Below, one piece after another: positions 1 through 64,000 of a stretch of 64,000 bases of DNA. Each line of letters opens with the position of its first letter. The stretch's first letter is position 1. The stretch comes from Pseudobdellovibrionaceae bacterium (GTDB taxonomy: Bacteria; Bdellovibrionota; Bdellovibrionia; Bdellovibrionales; Bdellovibrionaceae): assembly GCA_039810425.1 (NCBI GenBank), contig JBDHWW010000010.1:1-64000 (forward strand). Reading direction: 5' to 3'. The translations under genes and the position numbers were made by a program. Under the pieces are notes generated by a model, which did not search any database, had not been told where the DNA came from, and saw nothing but the letters and a program-made list of their open reading frames with translations.

Positions 1-56
1 TCTTTTGTTAACCAGTGGAAATCATTCCACGAAAGGCTGGTGCCCTCAACTTTCAA

Positions 57-338
57 CTAAATTTGAAATTTCTCCTCGAAGCTATAACCCAGGACCTTCG
101 TACCGTTTGCAATCAGATCGAGCGTTCCAGGTGTGAGGTCTTCAGCGCGTAGAAGCGTGCCGTCCTTCAAAAGATAACGAACCACCTTTTTCGCAGTGTC
201 GGCTTTTTCCCAGAAAACGGGTTTGTTATAAACCATTGAACCTGGTGCGGATTCAACGTTAGCGCCGCAGAACATGTCGCCCGCGAATGCGATTTGAGAA
301 ACCATTACTGTTAATACTGTTGCTAATACCTTTTTCAT
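57..338 (-). CDS. Small secreted hypothetical protein
   Basis: Sec-type signal peptide (MKKVLATVLTVMVSQIAFA); AAGGAG SD upstream. Confidence 0.7.
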   Translation of the reverse strand: MKKVLATVLTVMVSQIAFAGDMFCGANVESAPGSMVYNKPVFWEKADTAKKVVRYLLKDGTLLRAEDLTPGTLDLIANGTKVLGYSFEEKFQI

Positions 339-486
339 ATCTAACTCCTTTTTGTTAAAGACTGTCGTCTTGGTGTGATCTTAGTTATAGGGAGTTAAGG
401 GCCTGATTTATAGATTTGTTAAGTAAAAGTAGGCCCATTTTGATAACCATTTAGTAAATTTAAATAACCTAAGTTATTATATTTAC

Positions 487-1290
487 ATGAAAGTATTTGA
501 ATTCAGGGATTATAAAGAGTTTTTAGGCCATTGGCTGAAGGACCATCCAAAGGGCGGGCGAGGCCAGCTAAAACGGATGGCGGACTACCTGCGGGTTTCA
601 ACGACATTGCTCAGTCAGGTGCTCAAGGGTGACAAGCACTTCAGTTTGGAAACCGCTGCGGAAATTACTGAGTACGTAGGACTTAATGAAAAAGAAGCCG
701 AATACTTTCTGCTGCTCGTAGAGCATCAACGCGCTGGTGGCTTCAAACTTAAAAAAATTCTCGAGAAAAAGCTAGAGCGCGAACAACAAGCAGGTGCTCA
801 GCTGGCGAACCGCCTGCAGAAAGACCGCCAACTTTCAGACGAAGAGAAAATGCAGTTCTATTCAAGCTGGATGTATTCAGGGGTGCGCCTGCTTAGCGCC
901 ATTCCAGAGATGACAGATGCTCAAACCATCAGTCAGCGTCTCAATATCCCGCTCGGCACTGTGAACACTGTGATCAATTTTCTATTGGAAAAAAATCTCT
1001 GCGTGATAAAAGATGGCAAGCTCTCTTATGGCGCTTATCGGACTCATATCGGCAAGGACTCGCCGTTTGTGGTGAAACATCACCAGAATTGGCGTATGAA
1101 GGGCTTCCAGTCGATGGAACTTCGTCGCGACGAAGATTTATTCTTCACCCAACCCATGGCTCTTTCTAAAGAAGCCGCTGAAAAAATCCGCCTGATGCTT
1201 CCGGGAATCATCGAACAGCTTCACGCCATCGGCGGCCCTTCAGAAAGCGAAGTCGTCCGCTGCATTAACATTGATTGGTTCGAGTATTGA
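487..1290 (+). CDS. TIGR02147/DUF4423 family protein with N-terminal XRE-like HTH
   Basis: Starts FEFRDYKEFL; HTH (MADYLRVSTTLLSQVLKG); FYSSW and HHQNWR motifs typical of this Bdellovibrionota-expanded family. Confidence 0.8.
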   Translation: MKVFEFRDYKEFLGHWLKDHPKGGRGQLKRMADYLRVSTTLLSQVLKGDKHFSLETAAEITEYVGLNEKEAEYFLLLVEHQRAGGFKLKKILEKKLEREQQAGAQLANRLQKDRQLSDEEKMQFYSSWMYSGVRLLSAIPEMTDAQTISQRLNIPLGTVNTVINFLLEKNLCVIKDGKLSYGAYRTHIGKDSPFVVKHHQNWRMKGFQSMELRRDEDLFFTQPMALSKEAAEKIRLMLPGIIEQLHAIGGPSESEVVRCINIDWFEY

Positions 1291-1435
1291 TCCAAGCACT
1301 AAACCAAAAGGCGGGAAAGTCTAAAAACGCCCCCGACTTTCTCGAGATACCTTAATATATTCCTATGAGCACTTGTTTTTACCTACTTCTCTTATCAACT
1401 CGCAGCTGGCGAGTATCTTTTTTGGCTCTAAGTTT

Positions 1436-2215
1436 TTACAACCGGCCCCAAATGAAAATCCGCTTAAACGGATAGAAAAAGGGTTTCTCGTCCGGGAGAA
1501 TCGCGAACAAGCGTTGCTTGTACTCCGTCACGAAGGCCGCAAAGTCGGCTTCCGACAGCTGCTTTTGGAAATGGGTGAGCATCGAGCCCTTCACCCACTC
1601 GATCACGCCTTCGCGGGACTCCAGCACATGGCCATACACGTTCACGAAAATTTTTTGCCGCGCAAAACCCAGCTTGTACATCATGCGCGCGTATTCGTCC
1701 GGGCTCAGCATCGTCGCCGTTTTGTCGTAAGGATTCGCCAGCAGATCGCGCCACTTTTGCTCCATGCTCATCGTGACCGCGAGTGTGTGGGTTGGATAAT
1801 CGTGATTCATCGGCATCTGCACCGCCAGTTGCCCGCCCGCGTGCAAAGCTTTCGTCAAACGCGCAAACAAAGCATGATGATCCTCGCACCACTACAAAGC
1901 CGCGTTGGAAAAGATCACGTCATAGTCTTCTGAAGGCGACCATGTTTGAATGTCCCCCTTCACGAAGTTTAGGTTATTCTCAGCAAAGACCTGCGCCTTT
2001 AAGAGCATCTGCTCAGAAGAATCAAGCCCCGTCGTTTGATCAGCGCGAACGAAATGATGCAACTCGGCCGTGAGTTCTCCGGTGCCACAACCAAGATCGA
2101 TGACCTTGATGCGCGAGCGTGGGGTTTCGAGGAGGTTCATGAGATCAAAGAAAGGCTGAGATCTTTCCTCTTTAAATTTTTCGTATTGTGTGGGATTCCA
2201 GGCATCTTGAGACAT
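1436..2215 (-). pseudogene. tam: Trans-aconitate 2-methyltransferase-like SAM methyltransferase with in-frame stop
   Basis: WNPTQYEKFKEERSQPFFDL, DLGCGTG; reads FSNAAL-TAG-WCEDH (1892-1894) and continues in the same frame to LAVQMP...FFYPFKRIFI. Confidence 0.8.
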
Positions 2216-2225
2216 GCCCCCTATC

Positions 2226-2885
2226 TTAGGACATACGGCCGCGGTATTCAGCAGGAACTTTTATGAAATTCATCAAAGTCTCGGTGAGCTCTCCGACAAG
2301 CTGATCAAGGTCAATTTGATCAATATTCTCGTCGACCGAAGACAACGCCGTCGCCCGGAGCATGTACTGCACGATGAACAATGTGGTCTCGTAGTCCTTA
2401 CCCGTTTTGGTCACACCGTAGTGCTCGTTCATAAAACCCAAAATAAGTTCCGCCATGGTTCGGTGAAACCTCAAAGCCTCGCTGTTCTTATCAACAATCG
2501 ACACAGCTCCGATCATCACCTTGCGAAACAACAAATCCTCCGTGCTCACTTTATAATAATGAGAGAACAACTGAGTAATAACCTCACGGGCTCCCAATTT
2601 TGGTGATATCCCCGCAAGGCGCTCTTTCAAACGGCCATGCTCATACTCAAAGGTCTGATCGATTAAAGCCGCTATCACGGCCTCTTTGGATGGAAAGTAC
2701 TGGTAAAGGGAGCCAATGCTCACACCGGACTCTTCAGCCACCTTATTGGTACTGAACTTCTGTACGCCAAACCTACGGATAATTTTTGACGCGCCTTGTA
2801 GTATCACTTGGTAGGTCTGCCGAGAGCGCTCTTGCTTGGGCTCTTTACGCGGCTCAATCGTCGATGTGGACTTCTTTTTGTTCAT
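2226..2885 (-). CDS. TetR/AcrR family transcriptional regulator
   Basis: PKQERS...STNKVAEESGVSIGSLYQYFPSKEA HTH signature. Confidence 0.92.
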   Translation of the reverse strand: MNKKKSTSTIEPRKEPKQERSRQTYQVILQGASKIIRRFGVQKFSTNKVAEESGVSIGSLYQYFPSKEAVIAALIDQTFEYEHGRLKERLAGISPKLGAREVITQLFSHYYKVSTEDLLFRKVMIGAVSIVDKNSEALRFHRTMAELILGFMNEHYGVTKTGKDYETTLFIVQYMLRATALSSVDENIDQIDLDQLVGELTETLMNFIKVPAEYRGRMS

Positions 2886-3008
2886 GAAATTCGAGTGCCT
2901 CTATGTATTTAATCGAACAAAATTCTCAAGCTATCTACGATTAAATCACCTGAGTTCAAACAGGTCACTGCTAAATTTGTTAAATGTCCTGCCTATAAGG
3001 CTCAGGTC

Positions 3009-3539
3009 TCAAAGAGACTGATCTGGAGACTTGCCGCCCAGCTTGATGGCAACATCCATCCCCGCAGACTGATTTTTGATGGAGACCGATGGGTTCTGAA
3101 CCACGCGCTGTTGAAGCTTTGCGAAGATCGGCTCGCGGATCGCTAAATTGTTATCTTGCAGCACGCACTGACGAGCGGCCTTTTCAGTCACGTTCACCAC
3201 AATCGGAGCCTTCAAGTTGGCAGTCATTTGAGTTGGATCATCTGGAATCGTCACGATCGAGAAGTAACGGGCCTTTTCTTGAGTCTGAAGCTTCAAGGCC
3301 TCAAGATCGCTCTTCGTGAGAGTGACTTTATACGTCTCAGTAAAAAGCTCCGGTTCCAACACTGGAAACGCAATGTGCGGCGATTCACAGCTTTGAAGCC
3401 AGGCAAAGATTTCGTCGCTTGGATCATCAAGGAGAACAAACTGGCGAAGATCCGCAAATCCCAAAAGGCCCTCTGGAAAAGTCAAAACGTCGTTGTTTTG
3501 CAATTCGACCCGGCCAAATCTGGAAGTATTAATGATCAC
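3009..3539 (-). CDS. fliW: Flagellar assembly factor FliW
   Basis: TSRFG, FPEGLLGF, WLQS, TANLKAPIVVN motifs; adjacent to csrA; GTG start inferred. Confidence 0.93.
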   Translation of the reverse strand: MIINTSRFGRVELQNNDVLTFPEGLLGFADLRQFVLLDDPSDEIFAWLQSCESPHIAFPVLEPELFTETYKVTLTKSDLEALKLQTQEKARYFSIVTIPDDPTQMTANLKAPIVVNVTEKAARQCVLQDNNLAIREPIFAKLQQRVVQNPSVSIKNQSAGMDVAIKLGGKSPDQSL

Positions 3540-3725
3540 GCAGCCCCCCTGCAATTGAGACAAGTAGACCCTTTCTTAGTGACACGCATGCCTTAGAAAA
3601 GGGTTAACTTAGCTATAAATCTGGACCTAAATCTGGAATTACTCAATTGAAAAATTTGCCCCATGACAGAGCGCTTCTAAAAACGCCCCGCTGGACATGC
3701 ACGCACCGAGCGGCTCAGAGGAGTT

Positions 3726-3953
3726 TTAAGGTTTTAACAGTTTCGCCACAGAGCGAGTTTTATCAGAGGAAACAGTCGCCGATTGCTGATTCTGCTCTTG
3801 AATCGCCATATAAACTTCTTCGCGATGGATTTTGGTATCTTTAGGCGCTTCGATCCCGAGACGGACCTGTTTGCCCTTGATTTGTACAACGCGAATCTTG
3901 ATGTGATCATCAATCGCGATGCTTTCACCCAACTTCCTTGTGAGAACCAACAT
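3726..3953 (-). CDS. csrA: Carbon storage regulator CsrA
   Basis: MLVLTRKLGESIAI...VRLGIEAPK...IHREE. Confidence 0.97.
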   Translation of the reverse strand: MLVLTRKLGESIAIDDHIKIRVVQIKGKQVRLGIEAPKDTKIHREEVYMAIQEQNQQSATVSSDKTRSVAKLLKP

Positions 3954-4021
3954 AGGATTACTCCTTTATTCCTAGCAGGGACTTCTTGCCCTAGCCGCAC
4001 AGATAACTATGCACAAAAGAG

Positions 4022-4049
4022 TTATCGGTACGGTTTAAGCGGAACTGTA
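4022..4049 (-). promoter_or_regulatory. Sigma28 (FliA)-like promoter for csrA
   Basis: Minus strand TACAG-N15-ACCGATAA upstream of csrA. Confidence 0.5.
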
Positions 4050-4059
4050 GGTATAATTT

Positions 4060-5148
4060 CTATTTTAGAAAGTCAAGAAGGCTTGGCTGAATAACCTTAC
4101 CGGAAGTTTCAAGAGTTGCGCGCAGAGCGCTATCGGTCTTGTTAATGTTGGATACAACATCGAATAATTCCACGTCTTCCAGTTGGGAGGCCGTCGATTT
4201 GTTATCCACGATCGCCTTTTGCAGGGATTCTGACGTGCTATTCACGGCCATGACTCGGGCCCCGACCTCAGAACGGGCGAGCACGACCTGGGAAATGGCC
4301 TGGTCCAAAGTGTCCAGACTCTCCTGAATCCCCGCTTTGTCATTGGTGCGTAACGAAATCTCCAACCCCTTCAGGGTTTCGAACAAGTTCACCCCGGCTC
4401 CATTGGTCACAGGATCCCTGGCCGGAGCCCCGATACGCTGGGCACGGTAAGCGCTGGCCGGCGCACGGGTCTGAACGTAGTTTTCCTCGAACTCTTGGTT
4501 TTTCTCTTTACGCTCGATCTCTTGTTGCTTGAACTCCTGGACATCTTCCGCTGTTTTCGGAGTTTCATAGCGGGAACGAATAATGCCGTCACCGCTGAGG
4601 CCTTTACCCAAAAAGACCTTGTCGCCAGGCATATTCATCGCCACGAAAGAGTCCTTGTGGATCCCGATCTTCATGTCGCCGTCGTTACCGAAGTACTCGC
4701 CGGACTGATTGAACGGAGCGGTCTGAGTTTTGGAGCCGCCGAAGATGTATCTTTCACCGAGCTTGCGGTTGCCAATTTGGATCGACTGATTGTAGATCTG
4801 CTCAACCTCTGACGCCGTCACTTCGCGAGACTGTTCATTGCCGCTGGCATCATTGGCCTGGCTGATCGCAAGTTCTTTTGCACGCATCAAGATCTCGCTG
4901 AGCTCACTCAAAGACTGATCCGAGAACTCCAAGAACGATTTCACGTTATTGATGTTTTTAATGTACTGCTGGTTTCCACGCTCTTCGGTTCGGGCCGCCA
5001 AAACACGGGCCGAAGACAATGGATCGTCCGAAGGCTTGTTGATACGCTTCTGAGTGGCCGCCTGATTCTGCAATTCATTCATCTCTGAACGATTTTTCGT
5101 CAGATTCTGATTCACTTGATTGTATGACATCTTGTCAGCTATTCTCAC
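4060..5148 (-). CDS. flgL: Flagellar hook-associated protein 3 FlgL
   Basis: KRINKPSDDP, RYIFGG, C-terminal QPSLLDFLK; follows flgK. Confidence 0.95.
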   Translation of the reverse strand: MRIADKMSYNQVNQNLTKNRSEMNELQNQAATQKRINKPSDDPLSSARVLAARTEERGNQQYIKNINNVKSFLEFSDQSLSELSEILMRAKELAISQANDASGNEQSREVTASEVEQIYNQSIQIGNRKLGERYIFGGSKTQTAPFNQSGEYFGNDGDMKIGIHKDSFVAMNMPGDKVFLGKGLSGDGIIRSRYETPKTAEDVQEFKQQEIERKEKNQEFEENYVQTRAPASAYRAQRIGAPARDPVTNGAGVNLFETLKGLEISLRTNDKAGIQESLDTLDQAISQVVLARSEVGARVMAVNSTSESLQKAIVDNKSTASQLEDVELFDVVSNINKTDSALRATLETSGKVIQPSLLDFLK

Positions 5149-5166
5149 GGCCCACTACCCCAGCTA

Positions 5167-6579
5167 TTACAATCGTTTCAAATTCAAGACGGTATCAAAC
5201 ATTTCATCCGCGGTTTTAATCACGCGCGCAGACGCTTCATATGCTTTTTGGAATTCAATCATTTTAGTGGTCTCTTCATCCAGACTCACCCCACTGATGC
5301 TTTCACGGATGTTCTGCAATTGACTCAAAACGTTCTTCTGAGACTCCTGCGACCGCACTGCCCGTTGAGTAACCGTACCGATCTGACCAACTTGGGTGTT
5401 GTAGTAATCGTCAAAAGTTGCGGAGCCATTATCCATCATCTGACGGTTTTGCAGATTCGAAATAATATTCGCGACGGTATTGTCCCCTGGCGCGTTGGCC
5501 TCGGCACCAGCAGCAATACGGCCAACGTCGTTAAAGATCGTGCGATTCACCGATAAGGTTTCAGCGGCGCCCTTGACATTATCAGGCTGTTCGAAGAACA
5601 ACACACCCGCCTTACCGTAACGGTCAAAACCCTCTACATGGGCTTTATTTACTTCGGTCGCCATTTGGTAAGCCATGCTATCGATGCTCCCCAAGAACTG
5701 CTCAATCACTTCGTCACGAACTTCCAAGGCGCCGCCCATACGGCCACCGCGGATTTGATTGGTAATATTCACCGGCGTGCCATTGGCGGTGGATTGGAAG
5801 AATATCTCGACACGGTCACGGTCATCGGTTCTTGCGGCCTTCAATTCATTTGCCGTTGTGCCCGAAACCAAAATCGCTGTCCGCCCCGCCGTCACGGAAA
5901 CGTGCCCATCAGTGCCTTCCGCCCAAGAAATATCAATCTTGTCGCCCATTTTCTTGAGCAACAGATCACGGCGGTCCCGTTCGTCGTTGGCCGGCATCCC
6001 TTGGACTTCCACCACTTGAATTTTTTCATTGAGTTGCGCGATCTCTTTGGCCATCTGATTCACTTCTTGAGTGACTGTCAGCAATTGACCGTCGATATCA
6101 TCTTGAACATCCTTGAGCTGGGTCGTCACACGACCGAACTCTTTGGTCATGGATTCGCCCGCCTCGCGAACCATCGTTCTTGATGCCAGGGACTCAGGGT
6201 TATTACTCAACTCCCGGAACGAGTTGAAGAAGCCCGTCATATACTGATTCAGGCCCTTATTCGTTTGTTCGTTATATACTTGCTCTACCCGGGACAAAGC
6301 ATCGGCGCGCGAGTCCGCATAGCCCATATTCGTGCTTTCACGCTGGATCTGCTTTTCAAGCCAAGGATTATTGACCCGAGTGACGACACCGGCTCGGGCG
6401 CCCATCCCGATACGAAGATTTCCTTCGCCCGAAGGTTCATTTGTCATGAGCTCCACACGTTGGCGGGAAAAGCCTTCAGTGGACTTATTCGCGATGTTAT
6501 GGCCGACGGTTTGCAAAGCTGTCTGACTGTTCATCAGAGAGCGCTTACCCACGTCCATCATTGCAGAAATTTTAGACAT
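5167..6579 (-). CDS. flgK: Flagellar hook-associated protein 1 FlgK
   Basis: GHNIANKSTEGFSRQRV; SGVSLDEE...FQKAYEASARVI. Confidence 0.96.
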   Translation of the reverse strand: MSKISAMMDVGKRSLMNSQTALQTVGHNIANKSTEGFSRQRVELMTNEPSGEGNLRIGMGARAGVVTRVNNPWLEKQIQRESTNMGYADSRADALSRVEQVYNEQTNKGLNQYMTGFFNSFRELSNNPESLASRTMVREAGESMTKEFGRVTTQLKDVQDDIDGQLLTVTQEVNQMAKEIAQLNEKIQVVEVQGMPANDERDRRDLLLKKMGDKIDISWAEGTDGHVSVTAGRTAILVSGTTANELKAARTDDRDRVEIFFQSTANGTPVNITNQIRGGRMGGALEVRDEVIEQFLGSIDSMAYQMATEVNKAHVEGFDRYGKAGVLFFEQPDNVKGAAETLSVNRTIFNDVGRIAAGAEANAPGDNTVANIISNLQNRQMMDNGSATFDDYYNTQVGQIGTVTQRAVRSQESQKNVLSQLQNIRESISGVSLDEETTKMIEFQKAYEASARVIKTADEMFDTVLNLKRL

Positions 6580-6628
6580 CCTGTCCTTCTTTGTTGGGGC
6601 TCAACATCCTGTTAGGCCCGTACACCGG

Positions 6629-7159
6629 CTAACCTTCTTTACTTACAAAATGACCTGCCTGCTCAGGACCGCGTTGGACTTGACCTTTGGCTCCATAGGT
6701 TTTCTTGCCGCTCAAGGTGTCTTTGATGTTGCCTAAAGCGCCGTTCAAATTTTTCAAAGCGGATTGAGCAACGCCTTCGTTCTCTTTGTTGAGTTCAGAA
6801 AGACGTTTGATCAAAAGATCCAATGCGGAGTGAATCACACGCAGACGATCGCCCTCCGCTCCGCCGAGGTTTTTTGCGATATCTAAAAGTCGCGGATTCT
6901 CGTGATCCGCATGCACGAGGCTTGCGAGTTCCGCGGCATAGCGCATACGCAACCCATCGATGGATTTGATTTTGTACAATAGGTTTTCTTTGATCTCATT
7001 GTTCTCTTGCAGCTTTTCCATTTCCGCATCAATGAGCAACTGTTTTTCTTTTCTGACAAGATCCAAAAGCTGGCGGTAAAGCTTGGTCATCTCTTCAAGA
7101 TTGGCAACCAGTCTTTGAAAGCTTCTGTCTTTGGTTGGTTCCGTGATTGTTGATTCCAT
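6629..7159 (-). CDS. flgN: Flagellar export chaperone FlgN
   Basis: Helical protein between flgM and flgK; KTYGAKG near C-terminus. Confidence 0.8.
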   Translation of the reverse strand: MESTITEPTKDRSFQRLVANLEEMTKLYRQLLDLVRKEKQLLIDAEMEKLQENNEIKENLLYKIKSIDGLRMRYAAELASLVHADHENPRLLDIAKNLGGAEGDRLRVIHSALDLLIKRLSELNKENEGVAQSALKNLNGALGNIKDTLSGKKTYGAKGQVQRGPEQAGHFVSKEG

Positions 7160-7235
7160 AAGCCCCTGTCTTCCTTGATTGAGCTAACTAGTTCAGCTTC
7201 AGGCTTCTCGCCTTACGCCCTCTCGGCGGCTACCG

Positions 7236-7586
7236 CTAGTTTTTCATATCTTCCATTGATAAGTGTTCGTCAACCAAACGGTCTGCGACCGCCTTTGCGT
7301 CAACTTTGTATTTTCCGTCATCAATCAATTGACGGAACTTCGCAACTTTTGCCTCATCGACATCCGGTGCGGCCATCGCCAGTTCTTTAATGCGCTTTGC
7401 TTCTTGCGCCTTTTGAGAAACATCAACTTTTGCCGAAGAATCGTTTTTGCCAAGTTCCGAGGACGCGTTGGCTTTTGCATTTGCAGGAGTTGCCGTCGCA
7501 GAAGTCGCGCTGTTTTTCGCGCGCTCTGTTTTTGCACCATCAACCAAGTTCAGATTCTGGCCAACTTTATTGTGCGTAATTTTCAT
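7236..7586 (-). CDS. flgM: Anti-sigma28 factor FlgM
   Basis: PDVDEAKVAKFRQLIDDGKYKVDAKAVADRLV. Confidence 0.93.
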   Translation of the reverse strand: MKITHNKVGQNLNLVDGAKTERAKNSATSATATPANAKANASSELGKNDSSAKVDVSQKAQEAKRIKELAMAAPDVDEAKVAKFRQLIDDGKYKVDAKAVADRLVDEHLSMEDMKN

Positions 7587-7640
7587 AAGAGTCTCCTACT
7601 CATCTTTTGATAGTACCACAATGGGACACTATCTACTAAC

Positions 7641-8333
7641 TCATTCTGAGACCGCCGCCGGGTCTTGAGGTCCAGTCTGGGTATGCCAAAAGAAAGTTTT
7701 TGCTTCAGGGCTTAAAAGCCCAACAGTCTCGCCAGCTTGGATTTTCTCTCCGAGCTTTATGGCATTCACACTCCCCTTAAAAACCAGTCGGCTCTTTAGA
7801 CCATTGTCATGTTCGACCTCTAAGAGGTTCTCGCCGGTTAATAAGGTCTTCTTATCCAGCAGAACACCCTGCCAGGGGTTTGAAACTTCCAGAGGTTTTT
7901 TGTTTTCCGCCACCGCCTGCGCGTTTCTATCAAAACGGAATGAAAGGTTTTCCGATTTCTTGTTTTGCTGAAATGGCTTTGCTGTGAATTCATCCTTTTG
8001 CGTCAGGGGCAACGGGCCTTGGGGCTTCTGCACCGGGTTCTTAATCCCCATCTGCACGCCATATCTATCCACCATTTGTCTGTAGATCAAATCCGCAAGA
8101 CCGATCCCGCCTTGCTGGCCCCATTTATCGACATATTCTTGATCGAGTTGCTCGCGAAAAATCTTTTCCGCCTGATTGCTCTGGATGAATCCGCCTTCAT
8201 GGACCGTCGACCGCATCGCCTTAGTCATTTCCCCAAGAAAGTGCTTCTCGTACATTTCAGAAACTTCACGGAGTTTTTCTTCCGTAGTTTTTGTTGCCGG
8301 CCGTGGATTCAGATTGTTGCTCGGGATTTTCAT
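7641..8333 (-). CDS. flgJ: FlgJ-like rod-binding protein with degenerate M23-like C-terminal domain
   Basis: LREVSEMYEKHFLGEMTKAMRSTV...GGIGLADLIYRQM rod-binding domain. Confidence 0.8.
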   Translation of the reverse strand: MKIPSNNLNPRPATKTTEEKLREVSEMYEKHFLGEMTKAMRSTVHEGGFIQSNQAEKIFREQLDQEYVDKWGQQGGIGLADLIYRQMVDRYGVQMGIKNPVQKPQGPLPLTQKDEFTAKPFQQNKKSENLSFRFDRNAQAVAENKKPLEVSNPWQGVLLDKKTLLTGENLLEVEHDNGLKSRLVFKGSVNAIKLGEKIQAGETVGLLSPEAKTFFWHTQTGPQDPAAVSE

Positions 8334-8635
8334 AGCGCGTGCCCAGCCTCACGTGAAGAGAAAAAAAGGGGAGTTAGAGTTCGAGAATCTCGTGCATCCT
8401 GCACTTGACTCTGAGTAGTCCTTCTTGCGAAGGACCCAAGCTTCGGCTCGTGTTCGCCATTCCTTGACGTTCGCTGACCTATTGCTACCGTTTCCTGCGA
8501 GAAACTTTCGACTCTTGACCATCCATGGTTCGCGATCTCTTCCTCACCCTCCCCGCGTTTCAAAAACATCCATGTCTCTGAAACTAATAACTCCATTTTA
8601 ATATTCTCTGTTTCATTTCGAAACATATTTTTCAT
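8330..8635 (-). CDS. Hypothetical protein inside flagellar operon
   Basis: ATGA overlaps with flgI stop and flgJ start; no recognisable motif. Confidence 0.45.
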   Translation of the reverse strand: MKNMFRNETENIKMELLVSETWMFLKRGEGEEEIANHGWSRVESFSQETVAIGQRTSRNGEHEPKLGSFARRTTQSQVQDARDSRTLTPLFFSSREAGHAL

Positions 8636-9624
8636 AAAACGTCGAGTTCCCCGTGCAAAGCTCCAGCTGCCTTGATGGACTGAAGTATTGTAATCAGGTC
8701 CTTTGGAGAGACGCCGAGCTTATTCAAAGCCTGGACCAACTCCCCAACACTCACGCCCGTGTCTAAAACCGCCACTTTGTCGTCAGATGTTTTTTTTCCA
8801 TCGCCGACTTTCACGGCAAGACTTCCATGCGAAATAGCGACTTTGGAAATCTTCACTTTATCGCCAATCACGATCGTGCCGGTTTTTTCATTGATAACCA
8901 CTTTTGCGATGCTATCCGGATTGATTTCAATAGCTTCAATTGTTGCAAGCAGTTCTACGCCGCGATTTTCATACGCCGCCGGCGTAATAATATCCACCGT
9001 GCCGGAGTCTTTTGCTGTCGCGTAGACGCCGCCAAGCTCTTTATTGATGGTCAGAATCGTTCGCGCGGCCGTCGTGAAATCCGGATTATGCAAAGTCATT
9101 CTGAACATTTTACGAGAGGCAAAATCACCGGTCACATCACGTTCGATGATTGCACCATTCGGGATTCTGCCTGACGTGGTGTGGACATCTTTGCCGTCGC
9201 CGCCAAGAATGATGCTTCCTTGCGCCACCGCGAAGACCTGATCATTTGCCGCGCGCATTGGGGTTTGCAAAAGAGTCCCGCCCTGCAAACTTTGAGACTC
9301 GCCAATAGCGCTGACGGTGATATCCATAGGATTTCCCGCTTTACCAAACGGCGGCAATGTCGCTGTCACGATAACCGCCGCGACGTTCTTACCTTGGAAA
9401 TCCTGGGCATCAAGTTTCATGCCGAGCTTATCGAGCATGCGCAACATCGACTTCGAAGTAAACTCAGACTTACCATCGCCCGTGCCCTTGAGCCCAACGA
9501 CAATGCCATAACCAATCAGCTGATTTTCACGTACACCGCGGATGCTGGCGATGTCTTTCAGGCGCGCCGCTGACGCCGTGTAACCGATGAGTGTCACAAG
9601 AAGTGCTAGAAGAATTTTATTCAT
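8632..9624 (-). CDS. flgI: Flagellar P-ring protein FlgI
   Basis: ARLKDIASIRGVRENQLIGYGIVVGLKGTGD; ILQSIKAAGALHGEL. Confidence 0.97.
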   Translation of the reverse strand: MNKILLALLVTLIGYTASAARLKDIASIRGVRENQLIGYGIVVGLKGTGDGKSEFTSKSMLRMLDKLGMKLDAQDFQGKNVAAVIVTATLPPFGKAGNPMDITVSAIGESQSLQGGTLLQTPMRAANDQVFAVAQGSIILGGDGKDVHTTSGRIPNGAIIERDVTGDFASRKMFRMTLHNPDFTTAARTILTINKELGGVYATAKDSGTVDIITPAAYENRGVELLATIEAIEINPDSIAKVVINEKTGTIVIGDKVKISKVAISHGSLAVKVGDGKKTSDDKVAVLDTGVSVGELVQALNKLGVSPKDLITILQSIKAAGALHGELDVL

Positions 9625-10363
9625 TGGTTGGCTTCCTTCTGATGCTAACGACGTCAAACTGCGGATCAATCAGCTTCGTCGAACTGATCCCTTCGTCATT
9701 GAAATCCTCGGGACGAACAAGGCCCGCAGCAATCACTTTGTATTCGCGTTTTCCTATCATGAATGGCTGAGCACCACGCACACGATAGTTTCCGTCCGCC
9801 AGCTTTTCGACGATTTTCGTGCCGATCTGCTGGATATTTGCCAATTCTTCTTTGGCATCATCCTTTTTTTCATCAGACTTGACCGCCGCCGGGGCTCGGT
9901 TGGCATCGCTCTCACTGTTTGCCGCCAAGCCGCCACCTTGATTTGCAAGCTCTTGCTCTTCAAGCTGCTTTAAGAGTTTCTTGATCACGTTGACTTTCGT
10001 TTCAACCTGCTTGAGCGAAGGGCCATCCAGCTTCACATTCAGTACATCACCTTCACGACGGGATTTATTCTGGGCAAACAGGTAAGCGCCTTGCCCCTCC
10101 ATCACCCACATAGAGCCCGCCTGCGCACCCAAATCCGCCTCTTCTTCCATACGAGAGCGAGTCATGCGCTTGTATTGACGATTTGAAGGCACACTCATCT
10201 GAGGATTTTCAGAATACCGGACAGAACCACCATCTGCATCCGGGGTTACGACGGCTTCTTCAGTCTTACCGGTGACGCGGGTCCAGAACTCATTCATTGT
10301 CGCGCAGCCAGAAAGCACCAATACGGCGGTCATCATTGTGAAGCTTAGAAACCAACGACTCAT
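9617..10363 (-). CDS. flgH: Flagellar L-ring lipoprotein FlgH
   Basis: Lipobox LSGC; GDVLNV, GNYRVRG, GLVRPED motifs; between flgA and flgI. Confidence 0.88.
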   Translation of the reverse strand: MSRWFLSFTMMTAVLVLSGCATMNEFWTRVTGKTEEAVVTPDADGGSVRYSENPQMSVPSNRQYKRMTRSRMEEEADLGAQAGSMWVMEGQGAYLFAQNKSRREGDVLNVKLDGPSLKQVETKVNVIKKLLKQLEEQELANQGGGLAANSESDANRAPAAVKSDEKKDDAKEELANIQQIGTKIVEKLADGNYRVRGAQPFMIGKREYKVIAAGLVRPEDFNDEGISSTKLIDPQFDVVSIRRKPTNE

Positions 10364-11304
10364 TGCACTTTCACCACACCCTTTTCAATCACCGTTGCCG
10401 ACATTATTTTCTGTGTTTCCGAGTTTTTGATTTTGATCACGTCGCCAACAAAACCGCTTTCCTCCGCCGAGGCATTAATGGAAACTTCGAAGTTCTGATC
10501 TCCCACCAAAGCTTTGACCACTTGACCGCGACGAGCCGCCGGCTCACGTTTGAGATCCGACAACACGATCGGCAAACGCGGAGTTAAGCTCCGATTCGCA
10601 ATCAAACCAACGATTTGGTCCATCGCGGGAGTTTCTTCTTTCACAAATGTTATATCCGTCTCCAGCATCTCAAGATCTTCTGCCTGCAAGCGCTCGCCAA
10701 AGCGGATGAGCTTTCTTGCGACCGGAACTTGTTTTTGCACGCGAGCCACGCCCGTAATCCACTTATTGATAAACCGGCCTTCTTCCAGCACCGGAATCAT
10801 AAACGAGCCGTACCTAATTTCCTGATCCCAATCAATGTTCCAGCCTTTGCTCGGCAACTTCGGCAAACTGTTGAACCGGATTTGAAATGTACATACACCG
10901 CAGCGAGCCGCCAAGATGTTACGAAGTGTCTTTTCAAGATCTATTTTCGAAAAACCCTCTTGACGGATCTTAATGCGGATTTCGGCGGGAATTTTAAAAG
11001 CCGGATTCAGTTTTTTAAGCACCTCGCTGTTTCTAACGAGCGCACGAAGTTTTTTGGAAACGTCTTCACCAGACAGCGTCAGACTGTCTTGCGTTTCAAT
11101 TTTGTCGACCAAAGGCATTTTGGCGATTTCATTAAATGCAACACCGCTGAGTTCTTTCAACTCGGCAACTTGAAAAACTGAAATCACCGTTGTATTTGAA
11201 ACCTCCGCTTCGTTCGGAAAAATCACTTCAGGGCGGGCCCACGCAAGGCTCGCCATCATTGTGATTCCCACGAAAAGAGTTTTCACTAAGGTCATCTCAA
11301 TCAC
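10360..11304 (-). CDS. flgA: P-ring assembly chaperone FlgA
   Basis: VPVARKLIRFGE SAF-like region; G-VGDVIKIKNSETQK. Confidence 0.9.
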   Translation of the reverse strand: MIEMTLVKTLFVGITMMASLAWARPEVIFPNEAEVSNTTVISVFQVAELKELSGVAFNEIAKMPLVDKIETQDSLTLSGEDVSKKLRALVRNSEVLKKLNPAFKIPAEIRIKIRQEGFSKIDLEKTLRNILAARCGVCTFQIRFNSLPKLPSKGWNIDWDQEIRYGSFMIPVLEEGRFINKWITGVARVQKQVPVARKLIRFGERLQAEDLEMLETDITFVKEETPAMDQIVGLIANRSLTPRLPIVLSDLKREPAARRGQVVKALVGDQNFEVSINASAEESGFVGDVIKIKNSETQKIMSATVIEKGVVKVQ

Positions 11305-12086
11305 CTCATATTATTGATGGATTGAAGCATTTGATCCGACGCCTGAATCACTTTGCTATTAGTCTCATAAGCACGCTGCGCCGTGATCATGTTTACCATC
11401 TCATCAACGATGTTCACGTTACTGGACTCAAGCTGACCTTGTGAGAGATAGCCTGTGCCGTTCAATCCGGGACGAGTCGCTTGCGGCTGGCCACTGGAAG
11501 GAGTTTGCGTAAAAACGTTCTTACCCATCGCTTTGAGGCCCGCCGGGTTGATGAAGTTCACAACGTCGATCTGACCAATAACTTGTGGCGCATCATTCAA
11601 ACCTTGGATCACGCGGACCTCACCACTCGGAGAAACTTCAAGGCCCGCGACATTCGGCGGAATTGTAATTTCCGGCTGAAGCGCATTCCCGTTTTTATCG
11701 ACAATCTTGCCGTTAGGATCTTTTTTAAAGGCCCCATCACGGGTAAAACCCACTTGCCCATCCGGCGTCAAAACTTGGAAAAATCCCGAGCCTTCGATTT
11801 GAATATCGAGGGGATTCTTCGTCACAAGGGCATTTCCCATCGCGAAGTCTTTTTGAACAGCGGCGGTCCGCACGCCCAAGCCGGTTTGCACGCCGTTTGG
11901 AGAATACGAATTCATCCCCGTCTCTGTTCCCAGCTCTTTTTGAGTTTGGTAAACGAGGTCTTCAAACTCCGCGCGAGATTTTTTGAATCCTGCGGTCGAG
12001 ACGTTCGCGATATTATTGGCGATCACATCCATATTAGTCTGTTGTGCTGCCATGCCTGTTGCTGCGGTATTAAGACTTTTCAACAT
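11301..12086 (-). CDS. flgG: Flagellar distal rod protein FlgG
   Basis: ANNIANVSTAGFKKSRAEFEDL; LESSNVNIVDEMVNMITAQRAYE. Confidence 0.97.
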   Translation of the reverse strand: MLKSLNTAATGMAAQQTNMDVIANNIANVSTAGFKKSRAEFEDLVYQTQKELGTETGMNSYSPNGVQTGLGVRTAAVQKDFAMGNALVTKNPLDIQIEGSGFFQVLTPDGQVGFTRDGAFKKDPNGKIVDKNGNALQPEITIPPNVAGLEVSPSGEVRVIQGLNDAPQVIGQIDVVNFINPAGLKAMGKNVFTQTPSSGQPQATRPGLNGTGYLSQGQLESSNVNIVDEMVNMITAQRAYETNSKVIQASDQMLQSINNMR

Positions 12087-12102
12087 TTCCTACCTCAATC
12101 CT

Positions 12103-12924
12103 TTAGAGCGAAGTCTTGCCGACGACATTAACTAATTTTTCCGACATGCTGTCATATGCACCGATTGCTTTTTGAGTGCTCTCAAAAACGCGATTTGTTT
12201 GAATCATGTCCGTCATTTCTTGAACGATATTGACGTTGCTCGTTTCAACAAAGCCCTGTTTCAAACTTGGCGCCACCACGTTGGTCATTTCAGGCGCCAT
12301 GTTCTGCTTAAACCCATAGAGCGAGTTTCCGGTTTTCTGCAAAGACTCCGGATTTTTCACTTCCACCAAAGACAAGCGGCCCATGTTTTCGGTGCCTTGG
12401 AAAATGTCGCCGCTATCGTTGATCGTGACGGCGCCAGCGCCAGTGTCAAAGCGGATTGTGCGCGATGCCGGGTCGGCTCCTGGTTCGCCATTTCTTAGAA
12501 CCGGAAAGCCATCCTTCGTAACAAGCTGTCCGTTGCCATCCATTGTAAAGTTTCCGGCGCGTGTGAGCTTAACTCCATTTGGAGTTGCCACTTCAAAAAA
12601 GCCTTTGCCATCAATCGCCACGTCCAAAGTATTGCCGGTGGGTTTCAAGCCCCCTTGCGAGAAATCAGTGAAGGTTCCTTTCGTGTCGACGTAACTCTTA
12701 TCACCGCCTTGCATGTCATAAAAACTTTCGATAGAGGCGGGCACACGCGGAACTTGGATGACTTCAGGCGGCTTTTCGTTGGCAGTGAGGTATTCATTAA
12801 ATAATTGCTGGTCACGCTTAAACGCGGGAGTGTTAACGTTTGCCAAGTTGTTGGCAATCGTATCAAGTTTCAAACTTTGTGCGAGAGCTCCGCTGAGCGC
12901 TGTATAGACACCTTTTGTACTCAT
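12103..12924 (-). CDS. flgF: Flagellar rod protein FlgF
   Basis: ANNLANVNTPAFK; TRAGNF; ETSNVN; precedes flgG. Confidence 0.92.
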   Translation of the reverse strand: MSTKGVYTALSGALAQSLKLDTIANNLANVNTPAFKRDQQLFNEYLTANEKPPEVIQVPRVPASIESFYDMQGGDKSYVDTKGTFTDFSQGGLKPTGNTLDVAIDGKGFFEVATPNGVKLTRAGNFTMDGNGQLVTKDGFPVLRNGEPGADPASRTIRFDTGAGAVTINDSGDIFQGTENMGRLSLVEVKNPESLQKTGNSLYGFKQNMAPEMTNVVAPSLKQGFVETSNVNIVQEMTDMIQTNRVFESTQKAIGAYDSMSEKLVNVVGKTSL

Positions 12925-12950
12925 TCAAGCCCCTCCGAGCATTCAAGCGA

Positions 12951-12965
12951 GCAAGCCGTGTGCCA
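12951..12965 (-). promoter_or_regulatory. Sigma54 promoter of the flgF operon
   Basis: Exact TGGCAC-N5-TTGC (-24/-12) on minus strand, 26 nt upstream of flgF. Confidence 0.8.
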
Positions 12966-13175
12966 CTCAGACCCCTCTGAACGAACGTCTGGTTTCATCT
13001 TGTAAAGCGAATTTGGACTCAAGTTATTTAGATCTGAGCCGAGGGCAGTCTTTTCCCCGACCTCTGTCGAGGTGACGGAATATTGTCGCTGTTGTTGAAA
13101 CCGTCAAAATCAGCGAAGCCTAGTTTTCACTCTAAGGCTCGACGCTGGTTCGTAAGTAAACTCATAATAAAAATT

Positions 13176-14150
13176 ATGAAACGCTTTCTGGCGGCCCTAA
13201 TCACATGTATTCCCCTGGCGACTTCCGCGGTTCAAAAAACTGCGACGGAAAAGCCCGTGCTGAATACATCCAATCTTAAAACCCCAAGCCTGAAAGAGAA
13301 ACTGCAAACCCTTACGCAAAAGAACAACCGTGCTGCCAACAACAATACTCTGATCTTTGATCTGCCCGTGACCTACAACAAGAAGGTCAGCAGATGGGTT
13401 CATTACTATCAGTCCCGCGGGCAAAAATGGTTTCGTGAGTGGCTGGCCCGTTCTTCGAAATATATGCCTTTTATTCAAGCCGAATTGCAGCGCGCGAACC
13501 TTCCGACGGATTTGGCGTTCATGGTGATGATTGAAAGTGGTTTCTCGTCGGCAGCCGTCAGTCATGCGGATGCTGTGGGTCCATGGCAGTTTATCGCACC
13601 GACCGGGAATCGTTATGGCTTGCAAAACAACTGGTGGCTCGATGAACGTCGTGACTTGAAAAAAAGCACTCTTGCGGCGATTCGCTACCTGAAAGACCTG
13701 CGTGAGGAATTCGGCTCTTGGTACCTCGTCGCGGCAAGCTATAACATGGGCGAAGCCGGTCTTCGCCGGCAAATTAAGAAGTACCAAACTAAGGACTATT
13801 GGATTCTGGTTCAAAAAGGTGCCCTGCCCGATGAAACCCAGGAGTATGTCCCGAAGATTTTGGCGGCGATGCTTATTGCGAAGGCGCCGAATCTTTACGG
13901 CTTCCGCGACATCGAAAAGTTGGATCCGTTGGATTACGAAGTTGTTTCGGTTCCTGGTGGCACGGATCTCGACGGCGTCGCCGACCATCTTGGGGTCACG
14001 CGAAAATCACTAAAAGATTTGAACGCTGAGATCCTTTTGGGTTACATTCCTCGTCAGATCGGTAGATACTATATCCGCGTGCCAAAAGGTGCCGGCCGTA
14101 TGGTTTCAAGTTTCACCGGTCAAAATTCTACTGGCAAAACTGCGGAGTAA
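13176..14150 (+). CDS. MltD-like lytic transglycosylase (SLT domain, LysM-like C-terminus)
   Basis: MIESGF, AVGPWQF, LVAASYNMG, ETQEYVPK. Confidence 0.92.
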   Translation: MKRFLAALITCIPLATSAVQKTATEKPVLNTSNLKTPSLKEKLQTLTQKNNRAANNNTLIFDLPVTYNKKVSRWVHYYQSRGQKWFREWLARSSKYMPFIQAELQRANLPTDLAFMVMIESGFSSAAVSHADAVGPWQFIAPTGNRYGLQNNWWLDERRDLKKSTLAAIRYLKDLREEFGSWYLVAASYNMGEAGLRRQIKKYQTKDYWILVQKGALPDETQEYVPKILAAMLIAKAPNLYGFRDIEKLDPLDYEVVSVPGGTDLDGVADHLGVTRKSLKDLNAEILLGYIPRQIGRYYIRVPKGAGRMVSSFTGQNSTGKTAE

Positions 14151-14159
14151 ACCCTCAAC

Positions 14160-15362
14160 ATGGCGACCTCTCAACCACCAAAAATCATCGTCCAAAAATA
14201 TGGTGGCGCGACTCTTGCCGATCCTGTCAAAATCAAAGCCGTCGCCCAAAGAATTGCCGAGCAGGCAAAGTCCGGCACTCGTTTAGTGGTCGTCGTCAGC
14301 GCGATGGGTAAAACAACCAACTCTTTGATTGATCTTGCCAGCCAGGTTTCTACGAATCCTCATCAGCGGGAAATGGATATGCTCCTCACCGTCGGTGAAC
14401 GTATCAGTATGGCCTTAATGAGTATGGCGTTGAACGATCTTGGTTGCAGGGCGATCAGCTTTACTGGAAGCCAAGCCGGGATTCTGACTAATGATTCTCA
14501 TGTGAACGCTTTCATCGTTGATGTAAAAGCTTTTCGCGTTCAAGAAGCTTTGGATCAAGGCAAAGTTGTAATTCTCGCTGGTTTCCAAGGGGTCTCACCA
14601 GTCACAAAAGAAATTACAACTCTCGGCCGTGGTGGCTCTGATACTTCAGCCGTTGCGATGTCAGCGGCATTCTCGGCCACTCGCTGCGAGATTTTAAAAG
14701 ACGTGCCGGCGGTTTATACCGCAGACCCGAACGTGGTGAAAGAAGCCCGCCCGCTTCAGCAATTAAATTACGATCAACTGATGGAAATGACTTTCTGGGG
14801 CGCCAAGGTTCTGCACTATCGCTCGGTGGAACTCGCAAAGATCCGCAAAGTCAGGCTCTATATCGGCCCTGCGGCCACGAAAACTTCTGACGGTACCCTG
14901 GTTGAGGAGGGACTGAATATGTTTGAATCCTGCAAAGCTCTTTCATTGAACTCCCATGAAACGGTCTTACAAATCACTTCTCCTCATTCTTCAAACCATG
15001 CTTTGGATTCTTTGAAGAAATACTTCGAAGGGAAACAGATCACGTTCCCTCAGTTGCTGGATCTCGAAAGAAGAGATGGCAAGACGGTCTTACTCATGAC
15101 CGGCCCGCAGGAAATCATGTCGGCAATCAAGGGCGCTCTTCATCAACACCAAGATTTTATTTTGAATCCCACGGACTTTTCTTCGGTGACCCTGACTTGC
15201 ACGGGCTCAACCGCTCCAGAAATTCCCCAGCTAGTGATGAGGACTTTAGATGGCGCCAAAGTTCAGGCACACAAAATGATGATTCAGGCGATGAGCGTGA
15301 CCGTGCTCGTGGATTCAGCCACCCGCAAGACCACACTCCAAGCATTACACACTCTTATTTAA
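14160..15362 (+). CDS. lysC: Aspartate kinase
   Basis: VQKYGG, VVSAMGKTT, TTLGRGGSDTSA, GAKVLH. Confidence 0.95.
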   Translation: MATSQPPKIIVQKYGGATLADPVKIKAVAQRIAEQAKSGTRLVVVVSAMGKTTNSLIDLASQVSTNPHQREMDMLLTVGERISMALMSMALNDLGCRAISFTGSQAGILTNDSHVNAFIVDVKAFRVQEALDQGKVVILAGFQGVSPVTKEITTLGRGGSDTSAVAMSAAFSATRCEILKDVPAVYTADPNVVKEARPLQQLNYDQLMEMTFWGAKVLHYRSVELAKIRKVRLYIGPAATKTSDGTLVEEGLNMFESCKALSLNSHETVLQITSPHSSNHALDSLKKYFEGKQITFPQLLDLERRDGKTVLLMTGPQEIMSAIKGALHQHQDFILNPTDFSSVTLTCTGSTAPEIPQLVMRTLDGAKVQAHKMMIQAMSVTVLVDSATRKTTLQALHTLI

Positions 15363-16849
15363 GGCATAAGTTCAGAATTTTTAAGCCAATAGCGATTTTG
15401 GATTTTCTTCCAAATATCAGAATGCGGGCCGGTAATACCGTCGGGGCCAGTAATTCCGGCAAGACCGCGATTCACTAGTTTTGGATCCAGCTTTCCACCC
15501 GGCAAGAACTGCTTTAAATCCGGCCCACCGGCGGCCGCTTGCGGATTTCTCGGATCGTAAGGACGACCATCACCGTCGCCACGGCCGCCATTGCCACCAT
15601 TGCCCCAGCCGCCGCCGCCGCCACGGAAGCCTGCGTTGACTTGTGCCGCTTGAGAAGCGCCGCCGCCCCTGCCATCACCGCCGCCGGGAGCGCCGCCGCC
15701 ACTATCGCCGAGGTTCGCACCCCTACCCATCTTACCACCGATTTCGTCGGCTTTACCTGAAGACGGCGCCATACCATTACCATCCCAACCTAAAGTTGAG
15801 AACGGAGAGTCTGAGATCGAAGAGCCCGGCCCCCCATTGCCTGTAAGACTTGACATCTCGGCACCCCCAGCAGGTCCCATGTCAGAAACTTTTACTTGAG
15901 GGCCGCAGCCGGCCGCGTTCGGATTGTTTTTACAAATGCAAATCTGATTGCTCGCTGCCATTTGCGGATTAGAACAATCTGTCGCCACGGTTGCACAACC
16001 CAACGCCGTCGGGTTCGCCGTGCAATAAGAACTGAAATCTGTGTTTCCCCCGGTGGCACAACTTGCCACTCCAGGAATCGCTTGAACCATGCCTTGAATC
16101 GCTTGTTGTGATTGTGCTACCTTTGCATCGAGCTTTTTACACTCGTCGTAATAGCCATCAACGACACCCTGCTGTTGCGCCAAGTACCCAGAGTCAATAC
16201 CTGGTCCCGCCATTTGCCTTAAGTTGTCCGCCGAAGCCTTGCATGTTTTCATACAATCACTTCGCGTATCACCGCAGTTTTTGTTGAAGTAAACCGTCGC
16301 GGCATTGGCGCCTGCTAAGATCGGAGCGAGCTTCGTACAAGCCCCCATGCCCATAGCGCCCGCTTGAGATGCAAAACTGAGCAGATCTGACTGCGCACCT
16401 TGCATGCCGCTATCCTGGTCTTGGTCACAACCCACGAAAGCCGCGTCACGCACCGCTTTGCATGAGTTCACTGCATTGTTCAAACTAGAATCAGAGGCGC
16501 CCGTTCCAGGGTTATTATTATACATACTTCTGGTCAGCGATTCATCGTCGGAGGGAGTGTAACATCCACACTCCCCACCAACGCGTTGAGGTTCTTGGGG
16601 AGCCTTACAAGTGATATTACAAGATTGATCTGAGGCTGGTCTCTGTTTCTGGTTGGCAGAAGTTGCCTGGCTACGCCCACTGACTGCTGGTGCCGTAAAG
16701 CCGCGGCAAGCGTTAATACAGGCTGTATTCCCGCCCTTGCACTGGCTGAGACAGGTCTCAGTCTCGCTAGCAACAGCTTCAGAGGAGAAATCAAAAGCCA
16801 AAAAACAAAATAGAAGCAATTGAAGAGTGAAAAATGCATATTTTGTCAT
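15359..16849 (-). CDS. Secreted Cys-rich protein with Gly-rich C-terminal region
   Basis: Signal-like N-terminus MTKYAFFTLQLLLFCFLA; GGGGA SD; many Cys; Gly-rich tail. Confidence 0.8.
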   Translation of the reverse strand: MTKYAFFTLQLLLFCFLAFDFSSEAVASETETCLSQCKGGNTACINACRGFTAPAVSGRSQATSANQKQRPASDQSCNITCKAPQEPQRVGGECGCYTPSDDESLTRSMYNNNPGTGASDSSLNNAVNSCKAVRDAAFVGCDQDQDSGMQGAQSDLLSFASQAGAMGMGACTKLAPILAGANAATVYFNKNCGDTRSDCMKTCKASADNLRQMAGPGIDSGYLAQQQGVVDGYYDECKKLDAKVAQSQQAIQGMVQAIPGVASCATGGNTDFSSYCTANPTALGCATVATDCSNPQMAASNQICICKNNPNAAGCGPQVKVSDMGPAGGAEMSSLTGNGGPGSSISDSPFSTLGWDGNGMAPSSGKADEIGGKMGRGANLGDSGGGAPGGGDGRGGGASQAAQVNAGFRGGGGGWGNGGNGGRGDGDGRPYDPRNPQAAAGGPDLKQFLPGGKLDPKLVNRGLAGITGPDGITGPHSDIWKKIQNRYWLKNSELMP

Positions 16850-16866
16850 GTATTCCCCTAGGTTTA

Positions 16867-16893
16867 GTATCGGCCCTTCAGAGGAGAATTTAA
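16867..16893 (-). promoter_or_regulatory. Sigma28-like promoter
   Basis: Minus strand TTAAA-N14-GCCGATAC just upstream of the 16849 start. Confidence 0.55.
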
Positions 16894-17000
16894 AGCGCAA
16901 TCCCATAATGGAACAAATATTGTAGCGACCGCAGAAGAGTTTTTGCCATTTTCGTCGGCCTGTCTCAGAATGAGAAAGTCCCTCTAACAAGGAGCCCTTT

Positions 17001-17492
17001 ATGTTTGATAAAAATCTCTACTCATTCACGGTTAAAAACGCCGGGAACCAAGATACGCCTCTCGACAAATACAAAGGACAAGTCGTCTTGGTCGTGAACG
17101 TTGCCAGTAAGTGCGGGTTCACTCCACAGTACACCGGCCTTGAACAACTTTTTGAAAAATACCAAAACCAGGGCTTCACGATCCTGGGGTTTCCTTGTAA
17201 CCAGTTCGGCGCCCAAGAGCCCGGCAACAATGAAGAGATCCAAAATTTTTGCAAGCTCACTTATGACGTGAGCTTTCCGGTGATGGCAAAAGTCAATGTG
17301 AATGGTTCAGATACCGCTCCGGTCTATGACTGGCTGAAAGAATCCGCACCCGGCATTCTGGGCACTGAGATTATCAAGTGGAATTTTACCAAGTTCCTTG
17401 TGGGCAAAGACGGCAATGTTGTAAGGCGTTACGCTCCGAACGTTGAGCCTAAAGACATCGCAGATGATATCGAAAAAGCTCTCAAAGCTTAA
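17001..17492 (+). CDS. Glutathione peroxidase family protein
   Basis: VNVASKCG, GFPCNQF, KWNFTKFL. Confidence 0.96.
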   Translation: MFDKNLYSFTVKNAGNQDTPLDKYKGQVVLVVNVASKCGFTPQYTGLEQLFEKYQNQGFTILGFPCNQFGAQEPGNNEEIQNFCKLTYDVSFPVMAKVNVNGSDTAPVYDWLKESAPGILGTEIIKWNFTKFLVGKDGNVVRRYAPNVEPKDIADDIEKALKA

Positions 17493-17498
17493 TTCAGA

Positions 17499-19217
17499 TT
17501 AAAGAGCCACCGCCCACGTGGCTCTGAGAGTCGGCTGCCCATTTTGATCAATGACTTTCAGACTCAGGTTTTGATTCACCCAGCGTTCAATCATTGCCTG
17601 CTCAGAAACACTGAGTTCCGGATTAAAGAAACGAAAATCAAATTGCGATAAAGGCAGATTCAGCTTCATACTGTCGACCTTGCCTTTTTCATTTTCAAAC
17701 TCCACCGCAATTCTGACGAAGGCCTCTTTCGGCTCCGGCTTTTGAGCCTTAAAACTCACCTTCACCGGGCCTTTAAAGAATTCGCGATTGCCGTCATCGC
17801 CAAGCTCCATGTCCAAAGACTGCTCTTTGACTTTGAATCCCGGCGAGTGCGACATGAAATAGGATTGTAGAACGGTGCTGATCGCCTTCCAGTCATAGGG
17901 AATCGGCAAGGTACAATGGATTCCATAGTTGAAATCAACAACACTGATGTTGGAACTTTCCACGTTCATGCTTTTATTTTGCAAAAGCTGTGAGTTCACG
18001 GCAAATGGCACAAGCAAATCGGTATGAGTTGCAAAAATCATCACCGGCGACTGAATATTTTTATAGTATTTCCAAAAGTCATTAAGCTGCCAAAAGTTCG
18101 AACCGTCTTCAAGGCCCGGAGGCAACTTCACTGAGGACACATACGACAAGCCCCCATGATAAGTGCGGACAACTTCAGAAACCGTTTTCTTTAAGAAACT
18201 AAAAGAATCAAATTCTTCAAGGGTCGGCAAGTTTCTCACAATCCCTGCGAGGCGCTTTCGACTCCACAGATCCACGAGATAGGCAAACGGCTTGCTCGTC
18301 GTCACCACGTTCATGTTTTTTTCAAGGTTCACCACCGGGCACATCCCAAAGAAGCTGTTATACAGTGGTTGTCCTTTTGGTGAATTCAGCTCATTAAGCA
18401 TCGAGGCATACAACACACCATGCCCACCGAGACTGACGCCAAAAAGATGCAGGCTGTCCACCACATGGCTCAGCGGTTCGTCCGGATCTTTCAGAATCTG
18501 AGCCAGCAAAATATTCTGAATACCCTCATCGTACCCGCCGAAAGAAAATCGCGTGTTATCGGCAACAAAGTCCGTCCCCGACATATTCTCCACCATCAAA
18601 ACATTGAACGGCGACTGCTCAAACAACATCATCATCCAGGCCCGCTCGGGCATGAACTCTTCGACATTGGCAAAAATCCCTAAACGTAAAACAATCAATG
18701 GGCGCTTCTTCAAATCACCCTTCAGCCCCAGCAGACCTTTGAGCTTGATATTACCTGGCAAGCTAAACACCACTCGATGCAAGAACGGATGTTCTTGCGG
18801 CTGATAGCTCATCGTCATCATCTTTGTAAGGCTCGTAGACACGCTGCTCATACCGGTTTCAATATCTCCGGCGCAATCTTTTAGATATTTCTGGATGAGC
18901 GCTCCCTGCAGTTGAACAGAAATACGAATGCGAGGATCCTGCAGGCGAAAACCCCAAAGGTCAGGAGAGCACTTCGCGGAAACGGACCGTCCTTCTCCGC
19001 TCGGCGACCAGGAAAGAACATCTTGCAACAGCACTCGCAAAAGAAATGGATACTGCCCCGCGGTCTTGTCCGCATAAGGTGAACCCTCTTCAGGGAATTG
19101 CACCCGAGACGTTTGAAACCGCCGCATGAATTCTTGCTGTGGACTCGAAGCCGCACTCACGTATAATGAAAATGTTGACGTTACAAAGATGAAAAAGAAA
19201 AATTTTGCGTTACACAT
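17499..19217 (-). CDS. Secreted alpha/beta-hydrolase fold protein
   Basis: Signal peptide; nucleophile elbow GVSLGG; candidate Asp (TDLLVP) and His (GIHC). Confidence 0.7.
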   Translation of the reverse strand: MCNAKFFFFIFVTSTFSLYVSAASSPQQEFMRRFQTSRVQFPEEGSPYADKTAGQYPFLLRVLLQDVLSWSPSGEGRSVSAKCSPDLWGFRLQDPRIRISVQLQGALIQKYLKDCAGDIETGMSSVSTSLTKMMTMSYQPQEHPFLHRVVFSLPGNIKLKGLLGLKGDLKKRPLIVLRLGIFANVEEFMPERAWMMMLFEQSPFNVLMVENMSGTDFVADNTRFSFGGYDEGIQNILLAQILKDPDEPLSHVVDSLHLFGVSLGGHGVLYASMLNELNSPKGQPLYNSFFGMCPVVNLEKNMNVVTTSKPFAYLVDLWSRKRLAGIVRNLPTLEEFDSFSFLKKTVSEVVRTYHGGLSYVSSVKLPPGLEDGSNFWQLNDFWKYYKNIQSPVMIFATHTDLLVPFAVNSQLLQNKSMNVESSNISVVDFNYGIHCTLPIPYDWKAISTVLQSYFMSHSPGFKVKEQSLDMELGDDGNREFFKGPVKVSFKAQKPEPKEAFVRIAVEFENEKGKVDSMKLNLPLSQFDFRFFNPELSVSEQAMIERWVNQNLSLKVIDQNGQPTLRATWAVAL

Positions 19218-19224
19218 ACGATTG

Positions 19225-19779
19225 TTATTCCATGATCTTCTTTTCCAAAACCACAAAGTGCAGATCTTCGACCTTTGGCACCCCGAACCGCTCATCTCCA
19301 TAGGGGAATGGCTTCGTTTCGCCGGTATTGCGGTAGCCACGCTTTTCGTACCAGGTGACGAGTTCTTTACGCTGAGCGATCACAGTCATGTAAAGATCGC
19401 TGCAATCCCAGAACTGCGCAAAGGCTTCGGCCTCTTCGAGCAACATGCCGCCCAAACCCTTCCCTTGCAGGGTCGGCTTTACCGTCAGCATGCCGAGATA
19501 GCATTTTACATCTTGTTTTTCGAGATGCACGCAGCCCTCGATATTGCCGCTGTTTTCATTTTCAGCAATCAAGACCACGGAGTTTTCGCGATCGATGAGT
19601 TCTTGGATGGCGTTAGTATCGGTTCTTTGGCCACCGAGAAGGTCGGCTTCGGTGGTCCAGCCGCGCTTAGAGCCTTCACCGCGGTAGGCAGAGTTGACGA
19701 GTTCGTTGATCTCTTTAGCTTGTGATGAATGCGCCTGAATAAATTCCCAGCCCATAGGAGGCCCCCAAAGTAGGGTCAT
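19225..19779 (-). CDS. GNAT family N-acetyltransferase
   Basis: NSAYRG, MLTVKPTLQGKGLG motif A, WYEKRGY. Confidence 0.92.
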   Translation of the reverse strand: MTLLWGPPMGWEFIQAHSSQAKEINELVNSAYRGEGSKRGWTTEADLLGGQRTDTNAIQELIDRENSVVLIAENENSGNIEGCVHLEKQDVKCYLGMLTVKPTLQGKGLGGMLLEEAEAFAQFWDCSDLYMTVIAQRKELVTWYEKRGYRNTGETKPFPYGDERFGVPKVEDLHFVVLEKKIME

Positions 19780-19832
19780 CCTAGCAGGAATCTCTGTTAT
19801 TGGTCCAACAATTCAGCACAGACACCCTAAAA

Positions 19833-20288
19833 TTACTTTCCTTTTGTAAACTCGAAGAACGGAATGACACCTTGAGCTTCCAAGTCTTCTTCTTTGGCAT
19901 CAGGCAAACGGAAGATTTCATACATTTGCAGGCGTAAAACATTGCCCGTGACATAAGCACGGACCTTTTCCTGACGAATGTCTTCACGGTCATTGTACTC
20001 GATATTCAATTTTAGATTTTGCTCATTACTACTTTGAACCGTGTAGCGGAAAGCCGACGAAACACTTTTATCCTTCTTCGTGCAACGAAGATCCTTGAAG
20101 GTATCGCACTGATAAGCACCCGTCCCTTTTTGGAAAGTATAGTTACAGATTTTTCCCGTATTTGAGGTCGCTTGTGGGGAACAGAAGCCAAGCCACTTGC
20201 CTTCGATGCCATCGGCAGATTTCGGACCGACCGCGTTGGCCTGCAAAGCAGAGACAAGAAGTGAAAATGCCAAAACGAAACCCTTCAT
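19833..20288 (-). CDS. Secreted hypothetical protein
   Basis: Signal peptide ending ANA; GKW motif and four Cys; AAGGA SD. Confidence 0.75.
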   Translation of the reverse strand: MKGFVLAFSLLVSALQANAVGPKSADGIEGKWLGFCSPQATSNTGKICNYTFQKGTGAYQCDTFKDLRCTKKDKSVSSAFRYTVQSSNEQNLKLNIEYNDREDIRQEKVRAYVTGNVLRLQMYEIFRLPDAKEEDLEAQGVIPFFEFTKGK

Positions 20289-20436
20289 ATCCAGTGTCCT
20301 TTCCCTAAACCCTTATGGATAAGGCTAACAAAGCTACTGAACTCACCAAAACAAATTATTCCAGACTGTTTTCCATCACAGGCAATCTAGACCTAATTAA
20401 GACCTGAGTTGAGAAATCGAACGCTGTTGAGACAAT

Positions 20437-20465
20437 AAAAAAGCCGCGGTATTTCTACCGCGGCT
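20437..20465 (-). terminator. Intrinsic terminator after recA
   Basis: AGCCGCGGTA-TTTC-TACCGCGGCT stem followed by T-tract on minus strand. Confidence 0.85.
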
Positions 20466-20490
20466 CCGGATTCACGATTCTATTCAGTGC

Positions 20491-21672
20491 CTAGTGCTTG
20501 GACTTTTTGTCAGCTTTTTCGTTCTTCTCAGCTTTGTCTGTTTTTTTTGCAGATTTCGCAGTAAGGGCTGCTTCTTCAGCGTGTGCTTCGGCTTCAGAGC
20601 CTTCCGCGCCCGCTTCGGGAGCCGCCATCAAAAGTTTGCCGATACCGTGTGAGGCCAAGATCTTCGTGCGAAGCTCTTTCATCAACTCCGGGTGATCTTT
20701 CAAGAATTGTTTTGCTTGATCGCGGCCTTGCCCCATGCGCTCACCGTTGTGTGAGTACCATGCGCCAGACTTCTCAATGAAGTTTGCGGTTGTTGCCAAA
20801 TCAAGCAAGTCGCCTGCCTCAGAGATCCCTTCACCGTACATCAAGTCGAATTCAACTTTTGTGAACGGAGGAGCCATTTTATTCTTCACAACTTTCACCG
20901 CAGTACGGTTTCCAGTGACGTCCTCACCGTTTTTGATCGCGCCCACACGGCGTACATCCAAACGAACAGAAGCGTAGAACTTCAATGCGTTACCACCCGT
21001 TGTGGTCTCTGGGTTACCGAACATCACACCGATTTTCATACGGATTTGGTTGATAAAGATAACCAATGTGTTTGAACGAGCGATCACACCCGTCAACTTA
21101 CGAAGAGCTTGCGACATCAAACGAGCTTGAAGACCCATGTGGCTGTCGCCCATTTCACCTTCGATCTCAGCCCGTGGAACCAAGGCGGCTACGGAGTCGA
21201 CAACGAGAACGTCGATCGCGCCGGAGCGAACCAAAGTTTCAGTGATCTCGAGCGCCTGCTCACCAGTGTCTGGTTGAGAGATCAAAAGATCTTCTGTGTT
21301 TACACCCAATTTACGAGCGTAGTTTACATCCAAAGCATGTTCCGCATCGACGAATGCTACAACTCCGCCCTTTTTCTGGGCTTGAGCGATTGTCGACAAT
21401 GCGATTGTGGTTTTACCAGAAGATTCTGGACCGTAAATTTCCACGATACGACCTTTTGGCAAACCGCCAATTCCCAAAGCGATATCCAAACTCAATGCAC
21501 CCGTGCTGATCGCTTCGACGTCCTTTACAAGACTGTCGTTTTCTCCAAGACGCATGATAGAACCTTTACCGAATTGCTTTTCAATCGTTGAAACCGCCAA
21601 TTCGAGGGCTTTCACTTTCTCGCCGTGAGCTTTTTGATCGCCAGATTCTTTTTCTTTTGTAGGGGCTGCCAT
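20491..21672 (-). CDS. recA: Recombinase RecA
   Basis: [35 protein letters not shown]. Confidence 0.99.
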
Positions 21673-21727
21673 GTTTTCCTTCTTTCTCACCCCCATCCCC
21701 GGGAGTGAACCGTTGTTAGAACTTTAG

Positions 21728-22234
21728 TTAGCTTTTCAAACTTGCAATCACAAATTCCAGCGCAAAGAGGACAGAAGATTGTTGAACTTCCTCGCGATCG
21801 CCGGAGAAGTGCTTACGCACTGAAACCTCATTGGTTTTTCCCTTAGCAACTCCAGGGCCACTGACCGCAAAGCATACAGTGCCCACTGGCTTGTCCGGGG
21901 TTCCACCCGCCGGACCGGCTATTCCGGTAATTGCAACCGCAACGTCTACTTTTAACTGCTTGCGCGCTCCTTGCGCCATTTGGCGAGCGATGGATTCGCT
22001 CACAGCACCTTCATCCTTTAAAGTGCTGGCTGAGACCTCCAACAAATCCATTTTGGCTTCGTAAGAGTAACTCACTATGGACCCCATAAAGACATCCGAA
22101 ACACCTGGCAAAGCCGTCAGAGTTGCGGAAAGAAGTCCACCGGTACAACTCTCAGCAAATCCGATTTTCAGAGTGCGTGAGCGAAGGACCCTCAGAAGTT
22201 CCTGCAGGAGAATGCCGGTTTGATAATCATTCAT
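21728..22234 (-). CDS. cinA: CinA C-terminal domain / NMN deamidase (PncC-like)
   Basis: AESCTGG, GAVSE, TGIAGP.GG..KPVGTV. Confidence 0.93.
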   Translation of the reverse strand: MNDYQTGILLQELLRVLRSRTLKIGFAESCTGGLLSATLTALPGVSDVFMGSIVSYSYEAKMDLLEVSASTLKDEGAVSESIARQMAQGARKQLKVDVAVAITGIAGPAGGTPDKPVGTVCFAVSGPGVAKGKTNEVSVRKHFSGDREEVQQSSVLFALEFVIASLKS

Positions 22235-22737
22235 GAAGTGAACACCATGACCTGAGCACCCAACCAATCGGTGTGCTGATAGAGATATTGCAAAATTATA
22301 CTCGCGATAATTCCCGCTGCGACATCATCAAGCACAACCCCGAGTCCCCCCGGAATTTTCTTATCTAAATATCCTATGGGAAAAGGTTTGAAGATGTCCA
22401 GCACTCGAAATAATAAAAAGCCCGCTAGCATTGCTTTCCATGTCATGGGAAGCCATGTCATCGCAATCATAAAGCCAAGCACTTCGTCGATCACGATTTC
22501 TTTGTGATCGTGACCGCCTTTATCGTCTTCGTAAACCTGAGCGGAAATGACTGCGAGCGGTAAAAGGATGATCACAAATGCCATGTAAACAAGCGGTCCT
22601 GCCCACGAAAGCAGCAAAATCAACGGAATGGTCGCCGCCGTTCCAGCCGTCCCCGGCCCCTTCGGGAAGAAGCCGACGCCGAAAAATGTCGCTAAGTTTT
22701 TGAGGAATTTTCTAAGCCCTTGAGAGTTTTCAAGCAT
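22231..22737 (-). CDS. pgpA: Phosphatidylglycerophosphatase A
   Basis: PGTAGT, IVIDEVLG, FRVLDIFKP, GGLGVVLDD; start uncertain. Confidence 0.94.
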   Translation of the reverse strand: MLENSQGLRKFLKNLATFFGVGFFPKGPGTAGTAATIPLILLLSWAGPLVYMAFVIILLPLAVISAQVYEDDKGGHDHKEIVIDEVLGFMIAMTWLPMTWKAMLAGFLLFRVLDIFKPFPIGYLDKKIPGGLGVVLDDVAAGIIASIILQYLYQHTDWLGAQVMVFTS

Positions 22738-22838
22738 TTTTATCTCGTTCAACAATCTACTTCCACAAATGGTGTCTTAAATTGAGATTCCCGAGGGGAA
22801 ACCTCTGAGCAAACAACCCCTTATGTTATACTTTGATC

Positions 22839-23444
22839 ATGAGACTCATACCACGAGTATTTATACTTGCTACAATCTTTATGCTGTTCATCAGCTACCA
22901 GAATTTCTCGAGCGTCAACTCAGGCGATTGGGACTCGGCGAGCTCTCTTAAAATCATCAATGAAATGAATGCCTTTCAAGCACAAGATAGAGTTCCGGAA
23001 ACTCTCGCCACGCCACAGGGTGGTAGCGATTTCGAGTCCGTCCGCAATGATTGGATGCAGCGCCAAGGTTCGATTTTATTGAATGGCTACGATAAAAAAC
23101 TAGAAAGAGCGATGAATGATAAACTGAACTCTTGGGTTCAGGAAATCACTCGTAAAGACGACCCCGCGAACGAAGTTCCGGCACCAGGGCAAAGCGCCGG
23201 TACCAACTCTTCTCAGCCGGCCCAAGCATCTTCGGACTCCTACAAAACCAGACAGAATCTCCGCTTCATGCGAGTCAATTCTTTGAAATACGAAATCGGC
23301 GAGAACACCTGCATGAATTTTACCGCCGATCCAGGCAACACCCGCGTCGACCTTTCACAAACCCTCAGCCATAACACCAAACTCGGTGTCGAACACCGCA
23401 CCGCCGACAACAAAACGCAAATGTTCCTAAAATACGAATGGTAG
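22839..23444 (+). CDS. Exported hypothetical protein, possibly with C-terminal beta-strands
   Basis: N-terminal hydrophobic segment ending YQNFS; terminal FLKYEW resembles an OMP beta-signal. Confidence 0.7.
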   Translation: MRLIPRVFILATIFMLFISYQNFSSVNSGDWDSASSLKIINEMNAFQAQDRVPETLATPQGGSDFESVRNDWMQRQGSILLNGYDKKLERAMNDKLNSWVQEITRKDDPANEVPAPGQSAGTNSSQPAQASSDSYKTRQNLRFMRVNSLKYEIGENTCMNFTADPGNTRVDLSQTLSHNTKLGVEHRTADNKTQMFLKYEW

Positions 23445-23446
23445 AA

Positions 23447-23472
23447 GGTACGCCGTACCTTTTTCGGATGCG
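23447..23472 (+). repeat. Solo REP-like element
   Basis: GGTACGCCGTACCTTTTTCGGATGCG, identical to the first 26 nt of the repeats flanking the transposase at 38.6-39.3 kb. Confidence 0.85.
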
Positions 23473-23527
23473 GCGCATTCGGAAGTCGCCCCTATCTCCA
23501 CTCTCGAAAAAGTGCTAGAACCTTGGG

Positions 23528-24079
23528 ATGTCGCAATCGGCGTCGTCAACCCCTTACAGTCATAAGAGCTATGCTAAACGCAAGGTCATGGACCTCGTAG
23601 CGACGCGTGACCATTCCGAACTGGAATTGCGTAAGAAGCTCAAAGAGTCCTTCCGCCGCAACCTCATGTACCGTCAGCGTGTAGCCCAAAAAGACGGTCG
23701 CGAATTTACTGAAGACACGGAGGAAAATCGCCAAGCGATCGCGGAGGCGATCGAGAATGCGATTCAGTTTGCCCGAGACAACAAGTGGCTCGGTAACGAA
23801 GAGGTCCTTGCCGGTAAAATGGCAGGCATTCTTCACCGTAAAAACAAAGGCATTGCCTACATCAATAACAAACTCAAAGAAAAGGGCCTTCCCTCAGTCA
23901 CGACAGATCGTGATTTGGAACTTGAAAAGGCCCTCACTCTTGTGAAGAATAAATTTTCCGGCTTTGAAGCTTTATCTTACGCAGATAAGCGTAAAGAACA
24001 GGGCCGGGTCGCCCGCTTTTTAGCGGCACGGGGATTTGATCCAGATACTGTACGAAAGGTGATTTATGAAGAGCTCTGA
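23528..24079 (+). CDS. recX: Regulatory protein RecX
   Basis: RDHSELELRKKL, KG...I...LKEKG, RFLAARGF. Confidence 0.88.
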   Translation: MSQSASSTPYSHKSYAKRKVMDLVATRDHSELELRKKLKESFRRNLMYRQRVAQKDGREFTEDTEENRQAIAEAIENAIQFARDNKWLGNEEVLAGKMAGILHRKNKGIAYINNKLKEKGLPSVTTDRDLELEKALTLVKNKFSGFEALSYADKRKEQGRVARFLAARGFDPDTVRKVIYEEL

Positions 24080-26783
24080 AATCAGAAGTGCGTTTATTAA
24101 CTACTTCAAAAAGAACGGCCACGCTGCGGTTCCCTCTTCTTCGTTAGTCCCTGAAAACGACCCGACTCTGCTTTTCGCCAATGCCGGTATGAACCAGTTC
24201 AAGAACACCTTCTTGGGGCTGGAAAAACGCGATTACACTCGCGCCGTCACCGCTCAAAAATGCGTGCGTGCCGGAGGTAAACACAATGACTTGGAAAACG
24301 TCGGTTTCACGGCCCGCCATCATACTTTCTTTGAAATGATGGGGAACTTCTCTTTCGGCGATTACTTCAAAAAAGATGCAATTCACTTTGCTTGGGAATT
24401 CCTGACTAAAGAGCTTAGAATTCCAAAAGAAAAACTCTACGTGACTGTTCACTTGTCTGACGATGAAGCGGCCGATATCTGGCATAACCAAGAAGGCGTT
24501 TCCCGTGATCGCATCTTCCGCTTTGACAAGGATAACTTCTGGAAAATGGGCGACACCGGCCCCTGCGGCCCTTGCACCGAAATTTTCTATGATCACGGCC
24601 CGAAAGCCGGCAAAGAATCAGATCCATATAAAGGCATCGCTGCAGGCGAGGATCGCTTCGTTGAAATCTGGAACTTGGTTTTCATGCAATACTTCGAAAA
24701 CCCTCCAGGCACGATGACTCCACTCCCGAAGCCGTCAGTGGATACGGGCGGAGGTCTTGAGCGCATGACGGCGGCGATGCAAGGTAAGTTCAATAACTAC
24801 GACACGGACCTTTTCGCCCCGATGATTGAGCGTGCCTGTAAGATCGGAGGCTTGGAATACATCACTGATGTGGACATGCTTGCAAAAAACCCTGAAATTC
24901 GCGAGCGCACGTCTGCGATCCGCGTTTTGGCGGATCACTGCCGCTCAACCGGTTTTTTGATTGCAGACGGCGCGTTGCCTTCGAATGAAGGACGTGGCTA
25001 CGTTCTTCGCCGTATCATGAGGCGTGCAATTCGCTACGGTCACAAACTCAACGACAAGCACTCGTTCTTGCCGGCGATGGTTGAGTCCTTGATTGACCAT
25101 ATGGGCGATGTGTATCCAGAGCTTAAAAACCGCAAGCAGGTTATTTTTACGACCGTAAAGGACGAAGAAACTCGTTTCATGGCGACCTTAGACCAAGGTT
25201 CGCATATTTTGAACGATGAAATCGCGAAGGTTCTGGCTAAAGGCCAAAAGTCCCTTTCCGGCGACATCATTTTCAAACTCTATGATACCTATGGCTTCCC
25301 CGCTGATTTGACAGCGTTGATCGCCGTGGAAAAAGGCGTGACAGCTGACGAAATGGCTTTCGAGAAAGAAATGGAGACCGCTCGGACAAAAGCTCGTGCT
25401 TCATGGAAGGGCAAGAGCATGCAGGCTGACGAAGCCCATATGATCAAGTTTGCCCAAGATGCTGCGACTAAGAGCGGCCCTACTCAATTCACTGGCTATG
25501 AGTCTATGGCGGGCCAATGCAATATCGTGGCTCTTTCTGACGGTACAAAAACCGTCACGAGCTTGAATGCCGGCCAATCTGGCTTGCTCGTCCTGAACAA
25601 AACCCCGTTCTACGCCGAAGGCGGCGGCCAAGTTGGCGATCAGGGCACAATGAAAAACAGTTCCGCTACGGTTGATGTTCACAACACGACGAAGTCTGCG
25701 GATATTCATATTCACCACGTCGAAATAGCTTCGGGTGAAATCAAGGTTGGCGATACGATGCTCGTCCAAGTGGCTGAAAGTGTTCGTCGCAATACGATGT
25801 CGAATCACTCTGCGACTCACTTGATGCATGCAGCCCTCCGCAAGGTTTTGGGCCCTCATGTGACTCAAGCAGGGTCTTTGGTCGATCCGACTCGCACACG
25901 TTTCGACTTTACTCACAACAAAGCCCTCACTACGGATGAAATTACGCAAATCGAAGGCCTCGTGAATGATGAGATCGGCAAATCTATCGACGTTCAGGTG
26001 GATAACATGAGCCACAAAGCGGCGATCGCTAAAGGCGCAATGGCTTTGTTCGGTGAAAAGTACGGTGAAAACGTCCGCGTTCTTACTGTGGGGGATTTCT
26101 CATGCGAGCTTTGCGGTGGTACCCACGTAAAAAACACGTCTCAGATCCGCCTGTTCAAAGTGATTTCTGAGGGCGGAGTCAGTGCAGGTGTCCGCCGTAT
26201 CGAAGCCATCACTGGTGATCTTGCGCTCCAATACGCTCTGTACGGAATCCAGCAGAATCAACAGGCGCGTGTTGCTGCCGGCCTGGAATCCGCATGGTCG
26301 CACTTTTCGGCAAACGCAAATGTCGATACATCGATAGCTCCTTGGATTGAAAACAAGAAGTCCGAAATCAAGAACCTCGAAAGAGGAATCAAGAAGCTCC
26401 AAGGTGGCCAAATCAACGTGGACGACCTGGCAAGTAAGGCTCAGAACTTCACGACGAAAACGGGTGCTGCGAAGCTCGTTCTTGCTGATGTTGCGTTGGA
26501 TGACCGTCAGGTTTTGGCCGAAGTGACGGACCATTTGAAGAACAAGATCCAAAAGGGGATCGTGGTTGTGGTTGGCCAAGGCGAAGGCTCACATCCAGTG
26601 ATAGTTTCTGTTAGCAAGGACATCTCGACAGAATACTCCGCGGGAAACTTGTTGAAAGAGGTTGCTGCTGTGATGGGTGGTAAGGGCGGAGGCCGTCCAG
26701 ACTTCGCCCAAGGCGCGGCTCCGGATCGCACGAAGATCGCTGATGCTTTCAAAAAAGTTCAGCAAATGGTTGGCTTGCACTAA
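24066..26783 (+). CDS. alaS: Alanine--tRNA ligase
   Basis: LFANAGMNQFK, HHTFFEM, NHSATHL, ELCGGTH, GGKGGG. Confidence 0.99.
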   Translation: MKSSEIRSAFINYFKKNGHAAVPSSSLVPENDPTLLFANAGMNQFKNTFLGLEKRDYTRAVTAQKCVRAGGKHNDLENVGFTARHHTFFEMMGNFSFGDYFKKDAIHFAWEFLTKELRIPKEKLYVTVHLSDDEAADIWHNQEGVSRDRIFRFDKDNFWKMGDTGPCGPCTEIFYDHGPKAGKESDPYKGIAAGEDRFVEIWNLVFMQYFENPPGTMTPLPKPSVDTGGGLERMTAAMQGKFNNYDTDLFAPMIERACKIGGLEYITDVDMLAKNPEIRERTSAIRVLADHCRSTGFLIADGALPSNEGRGYVLRRIMRRAIRYGHKLNDKHSFLPAMVESLIDHMGDVYPELKNRKQVIFTTVKDEETRFMATLDQGSHILNDEIAKVLAKGQKSLSGDIIFKLYDTYGFPADLTALIAVEKGVTADEMAFEKEMETARTKARASWKGKSMQADEAHMIKFAQDAATKSGPTQFTGYESMAGQCNIVALSDGTKTVTSLNAGQSGLLVLNKTPFYAEGGGQVGDQGTMKNSSATVDVHNTTKSADIHIHHVEIASGEIKVGDTMLVQVAESVRRNTMSNHSATHLMHAALRKVLGPHVTQAGSLVDPTRTRFDFTHNKALTTDEITQIEGLVNDEIGKSIDVQVDNMSHKAAIAKGAMALFGEKYGENVRVLTVGDFSCELCGGTHVKNTSQIRLFKVISEGGVSAGVRRIEAITGDLALQYALYGIQQNQQARVAAGLESAWSHFSANANVDTSIAPWIENKKSEIKNLERGIKKLQGGQINVDDLASKAQNFTTKTGAAKLVLADVALDDRQVLAEVTDHLKNKIQKGIVVVVGQGEGSHPVIVSVSKDISTEYSAGNLLKEVAAVMGGKGGGRPDFAQGAAPDRTKIADAFKKVQQMVGLH

Positions 26784-26803
26784 ATTATTAAATGATCACG
26801 TTT

Positions 26804-26830
26804 AAAAAAAGCCCTTAAGAGGGCTTTTTT
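26804..26830. terminator. Bidirectional intrinsic terminator
   Basis: AAAAAAAGCCCT-TAAG-AGGGCTTTTTT between convergent genes. Confidence 0.88.
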
Positions 26831-26873
26831 CGAGATGGCCAAACATCACTAGCCGGCACAATCTCGTTAGGAA

Positions 26874-27488
26874 TTACTTAGAAACAACCTGGAATTGGCA
26901 TTTCTTCCCAGCCAAATTATTTTGAATATGGGCCAAGAACCCTTGAAGCATATCTTTTGATTCACCACAGAGATCCGGGCCCTTGTGGCAACCGCTCATA
27001 GCCTCGCCCAACGCGAGTTCTGAATCAGCAAAGTGAAGTTTTGCGTAAGGGAATTTATAAGAGGCAGTACAGTTGAGGTTTTCATCAACCACAGCCTTGT
27101 CTTCACATACTTTAGACGAAGCGAGAATACTGCGTATTTCGCTCATGTCTGAAGAGGACAGGCAGTATTGAACGCCCACAACAACTTCGTTGTTTTGATC
27201 CACAACGTGCACCACGCCGGTTTTAATATCAATCTCAAGATGATGGCTGGCGAATATCGAGGTCGGTTTGGCCTGAGTGATATCAGCCTGAAGCTGGGCT
27301 TCAAGATAAGCACTCTCAGGAATTTCGAGCGCCCTAGTTTGAGACACATCAACCTTCTCCGCTGGAGTTACTTCCGCTGGGTTATTTAAAGCATCGTTAT
27401 TTACATTATCAGAGAGCTGATTGCGGCTGCAGTTTTGAAAGCCTACGACGAGGCAAAATGCTAAACCTGCAAATACGTACCTTTTCAT
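26874..27488 (-). CDS. Lipoprotein (FQNC-type lipobox), Cys-rich
   Basis: MKRYVFAGLAFCLVVGFQNCS. Confidence 0.82.
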   Translation of the reverse strand: MKRYVFAGLAFCLVVGFQNCSRNQLSDNVNNDALNNPAEVTPAEKVDVSQTRALEIPESAYLEAQLQADITQAKPTSIFASHHLEIDIKTGVVHVVDQNNEVVVGVQYCLSSSDMSEIRSILASSKVCEDKAVVDENLNCTASYKFPYAKLHFADSELALGEAMSGCHKGPDLCGESKDMLQGFLAHIQNNLAGKKCQFQVVSK

Positions 27489-27558
27489 GAATCCCCCGAC
27501 AAAATTGCTTCTTTCCGTGCTTTAGAATGCAATCCCGATACCGACTCCCGTCTTAATA

Positions 27559-27586
27559 TATTCGGCTAGAGCGCTTAGAAACTTGA
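27559..27586 (-). promoter_or_regulatory. Sigma28-like promoter
   Basis: Minus strand TCAAG-N15-GCCGAATA. Confidence 0.55.
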
Positions 27587-27748
27587 CGCTGTCCAAAGGT
27601 CTTATTAGCAATTCTCAATCTGAAACACCGAAAAATTCCGTGACCGAGCCGTAACCAGAAATTCAAGGTTTCTCCATTGCTGGGTTATGTGAAGTGAAAT
27701 AGCGTGAGCACCACAAGAACAACTGACAACCACTTAAGGGGTCTCAAA

Positions 27749-28141
27749 ATGAAAAAGGCTATTTTTGGTCTCGTATTGCTTGCGGGTTTCTCTGCTCACG
27801 CAGGACAAGTTCCTGCTTTCAAATGCACTGTTCCTGCAAATACTCCGGCTGTCACAGTAGACATTGCTGTCTCAGACAATGAGACCGTTGATTTCGTGAC
27901 AGTCGACGTGAACGATAAATCGGTTTCAAACTTATTCATGCAGATGGAAAAAGGCAGCTTCCAGAAGCAGGTAGATGCCGGCCAAGTAACAACGTTGGTA
28001 TTGGGTGACCAATTCCAGCAAGGCGATGACGGTGTGATCCGCGATGCAGGTGTCTTGGCATTAGGTCTCGACAACGGCAAATGGTCAGGCTTGCTTTCAG
28101 CCAGGGGCAACGTCTACCCGCTGGAGTGCGCGAAATTATAG
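27749..28141 (+). CDS. Small secreted hypothetical protein
   Basis: Signal peptide MKKAIFGLVLLAGFSAHA; Cys near both ends of the mature chain. Confidence 0.8.
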   Translation: MKKAIFGLVLLAGFSAHAGQVPAFKCTVPANTPAVTVDIAVSDNETVDFVTVDVNDKSVSNLFMQMEKGSFQKQVDAGQVTTLVLGDQFQQGDDGVIRDAGVLALGLDNGKWSGLLSARGNVYPLECAKL

Positions 28142-28164
28142 TTCGCACTTAAATATCGAAACCG

Positions 28165-28201
28165 AAAAACCCGCAGGAGGTCTCCTTCTGCGGGTTTTTT
28201 T
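28165..28201. terminator. Bidirectional intrinsic terminator
   Basis: AAAAACCCGCAGGAGG-TCTC-CTTCTGCGGGTTTTTTT. Confidence 0.85.
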
Positions 28202-28410
28202 GTGCGTTTTTCTGAAGTGTGTGGCGTGCAAACACTCGCGTCTTTGTTTTGTTCCTAAGTTACGTTGAACGGTCGGCCGCGAGGGCTGAGCTTTACAGAG
28301 TTCGGGCAGTCGCTCCGATTGCAGGATGCGGACAGAAGTGCAAAGTACCACCAAATTTCAAACGTCAATTCCGAAAAGCGACCTGGTACCTTTTCGTTTT
28401 CGGTCCGGGC

Positions 28411-28443
28411 AAAAAAAGAGGATCTGTTTCCAGATCCTCTTTT
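28411..28443 (-). terminator. Intrinsic terminator after rplM-rpsI
   Basis: AAAAAAAGAGGATCTG-TTTC-CAGATCCTCTTTT. Confidence 0.88.
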
Positions 28444-28468
28444 GAGTTTATATATATAAATAAAACGA

Positions 28469-28867
28469 TTAGCGTTTTGAGTATTGATAACGACGACGAG
28501 CGCCCGCTTTACCGTACTTCTTACGCTCAACCATGCGAGGGTCGCGAGTAACAAAGCCCGCTTTTTTCAACACGGTTTTGAACTCTGGGTTGAAAGCAAC
28601 AAGCGCGCGAGTGATGCCGTGACGAACAGCACCCGCTTGACCGTTTTCACCGCCGCCAGCAACTGTTACACGAACATCGAACTTATCAGTTTGTCCAACA
28701 GCATCGATCGGTTGCAAGATAACCATACGAGATTGCATTCTCTTAAGGTAGTCGTTTGCCTTCTTACCGTTGATTGTGATGGTGCCTTTACCAGGCTTCA
28801 AGAAAACACGTGCTGAGCTCGTTTTTCTTCTTCCAGTAGCGTAGTAGAATTTTTCTGCTGCTGCCAT
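28469..28867 (-). CDS. rpsI: 30S ribosomal protein S9
   Basis: ATGRRK...[12 protein letters not shown]...QYSKR. Confidence 0.99.
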
Positions 28868-28881
28868 TGACTATACCCTTC

Positions 28882-29325
28882 TTAGTTCTTGCCTGTTGGA
28901 ACAGTGTATACTGCCGGTTTTTGAGCAGCATGTGGATGCTCACCGCCAGTGTAGAGTTTCAATTTACCGATCACACCGCGAGAAAGCTTGTTTGTAGGAA
29001 GCATGCCGCGAACCGCTTCGTGGATGATGAAAGTAGAATCTTCAGCTTGCATTTGAGCAGCTGTCTTCTCTTTTAAAGAACCAAAGAAACGAGAGTGTCT
29101 GAAATATTTTTTTGCTATCGCCTTGTTACCAGTGAGTTCAGCTTTATCCGTGTTGATAACAACAACGAAATCACCTGTGTCTACGTTAGGAGTGAAGATT
29201 GGCTTGTTTTTTCCACGAAGGAGAGTTGCTACATGAGTAGCCAAACGACCCACTTTCAAACCAGTAGCATCGATAACATGCCATTTTCTTTCAACTTCAT
29301 CGGCTTTTGCATTCCAAGTCTTCAT
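28882..29325 (-). CDS. rplM: 50S ribosomal protein L13
   Basis: WHVIDA...GRLAT...LRGKNKP...VRGMLP. Confidence 0.99.
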   Translation of the reverse strand: MKTWNAKADEVERKWHVIDATGLKVGRLATHVATLLRGKNKPIFTPNVDTGDFVVVINTDKAELTGNKAIAKKYFRHSRFFGSLKEKTAAQMQAEDSTFIIHEAVRGMLPTNKLSRGVIGKLKLYTGGEHPHAAQKPAVYTVPTGKN

Positions 29326-29425
29326 GATGACTCCAAAAATAACTATATCTTCTTAATAACTAAGCAAAACGTTTGCGAGGCACAGTAGATACATTCTTTG
29401 CCCCAAAACTGCAAGAAGGGATGTT

Positions 29426-30211
29426 TTAAATTTCGCGGCACCTAATGTCAAGATCTCGAGGATAATAAACACGCATTAAGTAAAGACCCTCGGCCACCGC
29501 CGTCGGCCCGGCCTGTTTGCGATCCAGGGCCGCAATAATGTCCTTCATGGACTCCGGCTGGAGTCTCTTTTTTTCAAGCATCATCTGGGTTCCCACAATG
29601 TTGCGAACCATCTGCTTCATAAAGCCATTACCCGTGATCGTAAACTGCAAAAGACCCGGTTTACGCCACTCCCAGTCCGCCTGGTAGATCTCACGGATGG
29701 TGCTTTTAAGTTCTGTGCCAACCGACTGGAAGCTCTTAAAGTCTTGTTTTCCCATAAGAAACTGGGAGCTTGCCTGAAGGTGCTCAAGCTGAATTGGCAG
29801 CCTTGCCCAGTCCGCATAACGATGCATGATCGCCCCGGCGCGTGGCTTATTATATACAAGATACCGATAGGTTTTACGCTTTGCCGACAGAGTTGCGTGA
29901 AAATCCTGGGGTGCCAGCCACGCTTTCTTGACTGAAATCGACCGAGGTAGATGCGGACGAAGAGCCCAAGCCATGTCCCAATTCTCCAGACGGCTTAATG
30001 GACGCGCTGTATCGAAATGACAGACCTGGCCGATGGCGTGAACCCCGGCATCGGTTCGACCACTCGCTGACAGAGTAATTTTTTCTTGGAAGACCTTGCA
30101 CAGAGCCTCCTCGAGGGTCTGTTGGACGCTTTTGTTCGCCATGTGGTTTTGTTTTTGCCACCCGCAAAAGTCAGTGCCGTCATAGGATACGAGGAATCGG
30201 ATTCTCTGCAT
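29426..30211 (-). CDS. truA: tRNA pseudouridine(38-40) synthase TruA
   Basis: YDGTDFCGWQ, SGRTDAGVHA, FMKQMVRNIVG. Confidence 0.97.
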   Translation of the reverse strand: MQRIRFLVSYDGTDFCGWQKQNHMANKSVQQTLEEALCKVFQEKITLSASGRTDAGVHAIGQVCHFDTARPLSRLENWDMAWALRPHLPRSISVKKAWLAPQDFHATLSAKRKTYRYLVYNKPRAGAIMHRYADWARLPIQLEHLQASSQFLMGKQDFKSFQSVGTELKSTIREIYQADWEWRKPGLLQFTITGNGFMKQMVRNIVGTQMMLEKKRLQPESMKDIIAALDRKQAGPTAVAEGLYLMRVYYPRDLDIRCREI

Positions 30212-30236
30212 GCGCGATCTTATAGCAGAACTGGAT

Positions 30237-31265
30237 CTAGAAGTCAGCGCTGATTCCAACGCTCATGATTCCGCCGGAAAAATTAAGGTCCTCAGAAAAG
30301 GCCTGCTGAAAACGGTATTCGGCCACAATCCATAGATTACCAACGCCGTACTCGCTATCAAGGTTGAAAGCCATGCTCCGATCCATCGCCGTCAGATTAA
30401 ACATTAAGCCGCCAGCACCATAAACTGCAGGAGTGCCGCTGAAATGGTTCTTATCGTCGTCACGCATTTCCGCGACGGCGATATAGCTCGCACCGCCTGA
30501 AATATAAGGGGCGATCCACTGGCGTTTGAAATACTCCAAGCGGTAAATAAGGCCAAGATTCAGAGGTAAAATCACAAACGTGTACTTCTCTTGTGCTGGC
30601 TGGCCGTTCTTTAAGAAGTGACCATTGCCATTCGCCATTGCAAAATCAAAACCGGTCTGTACGCCGAGCTTACCGAAACCGGTGAATGGCTGCCACTCAT
30701 AATCAAACATCAAAGTCGCAATCGAGCCGCCACCATACATACTTTGGAAATCTGTATAGCCGTCGGCCGAAATGATCTTCGGTGGATCCATCATCCCAAA
30801 GCGCACAACCCCCGTCTGATTTTTTGGGGTGGTTTTAACTCTGTAAACGTAGGTTCCATCTTGCTCGATACGGATCAGGCCTTTTTTCGCATCCGGGTGA
30901 TGAATCAGCTTCACACCTTTTTTCGGAGTTTTGTCCACCTCCTCCGCTGCCGACGAGGTGTAACCACCGTTCGCGACTTTCGTTGGCTGTGGCTTTTTAG
31001 AGGCCCTCGGCTGAACAGGCGGGTTTGTCGCCGACCAGTCATCCAAAGTGGATTGTGAAGCTGCCGGGGACTGCGAGTTTGTCGGTGCCGGGCTCACCGG
31101 AATGGCCGGGTTGGTTGCGGCCGGGTCTTCGCCCAGTACAGAATCAAATTCATTACTATCTGTATAAGGTGGTTCGCGTGGGGGAGCTTCTTGAGTGGCG
31201 GCAAAAGCATGCACGCTGAAGGTTGCCACAGCAGCAACCATAAACGCTTTCACAAAAATCTTCAC
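30237..31265 (-). CDS. Outer-membrane beta-barrel protein with Pro/Ser-rich N-terminal linker
   Basis: Signal peptide; alternating amphipathic strands; terminal Phe (GISADF). Confidence 0.7.
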   Translation of the reverse strand: MKIFVKAFMVAAVATFSVHAFAATQEAPPREPPYTDSNEFDSVLGEDPAATNPAIPVSPAPTNSQSPAASQSTLDDWSATNPPVQPRASKKPQPTKVANGGYTSSAAEEVDKTPKKGVKLIHHPDAKKGLIRIEQDGTYVYRVKTTPKNQTGVVRFGMMDPPKIISADGYTDFQSMYGGGSIATLMFDYEWQPFTGFGKLGVQTGFDFAMANGNGHFLKNGQPAQEKYTFVILPLNLGLIYRLEYFKRQWIAPYISGGASYIAVAEMRDDDKNHFSGTPAVYGAGGLMFNLTAMDRSMAFNLDSEYGVGNLWIVAEYRFQQAFSEDLNFSGGIMSVGISADF

Positions 31266-32722
31266 GCATTCCCCCTCAAAGAGCTTCTATTGCGAAGAGT
31301 CCACAGAGTGAATTTTGCCGCTAGTGCCATGCCAAAAAGGGCCAAGAGAATTGCTGGAACAATCCCGATCCAAAGGCTGATTTTTATAAACAGAAGCATG
31401 GGCCAAAGCCCAATAACACTCGCCGTTTTTAAAGCTTCGCTATGGGCTATCCATTCCGCCGCTTCCGGACCGAATTTGTAGTAGAATTTCACAAAAGACC
31501 GTCCTACTGAATTCGTCAGCAGGTACTTATTACGGAACTCACGGAAAGTTTGAACTTCCGGAGCCATCCAACTGCCGTAAGTCGCTGTCGCGATAAAGCA
31601 GTGCTTATCATCCAGAAGTCCCACCACCTGAGAGGGAGTCGCGCAGACTTTCGAGGTCGTTCCCAAAACCGTTTGATCTGCGAAATACATGATGTTGCCC
31701 GTGATGTCCATACTCGCCAAAGAGAAGCAATAGTTGACTTCATTTTGCAAACCACGAATACGTGGGTCCGAGATGCTCGGCGGCTTCGGCGAATTATTTT
31801 GCAAATTTAAAACAACATTCTCCGCATTGTTAGGAATCGCTTTCGCGTCAGCCACGCCGGTTTGATAAAATATCACCACGCGGTTGTACTTAACATTGGA
31901 ATCGGCGGTCACGAGGTCATAACTGGAAGCTGCATAGTCAAGAATATAAACCTTTTCATCACCCGCAGTCATATTATAGTCACAGATCCCCTGAGTGTTA
32001 TCTGTCGGGGTTGTTCCTGCTGGGCAATTTGTGACCGTCGCGCTGGTAGCAGCTTCATTCACAATCGAGCGTAAAACCAAAGTAAAATCTATTTTTTCTT
32101 CGAGATCACCATCGTTGTTATTGTCGATCCCCGCACTCAGAGTGACACCGGAAAAACCGGTTGCGCAGTTTCCATTTCCGCCACCACCAATATTTTTGCA
32201 AAGACTGCTCCATTTGATTTCGATGGTAAACGGTTGGCCCGCAGCCAATGTTGGAGCTGTCGCATTGTCAGGTGTATAAAAGGAGGCTGTCGAGCCACTT
32301 CCGGACAGACGATAAAGAATGCGTGGAGTCCCTTGGAAGATGGCTGTTGTCGATGAAACCAAAGTGATTCTTAAAACCAAGTCCGGATGGATCGAGGTTT
32401 GATTGCACCACTTCTGATTTGTTCCAACAAAGCTGCCATCACAGGAGTTACAAGTGGCGCTACCATTTCTCTGGTTCGGAGCACATCCACCTGAGTCCCC
32501 TGCATAACCACCGTAAATAACCGGTATCGTGGTAGAACCCGTGCTATTCGTACCCGTCGGCGTGAAATAGGAAAGGCCCGTGGGAGCCGCACCGCCGGAA
32601 AGTTGCATCCCTGATGTTGTTGGGGTTGGCGTTGGCGTGGCGGCTTGCGCCGAAGCAAGGTTTGCCCCGATAAGGCCTGAGATTAGAATAATTTTTGAAA
32701 TAATCGTCCGTGATACTTCCAC
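31262..32722 (-). CDS. Secreted Cys/Thr-rich protein with CFI-box-CTERM domain
   Basis: C-terminal HCFIATATYGS...FREFRNKYL...FVKFYY followed by TM segments and basic tail. Confidence 0.82.
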   Translation of the reverse strand: MEVSRTIISKIILISGLIGANLASAQAATPTPTPTTSGMQLSGGAAPTGLSYFTPTGTNSTGSTTIPVIYGGYAGDSGGCAPNQRNGSATCNSCDGSFVGTNQKWCNQTSIHPDLVLRITLVSSTTAIFQGTPRILYRLSGSGSTASFYTPDNATAPTLAAGQPFTIEIKWSSLCKNIGGGGNGNCATGFSGVTLSAGIDNNNDGDLEEKIDFTLVLRSIVNEAATSATVTNCPAGTTPTDNTQGICDYNMTAGDEKVYILDYAASSYDLVTADSNVKYNRVVIFYQTGVADAKAIPNNAENVVLNLQNNSPKPPSISDPRIRGLQNEVNYCFSLASMDITGNIMYFADQTVLGTTSKVCATPSQVVGLLDDKHCFIATATYGSWMAPEVQTFREFRNKYLLTNSVGRSFVKFYYKFGPEAAEWIAHSEALKTASVIGLWPMLLFIKISLWIGIVPAILLALFGMALAAKFTLWTLRNRSSLRGNA

Positions 32723-32734
32723 AGACTCATGAGA

Positions 32735-33757
32735 TCACGCTTGGGGCTTGATGTCAAAAATATGCTCCGCAATTTGAAGACCGTTGAGAGCGGCTCCTTT
32801 ACGGATGTTGTCCGACACCACCCACATGAGCCACGTATAGGGGTTCTCAGGGTCTCTATGGATGCGCCCAACGTAAACAGGGTCCTGCCCTGACACATTG
32901 CGTGGAGTGGGGTACACAGATTTCTGTGTCTCATCTTGAATCACGAGACCTTGAAAGTTCGTCATTGTTTCCACAAGACTCGCTCGATCTGTCTTCTGTT
33001 TGAGGGTCACCCACACCGACTCACTATGCGCATTCAAGGCCGGAACACGCACTGTGAACGCCGACACTTTCAGCTCTGGCAAACCCAGAATTTTGCGGGT
33101 TTCTTTCATGATCTTCACTTCCTCCGAGCAGAAGCCTTCATCGTTGAAAGAACCGATTTGCGGAATACAGTTGAACAAAATTGGATGCGGGAACACAGCA
33201 TTCTTTGGCGTAGGATTCTTATAGTCTTCTGTTTGATTAAGCAACTCATCATAACCAGCGATACCCGCGCCACTGACTGCTTGATAAGAACTCACGCGGA
33301 CTTCTTCTAGACCAAACTTATCTGCGAGTGGTTTCATCGCAACCACCAATTGAATGGTGGAGCAGTTTGGATTCGCAATTACTTGCGGCGGAGATTTTGA
33401 ATTGACGAGATGGCCATTCACCTCTGGTACGATCAAATGAACCGACGAATCCATCCGGAAGGCCGCAGAGTTATCGATGGCAAAGGCGCCGGCTTTGACC
33501 GCCTGTGGGGCCCACTCTTTACTGATGTCATCGCCTGAAGAAAAGAACACCAGATCCAAGCCATCAAAGCAGCCTGGTTTTAAAATCTGAAGGGTCCAAT
33601 CCTGACCTTGAACGTGAATCTTCTTACCGGCGGAAGTATCACTGGCAAATGGGCGGAGCTCCGCCATCGGGAACTTCCGCTCTTCGAGAATATTCATGAA
33701 CGTTTGGCCTACCATTCCGGTAGCACCAACAACACCGACCTTAAGACTTTTTCTCAT
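32735..33757 (-). CDS. asd: Aspartate-semialdehyde dehydrogenase
   Basis: VGATGMVG, ANPNCST, YQAVSGAG, DNIRKGAALN. Confidence 0.97.
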   Translation of the reverse strand: MRKSLKVGVVGATGMVGQTFMNILEERKFPMAELRPFASDTSAGKKIHVQGQDWTLQILKPGCFDGLDLVFFSSGDDISKEWAPQAVKAGAFAIDNSAAFRMDSSVHLIVPEVNGHLVNSKSPPQVIANPNCSTIQLVVAMKPLADKFGLEEVRVSSYQAVSGAGIAGYDELLNQTEDYKNPTPKNAVFPHPILFNCIPQIGSFNDEGFCSEEVKIMKETRKILGLPELKVSAFTVRVPALNAHSESVWVTLKQKTDRASLVETMTNFQGLVIQDETQKSVYPTPRNVSGQDPVYVGRIHRDPENPYTWLMWVVSDNIRKGAALNGLQIAEHIFDIKPQA

Positions 33758-34595
33758 CGTTCTCATTTTCTATTTCTTCGTCTTCTTCAACCAGATCATC
33801 TTCGTTGGTTTGCGCTGGAGCATACACGCTCGGACGGATTCTACGGGCATTTTTCCCAAGCTTAAAGACACCGAAAACGGCACCGAGGACCGCATAGCCA
33901 AAAAAGAGAACAAAAAGCATAACCTCCGGACGAAGAGCCACGACCACAATCACGCCGACACCCAAAAGCAAATAACGGAACGGAAGACGTTCTTTCAAAT
34001 CCAAATCTTTGAAGCTGCGATAGCGGAAATTGCTCACCATCACCAGCGCGAGGAGGATGGTCATCACGAGAAGACCGATATTGCCGCTGGCCTCCATCTC
34101 GAGATCCTGTACCGCAAGAATAGAAGATGCCACGATCCCCGCCGCCATTGGAATTGGCAAACCTTGAAAGTAGTTTTTCTCTACGATACCGGCTTGAACA
34201 TTGAAACGTGCCAAGCGAAGCGCACCGCAAGTTGCGAACAAGAAGCACGCGATCCAGCCAAGACGGCCAAAAGGATTCAAAGCCCATTGGTAAAGCATAA
34301 TTGCCGGAGCCACACCGAAGCTGACCAAATCACAGAGTGAATCGTACTCTGCACCGAATTTTGAAGTGGAACGAGTCAGACGCGCCAAACGGCCATCAAG
34401 CAAGTCAAACACCGCCGCCGCAACGATGGCGTAAGCGCCATAGAGGAAGTTTGATTTCAAGGCCTGTATGATCGCAAAGAAACCAAAGAACAAGTTCCCT
34501 GTCGTCATCAAGTTCGGAAGGACGTAAATGTAGATCGCCAGCTTCTTGCCGGCGGGTTCATTCGGTTCAGCAGGAGTTGTTGGATAGTTTGCCAT
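33741..34595 (-). CDS. pssA: CDP-diacylglycerol--serine O-phosphatidyltransferase
   Basis: DLLDGRLAR...FGAEYDSLCD CDP-alcohol motif; RLARFN. Confidence 0.93.
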   Translation of the reverse strand: MANYPTTPAEPNEPAGKKLAIYIYVLPNLMTTGNLFFGFFAIIQALKSNFLYGAYAIVAAAVFDLLDGRLARLTRSTSKFGAEYDSLCDLVSFGVAPAIMLYQWALNPFGRLGWIACFLFATCGALRLARFNVQAGIVEKNYFQGLPIPMAAGIVASSILAVQDLEMEASGNIGLLVMTILLALVMVSNFRYRSFKDLDLKERLPFRYLLLGVGVIVVVALRPEVMLFVLFFGYAVLGAVFGVFKLGKNARRIRPSVYAPAQTNEDDLVEEDEEIENENDEKKS

Positions 34596-34618
34596 AGAAA
34601 TCTTCCTTTGATTTTGCT

Positions 34619-35284
34619 TTAAGCCGCAAAGAGGCCGAATAGATAAAATAAAATATAAAGGCCGACGCCGCTCAATACCGGCAACGTGAAATTATCATCC
34701 ATTTTGCCGATAGGTACCAACTCCGCCAAAGCCCCTATGAGGCCGGCTAAGAGGCTCACGACGATCACGCGATCAATCATGATGTTAAAGTAACTCAAGA
34801 AAATCGCCGTCAAAAGCGCGCAGACACCAAAGGCCGCCATGAAACCCTGAATGGATTTGTGCCCGAAAACTTTGTCTTTACCATACTTGATCCCGACAAA
34901 AGAAGCGATAGGGTCCGCGAACGCCAGGAACAATAAAGTTAAAGCCACGACCGGACGCGGAAACAAAGCCACAATTAAGCACACGCCACTCAGCAAGTAA
35001 GTGGTACCGGCGATTCTGTGGATTTCGTGAGTACGCATGATCGGCTTAAAGGCATGAACCATCCAGTCATTGAGGGCTGGATACCTATGACGAAGGAAGT
35101 CGATGGGTAGGAACAAAAGCGTCGCGATGGCCAAAATAGAATATGAAACGATTTCGGGCGCGAGAACATAGATAGCAAACATGCCGAATACACCCGCCAT
35201 GTGCCAAATTTTACGCGCCCAATGAATGTCAGACCGTTTCTTTAGTTCCAATTGATTCAAATTATCCAATACGTATTCTGTCAT
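34619..35284 (-). CDS. CTP-dependent diacylglycerol/polyprenol kinase family membrane protein
   Basis: RKIWH, ADPIAS..G..YG, KSIQG, AEL...DDN. Confidence 0.85.
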   Translation of the reverse strand: MTEYVLDNLNQLELKKRSDIHWARKIWHMAGVFGMFAIYVLAPEIVSYSILAIATLLFLPIDFLRHRYPALNDWMVHAFKPIMRTHEIHRIAGTTYLLSGVCLIVALFPRPVVALTLLFLAFADPIASFVGIKYGKDKVFGHKSIQGFMAAFGVCALLTAIFLSYFNIMIDRVIVVSLLAGLIGALAELVPIGKMDDNFTLPVLSGVGLYILFYLFGLFAA

Positions 35285-35397
35285 CGGCAGCCACCATAAA
35301 GGAAGCCATGCCCTCTGATCAAACCTTAAATCACTGTTTTGTATATTGCGCGTTAAGATTGTATTTGGGAAGGAAATTATTGCGAGTTTTCGTCAGT

Positions 35398-35943
35398 TTA
35401 GATCGTGCCCGCTCTAACTCTGAGAAGGTGCTCCTCAATCTGTCCCGACGGTGTTTGATATTGAATGGAGATCTGATTTTCGCCCTCGTCGAGCTGAATC
35501 AAATCGGTTTGGTATTCTTTCGCATTCAGCATGAAAACCGACGCGGTAAAACCATTCGATTTATTGGTGATGCTGAGCTTCGGAGACTGCGCCCCTTTAT
35601 TGCAATCTCTCCCCCTTAACTGCAGGTAACCACCCTCAACCTTGAAGTCCATTGATTTCGCTTTCCCACACGAGAAATCGAAGCTGATCAGATTGTTGCT
35701 CAACAGATTATTGAGCTCTTGTTTCACGTCTTGAATGACAACAGATTTTTTAGGAGCGTGGCCCGCCAACGAAGGTAAACTCGCGGGCTGACGCGACTTC
35801 AATTCCATAGGGCGAAGCGCCATCGTCGTTTGCGGAGTGTGTTCTTCCGGAGTCATCAAAGACGCAAGCGTCGGCACCGCGATCGTCGCTACCAAAAAAG
35901 CTGTCGTTGCTAAGAATTTCCATTCCGTGTTCTTGATACTCAT
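35398..35943 (-). CDS. Hypothetical membrane-anchored protein with Ig-like C-terminus
   Basis: N-terminal TM; RQPAS linker; IQLDEGENQISI. Confidence 0.7.
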   Translation of the reverse strand: MSIKNTEWKFLATTAFLVATIAVPTLASLMTPEEHTPQTTMALRPMELKSRQPASLPSLAGHAPKKSVVIQDVKQELNNLLSNNLISFDFSCGKAKSMDFKVEGGYLQLRGRDCNKGAQSPKLSITNKSNGFTASVFMLNAKEYQTDLIQLDEGENQISIQYQTPSGQIEEHLLRVRAGTI

Positions 35944-35950
35944 ACTGGAA

Positions 35951-35978
35951 TATTCGGCGGATTTTTGACGGGACTTAA
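35951..35978 (-). promoter_or_regulatory. Sigma28-like promoter, probably leaderless transcript
   Basis: TTAAG-N15-GCCGAATA ending 7 nt before ATG 35943. Confidence 0.55.
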
Positions 35979-36094
35979 GGCGTGTCATTTTGAGACTCTT
36001 CCCTCTGAAGATTCTTCATTTGACTTCTGCCAAAGCAAGTCTCTAGCCTAGGAAATACAAAACCTACGTCTTGAATCGGCAAGGAGGATTCCAC

Positions 36095-36676
36095 ATGAAA
36101 GCATTTATTCTTACATTTTTGATGGGAGCGACGGCGACGGCCACGCCCTACACGCTTGATGCTTCCCACACCGACGTTGGCTTTTCGATCAAGCACTTAA
36201 TGATTTCGAACGTTAAAGGAGGCTTCAAAAAATTCTCCGGCACCTTTGATTTCGACCCCGCGAAGAACCATCTGAACCGCATCAATGTTGAAATCGATAC
36301 GGCCTCCATCGACACGAACGAGCCTGATCGCGACAAGCATTTGCGCTCGAACGATTTCTTCCATGTAGAGAAGTATCCAAAGATGACTTTCAAGAGCGAT
36401 AAGATCGAATACTCCGGCGACAAACCGGTCAAAGCGATCGGCACTCTGAAAATTCGCGATAAATCAAAAACTGTGATATTGGATCTGGACTATCGTGGCT
36501 CTATCATGGATGCTTGGGGTAACAACAAGCTGGCTTTTGCCGCGACGACAAAAATCGATCGCAAGGATTTCGGGATGACTTGGAATAAAGCTCTCGATAA
36601 AGGCGGCGTGACCGTGGGCGACGAGGTGAGCATCTCCATCGAAGGCGAAGCAAACCCGGTTGCCGCGAAAAAATAA
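36095..36676 (+). CDS. YceI family periplasmic lipid/polyisoprenoid-binding protein
   Basis: YTLDASHT.VGF, RDKHLRSNDFF, IDRKDFG; AAGGAGG SD. Confidence 0.93.
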   Translation: MKAFILTFLMGATATATPYTLDASHTDVGFSIKHLMISNVKGGFKKFSGTFDFDPAKNHLNRINVEIDTASIDTNEPDRDKHLRSNDFFHVEKYPKMTFKSDKIEYSGDKPVKAIGTLKIRDKSKTVILDLDYRGSIMDAWGNNKLAFAATTKIDRKDFGMTWNKALDKGGVTVGDEVSISIEGEANPVAAKK

Positions 36677-36706
36677 ATGTAACTTATTCTATCAAGGAGG
36701 AACTTT

Positions 36707-36988
36707 ATGAATAAGATGATGATTCTTGGCGCAGCGGCAGTTGGGCTTATGGCAGCAAGCGCTGCTTCAGCCGCAGATGCAGCAAAAAAAGCAGCTCCCG
36801 CAGATACAAAAGCCGTAGCAATGGGTGAATGCACCGGCATAAACTCTTGCAAAGGTAAAGGCGAATGCGGTGGTTCAGCCCACGAGTGCTCTGGTAAAAA
36901 TGCTTGCAAAGGCCAAGGCTGGATGAAAATGTCAGAGAAAGACTGTGTCGCGAAGAAAGGCAAATGGAAAGCCGGAACGTACATGTAA
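36707..36988 (+). CDS. Cys-rich MNIO-substrate precursor peptide (bufferin BufA2-like)
   Basis: Signal peptide then two CxGxNxCKGxG repeats (six Cys); directly upstream of DUF692. Confidence 0.85.
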   Translation: MNKMMILGAAAVGLMAASAASAADAAKKAAPADTKAVAMGECTGINSCKGKGECGGSAHECSGKNACKGQGWMKMSEKDCVAKKGKWKAGTYM

Positions 36989-37842
36989 TTTCTGATGAAT
37001 TTTTTGGTGGTGTGGGCTTGCGGCCCACCCACTATCCGCATTTGCTTTCCCAGGGGGCGGGTTCTGTTCAGTGGTTCGAAGCTATTTCTGAAAACTACAT
37101 GGATTCCTTCGGCCGCCCCCGCGAAATTCTCCATAAAATCCGCGAAGACTTCCCTGTAGCACTGCACGGAGTTTCAATGTCTTTAGGCTCACCTGAAGGG
37201 TTGGGCTACGAGCATCTTTGTCGCTTAAAAACTCTCGTGCATGAAATTGATCCGATGATCGTTTCGGATCACATGTGCTGGAGCAAGTTTGGCTCGCACT
37301 ACTCCCATGATCTTTTGCCGGTGGAATACACCGAAGAAAGCCTCCGTGGTTTGATCCGCAATATTGATCATGCCCAAGACTTTTTGGGCCGTCAGATTTT
37401 AATCGAAAATGTTTCAGCGTATATTCAGTCTTCTGAAGCCGACTACACGGAATGGGATTTTCTCGTGAAAGCCGTGCGCAGTACCGGATGTAAGATTCTT
37501 CTCGACATTAACAATGTCTACGTCAATGCTTCGAATTTTGGTTTTGACCCGAAATTGTATTTAAAATCAGTGCCTGCGGAATTGATCGGCCAGATTCATT
37601 TGGCCGGCTTCACTGACATGGGCGACTACTTGTTTGATACACACTCCAAAGCCGTGCATGACGACGTTTGGACTTTGTTTGAATTTAAAGCTCGCGAGCT
37701 CACTAACATCCCTGTGTTGATAGAGTGGGATGATGACATTCCGAACTTTAACCGCCTTGAAAATGAATTGCTGAAGGCGGAAGCTCGCTGGAAGCTCGCA
37801 CACGCACCGAAAGGAGCCTATGAAAAACCGCTCCTTTTATAA
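36964..37842 (+). CDS. Multinuclear non-heme iron oxidase (MNIO, DUF692)
   Basis: GVGLR, ENY, HGVSMSLG, SDH, HDLLP, IEN, LLDINN, IHLAG, DTH, IEWD; start uncertain. Confidence 0.95.
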   Translation: MESRNVHVISDEFFGGVGLRPTHYPHLLSQGAGSVQWFEAISENYMDSFGRPREILHKIREDFPVALHGVSMSLGSPEGLGYEHLCRLKTLVHEIDPMIVSDHMCWSKFGSHYSHDLLPVEYTEESLRGLIRNIDHAQDFLGRQILIENVSAYIQSSEADYTEWDFLVKAVRSTGCKILLDINNVYVNASNFGFDPKLYLKSVPAELIGQIHLAGFTDMGDYLFDTHSKAVHDDVWTLFEFKARELTNIPVLIEWDDDIPNFNRLENELLKAEARWKLAHAPKGAYEKPLLL

Positions 37843-38539
37843 GGCCGTGATTGGCGCAGAAAGTGCTCCTACCGAGGGTTTTAAGGCGGCGGGATCATTG
37901 AGTGTCGCCGGTGGCTTCGCGGTTTACCAACGCGGCTATATAGCCCGCCTCACTGAGACTTTAGGTGAAACCTACGAGTCCGTCTGGCGCGTGCTCGGCG
38001 ATGATTCATTTTTTGAAACCTGCGAAGATTTTATCACTAACAACCCTTCCCAGTCTTATAATTTGTCTGACTACTCCGTGAAGTTTATCGATTTTATGCT
38101 TTCACATCCGGCAACTACGGCCTTTCCTTTCTTGCCGGACCTCGCACATCTGGGTTGGCTCCATAAAGAAATCTTTCACGGCACAGGCGATGTTGGCCTT
38201 GCCGGTGAAGAACTTATGAGTGCTTTGAGCGAGCGTGCTGAAGATGTGAAGCTCGCACCGAACTTTGCGGTTTTGAAATCCGGTTATCGCCTGTTTGATA
38301 TCTGGAAAGCGCTAAAAGAAGAAGGCCCGTTGCCTGAGGGCTGGCAAGAACCGCAAAATCTTGCGCTCTACAAAATGGATAATCAGGTTTATGTACGTGA
38401 GATCTCTGCGGGGGAGGCGGCATTCTTTGAGAACCTGCAATCAGGAATGAATGTCTTAAAAGCATGCGAAAAACTAACTCCCCAGGAAATCACTGCATTA
38501 TTTGAGTTCCTAGGACGCGCGCGCTGCCTCATTCCCTAG
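37820..38539 (+). CDS. DUF2063 (HvfC/BufC-like) MNIO partner protein
   Basis: VYQRGYIARLTETL...LGDDSF...YNLSDYS...FLPDLAHLGW; overlaps DUF692 stop. Confidence 0.88.
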   Translation: MKNRSFYKAVIGAESAPTEGFKAAGSLSVAGGFAVYQRGYIARLTETLGETYESVWRVLGDDSFFETCEDFITNNPSQSYNLSDYSVKFIDFMLSHPATTAFPFLPDLAHLGWLHKEIFHGTGDVGLAGEELMSALSERAEDVKLAPNFAVLKSGYRLFDIWKALKEEGPLPEGWQEPQNLALYKMDNQVYVREISAGEAAFFENLQSGMNVLKACEKLTPQEITALFEFLGRARCLIP

Positions 38540-38552
38540 TCCGAAATCTGGA

Positions 38553-38580
38553 GGTACGCCGTACCTTTTTCGGATGCGAT
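38553..38580 (+). repeat. Left REP-like inverted repeat (28 bp)
   Basis: GGTACGCCGTACCTTTTTCGGATGCGAT; exact reverse complement of 39283-39310; internal GGTAC-GCC-GTACC hairpin. Confidence 0.92.
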
Positions 38581-38613
38581 GCAGATAAAACCCACATAAC
38601 ATGCAGCTGGGCA

Positions 38614-38629
38614 TGGCAGAGACATTGCT
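38614..38629 (+). promoter_or_regulatory. Sigma54-like promoter upstream of the transposase
   Basis: TGGCAG-AGACA-TTGCT (GG-N10-GC); GC ends 13 nt before ATG. Confidence 0.55.
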
Positions 38630-38641
38630 TCGTCGGCCTCT

Positions 38642-39283
38642 ATGCCTAGAGCTAAGTTTTTACCCCATTCTAATATTCCCTATCTTGTTACCGCCCGATC
38701 ACGTAACCAAGAATGGTATGACCTCTCAATGTCGACAATGTGGGACCTTTTTAGTGACTATCTCTATTTCGTCGAAAAGGCCTACAATTTAGAAATTCAT
38801 AGCTTTGTTCTTATGAGCAATCACTTCCATATGATTCTGCAGACCCCCGACGCAAATCTGGACAGGGCGATGAATTACTTTTTGCGAGAGGTTAGCAAAG
38901 AGACTTGTCGCCTCTCCAAAAGAAAAAATCAGATTTTTGGTGGACCTTATCACAGGTGCCTTTTGAAAGAGGAGGCATACTACTTCAATGCCTATAAGTA
39001 CCTTTATCAAAATCCAGTGAGAGCTGGAATCTGCCAGTACGTCCATGAATATAAGTATAGTACTCTTGCCGGACTTTTAGGATTAAGTAAATCCATCATT
39101 CCCATTCGGGGAGATCGTATCTTAGTAGAAAATCCCACCCCGACGCTCAAGTGGCTCAACCAAAAAATGGATGATGAAACAAAAGAAACAATTCGGCATG
39201 GTCTGATGAAAAAAGAATTTAAAGTTTGCCAAGATAAAATGACAGGAAAGATCTCAGGTCTTCACGTACCGTCGTTTGACTGA
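38642..39283 (+). mobile_element. REP-associated tyrosine (Y1 HUH) transposase, RAYT/TnpA-REP type
   Basis: HUH motif LMSNHFH; catalytic-Tyr motif YLYQNPVRAG; flanked by inverted palindromic repeats; visibly AT-richer than its neighbours. Confidence 0.9.
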
Positions 39284-39310
39284 TCGCATCCGAAAAAGGT
39301 ACGGCGTACC
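39283..39310 (-). repeat. Right REP-like inverted repeat (28 bp)
   Basis: ATCGCATCCGAAAAAGGTACGGCGTACC. Confidence 0.92.
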
Positions 39311-39312
39311 CC

Positions 39313-39720
39313 CTACTTCTTGTCGATGGAAATTGCGAACTTTTTTACGCCGGCTGTTTTGACGATGTCGAGGAGACCCACCACTTTTCCGTGGGGGACG
39401 TCTTTATCCGCAGAGATGATCGCTTGGATGTCAGCATTCCTTGCCACTTCGTCCATCGCTTTTTGCTTTACTGCGGCTTCATCCACGAAAACGCCGTTGA
39501 GGTTTATACGGCCATCCGCAGTGAGGGCAATGTTGAGTTTACTTGGGGCCGTCTGATCGCCGCTGGCCGCTTTTGGCAAGTTCACATTGATCGTTGGTTT
39601 GATGAACATCGGGGCCGTCACCATGAAGATGATCAAAACCACGAGAATGATATCCACGAGGGGGACAACATTGATGTCCGCGATGGATTCATTGTTTTCT
39701 ACATCATACTTCATACCCAT
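39313..39720 (-). CDS. ExbD/TolR family protein
   Basis: INVVPLVDIILVVLIIFMVTAP; ISADK. Confidence 0.93.
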   Translation of the reverse strand: MGMKYDVENNESIADINVVPLVDIILVVLIIFMVTAPMFIKPTINVNLPKAASGDQTAPSKLNIALTADGRINLNGVFVDEAAVKQKAMDEVARNADIQAIISADKDVPHGKVVGLLDIVKTAGVKKFAISIDKK

Positions 39721-39722
39721 GG

Positions 39723-40358
39723 CTACACGCCTTTTTTCTTCGCGTAAGCGAGGCAGAGCTCTTTCACGCTCTCAAGGCCCTGCATCACACCGCGAACTTT
39801 CTTGCTATAGTAGTTGTAAGAAATAACCGCTGGGATCGCCACGAAAAGACCCGCTGCCGTTGCAACAAGAGCCAAAGAAATCCCCGCCATCACCGTCTGC
39901 TGACCCGCTTCTGGAGCCTGCGCTAAATCGTTGAAGGCTTTCATAATCCCCAAAACCGTTCCCAAAAGGCCGATGTAAGGAGCATTCGAACCGACCGTTG
40001 CAAGGAAACTCAAAAATCTTTCGAGCTCTGGGCGCTCTGTCAATGAAAACGTATTGAAGACTTCTTCCAAACCTTTGCTTCCACTGTCCTTCATATGCTT
40101 AAGCGCGTAGCTGGCAGCACGACCTTCGAGGCTTTCGATGTCTTTCGCAATCGTTTCAACGTCTTCTACGCTATTACTTTGCAACGCCATACGGATGCGG
40201 GCACGGATCTGAGCCGACTGGTTGCCAACTTTACGGAGGGCGAAAAACCGCTCTAAAATCATGCCGATGCTGAGGACGCTCAAGATAACCAAGATCCATA
40301 AAACAACTTGGTCCGCCAAATGCGCGACGGCAAAAATTTTCTCGCTAAGTACTGGCAT
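39723..40358 (-). CDS. MotA/TolQ/ExbB family proton channel
   Basis: LATVGSNAPYIGLLGTVLGIM; ALVATAAGLFVAIPA. Confidence 0.94.
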   Translation of the reverse strand: MPVLSEKIFAVAHLADQVVLWILVILSVLSIGMILERFFALRKVGNQSAQIRARIRMALQSNSVEDVETIAKDIESLEGRAASYALKHMKDSGSKGLEEVFNTFSLTERPELERFLSFLATVGSNAPYIGLLGTVLGIMKAFNDLAQAPEAGQQTVMAGISLALVATAAGLFVAIPAVISYNYYSKKVRGVMQGLESVKELCLAYAKKKGV

Positions 40359-40412
40359 GGATGGTCCTTTCTTTGACTCTCTTCAATAATTAAATCATTA
40401 TCACTAGATCCA

Positions 40413-42269
40413 ATGAGACCGGTCAAGGCATCCTCTATCATCGCAACTTTATTGTTACTGGCGGCAAGTCTAGTCCAGACTGCGTGCCAGCCTTCTTCAA
40501 ACCCTTCGATTTTAGTGATCGCAGTCGATGACCTTAGCGTATTAGATATTCTGTGCAACGAAGATATGACAAATGCCAATAGATCCGGCTTTGAAATTCT
40601 TTGTAAAGAATCAGTACGCTTCACCCATGCGTTTAGCCCCTCGGTCTTATCCGTGCCGACTCTCGCGAGTATCTTAACCGGGGTCTATCCATTTCAACAC
40701 CGCGTCCGCAATAACGGCTCTCCGGGCTTGGATCCACAATTCACCACAGTTGCTGAATACGCTTTGTCAAAGAACTATAGAACCGCTTTTTTCTCCGGGG
40801 GCCCCCCCGTGTGGAGAAAGTCTGGATTGAACCAGGGATTTGAGCTCTTCGATGACAACATCATTCCCACTCGGCAGACACTTTATCGTCCATTCCCCTC
40901 TTCCACGAAGTCCTTGATGCAGTGGGTGCGCCAGGATATCGGCCACAGTTCGTTCTTCGCGATGATCTATGCACCGGACTTGATCTTTACTAACACCGTC
41001 ACCGTGAATGAGTTCGGCGAGGCTCGAAATCTTTCGCACGAAAGCCAGCTTGATGAACTCGATAGCAATCTCTATCAACTTTTCAGTGACCTGAAGGCTA
41101 TGCACCGCTGGAATTCGACGACCTTGGTGGTGGTGGGGCTTAATGGCCACACGAGTGACGACCGTCCCGGAGAATTAACACCGCTGAACCTGCACAGTGA
41201 AAATACACAGGTGGCCCTGTTTGTAAAGCCGGCGCAAAAAGTCCGTGACGAAGCTTTGCAATGGAAGATTGACCGCAATGTCAGCCTCGTGGATCTTGGC
41301 CAAAGTTTGTTTGAGCTTATTGGTGAAGCCAACAATCCGAATAAGCCTGTCGGCGTCTTTCCGGTCTACTCGCTCAAGCAGCTTGTACAAAAAAATCAGA
41401 TGGAGTGGCCCGAAAATCGGCTGATCTTGATGGAATCGGATTGGGCTCAGTGGCGCGGCTTTAGCAATCGCCGCTCTGCGGTCTTAAGCGGCCATACGCT
41501 ATTGATCTATGATAGAGAGCCGCAATTCTTTAATACTCTCACCGACCGTCTTGAAACCAATCCGCTTCGCAGCGCCGAGATGTCCACGGAAGAGCGCAAT
41601 CAAATTTTAGCCGCGCTTGATGCCGTTGAGGGCGAACCTTGGCTGGGCCTCGACAAAGATACTTTTAAAAAATACACTCCGGGATTCTATCGCTGGCTGA
41701 GGGAAGATCAAAAGCCGACATTGCTCCGCGATTTGAAAGTGCATGCCAATGGGAAAATACCGGATGCCGACACGCTTCGCTGGGCCGGATTTTTGGCGTT
41801 TGAACTAAAAGATTGGAACAGCCTTAAAGCGCTGGGACAAAAAGCGGCGCAGCCTTTCTGGCAGTACGTTGCGGAACGCAACGGCGGGGGCGGTGGCAGT
41901 TCCCCCTTCAATATGGCCCAGGATACATGCTTACGCCTCTTGGAAATACCGCACCTAGATTCTGCGGATCTCAAAAAATGCGATGATTCGTTGTTCTTGG
42001 ACTTCATTGACTGGCATCGTGCTGATATTCGCGGCCTTTCTCGCGATACCCAGAAGCGCCGCTTTGAACGAGCCTATTTGAACTATCTCGTCGACCAGAA
42101 TATCAAGCAAGGCAACCTTGCAACATCTCTGATTTGGGATATATCCATGAAGACTCAGTTAGCACCTGAACGTGTGGATTTGGTTCTGAGCTTGCCGGAG
42201 TTTCAAAAGCAACGCGCCAGTCTTATGAAGGCCCTGCAAAACAGCAATACTTGGCAAGACGAAGATTAG
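40413..42269 (+). CDS. Sulfatase/alkaline-phosphatase superfamily lipoprotein, probably degenerate
   Basis: Lipobox QTAC; ILVIAVDDL, ASILTG.YP..H, GLNQGFE.FD. Confidence 0.75.
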   Translation: MRPVKASSIIATLLLLAASLVQTACQPSSNPSILVIAVDDLSVLDILCNEDMTNANRSGFEILCKESVRFTHAFSPSVLSVPTLASILTGVYPFQHRVRNNGSPGLDPQFTTVAEYALSKNYRTAFFSGGPPVWRKSGLNQGFELFDDNIIPTRQTLYRPFPSSTKSLMQWVRQDIGHSSFFAMIYAPDLIFTNTVTVNEFGEARNLSHESQLDELDSNLYQLFSDLKAMHRWNSTTLVVVGLNGHTSDDRPGELTPLNLHSENTQVALFVKPAQKVRDEALQWKIDRNVSLVDLGQSLFELIGEANNPNKPVGVFPVYSLKQLVQKNQMEWPENRLILMESDWAQWRGFSNRRSAVLSGHTLLIYDREPQFFNTLTDRLETNPLRSAEMSTEERNQILAALDAVEGEPWLGLDKDTFKKYTPGFYRWLREDQKPTLLRDLKVHANGKIPDADTLRWAGFLAFELKDWNSLKALGQKAAQPFWQYVAERNGGGGGSSPFNMAQDTCLRLLEIPHLDSADLKKCDDSLFLDFIDWHRADIRGLSRDTQKRRFERAYLNYLVDQNIKQGNLATSLIWDISMKTQLAPERVDLVLSLPEFQKQRASLMKALQNSNTWQDED

Positions 42270-42952
42270 TCGCTGAGCTCGACAATACCGAGCCAGAATG
42301 GCGCATCGGGATTCTTTTGAACGAGTTTTTGGGTCATCTGCTGCAAATCCGCTGAATAACTGGAGCTCCAAATAGACTCCGGCCAAACGCCGCCAGCGTA
42401 CAGAATTAGACGATCACTGTCTCTAATATGAAAATCACCTACACGGATATTGAGATTGGTATCCGTACCGACAAGTGTTTGCGGCAATGGCGGCATCAAC
42501 ATCCCGTCTTCGCCGCTCATCTCGAAACTGGAATCGAAGTTCACGGAAATCGGCGCCATCACTTTGTCAGATTTTTGAATCAAAAGATGCGGCGAACCCA
42601 CTTGGGCGTAAGCCATCTGCGAGCCGGTGCGCAGCAAAAGCAGCGTTTCAAGACCCGCTTGGTAGGCGACCTTGTTTTCACTCCGATAGAAAGTCTCATT
42701 GGCAATGAGAGTCGCAATACGCAAGTAGTTTGCTTGATTCGTCAGAGAGGTTAAGAACTCGAACGGAGAAGTCACCTCCACGTCCGCTTTTGCCGCCTGG
42801 ATGTATTTCGAGACATCTTCATTCAAACGAGCGGCATGCTCAGAACTGCCCCACGACGTCGTCACAACGATGAAAGAGCCGTCCGGCTCAACATAGATTT
42901 CTGGGCGGGGGCGGAAATTCTTGGTGGAGTACGAACGCTCGGCAATCCTCAT
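42266..42952 (-). CDS. PP2C/PPM-fold protein lacking metal-binding Asp residues
   Basis: Motif order matches PPM (FIVVTTSWG, LIANE, AQVGSP, LVG, DRLILYAGG) without the catalytic Asps; TGATG-coupled to upstream FHA gene. Confidence 0.6.
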   Translation of the reverse strand: MRIAERSYSTKNFRPRPEIYVEPDGSFIVVTTSWGSSEHAARLNEDVSKYIQAAKADVEVTSPFEFLTSLTNQANYLRIATLIANETFYRSENKVAYQAGLETLLLLRTGSQMAYAQVGSPHLLIQKSDKVMAPISVNFDSSFEMSGEDGMLMPPLPQTLVGTDTNLNIRVGDFHIRDSDRLILYAGGVWPESIWSSSYSADLQQMTQKLVQKNPDAPFWLGIVELSD

Positions 42953-44937
42953 CACAGAGCTCCGTACTTCTTAAGCTTAATTTTTGCCTTGCCGTAGTAT
43001 TCGCCGTCTGGAATATCAAGGTCCATGATCTTCTTCCACTTGTCTTTGGCCCCAGGACGAGTTTCACTACCCTCAACGTTGCCGTAACTCTCTTCAAGCA
43101 CGCCTTCTTGATACAAAACCATCATCTGCTTTTTCAACTCAAGAACATAACGTTGGATTTTATCCTTTGTATCATTATTCCCCGGATCAACATCCACGGC
43201 TTTTCTGAGGGTCAATATAGCGTCTTTCAACTTTTGATCTTTATAGAAATTCTCCGCTTCGTTTGTCAGCTGGTCGATTTTTTGTTTGAGCGTTTGCTGA
43301 ATCGCTGCAATCTGACGTCGGGCCTGCGGCTTCAACTCACCAGGATCCGGCAGGCTTGATGTTGTCACTGCCTGATACTCTTTGATGGCGCGCAAGAACT
43401 GATTTCCTTTGTGGCTGCTTTCTGCACGGCCAAAAAGTCCGCGAAGTTTGGCGACTTGGGCACTGTATTCCGCTTTCTGCGCATCACGCAGTTGCTTTCT
43501 CGTCGCAAATTCTTCCACCTGCCGCCGAAGCTCCGTGAATTTCGCGTTGGCCGGATCAAACTCAATGACAGGAGCTAAACACTCATCCAACTGAGCCATT
43601 GTAAATTCAGGTGTAATCTTACCCTGGCATTCCACCGTTTTCGTTTCAATCTTTTCGCGGTTCTCTGCCATTTTCTGTTCAAGCTGCTCTTGCTGCCGTT
43701 TCTGCTCTTGAATGACGAGAGCTTCATTCGCGAGGCGCTCGATGTCCTTTGTATCTTCGTAGTCAGGAACCAGCTCATAGATTTTTGTGACTTCGGCTTT
43801 TGCAAGCTCGTACTTACCTTGCATATAAAGGTTTTTTGCAAGCATGTAGGTCTGCTTCACTAAAATCTGTTGCTCCGGAGACAGCTTATTGAAAGCCTCA
43901 CTCGGCTTCATCGCACCTTGCTGTTGTTGACTTGGAGGCGGCTGCGCGTCCTGGTCACTGAAAAAGTAAGCAACACCCAATAGTAAGACCGCGCCGCCGA
44001 TAAGCTTAATACGGTGCTTTTCAAAATCAAATTTCTTATTTCCAGACGCCGGATGCCCACCAGGCCCCGCCGCCGGATAACCATAGCCAAGATGCGCTGG
44101 TGACATTTCACCCATCGGCATCGGCATATGCTGGCCATGCTGAGCGTACGTCGGAACTGTTTCGTGGTGGATCGCCACAAGCGGGTTTGGCGTCTGGGCT
44201 TTCACAAGCTCCATACGCGCTTTGAAATCAGGATCGTGCAATTCAAAATACAAATGATTATCTAAAACGCTGATTGCATCGCCGCTTTTAATCAGAATCG
44301 GATCCGTCGAAGGAACAGGAGTTCCATTCACCAGAGTTCCATTCACGCTGCCCAAATCCATAATCTGGAAAAAGCTGCCATGGCGACGCACTTCAAATTG
44401 ACGGCGGCTCACGCGTTGGTCACGAATCACGATATCACACGAAGAATCACGGCCTGCAATCCACGTGTCGCCGCCTTCAAGCTTAAAGAGCTCTTTGACG
44501 TCACCCTCGGAATTCACGACTTTGATGTAAGGAACCGTGTTATTCGAACCAATGAAAGTCTTCTCTTGCACATCGACTTCCGCATACGCCGACCCGGCTA
44601 TCGATTCAGGCAACCCTGGAGAAGCCACGGCCACGAGTTCCGATGAGACTTCAGAGTATTCAAATTCATAGGGACCTAAGTAAAATAGTCTGGATCCTTC
44701 CAGCGTTGAGTGTTGGATCTTTTCCCCATCAACAAGGACATCGCCAAACCGGGAAAGGACTTCGAGATTCCACTTATCATCAGCAAAGTAGATCTTAAAG
44801 TGCTCGCGGGAAATGCCTTTTTCACTGATCAGAACGATATCGCAATCATCCTTGCGGCCGGCAAGGTATGTACGTTCAGGAGCTAGCTGGACGTCTTGCG
44901 TGACTTTACCCCGGAAACGGACTCGCAAACGGGCCAT
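42952..44937 (-). CDS. Double-FHA, single-TM, TPR/coiled-coil protein
   Basis: AGR...ISREH and AGR...VSRRQ...DLGSVNGTLVNG; TM; TPR-like AVDVDPGN. Confidence 0.88.
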   Translation of the reverse strand: MARLRVRFRGKVTQDVQLAPERTYLAGRKDDCDIVLISEKGISREHFKIYFADDKWNLEVLSRFGDVLVDGEKIQHSTLEGSRLFYLGPYEFEYSEVSSELVAVASPGLPESIAGSAYAEVDVQEKTFIGSNNTVPYIKVVNSEGDVKELFKLEGGDTWIAGRDSSCDIVIRDQRVSRRQFEVRRHGSFFQIMDLGSVNGTLVNGTPVPSTDPILIKSGDAISVLDNHLYFELHDPDFKARMELVKAQTPNPLVAIHHETVPTYAQHGQHMPMPMGEMSPAHLGYGYPAAGPGGHPASGNKKFDFEKHRIKLIGGAVLLLGVAYFFSDQDAQPPPSQQQQGAMKPSEAFNKLSPEQQILVKQTYMLAKNLYMQGKYELAKAEVTKIYELVPDYEDTKDIERLANEALVIQEQKRQQEQLEQKMAENREKIETKTVECQGKITPEFTMAQLDECLAPVIEFDPANAKFTELRRQVEEFATRKQLRDAQKAEYSAQVAKLRGLFGRAESSHKGNQFLRAIKEYQAVTTSSLPDPGELKPQARRQIAAIQQTLKQKIDQLTNEAENFYKDQKLKDAILTLRKAVDVDPGNNDTKDKIQRYVLELKKQMMVLYQEGVLEESYGNVEGSETRPGAKDKWKKIMDLDIPDGEYYGKAKIKLKKYGAL

Positions 44938-46094
44938 TAGTATCTCCCCGCTTGCGCTAAAATGCACTCATTATAGTATTGTTTGGCTTCTTTAAAAATC
45001 GGATCTTGGTTGTTCGCAACCATAGTCATAACATTAAAATAAGCCGCTGCACACATGCGCCAGTTTTTCTTTTCACGGTAACGATTTCCCTGCAACATAT
45101 GGGCTTTTACTGTCTCATCGAACTTCAGTTTCGCGAGCTGATAGTAGCGCTTTGCCAGCTCGTTATCAGGATCCAGATTCAAGACGACTTGAAAAGATTC
45201 ACGTGCGCGGCCGTAGTTACCTTGTTTGTAATCACGAAAACCACGGATGTAGTTCTCTTGAGCACGGCGATATTGGACATTATCCAACTTTTCACGGCGT
45301 GCTTCGAATTCTTTAAGATCCCCTTTCGAGGTTTCAATATCTTTTTCAATTTGCTCCGTTGAACGGAATGTTAGTTCCTTCTTCGGGGACCGAGTTGAAG
45401 TCATCATCCAATAGAAGAAAATGCCAATCACAACCACGATCACGTAGAAACGAATGCGACCAGAATTGTCCCCGCCGGCAATTTTGCGGTGACGGCCACT
45501 GCCACTCGGACGTGGACTTGGAATTCCCATCGGCCCGGGCAAGTTCGTACCATAGTTTGGATGTCCACCGGCGGCTCCCGCCATGATTCCGGAGGGAGGC
45601 ATTGGCGACATCGGAGATTGCGGAACCGGGTACGGCCGGTTCGCCTGAAGGATCGGCATTTCTACGACGACAGCTTCAGGCTCAAAGTGTACTTTGGTTT
45701 TAGGCTCATCCAGATCATTTGGAGTCGCCGGCTCATTCAAATCCATACCCTCTGGCATTTCCGCAGTCGGCAATTGAAAATCAATGCGAAACTCGGTCTC
45801 GCCAATGTGAACAATAGCACCCGGCTCAAGCACCGCACTTTCAACTTGGCTGCCATTGACAGCCAAGAAGCTTTTCGAGCTGATGTTCACGATGCGAAGC
45901 TGATGCCCATCCCAATGAATTTCTGCATGCTTACGGCTTGCGCGAATATCATTTGAAAGAATCAAATCATTGTCGCTGCCACGGCCAATTTCAACAATCA
46001 CCTTGTTAAAGCTAAAGCTTTGCCCTGCCAGCGGACCGCGCTGGATTTGGATTTCAAGCTGAAAGCCAGTCTCTAACTGAGGAGCTGTTGACAT
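44937..46094 (-). CDS. FHA, Pro-rich linker, TM, TPR protein
   Basis: IGR...ASRKH; TM FYVIVVVIGIFFYW; VLNLDPDNELA. Confidence 0.88.
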   Translation of the reverse strand: MSTAPQLETGFQLEIQIQRGPLAGQSFSFNKVIVEIGRGSDNDLILSNDIRASRKHAEIHWDGHQLRIVNISSKSFLAVNGSQVESAVLEPGAIVHIGETEFRIDFQLPTAEMPEGMDLNEPATPNDLDEPKTKVHFEPEAVVVEMPILQANRPYPVPQSPMSPMPPSGIMAGAAGGHPNYGTNLPGPMGIPSPRPSGSGRHRKIAGGDNSGRIRFYVIVVVIGIFFYWMMTSTRSPKKELTFRSTEQIEKDIETSKGDLKEFEARREKLDNVQYRRAQENYIRGFRDYKQGNYGRARESFQVVLNLDPDNELAKRYYQLAKLKFDETVKAHMLQGNRYREKKNWRMCAAAYFNVMTMVANNQDPIFKEAKQYYNECILAQAGRY

Positions 46095-47767
46095 TACTCT
46101 CCCCCTTCCACTGGCGTGATACAGATGACGAAGTACGAAATCGCACCGTTCTCGACACCCATTGCGTGACAATGAATCTGGCAGTTATGACCACTAAATT
46201 CGAGCTGGTCGCTTTGGATAGAACCTGGCGCCAGACGCGATTTCTCTATCAAGTGCTGCATATTTTGTTGCAAAGCCAAGTCTGGAATTGCCGCAACCAT
46301 CTGATTTACCAACTGCGAAGACGAGGCATGCGCTAGCTGTTCAAAGTTCGCGTTCACAGAGACAATACGGCCTTCACCCGTCACTGCGACTGTTGGATAA
46401 CCCATCAACTGAACCAGGTTTTCCGCTTCGGAATCACGGCTAACCAGATTGACTTGGCCCCCGGCCTCGTCGCCACCATGCAAGTAGCGAGTCAAAAGGC
46501 TGTTAATGTTCGCAATCAGGTTTTGCAGTACCGGGAACTGGAATTCCACGTCAGCGGCATCCTTCTTCTCGCGCATGGCGATGTCGAGCTGCCTGTTGAG
46601 GCTCACGATCGGAAACTCAATCAGTTTATACATAAAGAAGAAGAGTAAGACGCCCACCAAACAAGCTAAGATCAGAGTTTGGAAGAACAAACTCAACACA
46701 TGACCATCGTCGAACGCCAGGCTTCCGATGTCATATAGAACAATCGCATGAGCTTTCACCGAGGGTTCGCCGGTATTTGGATCGTACTGCCCGATTGGGA
46801 AACTCGCGCCAATCGTTTGACTGTCGACTTGCTCCACCTGAGTCTTCATTTCACGACGAGCCACATGGACAAACGGAATATCCGGTGTCACACCTGCGCG
46901 GCTTGCCGGCGCAAGAATCATCCCGTCCGACTGCTGCACAATCATCACTTGCTTCACGCCGTCTTCTGTTTCAGCGGAATGGGTGCTCAAAGCTGAAATA
47001 TTGCCTTGCAAAAGTATTTGCTGATTCGCCATCGCCACGTTTCTGGCAATGGACTGAGCCCGGCGCTTACTTTCGGCCAAGATGCTGGATCTGGTAATCT
47101 GCACCATCGGAATCATCGATAGCAATGTCACTGCAAAGATAAATGCGCCGACGAAACCGCCGAGCACGTATTTAAACTCCACCAATTGCGGCAGCTTATA
47201 GATGCCCGGAAGGGCCACACGTTCCATATAGTCTTGCGCTTGGAATAAAAGATTCTGAGCAAAACCCTGAGGTGGCTCCACGCCTGGCATTTCGGCGGGT
47301 TCCGGCATTCCTTCGGGGAGAACGCCCATCATTTGCGGTGCTTGCTGCGTATAAGGCTGTTGATAACCTTGGGGATAATAGCTCGGAGCCGCATTGCCGC
47401 CATTTACTGGAACCGGCATCCCTTGTGGGTTTCCGGCGGCATGTGCTGTTGCGCCTGCTTGTGAACCCGGGCGAATATCCGGCGCGGGAATAATATCAAA
47501 GATCACGTCGTGCACGCTGACCTTGTCACCCAAACGGATGAGACCGTTCTGCGCCCGGACACCATTGATGTAGGTTCCATTGCTCGATTTCAAGTCCGTG
47601 ACAATGATCTTGTCTTTATAGACATGAATTTCAGTGTGCTCTTTCGAAACGCCATTGCTGGAGATCCTCACATCGCAATGCGGAGCGCGGCCGACGAGAT
47701 TTCGACCTAACTTTAAGTCATATATTTGACCCGCAAGCGGGCCTGTTAAGACCCTAATCGCCCACAT
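46094..47767 (-). CDS. FHA domain membrane protein with periplasmic sensor-like and PAS-like domains
   Basis: VGR...VSKEH...DLKSSNGTYING; two TMs; GRIVSVNANFEQL PAS-like. Confidence 0.85.
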   Translation of the reverse strand: MWAIRVLTGPLAGQIYDLKLGRNLVGRAPHCDVRISSNGVSKEHTEIHVYKDKIIVTDLKSSNGTYINGVRAQNGLIRLGDKVSVHDVIFDIIPAPDIRPGSQAGATAHAAGNPQGMPVPVNGGNAAPSYYPQGYQQPYTQQAPQMMGVLPEGMPEPAEMPGVEPPQGFAQNLLFQAQDYMERVALPGIYKLPQLVEFKYVLGGFVGAFIFAVTLLSMIPMVQITRSSILAESKRRAQSIARNVAMANQQILLQGNISALSTHSAETEDGVKQVMIVQQSDGMILAPASRAGVTPDIPFVHVARREMKTQVEQVDSQTIGASFPIGQYDPNTGEPSVKAHAIVLYDIGSLAFDDGHVLSLFFQTLILACLVGVLLFFFMYKLIEFPIVSLNRQLDIAMREKKDAADVEFQFPVLQNLIANINSLLTRYLHGGDEAGGQVNLVSRDSEAENLVQLMGYPTVAVTGEGRIVSVNANFEQLAHASSSQLVNQMVAAIPDLALQQNMQHLIEKSRLAPGSIQSDQLEFSGHNCQIHCHAMGVENGAISYFVICITPVEGGE

Positions 47768-48101
47768 GAAGCTCTTCTCCCACTTGAATGCCAAGTTCTT
47801 GAACGCGTCCCGCCGGAAACTCAATCACTGAGCTAGCGCCCCACACCGGCCATATAATGCGGAAAGGTTTTACCGACGGGTAAATCGCTTTCACACGTTT
47901 CTGTTTGTCCAAGAACACACAATCAATCGTAAATTTCATAAAATAGGTGTGGATGGAGTTGCAACGCCGAATCCACAGAGCTTGCTCTGTGCCCAACGAC
48001 TTACGGCCAAGAAGTCCCTTGCCGCGAGCCCATTCGGTCGCAGCGACGTCCAAATCCGCTATAAGTTGTAGGTTACGCGTCTTACTTACTAACACGGCCA
48101 T
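47754..48101 (-). CDS. DUF192 family protein
   Basis: RGKGLLGR, CNSIHTYFMKFTIDCVFLD, VIEFPAG. Confidence 0.9.
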   Translation of the reverse strand: MAVLVSKTRNLQLIADLDVAATEWARGKGLLGRKSLGTEQALWIRRCNSIHTYFMKFTIDCVFLDKQKRVKAIYPSVKPFRIIWPVWGASSVIEFPAGRVQELGIQVGEELHVGD

Positions 48102-48104
48102 CCT

Positions 48105-49016
48105 CTACTTCCCGCCACCGTGAATGAAGCTCACGGCAACCGGCCCAAAAACCATGATAAATACCGCCGGCAAAATAAATAACATCAACGGAATCAGAAT
48201 CGCTTGAGAAGCCTTTGCACCGGCTTTCTCGGCTCTCACAAAACGTTCTAGGCGCATTTGAACTGATTGATCTTTCAAAACACGCGAAATGCTCGCGCCA
48301 CTGGCCTCGGCGTCAATCAACACCGCAACGAAGCTTGTGATCTCAGAAATATCCAAACGCTCTGACATGTCCTTCAAGGCTTGGGTTTTTGAGGCGCCGA
48401 TCTTCACGTCTTTAAGCACTGTTGCCAACTCATCCGCCAGGACACTGTCTGTGCCTTTGGCCTTGTCGACGATCTTTTGGATCGCCGCAAAAAAATCAAG
48501 ACCTGCTTCCACAGACAACGCGAGGAGGTCGATGAAGAACGGTAAATCACCGCGAACTGAAACCTCACGACGCTTCTTTTCCGCAGATGCATGCATCTGC
48601 GGGAACACGAATCCCCCTAAACCCATCGCGATCAAAAGAGGCATTGGCAAATCCAGTGCCAATGCAAAGTTCATCACAGCCAAGAACACCGGGAACATGA
48701 GCCCCCAAAGGATTTGCAAACCGATGAACTCATCTTCGTTCAACTCCGATGATAAGCCGGAGGTCAGAATATATTTGCGGACGCGCTTACGATAACTCGC
48801 ACTCTTTATTCGGAGCGCATGTTGCAGTGTGAATTGGTGAACAAGTGGCCGAGAGAAATTTATAATCGGCGATTTCGAAGTGCTAGGTTCACTGTTATTT
48901 GCCCAAGAGAGTTGCTGCGTGTCTTGATTGCTTGAAAACAAAGCAGAAATAAAGAGGTAGATACTGAGTCCTCCCAACACGAAGCCTGCAATGAGCATTA
49001 AATCTGCGCTTCCCAT
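48105..49016 (-). CDS. tadC: TadC-like type II secretion F family pilus platform protein
   Basis: LPFFIDLLALSVEAGL; GASISRVLKDQS..MR..R...AEKAGAKA...ILIPLMLFILPA. Confidence 0.9.
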   Translation of the reverse strand: MGSADLMLIAGFVLGGLSIYLFISALFSSNQDTQQLSWANNSEPSTSKSPIINFSRPLVHQFTLQHALRIKSASYRKRVRKYILTSGLSSELNEDEFIGLQILWGLMFPVFLAVMNFALALDLPMPLLIAMGLGGFVFPQMHASAEKKRREVSVRGDLPFFIDLLALSVEAGLDFFAAIQKIVDKAKGTDSVLADELATVLKDVKIGASKTQALKDMSERLDISEITSFVAVLIDAEASGASISRVLKDQSVQMRLERFVRAEKAGAKASQAILIPLMLFILPAVFIMVFGPVAVSFIHGGGK

Positions 49017-49044
49017 TTATCTCTCTTTGTGTTCAAGTTATGTT

Positions 49045-49647
49045 ATGTACCAATTAATTTTGGCATCTGAGTCTCCACGCCGCCGACAACTTCTCCAAAC
49101 CGCAGGTTTTGTCTTTGACGTACACCCAGTTAAAGTATCGGAAACACCTGATAAAAACCTGAATATTGATGAGCAGATTTTAGACATAGCTGGACGTAAG
49201 GCTATGGCGGCATTTTCCGAGATAAAATCTGCGTCCCATAAGAACTTCCTGCTGCTGGCAGCGGACACAATGGTAGTTTACCACAATCAGGTCCTCGGAA
49301 AACCTCGCAATCAGGACGAAGCGTACGATTTTTTAAAACTTTTGTCTGGAAAAACCCACGAAGTGAAAACAGCTTTGGTCCTTGTCGAAAGTCTGGGCGG
49401 CCAACAGGTGTCTCATATTGAGACTTCCCGAGTGATGTTTCGTGATTTGCATGATGATGAAATCTGGACCTACATCCAGTCTGGTGAACCCATGGATAAA
49501 GCCGGTGCGTACGCAATTCAAGGTCTGGGACGCAAGTTTGTGAAAGAGTTTGTCGGCGATTATGACAATGTCGTCGGACTTCCCGTCAAAGCTTTCGAAA
49601 ATATGTTGGTGAAAATGAAGTGGTCCGTCGAAAGAGTGGAAAAATGA
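49045..49647 (+). CDS. maf: Maf family nucleoside triphosphate pyrophosphatase
   Basis: LILASESPRR, AADT, GKP, DKAGAYAIQG, NVVGLP. Confidence 0.95.
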   Translation: MYQLILASESPRRRQLLQTAGFVFDVHPVKVSETPDKNLNIDEQILDIAGRKAMAAFSEIKSASHKNFLLLAADTMVVYHNQVLGKPRNQDEAYDFLKLLSGKTHEVKTALVLVESLGGQQVSHIETSRVMFRDLHDDEIWTYIQSGEPMDKAGAYAIQGLGRKFVKEFVGDYDNVVGLPVKAFENMLVKMKWSVERVEK

Positions 49648-50330
49648 GCCTCGAAGCCGTCCAACAAGAATGCAATGACCTTCTGAAAAAACTTCACCGC
49701 ACACGTGAGAGTTTAAAAATTCTCGCGGTGTCCAAATTACAGACCGTGGAAAAAATGCGCCGTTTGTATTCTGCCGGGCACACAATGTTTGCCGAAAACT
49801 ACGTGCAGGAGGCTCTTCTTAAGCAAGACACCCTGAAAGATCTCGATATCGAGTGGCACTTCATCGGCAGTTTGCAAAAAAACAAAGTAAAACAAGTGGT
49901 CGGAAACTTCGCGCTCATTCATTCCGTAGATTCGTTTGAACTGGCCCGCGCGATTTCGAGCCACGCTGAAAAAATCAAAACGACTCAGAAAATTCTTCTC
50001 CAGGTCAACCTCGCACAAGAAGTCACCAAAGGCGGCTACAGCCGCGAAGCCCTGATGGTTCAATGGTCAGAAGTCTCTTCTTTTCCCGGGTTGGAAATAA
50101 CCGGATTAATGACCATGCCTCCTCTAACAGATGATCCCGAGGACGTTCGGCCTTATTTTCGGGAGCTAAGGGACCTACAAATACAATTGCAACAGAATGG
50201 CGCGGGCAGACATCAACTGCACGAGCTATCCATGGGAACTAGCCACGACTATCATGTGGCTATAGAGGAAGGAGCTACCATTGTTAGACTGGGGACGATA
50301 CTCTTCGGAGAGAGGCCAAGGAAGAACTAA
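49644..50330 (+). CDS. yggS: PLP homeostasis protein YggS
   Basis: LAVSK, ENYVQE, WHFIGSLQKNK, GLMTM, LSMGTS.D. Confidence 0.96.
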   Translation: MSLEAVQQECNDLLKKLHRTRESLKILAVSKLQTVEKMRRLYSAGHTMFAENYVQEALLKQDTLKDLDIEWHFIGSLQKNKVKQVVGNFALIHSVDSFELARAISSHAEKIKTTQKILLQVNLAQEVTKGGYSREALMVQWSEVSSFPGLEITGLMTMPPLTDDPEDVRPYFRELRDLQIQLQQNGAGRHQLHELSMGTSHDYHVAIEEGATIVRLGTILFGERPRKN

Positions 50331-50340
50331 AGGACCAACA

Positions 50341-51171
50341 ATGAATCAACTCTTAAAGCGCCAGAAGATCGGCTTCCTCGGAGCCGGCAACATGGCCCAA
50401 GCGATCATGAAGGGTATGCTCGAAAGCGGTGTCGCCACCGCGGATCAAGTTCTGGCTTCGAACCGCACGCCTGGAAAATTGCAAAAGCTTGCGGACCAAT
50501 ACAAGATCCAAGTTATCGATAATAACGAGTCTCTCGTTGAAAACTCTGACATCGTCATTTTGGCCGTAAAGCCACAGGACTTACTCACGGCGATTGAACC
50601 GATCGCGAGTTCATTCAATGACGATCAGATCGTCATCAGCCTCGCGGCCGGCATCAAGATGGAAACTCTTGAAAAATATCTCCCAAATGCGCGCTTGGTG
50701 CGCATGATGCCGAATACCCCGTCCATTATCGGCCGTGGCGTGATCGGTTATCTTCTCAATGAATCCGACAATGCACTCGAAGCCATGATGGAAGATATGT
50801 GCTCGCCGCTCGGTTATACCCTCAAAGTTGAAGATGAAGACCAATTCGAAGCCCTCATGGTGTCTTGCTCGTCAGGAACAGGGTTTGTTCTGGAGATGAT
50901 GATGTACTGGCAGGATTGGATCGTTGAGCACGGGTTTGATGAAGAAACGGCTAAACGTATGACACTTGAGACCTTTATGGGAGCGTCCATGCTCGCCGCT
51001 CAATCCAAAGATGTTCCTTTTGAAGAGCTGCAAGCCCGCGTCACTTCTAAAAAAGGTGTGACGGCAGCTGGACTTCAGTCCATGAGAGAGCTCGAAATTG
51101 AACGTGCTTTGCGTATCAGCTTCGAAAAAGCGGCGATGCGAAGTAAAGAAATCTCTCGCGAAATTAAGTAA
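50341..51171 (+). CDS. proC: Pyrroline-5-carboxylate reductase
   Basis: GFLGAGNMA, LAVKPQ, RMMPNTP, VTSKKGVT. Confidence 0.94.
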   Translation: MNQLLKRQKIGFLGAGNMAQAIMKGMLESGVATADQVLASNRTPGKLQKLADQYKIQVIDNNESLVENSDIVILAVKPQDLLTAIEPIASSFNDDQIVISLAAGIKMETLEKYLPNARLVRMMPNTPSIIGRGVIGYLLNESDNALEAMMEDMCSPLGYTLKVEDEDQFEALMVSCSSGTGFVLEMMMYWQDWIVEHGFDEETAKRMTLETFMGASMLAAQSKDVPFEELQARVTSKKGVTAAGLQSMRELEIERALRISFEKAAMRSKEISREIK

Positions 51172-51246
51172 CAGGCTTTATCCTAAAAAGGAGATTTCAA
51201 TACCGTTTGGTATACTTTCGATTACTAATTTTTGGGGGAACTCAGG

Positions 51247-51777
51247 ATGAAAATTACTCCTATCGATATCGTTCATAAATCTTTCAACAAAAAAATGATG
51301 GGTATTGATGCCGATGAAGTGAACGATTTCATGGCGCAAGTCGCTGCACAAATGGAAGCTTTGATTCAAGAACGCAATTCTTTGAAAGAAACTCTTCGCG
51401 AAAAAGAACTCAGCCTTTTGGAGTACAAAGAGCGCGACCAGGTTTTGAAAAACACGATCGCAACAGCAACACAAATGACAGAGCGTCTGCGCCAGGATTC
51501 TGAGCGCGAGGCGAAACTGATCATTGCGGATGCCAATCAAAAAGCCGAGATCATCATGCGCGACTCTCGTGATTCGTTGAAGAAAATGTATCAAGAAATC
51601 ACTGAGCTGAAGCGTGCCCGTATGCAATTCGAAGCCAACTTGAAGGCCCTTGTCCAAGCGCACTTGACTCTCTTGGATCAAGGCGAGAAGTACATGCCGC
51701 AAATGCAGCTGCCAAATATGAACATGGCACCAACGGGCGATAAATCGACCGAGATTTCCCCGCTTTCCGCTCGCTAA
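51247..51777 (+). CDS. divIVA: DivIVA domain protein
   Basis: ITPIDIVHKSF.KKMMG.D..EV..F followed by coiled coil. Confidence 0.92.
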   Translation: MKITPIDIVHKSFNKKMMGIDADEVNDFMAQVAAQMEALIQERNSLKETLREKELSLLEYKERDQVLKNTIATATQMTERLRQDSEREAKLIIADANQKAEIIMRDSRDSLKKMYQEITELKRARMQFEANLKALVQAHLTLLDQGEKYMPQMQLPNMNMAPTGDKSTEISPLSAR

Positions 51778-52070
51778 TGATCACAAAGTCTGACAGAGGC
51801 GTGAGACTCACCCTCTTCATTCAGCCGAAAGCTTCAAAAAACGAAATCATAGGGCCCCACAATGGGGCCCTTAAAGTTAAGGTCACAGCTCCTCCCGTCG
51901 ACGGCAAAGCCAACGCGGAACTCGTTGAGTTTCTGTCAGACATTCTCGAAATTCCCAAACGCCAAATTGAAATTCTAAAGGGCGAAACCGGCCGCAACAA
52001 GTCCGTTGAAATCACCGGGCTCTCCGTCGAGGAAATCTCCGCCAAGCTGGCATTGAAGCAATCTCGCTAG
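51777..52070 (+). CDS. yggU: DUF167 (YggU) family protein
   Basis: QPKAS, APPVDGKAN, GETGRNK. Confidence 0.93.
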   Translation: MITKSDRGVRLTLFIQPKASKNEIIGPHNGALKVKVTAPPVDGKANAELVEFLSDILEIPKRQIEILKGETGRNKSVEITGLSVEEISAKLALKQSR

Positions 52071-52367
52071 CTGAAGGTATATCTAGCACTGCAAGCCTCG
52101 GAAGACCCTTCAGTTTCGCAGCCGTCATAGTAAGAATAATAAATACGGTTTAGGCCGGTTGTGATCTTATATTAAGGTGAGGACTATAAAGGTTTAGACA
52201 AATAAATTTTCCCTGTTGAACTTTTGGACAGAACCCAATCCCTCCAACTCACCAAATAGACTTCCTTCGCCCTAGCAACACATACGCGCCGTGGGCTCTC
52301 CTAATCCTTTTATTTCGACATCAATACTGGAAAAGTTGTGTTCATTCCTGGCAATTTTGAAAAGTCA

Positions 52368-53531
52368 TTAACTCGTCGGTTTTTTCTTACGTTTTCTTTT
52401 CAGTTTCAACTGAACCTCTCCGCCATCGCCGGCTTCGATCTGCGCTGGCGTCGGTTGTGGGCCGGCCTTTTTCATCGCGACATTATCAGCCGCGGGAGTC
52501 ATATCTCCGCCCGGGCGAGGAGCGGGTGCCCCCGGAGTGATGCCCTTTTTCTGGAAGAGTTTCTGGTTCACGCCGTCATCAGTCTCCTCTTTAAACTTCG
52601 GAACTTTTCTTTCGGAACTCAGGCCATCTTCTTGCGTGGAAACACCCGGCTTCATGTAGTAACTTGGCTCGCTATCCCAAGAGTACTTGATCGTCGCGCC
52701 CGCATGAAATCCCGCCGCTGTGTTTGAACCGGTGATTGTCGTACCACCACCCACCGTCAGTGCCCATGCGTTATCGAACTTAAACCGCACCCACGCTTCA
52801 GAATCGACGACGGACGGATTCACAGAATAGAAATACAAACTGGAAGCATTCACACGATCCGTAACGATGGTTCTTTGGATTTTATTTTTGGTATCCGGAT
52901 CGTCGGTCACGCTTTGATAACCAAAAACTTTTCCTCCCCAAGCCCACTTAGCATAATTGGCTTCAACACCTATGCCCCACGGGACCAAAGAGGACCGCGC
53001 CTGACGATAGGTCACTCCGGCGTAACCCAGAGCTGAAAAAGTCGTAAAGTCCTTTTGCGCGCGCAGTAAACCCGTCGCCTCAATCACGCCCTCGGAGTTA
53101 ATCGCGGTGTCGGTATTCTGGTCAGTTTTTTGGAAAGGAATGAGGACATTGAAGTCGGTAACGAGATCAAAGGCCTCATTGTACGGCCGATAGGCATAGC
53201 CTAAGTACGCCCCGGTCACCGACGAATTCGAACGAGCGGTCGTCAGGCCGTTACTTGTCGCATTGGCTAAATCCAGGCTACCGTAGAAAGAGCTATTTTT
53301 ACTGAAATCGTAGCTGGATTTCAGGTAAAAATTGAAAATCTCGAAAGATTGCCCGTAAAGCAGCTTTTGGTAAGAGCCGCCCCCATCCGTGTAATTTGCG
53401 TCCGTTTTGAAATACTGTGTCTCGGCCTCAAACTCGTACATTCCCTTGCGAAAACGTTGGTAATCGTCAAAGGCCGCCCAGGAGGTTTCCGCGGTGAGTA
53501 CTAGCAGACATAACATCATTGCAATTTTCAT
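52368..53531 (-). CDS. Probable outer-membrane beta-barrel with disordered basic C-terminal tail
   Basis: Signal peptide; aromatic amphipathic strands; tail ends LKLKRKRKKKPTS. Confidence 0.65.
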   Translation of the reverse strand: MKIAMMLCLLVLTAETSWAAFDDYQRFRKGMYEFEAETQYFKTDANYTDGGGSYQKLLYGQSFEIFNFYLKSSYDFSKNSSFYGSLDLANATSNGLTTARSNSSVTGAYLGYAYRPYNEAFDLVTDFNVLIPFQKTDQNTDTAINSEGVIEATGLLRAQKDFTTFSALGYAGVTYRQARSSLVPWGIGVEANYAKWAWGGKVFGYQSVTDDPDTKNKIQRTIVTDRVNASSLYFYSVNPSVVDSEAWVRFKFDNAWALTVGGGTTITGSNTAAGFHAGATIKYSWDSEPSYYMKPGVSTQEDGLSSERKVPKFKEETDDGVNQKLFQKKGITPGAPAPRPGGDMTPAADNVAMKKAGPQPTPAQIEAGDGGEVQLKLKRKRKKKPTS

Positions 53532-53572
53532 AACTCTCCCATATTAACAGGAATAGAAACGAGGTAAAGCAC

Positions 53573-54817
53573 TTGTCCACGCCCCCCAATAAATCCCTAC
53601 TCGGTATCATATTTTTCACCGTTTTCATCTACCTCGTCGGCTTTGGAATATTAATTCCAATCATCCCCATCCTTAGTCGTGAATTTGGCGCGACCGCGCT
53701 GCAGACTGGCCTTCTCATGTCGGTTTACTCGTTTATGCAGTTTATCTTTGCGCCCTTCTGGGGAAAGCTCAGCGACCGTTTGGGCCGACGTCCAATTTTA
53801 CTTTTCTGTCTCGCGGGGGAGGCCTTCTCTTACGTCGTATTTGCTTGGGCACGAAATTTAGAGTGGCTCTTCGTGGCCCGCATTCTTGCTGGCTTTTTCG
53901 GAGCGAGTATTTCCACGGCCTCTGCCTATATTTCCGACATCACGCCACCGAATGAGCGCTCTAAGGGCATGGCTTTGATTGGCGCCGCGTTTGGTCTGGG
54001 CTTTGTGGTCGGTCCGGCACTCGGCGGTGGTTTAGCCATTTGGGGCCAGCACATTGTGGAAGCTTACGAATTGCAAACAAATGTTCACCAATTCCAGATG
54101 AGCTTCTGCGCTTTGTGGGTCGGCGCACTCTGTCTCGGAAATTTTCTTTTTGGCTTGAAGTTCCTCAAAGAGTCGCTGACTGAGAAAAACAAAAATATCC
54201 ACAACAAGAAGCGCTTTCAATTGCTCGCCCATTACCTCGGACAAAAAACCATGGGCGCAATGTTGTCAGTCTACTTCCTTTCATCTCTGGCGATGTCAGG
54301 CATGGAAGCAACATTGATTTTATTCATGGGTGAAAAGTTCGGCTGGGAACTCAAGCAAGTCAGCTTCGGCTTTGCCTATATCGGCGTGATCACCGTGTTC
54401 TGCCAGGGCTTCCTCGTACGCCGCTTGATTCCGGTTCTGGGAGAGCGCAAAACTCTGCGCATCGGCCTGACCAGTTTCGCCATCGGCCTTACCGGAATCG
54501 CCTTTGCGCCAACCATTCCGTGGATGGGCGTGACCATGACTTTCTTAGCCATCGGCACAAGCTTCACAAATCCTTCCGCGTTGGGAAGTATCAGCTTGCT
54601 CGCTGGCGCCGCTGAACAAGGCGTTACCATGGGGGTGGCACAGAGCTTGGCCTCTTTGGGGCGTATCTTGGGCCCGGCTCTCGGCGGCCTCATCTATGAG
54701 AAGATTTCAATCTCTTCACCGTTTATCATTTCAGGATTCATGGCACTGGCGGGCCTCGTGACGGTCCTATTGATTTCAAAACACCTGCCTGATTCAGGCA
54801 AAAAGGCAGCGACGTAA
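53573..54817 (+). CDS. MFS transporter (TetA/DHA1-like)
   Basis: GKLSDRLGRRP motif A; GFVVGPALGG motif C. Confidence 0.94.
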   Translation: MSTPPNKSLLGIIFFTVFIYLVGFGILIPIIPILSREFGATALQTGLLMSVYSFMQFIFAPFWGKLSDRLGRRPILLFCLAGEAFSYVVFAWARNLEWLFVARILAGFFGASISTASAYISDITPPNERSKGMALIGAAFGLGFVVGPALGGGLAIWGQHIVEAYELQTNVHQFQMSFCALWVGALCLGNFLFGLKFLKESLTEKNKNIHNKKRFQLLAHYLGQKTMGAMLSVYFLSSLAMSGMEATLILFMGEKFGWELKQVSFGFAYIGVITVFCQGFLVRRLIPVLGERKTLRIGLTSFAIGLTGIAFAPTIPWMGVTMTFLAIGTSFTNPSALGSISLLAGAAEQGVTMGVAQSLASLGRILGPALGGLIYEKISISSPFIISGFMALAGLVTVLLISKHLPDSGKKAAT

Positions 54818-55161
54818 TGGCTCAATCGATTGGTTTTTTCCAGTTTGACAATCTCGTCCGGGGACGTGTGGGATTTGTATTTGTGAATCTCGGCATCGAT
54901 ACCAATCCCGTTTATCCACACGTTTTTAAAATGCACTTGGAACAAAAGCTTTTACAATTACCTAAAGGCGACTTAGCCAACGCCAGCGACGAGCAGATCC
55001 TTTCCGCAATGAATGAACAGCCGAAAGAATCCGCTGTGATTGTGTTAGATCAAAATGGCGCACGCGCGGAATCGCTCGCCAAAGCCCTCGAGGCCGCGGG
55101 ATTTATTAACACCTTTTACCTTAAAGGCGGCTGGAACCAGTTCCTGAAAGACCGCGCTTAG
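54817..55161 (+). CDS. Rhodanese-like domain protein
   Basis: IVLDQNG.RA...LEAAGF...LKGGW; TAATG-coupled to the MFS gene. Confidence 0.75.
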   Translation: MAQSIGFFQFDNLVRGRVGFVFVNLGIDTNPVYPHVFKMHLEQKLLQLPKGDLANASDEQILSAMNEQPKESAVIVLDQNGARAESLAKALEAAGFINTFYLKGGWNQFLKDRA

Positions 55162-56282
55162 ATTCGTTCCATAAAATCGTACTGAGCCTTGATCTTTCCC
55201 CCCAGGCTCACAAGCTTCTGCCAGCTTGCGCCGACTAAAATCTTCTTCGCAGAATGCCCGACTTCTTTTTCAAAAACTTCAACTGCTTCTTTCGCAGAAT
55301 CCGCGTTCATTTGCAGAATCACGAGTGTGCCTGTCGAGGCCGCATGGTAAGCAGCGGAGTAAATTTCTTTCTCAAGTCCGTAAGTCAAACCAAGCCCCAG
55401 GCAAATCACACTCGGACCCGCCATAGAGATCGCCTCGAAGTTGCGGTCAAAATCTTCTTTATCGCGTGAAGAGTATTCCACTTGGTTAATGCCATCGATC
55501 ACCAGTGACGTTGCGTTTTCCAAAGTGAAGATCACACGGTTTTGCTTCTTCATTTCGTTCATCAACGCATAGACCGTCGTCGTTTTTCCAGAACCTGTGG
55601 GTCCTCCCACGATGATGAGGCCCTTCTGTGCATCGGACCACTTCTTTAACATGGTCTTCTGCTCGGGCTCCAAACCAATCTGCTCAAAGTCAAAGTACGC
55701 AAGCTTCGGTTGCAGCAACGACAATGTTAGACAAGGCCCGGACACGGTTTCTACTTTTTGATAACGAATCTGCAGCACATCTTCTTCGCTGCGGTGAAGA
55801 TAAATGCGGCGCGAATGCCCGTTCTTAATAGGTGTGGAATGATCCATCCAGAAATCGTCCATCAAGCGGAAAACACCCTCTTCGATTTTGGTGATCTTTT
55901 CATAGCCGCTCTTGGCGTTGCGATAGGTGATCTCGTACTTGCCAAGACTTGGAGAAAAATGAATTTCGCTGCAGCCGTGGTCAAAGGCATCCCAGATCAG
56001 TTTTTCTGGCAATTCGTTTTGTAGATTCATGGTGGGTCCCTCCTTGGAACGTAAATGAGCTCTCTTTCCTAAGAACTCTGTTAGTTGCAAAATTTCTTTC
56101 TGGAGCTGAATCTTTGGTGCCTTCCCAGAGACATGCAGGTCTAGTTCATCCCGCAAAAACCTCCACTGACGGCCGAGCTTATGAGCCGGCACCTTTCCCG
56201 ACTGCAGCCACTTATAAAGCGTGCTGGGAGTTGTCTTTAGAAAATTAACGGCTTCGTCAAAGTCCAGGTATTCATTATCCAT
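55158..56282 (-). CDS. Excisionase-like HTH fused to degenerate PilB/GspE-family ATPase
   Basis: YLDFDEAVNFLKTTPSTLYKWLQSGKVPAHKLGRQWRF; SEIHFSP; GLIIVGGPTGSGKTTT; GINQV. Confidence 0.85.
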   Translation of the reverse strand: MDNEYLDFDEAVNFLKTTPSTLYKWLQSGKVPAHKLGRQWRFLRDELDLHVSGKAPKIQLQKEILQLTEFLGKRAHLRSKEGPTMNLQNELPEKLIWDAFDHGCSEIHFSPSLGKYEITYRNAKSGYEKITKIEEGVFRLMDDFWMDHSTPIKNGHSRRIYLHRSEEDVLQIRYQKVETVSGPCLTLSLLQPKLAYFDFEQIGLEPEQKTMLKKWSDAQKGLIIVGGPTGSGKTTTVYALMNEMKKQNRVIFTLENATSLVIDGINQVEYSSRDKEDFDRNFEAISMAGPSVICLGLGLTYGLEKEIYSAAYHAASTGTLVILQMNADSAKEAVEVFEKEVGHSAKKILVGASWQKLVSLGGKIKAQYDFMERI

Positions 56283-56318
56283 GAATAATATTAACTATCC
56301 GTGATTATCCATTGTCAA
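56274..56318 (-). promoter_or_regulatory. Promoter with 10-bp-phased GGATA direct repeats
   Basis: TTGACA at 56318-56313; GGATA starting at 56310, 56300 and 56280. Confidence 0.55.
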
Positions 56319-56518
56319 TTCAGACCTTACCAAGGTCGGTGTTGAGCGCTCTTGCTAAAATGTTGCTCTATGTCGACCCCTAACCACCTGTTCTCTCTAT
56401 ATTTTTTTCAGGAATCCGAAGAAGAAACAGTGAATTTGTCCGCTTTTGACCGTAAATGCACAAGAATTCACCTTCTAATGCTTGCGTATGAGGCCCCCAG
56501 CGATTAGACCGACCCTGC

Positions 56519-57880
56519 ATGATGAAGTTCAAGCGTCTGATATTTGCTAGTATTCTCGGTTTCGCGACATTGGCAATGAATGGCTGCGATGCCATTTATT
56601 GGGATGAAACGGCGAGCTTAAATCAGGTGAATAGCCAATCTGAAATCAAGGTTCTGACCCTAAAAAACCCGCTCACTTACTCCACCGATCGTACGGGCCA
56701 CAAGTTTGGCATCGATCACGATCTGCTGGAAAACTTCGCACACCATTATGGTCTGAAGATCCGTTTCATCGCGGTTGCCAACGAAATTGAAATGAAGCAG
56801 GCCCTCATCGGCGGCATGGGCGATATTGCGGCCGGTCGTCTGGCCACACCAAACAACAACTCTGGCTTTTTGGTCGGACCGAGCTACGAAGAGACCTTCC
56901 TTGGCTTATTCTGCCAAACGAAGTCCCAGGTTGCGAATATCTCCGACCTGCGCAACAAGAACATCGGCATTCTTTCAAAAGACAATATCGACGGCCTGAC
57001 GGATCGTTTGACTCAACTAGCTCCTGAGACCCACATCGAAATGATGACCTCTTCTTCGCCTAAGATCTTGTTTGAACGAATGTCTGCGAAAACTTTGGAC
57101 TGCGTGATTGCTGAAAACCTCGAAGGCGAGTTCTTTACCCGCTACCACCGCAACATCGAGAAGGTGACCTCTCTCACGGAAGAGTACTCGCTCAGTTGGC
57201 TGATCCGGCCCGGCCAAGAAGATCTGAATCGGTTGCTGCAGGCTTGGTTTCAAAAGGCGAGCCGCGACGATGAAATCATGCGCGTGCACGATCGCTATAA
57301 ATTGTACCTGTCCGAGTTGGACCGTCACGATGTACTTCACTTTATGAAACGCAGCCGTCGCACGCTGCCGGATTTCGAAACAGAGTTCCGCAACGCGGCC
57401 CGCGAGCACAAACTGCCATGGCAACTCATTGCAGCCGTCGCTTACCAGGAATCCCAGTGGAATAACGAGGCTGTTAGTTACACGGGCGTTAAAGGACTCA
57501 TGCAACTGACACAAGATACCGCAGATCATTTGGGTGTTGAAGATCGTACGGATCCACTTCAGAGCATTCATGGGGGTGCAAAGTATTTGCGCTATTTGCT
57601 GAACAAAACGCCGAACTACCTGAACTTCAAAGATCGTTTGTATTTGGCGCTCGCGGCTTACAATATCGGCTATGCTCACGTGCGCGATGCCCAGAAGTTG
57701 GCTGAGCGCAAAGGCATGAACCCGAACTCTTGGCGTCACCTGCGCGAAGTTCTTCCTCTCTTGGAAGATCGCTCTTATGAAAGTGAGCTCGAATATGGTT
57801 GTGCGCGTGGTACTGAAACCGTGGAATTCGTTGAGCGCGTCACGGGCTTCTATAATTTGATGGTTGCAACCCAGATTTAA
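56519..57880 (+). CDS. mltF: MltF-like lytic transglycosylase (substrate-binding domain plus SLT)
   Basis: Lipobox-like NGC; AAVAYQESQW, SYTGVKGLMQLT, ALAAYNIGYAHVRDA, ARG.E. Confidence 0.9.
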   Translation: MMKFKRLIFASILGFATLAMNGCDAIYWDETASLNQVNSQSEIKVLTLKNPLTYSTDRTGHKFGIDHDLLENFAHHYGLKIRFIAVANEIEMKQALIGGMGDIAAGRLATPNNNSGFLVGPSYEETFLGLFCQTKSQVANISDLRNKNIGILSKDNIDGLTDRLTQLAPETHIEMMTSSSPKILFERMSAKTLDCVIAENLEGEFFTRYHRNIEKVTSLTEEYSLSWLIRPGQEDLNRLLQAWFQKASRDDEIMRVHDRYKLYLSELDRHDVLHFMKRSRRTLPDFETEFRNAAREHKLPWQLIAAVAYQESQWNNEAVSYTGVKGLMQLTQDTADHLGVEDRTDPLQSIHGGAKYLRYLLNKTPNYLNFKDRLYLALAAYNIGYAHVRDAQKLAERKGMNPNSWRHLREVLPLLEDRSYESELEYGCARGTETVEFVERVTGFYNLMVATQI

Positions 57881-58085
57881 TCCCTGAATCCAGTCTTCTT
57901 CGTCACTTACCTTGTGTCTCGCTCTGAGACGCAGGTCCGGCATATCTCTTGAAATATCCTCTTCCTATACATGGCCTGAGATTCCAAGTTCTATAAGGTG
58001 GACTTGGAATCCGATCACCAGCAGTTCTCTGTCGAACTCGTCGACGGTTGAAAAGCGGAAAAGGCCCAAAAAAGGAGAAGAGGAT

Positions 58086-59117
58086 ATGAACTCGTTCAAA
58101 ATGCGCTACTACTATATGGCCCCTTTGTTGATGCTCGCGATGGTCGCTTGTGCGAAGCGCGACAATAACTTTGCGAAAAATGCTGCCGAAGCAAAAGCGG
58201 CTCAAGAAAAGACCGCCCAAGAAAAGGCAGCTCGGGAAAAAGCAGGGCAAGCACCCTGTACATCTCTGTGCCCTCCCTCGGCTCCTGGCGGAAAAGGTGG
58301 CACAAACCCAGGCAATACAGTTGATGGCGCCACTCCTGTCAAAGAAAAGGATGGCTCTACCGTGACCACCAAACCCGATGGCACTAAAGTCACTGCGACA
58401 GCTGATGGCAAGACCATCGTGACATCGCCTGACGGAAAAACGATGACTACGACTCCTGATGGGAAAATCACCGTAGAAGACAAGAAACCCGCGACTAAAG
58501 ACGCCTACAAAGGTGATCTTGAGCAAACTCTCGCTGATTCTTGCGAAAACAAACTCGCTATGGAAGTAAATAAAGACAATAAAGAAGAAGAAATTCAACT
58601 CAAAGACGTTATCACGAAAGAAAAAAGCTCGTACGTGCTTAAATCCACGGACCTTTTTGCTGAGCGCACAGATAAAGATTCCAAGACTTTAAACCAAATA
58701 GTTTTGGCGGGTTCTGCATTTGAATTGCCGAAAGACTTTAAAGACACCACTCAAGGCCAAGCCGTCATGGTGAACTGCCACACGATCAATTTGGCGGACG
58801 ACTCCTCACAAACAATGATCGGTGAGCTGGTGGTTCCATACGAAATCAGCACGGCGGACGGCGCGATCAAAGTTCTTCGTTTCGATAAAGTGGAGTTGAA
58901 GAATAAAAATCAGAGCACGGCTTTGACAGTGTTGAAAGCTAAAGACGGCAACTTAACGAATCTCATTGAGAAAGAGGCTGAAGGCCGAAAAGTTTTGCTT
59001 TTCAAAAACTCAGACTCTTCCGACATCACGATCCGCATTCAAAAGACCATCAAAGACGAAAAGACGGGCTCTGTAATGACAAAGACCTACTCTGCGACTT
59101 ACAGCCTTAAGAAGTAA
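58086..59117 (+). CDS. Lipoprotein with 9-residue DG repeats
   Basis: Lipobox MVAC; GAGGA SD; six DG dipeptides spaced exactly 9 aa apart. Confidence 0.8.
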   Translation: MNSFKMRYYYMAPLLMLAMVACAKRDNNFAKNAAEAKAAQEKTAQEKAAREKAGQAPCTSLCPPSAPGGKGGTNPGNTVDGATPVKEKDGSTVTTKPDGTKVTATADGKTIVTSPDGKTMTTTPDGKITVEDKKPATKDAYKGDLEQTLADSCENKLAMEVNKDNKEEEIQLKDVITKEKSSYVLKSTDLFAERTDKDSKTLNQIVLAGSAFELPKDFKDTTQGQAVMVNCHTINLADDSSQTMIGELVVPYEISTADGAIKVLRFDKVELKNKNQSTALTVLKAKDGNLTNLIEKEAEGRKVLLFKNSDSSDITIRIQKTIKDEKTGSVMTKTYSATYSLKK

Positions 59118-59133
59118 TCCTCTGCCTTACACC

Positions 59134-61017
59134 TTATTCGACGGTGACCGACTTCGCGAGATTGCGAGGTTGGTCGACGTCGTAACCTAAGCTGTTTGCC
59201 AGGTGAAACGCCATCAACTGCAAGGGAATTGCTTCCAAGAGCGGATTGATCGTCCAATGAGCCTTCGGCAAAGACAAATAATACTGACTAATCGCCCTCA
59301 ACTTCTCATTGTCACCAGTTCCAATCGCAATAATTTTACCGCCGCGAGCGCGGGCCTCTTCCAAATTGCTGATAGATTTTTCATAGAGTTCATCACTAGG
59401 TGCGAGCATCACGATCGCCATATCTTCATCGATCAACGCCAAAGGACCATGCTTCATTTCTCCGGCCGCATAGCCTTCAGCGTGCATGTAAGCAAGTTCT
59501 TTGAGTTTCAAAGCCCCTTCCATCGCGATCGGGAAGCTCACGCCGCGGCCGAGGTACAAGAAACCACGGAACGAGCGAAGCTTATGAGCCGCCTCATCGA
59601 AGTACTTATCGTAAGACAATACAACTTCCATTTGGCTCGGAGCCCCCAAGAGGGCTTGCACGAATTCTTTTTCTTGTTGGCCATTGATCACGTTACGAAT
59701 GCGGCCCAACGCCACCGCGAAGCAGTTTAAAACCGCGAGCGTGCTGGTAAAGGCCTTCGTGCTGGCAACACCAATCTCGGGGCCAGAGTTCATATACAAG
59801 TGTCCGTGGGCCTCACGGTCGATGGTTGAACTGCGTACATTGCAGATACTCAAAGTCGTCGCGCCCTTTTCTTTGGCAAGACGGATCGCAGCCAAGGTGT
59901 CGGCTGTTTCGCCGCTTTGAGAAATCGTCATCACCAAAGACTTCGGTGGAATCACCGGATTGCGATAACGGAATTCGCTCGCGATATCGATCTCGACCGG
60001 CACTTGCGCTATGTTTTCGATCAAGTACTTCCCGACGTTGCCGGCATAGCTGCTGGTCCCACAGGCGATAATGAAAATACGCTCAACACTTCTAAGAACA
60101 TCTTGGGTATTGACCCAGTCTTGCGGACTGTCGAGTTCGTCGAGCCTGTTCACCGCGGTCCCAAAGCCGACATTTTTTAATTTGATCGTGAAGTTCTCGG
60201 GATTAAGATGCGGCTCCATCGCCGTTGCCACGGCACGTGGTTGCTCGTATATTTCTTTCAACATGAAGTGAGAGAAACCTTGCTTCTCCACCATTTGCGG
60301 ATCCCAGTTGAGCTCCACGACCTTTTTTTGAATGGGTTCTCCCTTCGCCGAGAAGATCTTCGCTTCCGTGCCGTCAATGACCGCGATTTCGCGATCATCA
60401 AGGTACATGAACTTACGAGTGTACTGCAGGAGTGCTTGAACATCGCTCGCAACGAAGTTTTCTTTGGTGCCAAGACCGACAACGAGTGGCGGGCCATCCT
60501 TGAAGGCAACAAGTTGGTTTGGGTTCTTCTCCCATAAGGCCACAATCGAGAAAGCACCGCGGATTTTTCCAAGAATTCTTAGAACCGCTTTAAAAAGATC
60601 CCGGGTTTGCTCAATTTCACGCGCAATCAAATGCGCCACGAGTTCAGAGTCCGTATCTGAGGTGATCTGCGCGCCGCTTGCTAAAAGCTCTTCGCGGATC
60701 TCAACATAGTTTTCAATAATGCCATTGTGAACAAGACTGATGCCACCGACTTGGTGGGGATGAGCATTACGCTCTGTCGGCGCGCCATGAGTGGCCCAGC
60801 GAGTGTGACCAATGCCGATGTGACCATCGAATTTCTCCACCATCAGCTTGTCTTCGAGAACTTTCAATTTACCAGACGCCCGCACACGTTTGGTTTTACC
60901 TTCATCCAGGATCGCCAAGCCAGCGGAGTCATAACCACGGTATTCTAATTTTTTAAGGCCCGAAATAATAACATCTTTTGGGTTTTGCGGTCCCAGGTAT
61001 CCAACGATTCCACACAT
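59134..61017 (-). CDS. glmS: Glutamine--fructose-6-phosphate aminotransferase
   Basis: MCGIVG, GHTRWATHG, SQSGETADT, PRNLAKSVTVE. Confidence 0.99.
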   Translation of the reverse strand: MCGIVGYLGPQNPKDVIISGLKKLEYRGYDSAGLAILDEGKTKRVRASGKLKVLEDKLMVEKFDGHIGIGHTRWATHGAPTERNAHPHQVGGISLVHNGIIENYVEIREELLASGAQITSDTDSELVAHLIAREIEQTRDLFKAVLRILGKIRGAFSIVALWEKNPNQLVAFKDGPPLVVGLGTKENFVASDVQALLQYTRKFMYLDDREIAVIDGTEAKIFSAKGEPIQKKVVELNWDPQMVEKQGFSHFMLKEIYEQPRAVATAMEPHLNPENFTIKLKNVGFGTAVNRLDELDSPQDWVNTQDVLRSVERIFIIACGTSSYAGNVGKYLIENIAQVPVEIDIASEFRYRNPVIPPKSLVMTISQSGETADTLAAIRLAKEKGATTLSICNVRSSTIDREAHGHLYMNSGPEIGVASTKAFTSTLAVLNCFAVALGRIRNVINGQQEKEFVQALLGAPSQMEVVLSYDKYFDEAAHKLRSFRGFLYLGRGVSFPIAMEGALKLKELAYMHAEGYAAGEMKHGPLALIDEDMAIVMLAPSDELYEKSISNLEEARARGGKIIAIGTGDNEKLRAISQYYLSLPKAHWTINPLLEAIPLQLMAFHLANSLGYDVDQPRNLAKSVTVE

Positions 61018-61020
61018 AGC

Positions 61021-62457
61021 TTATCCCCGCTCTTGTTCTTTATTTGGTTGATGCGCCTGAGCGCCCGGCGCTTTCGGAGTGTAATTTTCTTTAATGATCT
61101 GTTTGCCACGAGCCACGGCCAAAGCGTTTGCCGGTACACTCTTCGTGATGGTGGAACCAGAACCTATCACCACATCGTCACCAATTTCGATGGGCGCCAC
61201 AAACTGAGTATCACTGCCGACGAAGACCCGGTTGCCGATTTTCGTTTTGTATTTCTTCTTATCGGCGGCATAGTTGCAAGTGATCGTGCCACAACCGATA
61301 TTCACGTCTTCCCCGACTTCCGCGTCGCCCAAATACGTCAGGTGCCCCGCTTTGGACCTCTTGCCGAATTTTACTTTCTTCATTTCCACGAAGTTGCCCA
61401 CATGCGCTTCTTCACCGATGGTTGTTTCAGGGCGCAGACGTGCGTAGGGCCCCACGGAAGCACGGCTATGGACCACCGCTTGTTCGAGATAGCTGCCCGC
61501 GCGCACTTGCACGCTATCGCCGACGTCAGAATCCGACATGAACACATTCGGCTCAATCACGCTGAACGACCCGATGCGAGTCGCGCCACGCAAGACCACG
61601 TTTGGATAAATCACAGAGCCTGCACCAACACTGACAGACTCTTCAATGTATGTGGCCTTAGGATCCATCATTAAAACGCCTTCTTCCATCAGGCGCTTTG
61701 CTTTTCTCTGAAAAAGCAAGTTCGTTGCATGCGCCAATTCGATTTGGTCGTTCACCCCGACCGCGACTTTCGGCGACGCCTTAATGGCCATCACCTTGCA
61801 GCCGTCTTCGATGCACAAAGAAATCAAATCCGTGATGTAGTACTCTTGTTTCGCGTTGTGGTTTTTAATCTGTGGCAAATACTCAGCCAGGACCTTTGCC
61901 TTTGCAATGTAGATTCCCGTGTTGATCTCACGGATCTTCAAAGTATCGGCAGAGGCATCTTTAGCTTCGACGATAGCTTTCAAATCACCCCTATGGCGAA
62001 TAATGCGGCCAAACGAGCCTGGCTTTTTCACAATGGAAGTCACCACCGCTAAGTCGCAGCTTTCATCACGAAACATCTTAACGAAATTCATGATGTCCTC
62101 GGCCTCGATCAAAGGATGGTCGCCGTTCATGATGACAACGTCGCCTTCGATGTCATCAACCTTCGCGGACTTCACAGCATCCGCCGTGCCCAATTGATTT
62201 TCTTGAAGTAAACAGTTCACACCCATTGGTTCAACAACAGAACGCACGAGATTTTGCCCATGGCCCACGACCACACGCAAATCCGTTGCGCCAGCCTTTT
62301 TTGCAGCCTGGATAACCTTTTCGATCATGGGACGACCCGCCACTGGATGAAGGACCTTTGGAAGGGGGGACTTCATGCGCGTGCCCTTGCCCGCCGCTAA
62401 AATAATCATCGCCAACTTATTGGGTTCTACAGCTTCTTTTTTGTCATTCTTTGCCAT
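61021..62457 (-). CDS. glmU: Bifunctional UDP-GlcNAc pyrophosphorylase/acetyltransferase
   Basis: LAAGKGTRMKS.LPKVLH, EYYITD, GNFVEMK, HLTYLGD. Confidence 0.98.
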   Translation of the reverse strand: MAKNDKKEAVEPNKLAMIILAAGKGTRMKSPLPKVLHPVAGRPMIEKVIQAAKKAGATDLRVVVGHGQNLVRSVVEPMGVNCLLQENQLGTADAVKSAKVDDIEGDVVIMNGDHPLIEAEDIMNFVKMFRDESCDLAVVTSIVKKPGSFGRIIRHRGDLKAIVEAKDASADTLKIREINTGIYIAKAKVLAEYLPQIKNHNAKQEYYITDLISLCIEDGCKVMAIKASPKVAVGVNDQIELAHATNLLFQRKAKRLMEEGVLMMDPKATYIEESVSVGAGSVIYPNVVLRGATRIGSFSVIEPNVFMSDSDVGDSVQVRAGSYLEQAVVHSRASVGPYARLRPETTIGEEAHVGNFVEMKKVKFGKRSKAGHLTYLGDAEVGEDVNIGCGTITCNYAADKKKYKTKIGNRVFVGSDTQFVAPIEIGDDVVIGSGSTITKSVPANALAVARGKQIIKENYTPKAPGAQAHQPNKEQERG

Positions 62458-62505
62458 GGATTTTCTGTCCTTTTCAACCTTCTAAAAATCAGGCTTAATT
62501 ATCCT

Positions 62506-63228
62506 ATGCAAGCAAAAATTTTTCACCAAACTTCTTGGGCTCGAAGCTCCCGCGGCACTCCGATAGAATTGTATAAAAAAACACACAACCGTGATGGAAA
62601 AGCCACACTGGAAAACCCGGCCCCGATTCTCTTTATCGGTGGTGTTCACGGTGATGAGCCCGAAGGTGTGCGGCTGGCTCAGGAATTCCTGAAGTGGTTG
62701 CAGCAAACAGAAGAGAGCTCACCCGAGCGGATTCTTCACTCGTGGCTGCTGGTTCCCTGCATTAATGTCGATGGTTTCCTTCGCAACATGCGCACTAATG
62801 ACAATGGTGTGGACCTCAACCGCAACTTTCCCTCTTCGGACTGGAGTCCCAACGCCAAAGGTCCCCGTTACTATCCGGGCCCCAAAGCCGGCAGCGAGCC
62901 CGAGGTCCAGGCGCTCGTCCAGCTGATCGATAGTGAAAAGCCAAAACTGATTGTTCATTTCCATTCGTGGGAGCCTTGCGTTGTTTACACGGGGGCACCA
63001 GGTAAGGAAGCATCAACGATTATTGCGGGAGAAGGCGGCTACGAAGTCCGCGAAGACATCGGTTATCCCACCCCGGGTAGCCTGGGCCAATATGGCTGGC
63101 TGAATCGTAAAATTCCCGTGATCTGCATCGAAGAAAAAGAGAGAATTCATCTGGATCACGTGTGGCCGCATTTCGAGCCCGGCCTCACCAAACTCATGAC
63201 ATCTGATTTTCAGTGTAAGGCTTCATGA
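62506..63228 (+). CDS. M14 zinc peptidase, murein peptide amidase MpaA-like
   Basis: GGVHGDE, NGVDLNRNFP, EPE, HSW, GYPTPGSLG. Confidence 0.88.
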   Translation: MQAKIFHQTSWARSSRGTPIELYKKTHNRDGKATLENPAPILFIGGVHGDEPEGVRLAQEFLKWLQQTEESSPERILHSWLLVPCINVDGFLRNMRTNDNGVDLNRNFPSSDWSPNAKGPRYYPGPKAGSEPEVQALVQLIDSEKPKLIVHFHSWEPCVVYTGAPGKEASTIIAGEGGYEVREDIGYPTPGSLGQYGWLNRKIPVICIEEKERIHLDHVWPHFEPGLTKLMTSDFQCKAS

Positions 63229-63908
63229 CCTCGATCAAGTGCATCGCTTTTGATTTGGACGACACCCTGGTAGACACCAGCCAACTGCTCGTCCCGTTCG
63301 CGGCACGCCAAGCCTGCGAGGCCATGATAAAGAACGGCGTGCAAGGCGATATTGATACTTGTTTAGCATGGCGGGCGAGCAAAGCCGCCGAGCTCACGCA
63401 TCAGGAAATCTTCCAAGGATTTATTGATAAATATGGCAGCACCACCCCGAATATAGCCCTGCAAGCGGCTTTGAAGGCTTTCTATAATCCAGAAGTTCCC
63501 GAGCGTTTGCCGCTGATGGACGGTGCCGAGGATAATCTACGTCAGCTTTCGCAAAGGTACGCGTTGTTTTTGGTCACCTCTGGCGAACCCGCCGCTCAAG
63601 AGCGCAAAATCAAGGCGGCCGGAATTGAGCGTTTCTTCAAGAAAATCTATCTTGTGAACAACTTTAAAAAGGAAGAAAAAAAAGACGCTTTTCTCGACAT
63701 TCTGAAGAATGAAAATATTCAACCCGAAGAACTGCTCAGTATCGGCAACCGCTTGTCGCAAGAGATCCGCCACGCCAAGCTCTGCGGAGCGAAAACCTGC
63801 TATTTCTGCCACGGTGAACACGTTGGCGAACAGCCCACTCAACGCGAAGATTACCCGGACTTTACCATCTACAAGCACAGCGAATTTAGGCGCGCCTGCG
63901 GTCTGTAA
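63225..63908 (+). CDS. HAD superfamily hydrolase
   Basis: IAFDLDDTL motif I; LVTSG motif II. Confidence 0.9.
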   Translation: MTSIKCIAFDLDDTLVDTSQLLVPFAARQACEAMIKNGVQGDIDTCLAWRASKAAELTHQEIFQGFIDKYGSTTPNIALQAALKAFYNPEVPERLPLMDGAEDNLRQLSQRYALFLVTSGEPAAQERKIKAAGIERFFKKIYLVNNFKKEEKKDAFLDILKNENIQPEELLSIGNRLSQEIRHAKLCGAKTCYFCHGEHVGEQPTQREDYPDFTIYKHSEFRRACGL

Positions 63909-64000
63909 GGCCGTCCAATGCTTTGACGGTTTGGTATCTTCTTCATAGTCCCAAGCCAGAATCCCCTTGCCAGCCCCCACTTCAACGACGACCTTCTTGA

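Follow-up and report, generated by a model that had tools for sequence, protein, structure and literature searches.

The fusion gene and its domains

The gene under study occupies 55158..56282 on the minus strand of the window (the whole stretch of DNA analyzed here, 64,000 nucleotides) and consists of one open reading frame (ORF) of 374 amino acids, with the stop codon included in the coordinates. A preliminary description had claimed that an excisionase/BldC-like winged helix-turn-helix (HTH) and a PilB/GspE-type domain are joined in this one ORF, and both Pfam domains were indeed detected above their cut-offs, namely HTH_17 (PF12728) at residues 5–48 (47.4 bits, cut-off 27) and T2SSE (PF00437) at residues 92–335 (102.9 bits, cut-off 24.9). 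The protein also matched the excisionase family TIGR01764 (36.8 vs. a cut-off of 28.8) but scored well under what NCBIfam requires for PilB, GspE, ComGA, and PilT, with 88 bits vs. a cut-off of 676 for TIGR02538. Database annotations of the fusion protein are routinely wrong, naming it PilB, GspE, TadA, or excisionase.

The AlphaFold model (mean pLDDT 90, pTM 0.79) is composed of four parts. The BldC/Xis-type winged HTH (residues 5–48; 56139..56270, minus strand), identified by Pfam/NCBIfam, profile, and fold matches, is followed by a long predicted linker helix (residues 55–78; 56049..56120, minus strand), which is seen in the model and the family alignment and is the least conserved region within the compact family. 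A PilB/GspE N2D-like domain (residues 90–192; 55707..56015, minus strand), recognized from the structure and the family alignment, retains R159 and R173 and carries Ser188 at the second arginine finger position; its Trp97 is family-specific and shows no variation among 183 proteins, even where identity drops to about 35%. The C-terminal part is a RecA-like ATPase domain (residues 196–374; 55161..55697, minus strand) with neither a zinc finger nor a C-terminal subdomain. In a Foldseek search, the ATPase-like core matched EpsE, GspE, PilF, and PilB at E values of 9e-22 to 1e-20 (9e-22 for EpsE), and VIA-align superimposed it on GspE (4ksr) over 269 residues with a Z score of 23.5 and an rmsd of 3.0, although the modelled core stops short of the C-terminal subdomain seen in those proteins. 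The comparison structures were 6AMA, 6AMK, 8DGL, and 4J2N for the BldC/Xis/RdfS type and 1p9r, 4ksr, and 5tsh for the assembly ATPases.

With PilB, GspE (EpsE), and PilF, the fusion protein has in common the N2D and RecA-like core, Walker A, the first Glu of the Asp box, and the equivalents of R257 and R271. In contrast, the N-terminal docking/MshEN domain of those motors, for which the fusion protein gave no Pfam match, is replaced by the winged HTH, and the catalytic Glu, the second arginine finger, both His-box histidines, the zinc finger, and the C-terminal subdomain of PilB/GspE are absent. All four motifs quoted in the preliminary description, an intact Walker A and degenerate Asp, Walker B, and His boxes, are present in the window protein. 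Walker A reads GPTGSGKTT (residues 227–235; 55578..55604, minus strand). The Asp box, TLENATS (residues 253–259; 55506..55526, minus strand), retains the first Glu (E255) and has Ser in place of the second; the Walker B region, GPSVICLGLG (residues 289–298; 55389..55418, minus strand), has Leu297 in place of the catalytic Glu; and the His box, TGTLVILQMN (residues 317–326; 55305..55334, minus strand), has lost both histidines. These box states are not assembly errors, because the same Asp-box and His-box states recur in relatives that are 85–91% identical.

When a profile of 50 HTH sequences was searched against the PDB, the best match was BldC (6AMA, E 0.001), followed by Pukovnik Xis, and a search with the single sequence gave weak matches only. 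The modelled HTH fold matched RdfS (Z 8.4, rmsd 1.5, 53 residues aligned), BldC (Z 7.2, rmsd 1.7, 51 residues aligned), a transposon excisionase, and Xis, with Z scores ranging from 8.4 to 6.9, which are middling for so small a domain. BldC of Streptomyces has been reported to form head-to-tail multimers, with about one repeat per helical turn, through F21, W31, L43, G44, and an E16-R22 bridge (PMC5859096; PMC11963761). In a mapping made from sequence only, these interface residues align to L15, W25, L36, and G37 and to E10/K16, respectively, and the DNA-reading R30 and H46 of BldC align to K24 and Q39. Thus, the HTH of the fusion matches BldC, Xis, and RdfS in fold and in the residues of the head-to-tail interface, whereas BldC is a stand-alone protein of 68 residues with a large regulon and the fusion couples its HTH to an ATPase-like module of 290 residues, with one operator array found. 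The fusion gene also differs from the genes of Xis-type excisionases in having no conserved integrase neighbor. Together, these comparisons place the protein beside the BldC/Xis-type autoregulators in its mode of action, but outside their stand-alone members.

The window gene is flanked by a rhodanese-domain gene (convergent) and an MltF-like gene (divergent). The claim that no pilus genes are adjacent therefore stands for the immediate neighbors, but a TadC-like (T2SSF) gene lies 6 kb away, within a minus-strand cluster at window positions 44937-49016 that also contains a DUF192 gene and two FHA-domain genes. This cluster resembles the Tad/Kil-like clusters reported for predatory deltaproteobacteria (PMC8460266). 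On the other side of the fusion gene, at 57912-59117 on the plus strand, a gene encodes a predicted lipoprotein that contains a few consecutive T-x-x-x-x-DG repeats and matches no curated Pfam family above cut-off. The plus-strand stretch 49620-52070 holds a yggS-proC-divIVA-yggU run, with pilT on another contig; in many Proteobacteria, yggS adjoins pilT. The window genome also encodes intact PilB, GspE, and PilT, as well as FliA.

Distribution, catalytic state, and selection

The homologue search recovered 357 homologues among 4081 candidates, and 115 of the 120 matches listed carry both the HTH and T2SSE domains, so the fusion is not unique to one assembly, a possibility that the preliminary description had raised. 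The named homologues among the matches listed belong to Bdellovibrio or Bdellovibrionaceae. A second search, with a distant member as the query, gave 123 matches among 8000 scored and added a sister group, in which the members with taxon names are Microvenator marinus and two Bradymonadaceae. The orders of the named carriers, of Bdellovibrionales type and Bradymonadales, are both described as predatory (PMC8460266), and the compact fusion gene may be tied to predators, as judged from a handful of named homologues in a family most of whose members have no taxon name. The window genome itself is likely that of a Bdellovibrio-type predator. The cultured carriers named in the databases are Bdellovibrio sp. 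HCB337, a B. bacteriovorus strain, and Microvenator marinus. As a lead only, the best cluster in the ESM Atlas (0.90) was an HTH_17+T2SSE protein of Planctomycetota.

Within the order of the window genome, the gene was found in 26 of 384 genomes; besides the window genome, the carriers were 23 of the 181 genomes of its family and 2 of the 35 of one other family. Since it is absent from the other 358, it is not a core part of predation. A sample of 401 genomes of the phylum contained eight occurrences, all inside the same order. The fusion gene is missing from this site in four congeners, where the rhodanese gene directly adjoins the MltF-like gene, and one of the four has a 51% identical copy at another site. 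No conserved partner gene was detected, the neighbors being kept only among close kin, and none of 99 deduplicated neighbor ORFs from 33 loci matched a pilus or secretion Pfam family, unlike PilB/GspE, which are encoded with pilus genes. A few of the neighbor ORFs were resolvase, transposase, AbiEi/AbiEii, or BlaI/BlaR genes. The fusion gene thus behaves as a solitary accessory gene. No full-length fusion was present in viral loci among the 19 matches listed, no plasmid match was obtained at E 1e-20, and a search for longer fused forms gave six matches among 7261 candidates, none with an HTH, a result that carries little weight.

Such a distribution bears on whether the protein is an anti-phage decoy, a PilB mimic that would soak up phage-made PilB inhibitors and whose capture would lift autorepression, so that more decoy is made. 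Inhibitors of this kind, e.g., Aqs1 or Tip, are made by Pseudomonas phages. The patchy, solitary, insertion-like occurrence, the occasional resolvase, transposase, and AbiEi/AbiEii neighbors, and a regulon confined to the gene itself (see below), which suits a titration circuit, would agree with this role; however, most loci have no defense-island context, the protein has no effector domain, and PADLOC returned generic HTH and P-loop matches only, none of them convincing. The MADS defense system protein MAD1 was also compared, and the fusion reached 50.1 bits vs. a cut-off of 80 for NF047737 and stands alone, outside any mad operon context. We consider the anti-phage role improbable.

The catalytic state of the family was examined in a compact set of 183 proteins (190 homologues minus 7 shorter than 330 amino acids), with residues numbered after G. 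metallireducens PilB (PMC5424180) and the PilB of the window genome used as a bridge. The Walker A Lys233 is present in 183/183, the first Asp-box Glu (E255) in 181/183, and the R257 equivalent in 172/183. The arginine fingers (R271 and R286 equivalents) are found in 116/183 and 127/183, respectively, the window protein keeping R173 and having Ser188 at the second; the Mg-binding Glu (E357 equivalent) is found in 89/183, with Ser259 in the window protein; and the His-box histidines (H413 and H420 equivalents) in 152/183 and 34/183, with Thr319 and Asn326 in the window protein. The catalytic motif GE[VILM]R occurs in 0/183, the E395 equivalent being Leu297 in the window protein, and the tetra-cysteine zinc finger motif likewise in 0/183. 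An acidic residue anywhere at positions 295–299 was seen in only 10 of 120 homologues. The family consensus contains DPDV, with Asp289 in 166/183 and Asp291 in 174/183.

The family-wide losses are therefore the catalytic Glu, most of the second His-box histidines, the zinc finger, and the C-terminal subdomain, and the sub-lineage of the window has gone further than the family, with Ser188, Ser259, Gly289, Ser291, and Thr319. The earlier statement that all boxes are degenerate accordingly fits the window protein but not the family, whose defining loss is that of the catalytic Glu; as for the conservation of the substitutions, this loss is shared throughout, while part of the degeneration is limited to the window sub-lineage. 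The fusion protein departs from membership of PilB/GspE in five features (catalytic Glu, E357, arginine fingers, His box, and zinc finger/docking domain).

The Glu after Walker B has been described as fully conserved in PilT-like ATPases and as the catalytic one (PMC5424180), and M. xanthus PilB with the equivalent substitution, E391A, was reported to bind ATP without hydrolysis and to be inactive (PMC5544727). Because this mutant binds but does not hydrolyze ATP, the fusion protein quite probably binds ATP without turnover. The preliminary description of a DNA-binding, probably non-hydrolyzing protein is supported to that extent, and a likely operator was found as well.

A different reading is that the ATPase is slow rather than dead, with Glu255 as the catalytic base and a slow ATP cycle that would time assembly on DNA. 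In RecA-type enzymes, the equivalent strand supplies the catalytic base. The near-invariance of Glu255, the retention of the arginine fingers and of the first His-box histidine in a majority of the family, and the existence of closest HTH-bearing relatives with all catalytic motifs intact speak for residual activity. Against this, the catalytic residue of PilT-like ATPases is the Glu after Walker B, 110 of the 120 homologues have no acidic residue at 295–299, and the window protein itself has no Glu357 equivalent, one arginine finger fewer, and neither histidine. This reading, too, seems to have little probability, and ATP binding without hydrolysis is retained below.

Those relatives came from a metagenome scan, which revealed longer HTH-PilB proteins (about 480–530 amino acids) with the same HTH and with all motifs and the zinc finger intact. 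These long fusions (loci L066-L089, one named Planctomycetota) have the same N-terminal HTH type as the compact ones, but they keep the GE-x-R motif, the His box, and the zinc finger that the compact fusion does not have. In a quick tree of the ATPase core with 89 rows, the 47 compact rows fell on one side (SH-aLRT 99) and 13 long rows apart from them (98), and a subset of 37 rows separated all 21 rows with an HTH from 16 canonical PilB/GspE at a support of 87, a value that neither establishes nor rejects this split. With the reservation that the scan selected on the HTH motif and that the compact branch is long, the topology is consistent with a single fusion that may have been followed by loss of catalysis. 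The literature searched yielded no description of the long fusions.

The dN/dS ratios of 17 compact pairs were 0–0.12 for the HTH, 0.02–0.16 for the N2D domain, and 0.04–0.13 for the ATPase domain, in which two pairs were saturated. Values below 0.17 in all three domains mean that the ATPase part is under purifying selection and is not evolving neutrally, the other outcome that the preliminary description had considered. The mean modal fraction was 0.78 for the HTH, the most conserved part, vs. 0.54–0.57 elsewhere. It is very improbable that the gene is a mere relic, decaying or selfish, that descends from an active HTH-PilB gene and keeps its ATPase part only as a folding or oligomerization scaffold for the repressor. 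The continuing loss of catalytic-site residues in the window sub-lineage and a sole target that is the gene itself are what a relic would be expected to show; however, purifying selection is strong on both ATPase domains, the Walker A Lys and new positions such as Trp97 are invariant throughout the 183 proteins, and a gene that represses only itself provides no benefit to account for such conservation.

Candidate operator, promoter, and regulon

A candidate operator of 10-bp direct repeats lies at 56274..56313 on the minus strand, with units at 56313-56304, 56303-56294, and 56283-56274, so that the repeats, with the consensus WAYGGATAAT, fall within a 40-base segment that covers the promoter and the start codon. 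The last unit overlaps the ATG, and the slot at 56293-56284 is AT-rich and degenerate. The statistics were based on 29 deduplicated loci from 51 core loci. Their upstream regions contained 103 units, whereas 200 shuffles gave 8.5±2.7, the opposite strand gave 10, and 28 control regions gave 3. At least two units were found in 28/29 loci; the matrix was trained on the scored loci themselves, and the unit at -1 contains the start codon in 24/29. Successive units were spaced by 10 bp in 40 and by 20 bp in 12 of 74 cases. In a matrix-free autocorrelation with the ATG removed, the identity at lag 10 was 0.47, compared with 0.22–0.35 at other lags and 0.23 in controls, and lag 10 was the best in 20/29 loci and in 9/11 more distant ones, where the identity was 0.43. 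When a matrix was built from 26 other loci, the three units of the window gene scored 16.7, 10.9, and 13.2.

The unit type varied between clades. Of the loci with Lys24, 35/40 have a GGA(T/C)A core, compared with 1/9 of those with Arg24, where a TGA-type unit prevails. The covariation of residue 24, one of the putative DNA-reading positions, with the unit type is suggestive, although it amounts to about one evolutionary event. DnaA boxes were set aside as an explanation of the repeats; the units stand in a 10-bp register at the fusion gene in every context and depend on the clade. BldC-type sites and the candidate operator are alike in being direct repeats of about 10 bp, with an AT-rich tract beside a C-G pair, placed over the promoter. 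The long fusions likewise have a conserved motif between the -35 and -10 elements of their own promoter, but theirs is an inverted repeat, TATCATA-N5/6-TATGAYA, in contrast to the direct-repeat run of the compact clade. At ten loci of the long clade (L071, L073, L075, L076, L082-L085, L089, and L090), the upstream region shows a strongly conserved promoter, with TTGAC followed immediately by the inverted repeat, which fills the -35/-10 spacer. Upstream of a stand-alone HTH_17 protein of 62 amino acids (L091:2707-2880), 10-bp repeats of the GGATAAT type were also observed, and this protein is possibly a minimal autoregulator of the same specificity.

A TTGACA -35 hexamer, missed by a sigma70 consensus scanner, is located at 56313..56318 on the minus strand, 36 nt before the ATG, and the best -35 match was at -36 from the ATG in 11/40 loci. 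A Shine-Dalgarno motif is absent at the window gene and in most loci, and the transcripts are probably leaderless, with the repeats spanning the spacer, the -10 element, and the start. A weak FliA (sigma28)-like promoter was noticed further upstream (56334..56359, minus strand; 8/11 matches, a score reached by 10% of the genes of the window genome). With spacers of 15–17 allowed, at least 9/11 matches were obtained in 10/29 loci, compared with 1/28 controls, 0/29 reverse, 0.6±0.7 in shuffles, and 3.7% of 2645 genes, the motif having been noticed by eye before testing and the loci being related. In five loci, the FliA-like -10 ends exactly nine bases before the ATG. Attack-phase promoters of B. 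bacteriovorus have been reported to read TTAAG-N16-CCGATA (PMC3627812), and the FliA-like matches give a hint that the fusion gene may be expressed in the attack phase. A semi-conserved GAC-N3/4-GTC or CTGGACT element was also seen at about -85 to -50 in nine loci (L007, L010, L015, L031, L038, L039, L042, L043, and L049), and it could be the -35 region of a FliA-like promoter or the site of another factor.

To find other targets, the repeat array was scored across the window genome. The gene's own promoter scored 40.0 and the next sites about 18.1–18.5, and among 3108 upstream windows the only one reaching 25 was that of the fusion gene. In this ranking, which did not extend to pilT, the repeat score was 0 for each of pilB, gspE, and the tadC-like gene. 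Pairs of 10-bp units were not in excess genome-wide, with 17 pairs vs. 8–20 at spacings of 8–15 (84 at 7), and no excess was found upstream of genes at any threshold save at the gene's own promoter. No second array was obvious in five related genomes, with 15–23 matches vs. 3–16 in controls, the sites not having been inspected singly; four of the five were within about two-fold of control, and G355 had 23 matches of the two-unit pattern vs. 3 in the reversed control. The only visible DNA target is hence the fusion gene itself, as far as operator-like sequence can tell. The suggestion in the preliminary description of a transcription factor that links pilus motors to gene expression is thus not supported as it was worded.

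Because BldC tolerates degenerate sites, further targets may have escaped this scoring. The corresponding alternative is a true one-component transcription factor in which the dead ATPase would be a sensor of ATP/ADP or some other nucleotide and the HTH would run a wider regulon through degenerate, shape-read sites. It draws on the reported use of indirect readout by BldC on divergent repeats (PMC5859096), on the HTH being the most conserved part of the protein, and on the retention of nucleotide-binding residues. Yet neither the genome-wide pair counts nor the upstream regions point to further sites, the pattern counts are about two-fold of control or less in four of the five other genomes, and a global regulator is unlikely to be encoded by a gene that is patchy and mobile. 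We therefore regard a wider regulon as rather unlikely.

Possible role of the motor-like domain

The reading that we prefer, held tentatively and at somewhat less than an even chance as a whole, is an ATP-binding, non-hydrolyzing autorepressor that acts as a decoy or brake on PilB/GspE-type motors. Its best-founded part is that cooperative binding of the HTHs to the repeats, with occlusion of RNA polymerase, very probably represses the gene itself. The HTHs would polymerize head-to-tail on the 10-bp repeats and block the polymerase, and repression may be aided by self-association of the ATP-bound, non-hydrolyzing core formed by the N2D and RecA domains. Autorepression would keep the dose of the protein steady, and the motor-like domain may serve as a dose-controlled decoy or brake on the PilB/GspE-type motors of the host or on their partners. 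Capture of this domain by a partner would lift repression and lead to more protein, likely in the attack phase.

The argument for the second half of this scheme starts from the lack of any visible DNA target other than the gene. A regulator confined to its own gene needs another output to stay under selection, and this useful output should be the protein. That this output is a decoy or brake with a titration step is the most speculative part, which we would put at a modest possibility, no better than the reading as a whole. The homology to motors, the predatory hosts, and the attack-phase promoters speak for it, and the missing pilus neighbors, the missing docking domain, and the absence from most relatives speak against it, which is why the whole statement is made tentatively. 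In particular, with the N-terminal docking domain and the C-terminal subdomain gone, the case for co-assembly with a real motor is weakened.

A more specific version, which we consider unlikely though worth stating, is a mobile one-gene pilus-motor homeostat of predators, in which an ATP-locked PilB copy, connected to its own promoter by a BldC-type head, would use titration to count motor partners that are free (or PilB inhibitors made by phages) and would brake or protect the type IV pilus or secretion motor in the attack phase. It is similarly doubtful that such a homeostat represents the end point of a visible series, which would have begun with a motor and passed through an active HTH-ATPase whose operator is palindromic before reaching the compact dead form, whose operator consists of direct repeats.

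The literature covered, which lay outside subscription journals, yielded no description of the compact fusion, and the compact predator clade, the direct-repeat operator, the self-only regulon, and the hint of an attack-phase promoter are new. Pilus and secretion ATPases are known as motors, and the family represents a conserved DNA-binding pseudo-ATPase with a readable operator, in which this fold appears to have been reused for regulation. The system is directly testable, since the operator site and the promoter have been delimited and the residues for mutation named. If the motor-like domain does act on PilB/GspE, it would be a built-in, dose-controlled regulator of the prey-attachment machines of Bdellovibrio.

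The closest regulatory parallel among the motors is Myxococcus xanthus PilB, which was reported to signal for exopolysaccharide in its nucleotide-free form (PMC5544727). Both proteins would use a PilB fold in regulation for which hydrolysis is not needed, and the Walker B Glu mutant of the former binds ATP; however, M. xanthus PilB is a normal motor with a second role that is not exerted via DNA, whereas the fusion appears to be a paralogue in its own right, dedicated to this role and DNA-binding. Motifs that degenerated independently were also observed in other PilB-like proteins, some with and some without an HTH (P0192, P0196, P0227, and P0229), and these suggest that the PilB fold has lost catalysis repeatedly.
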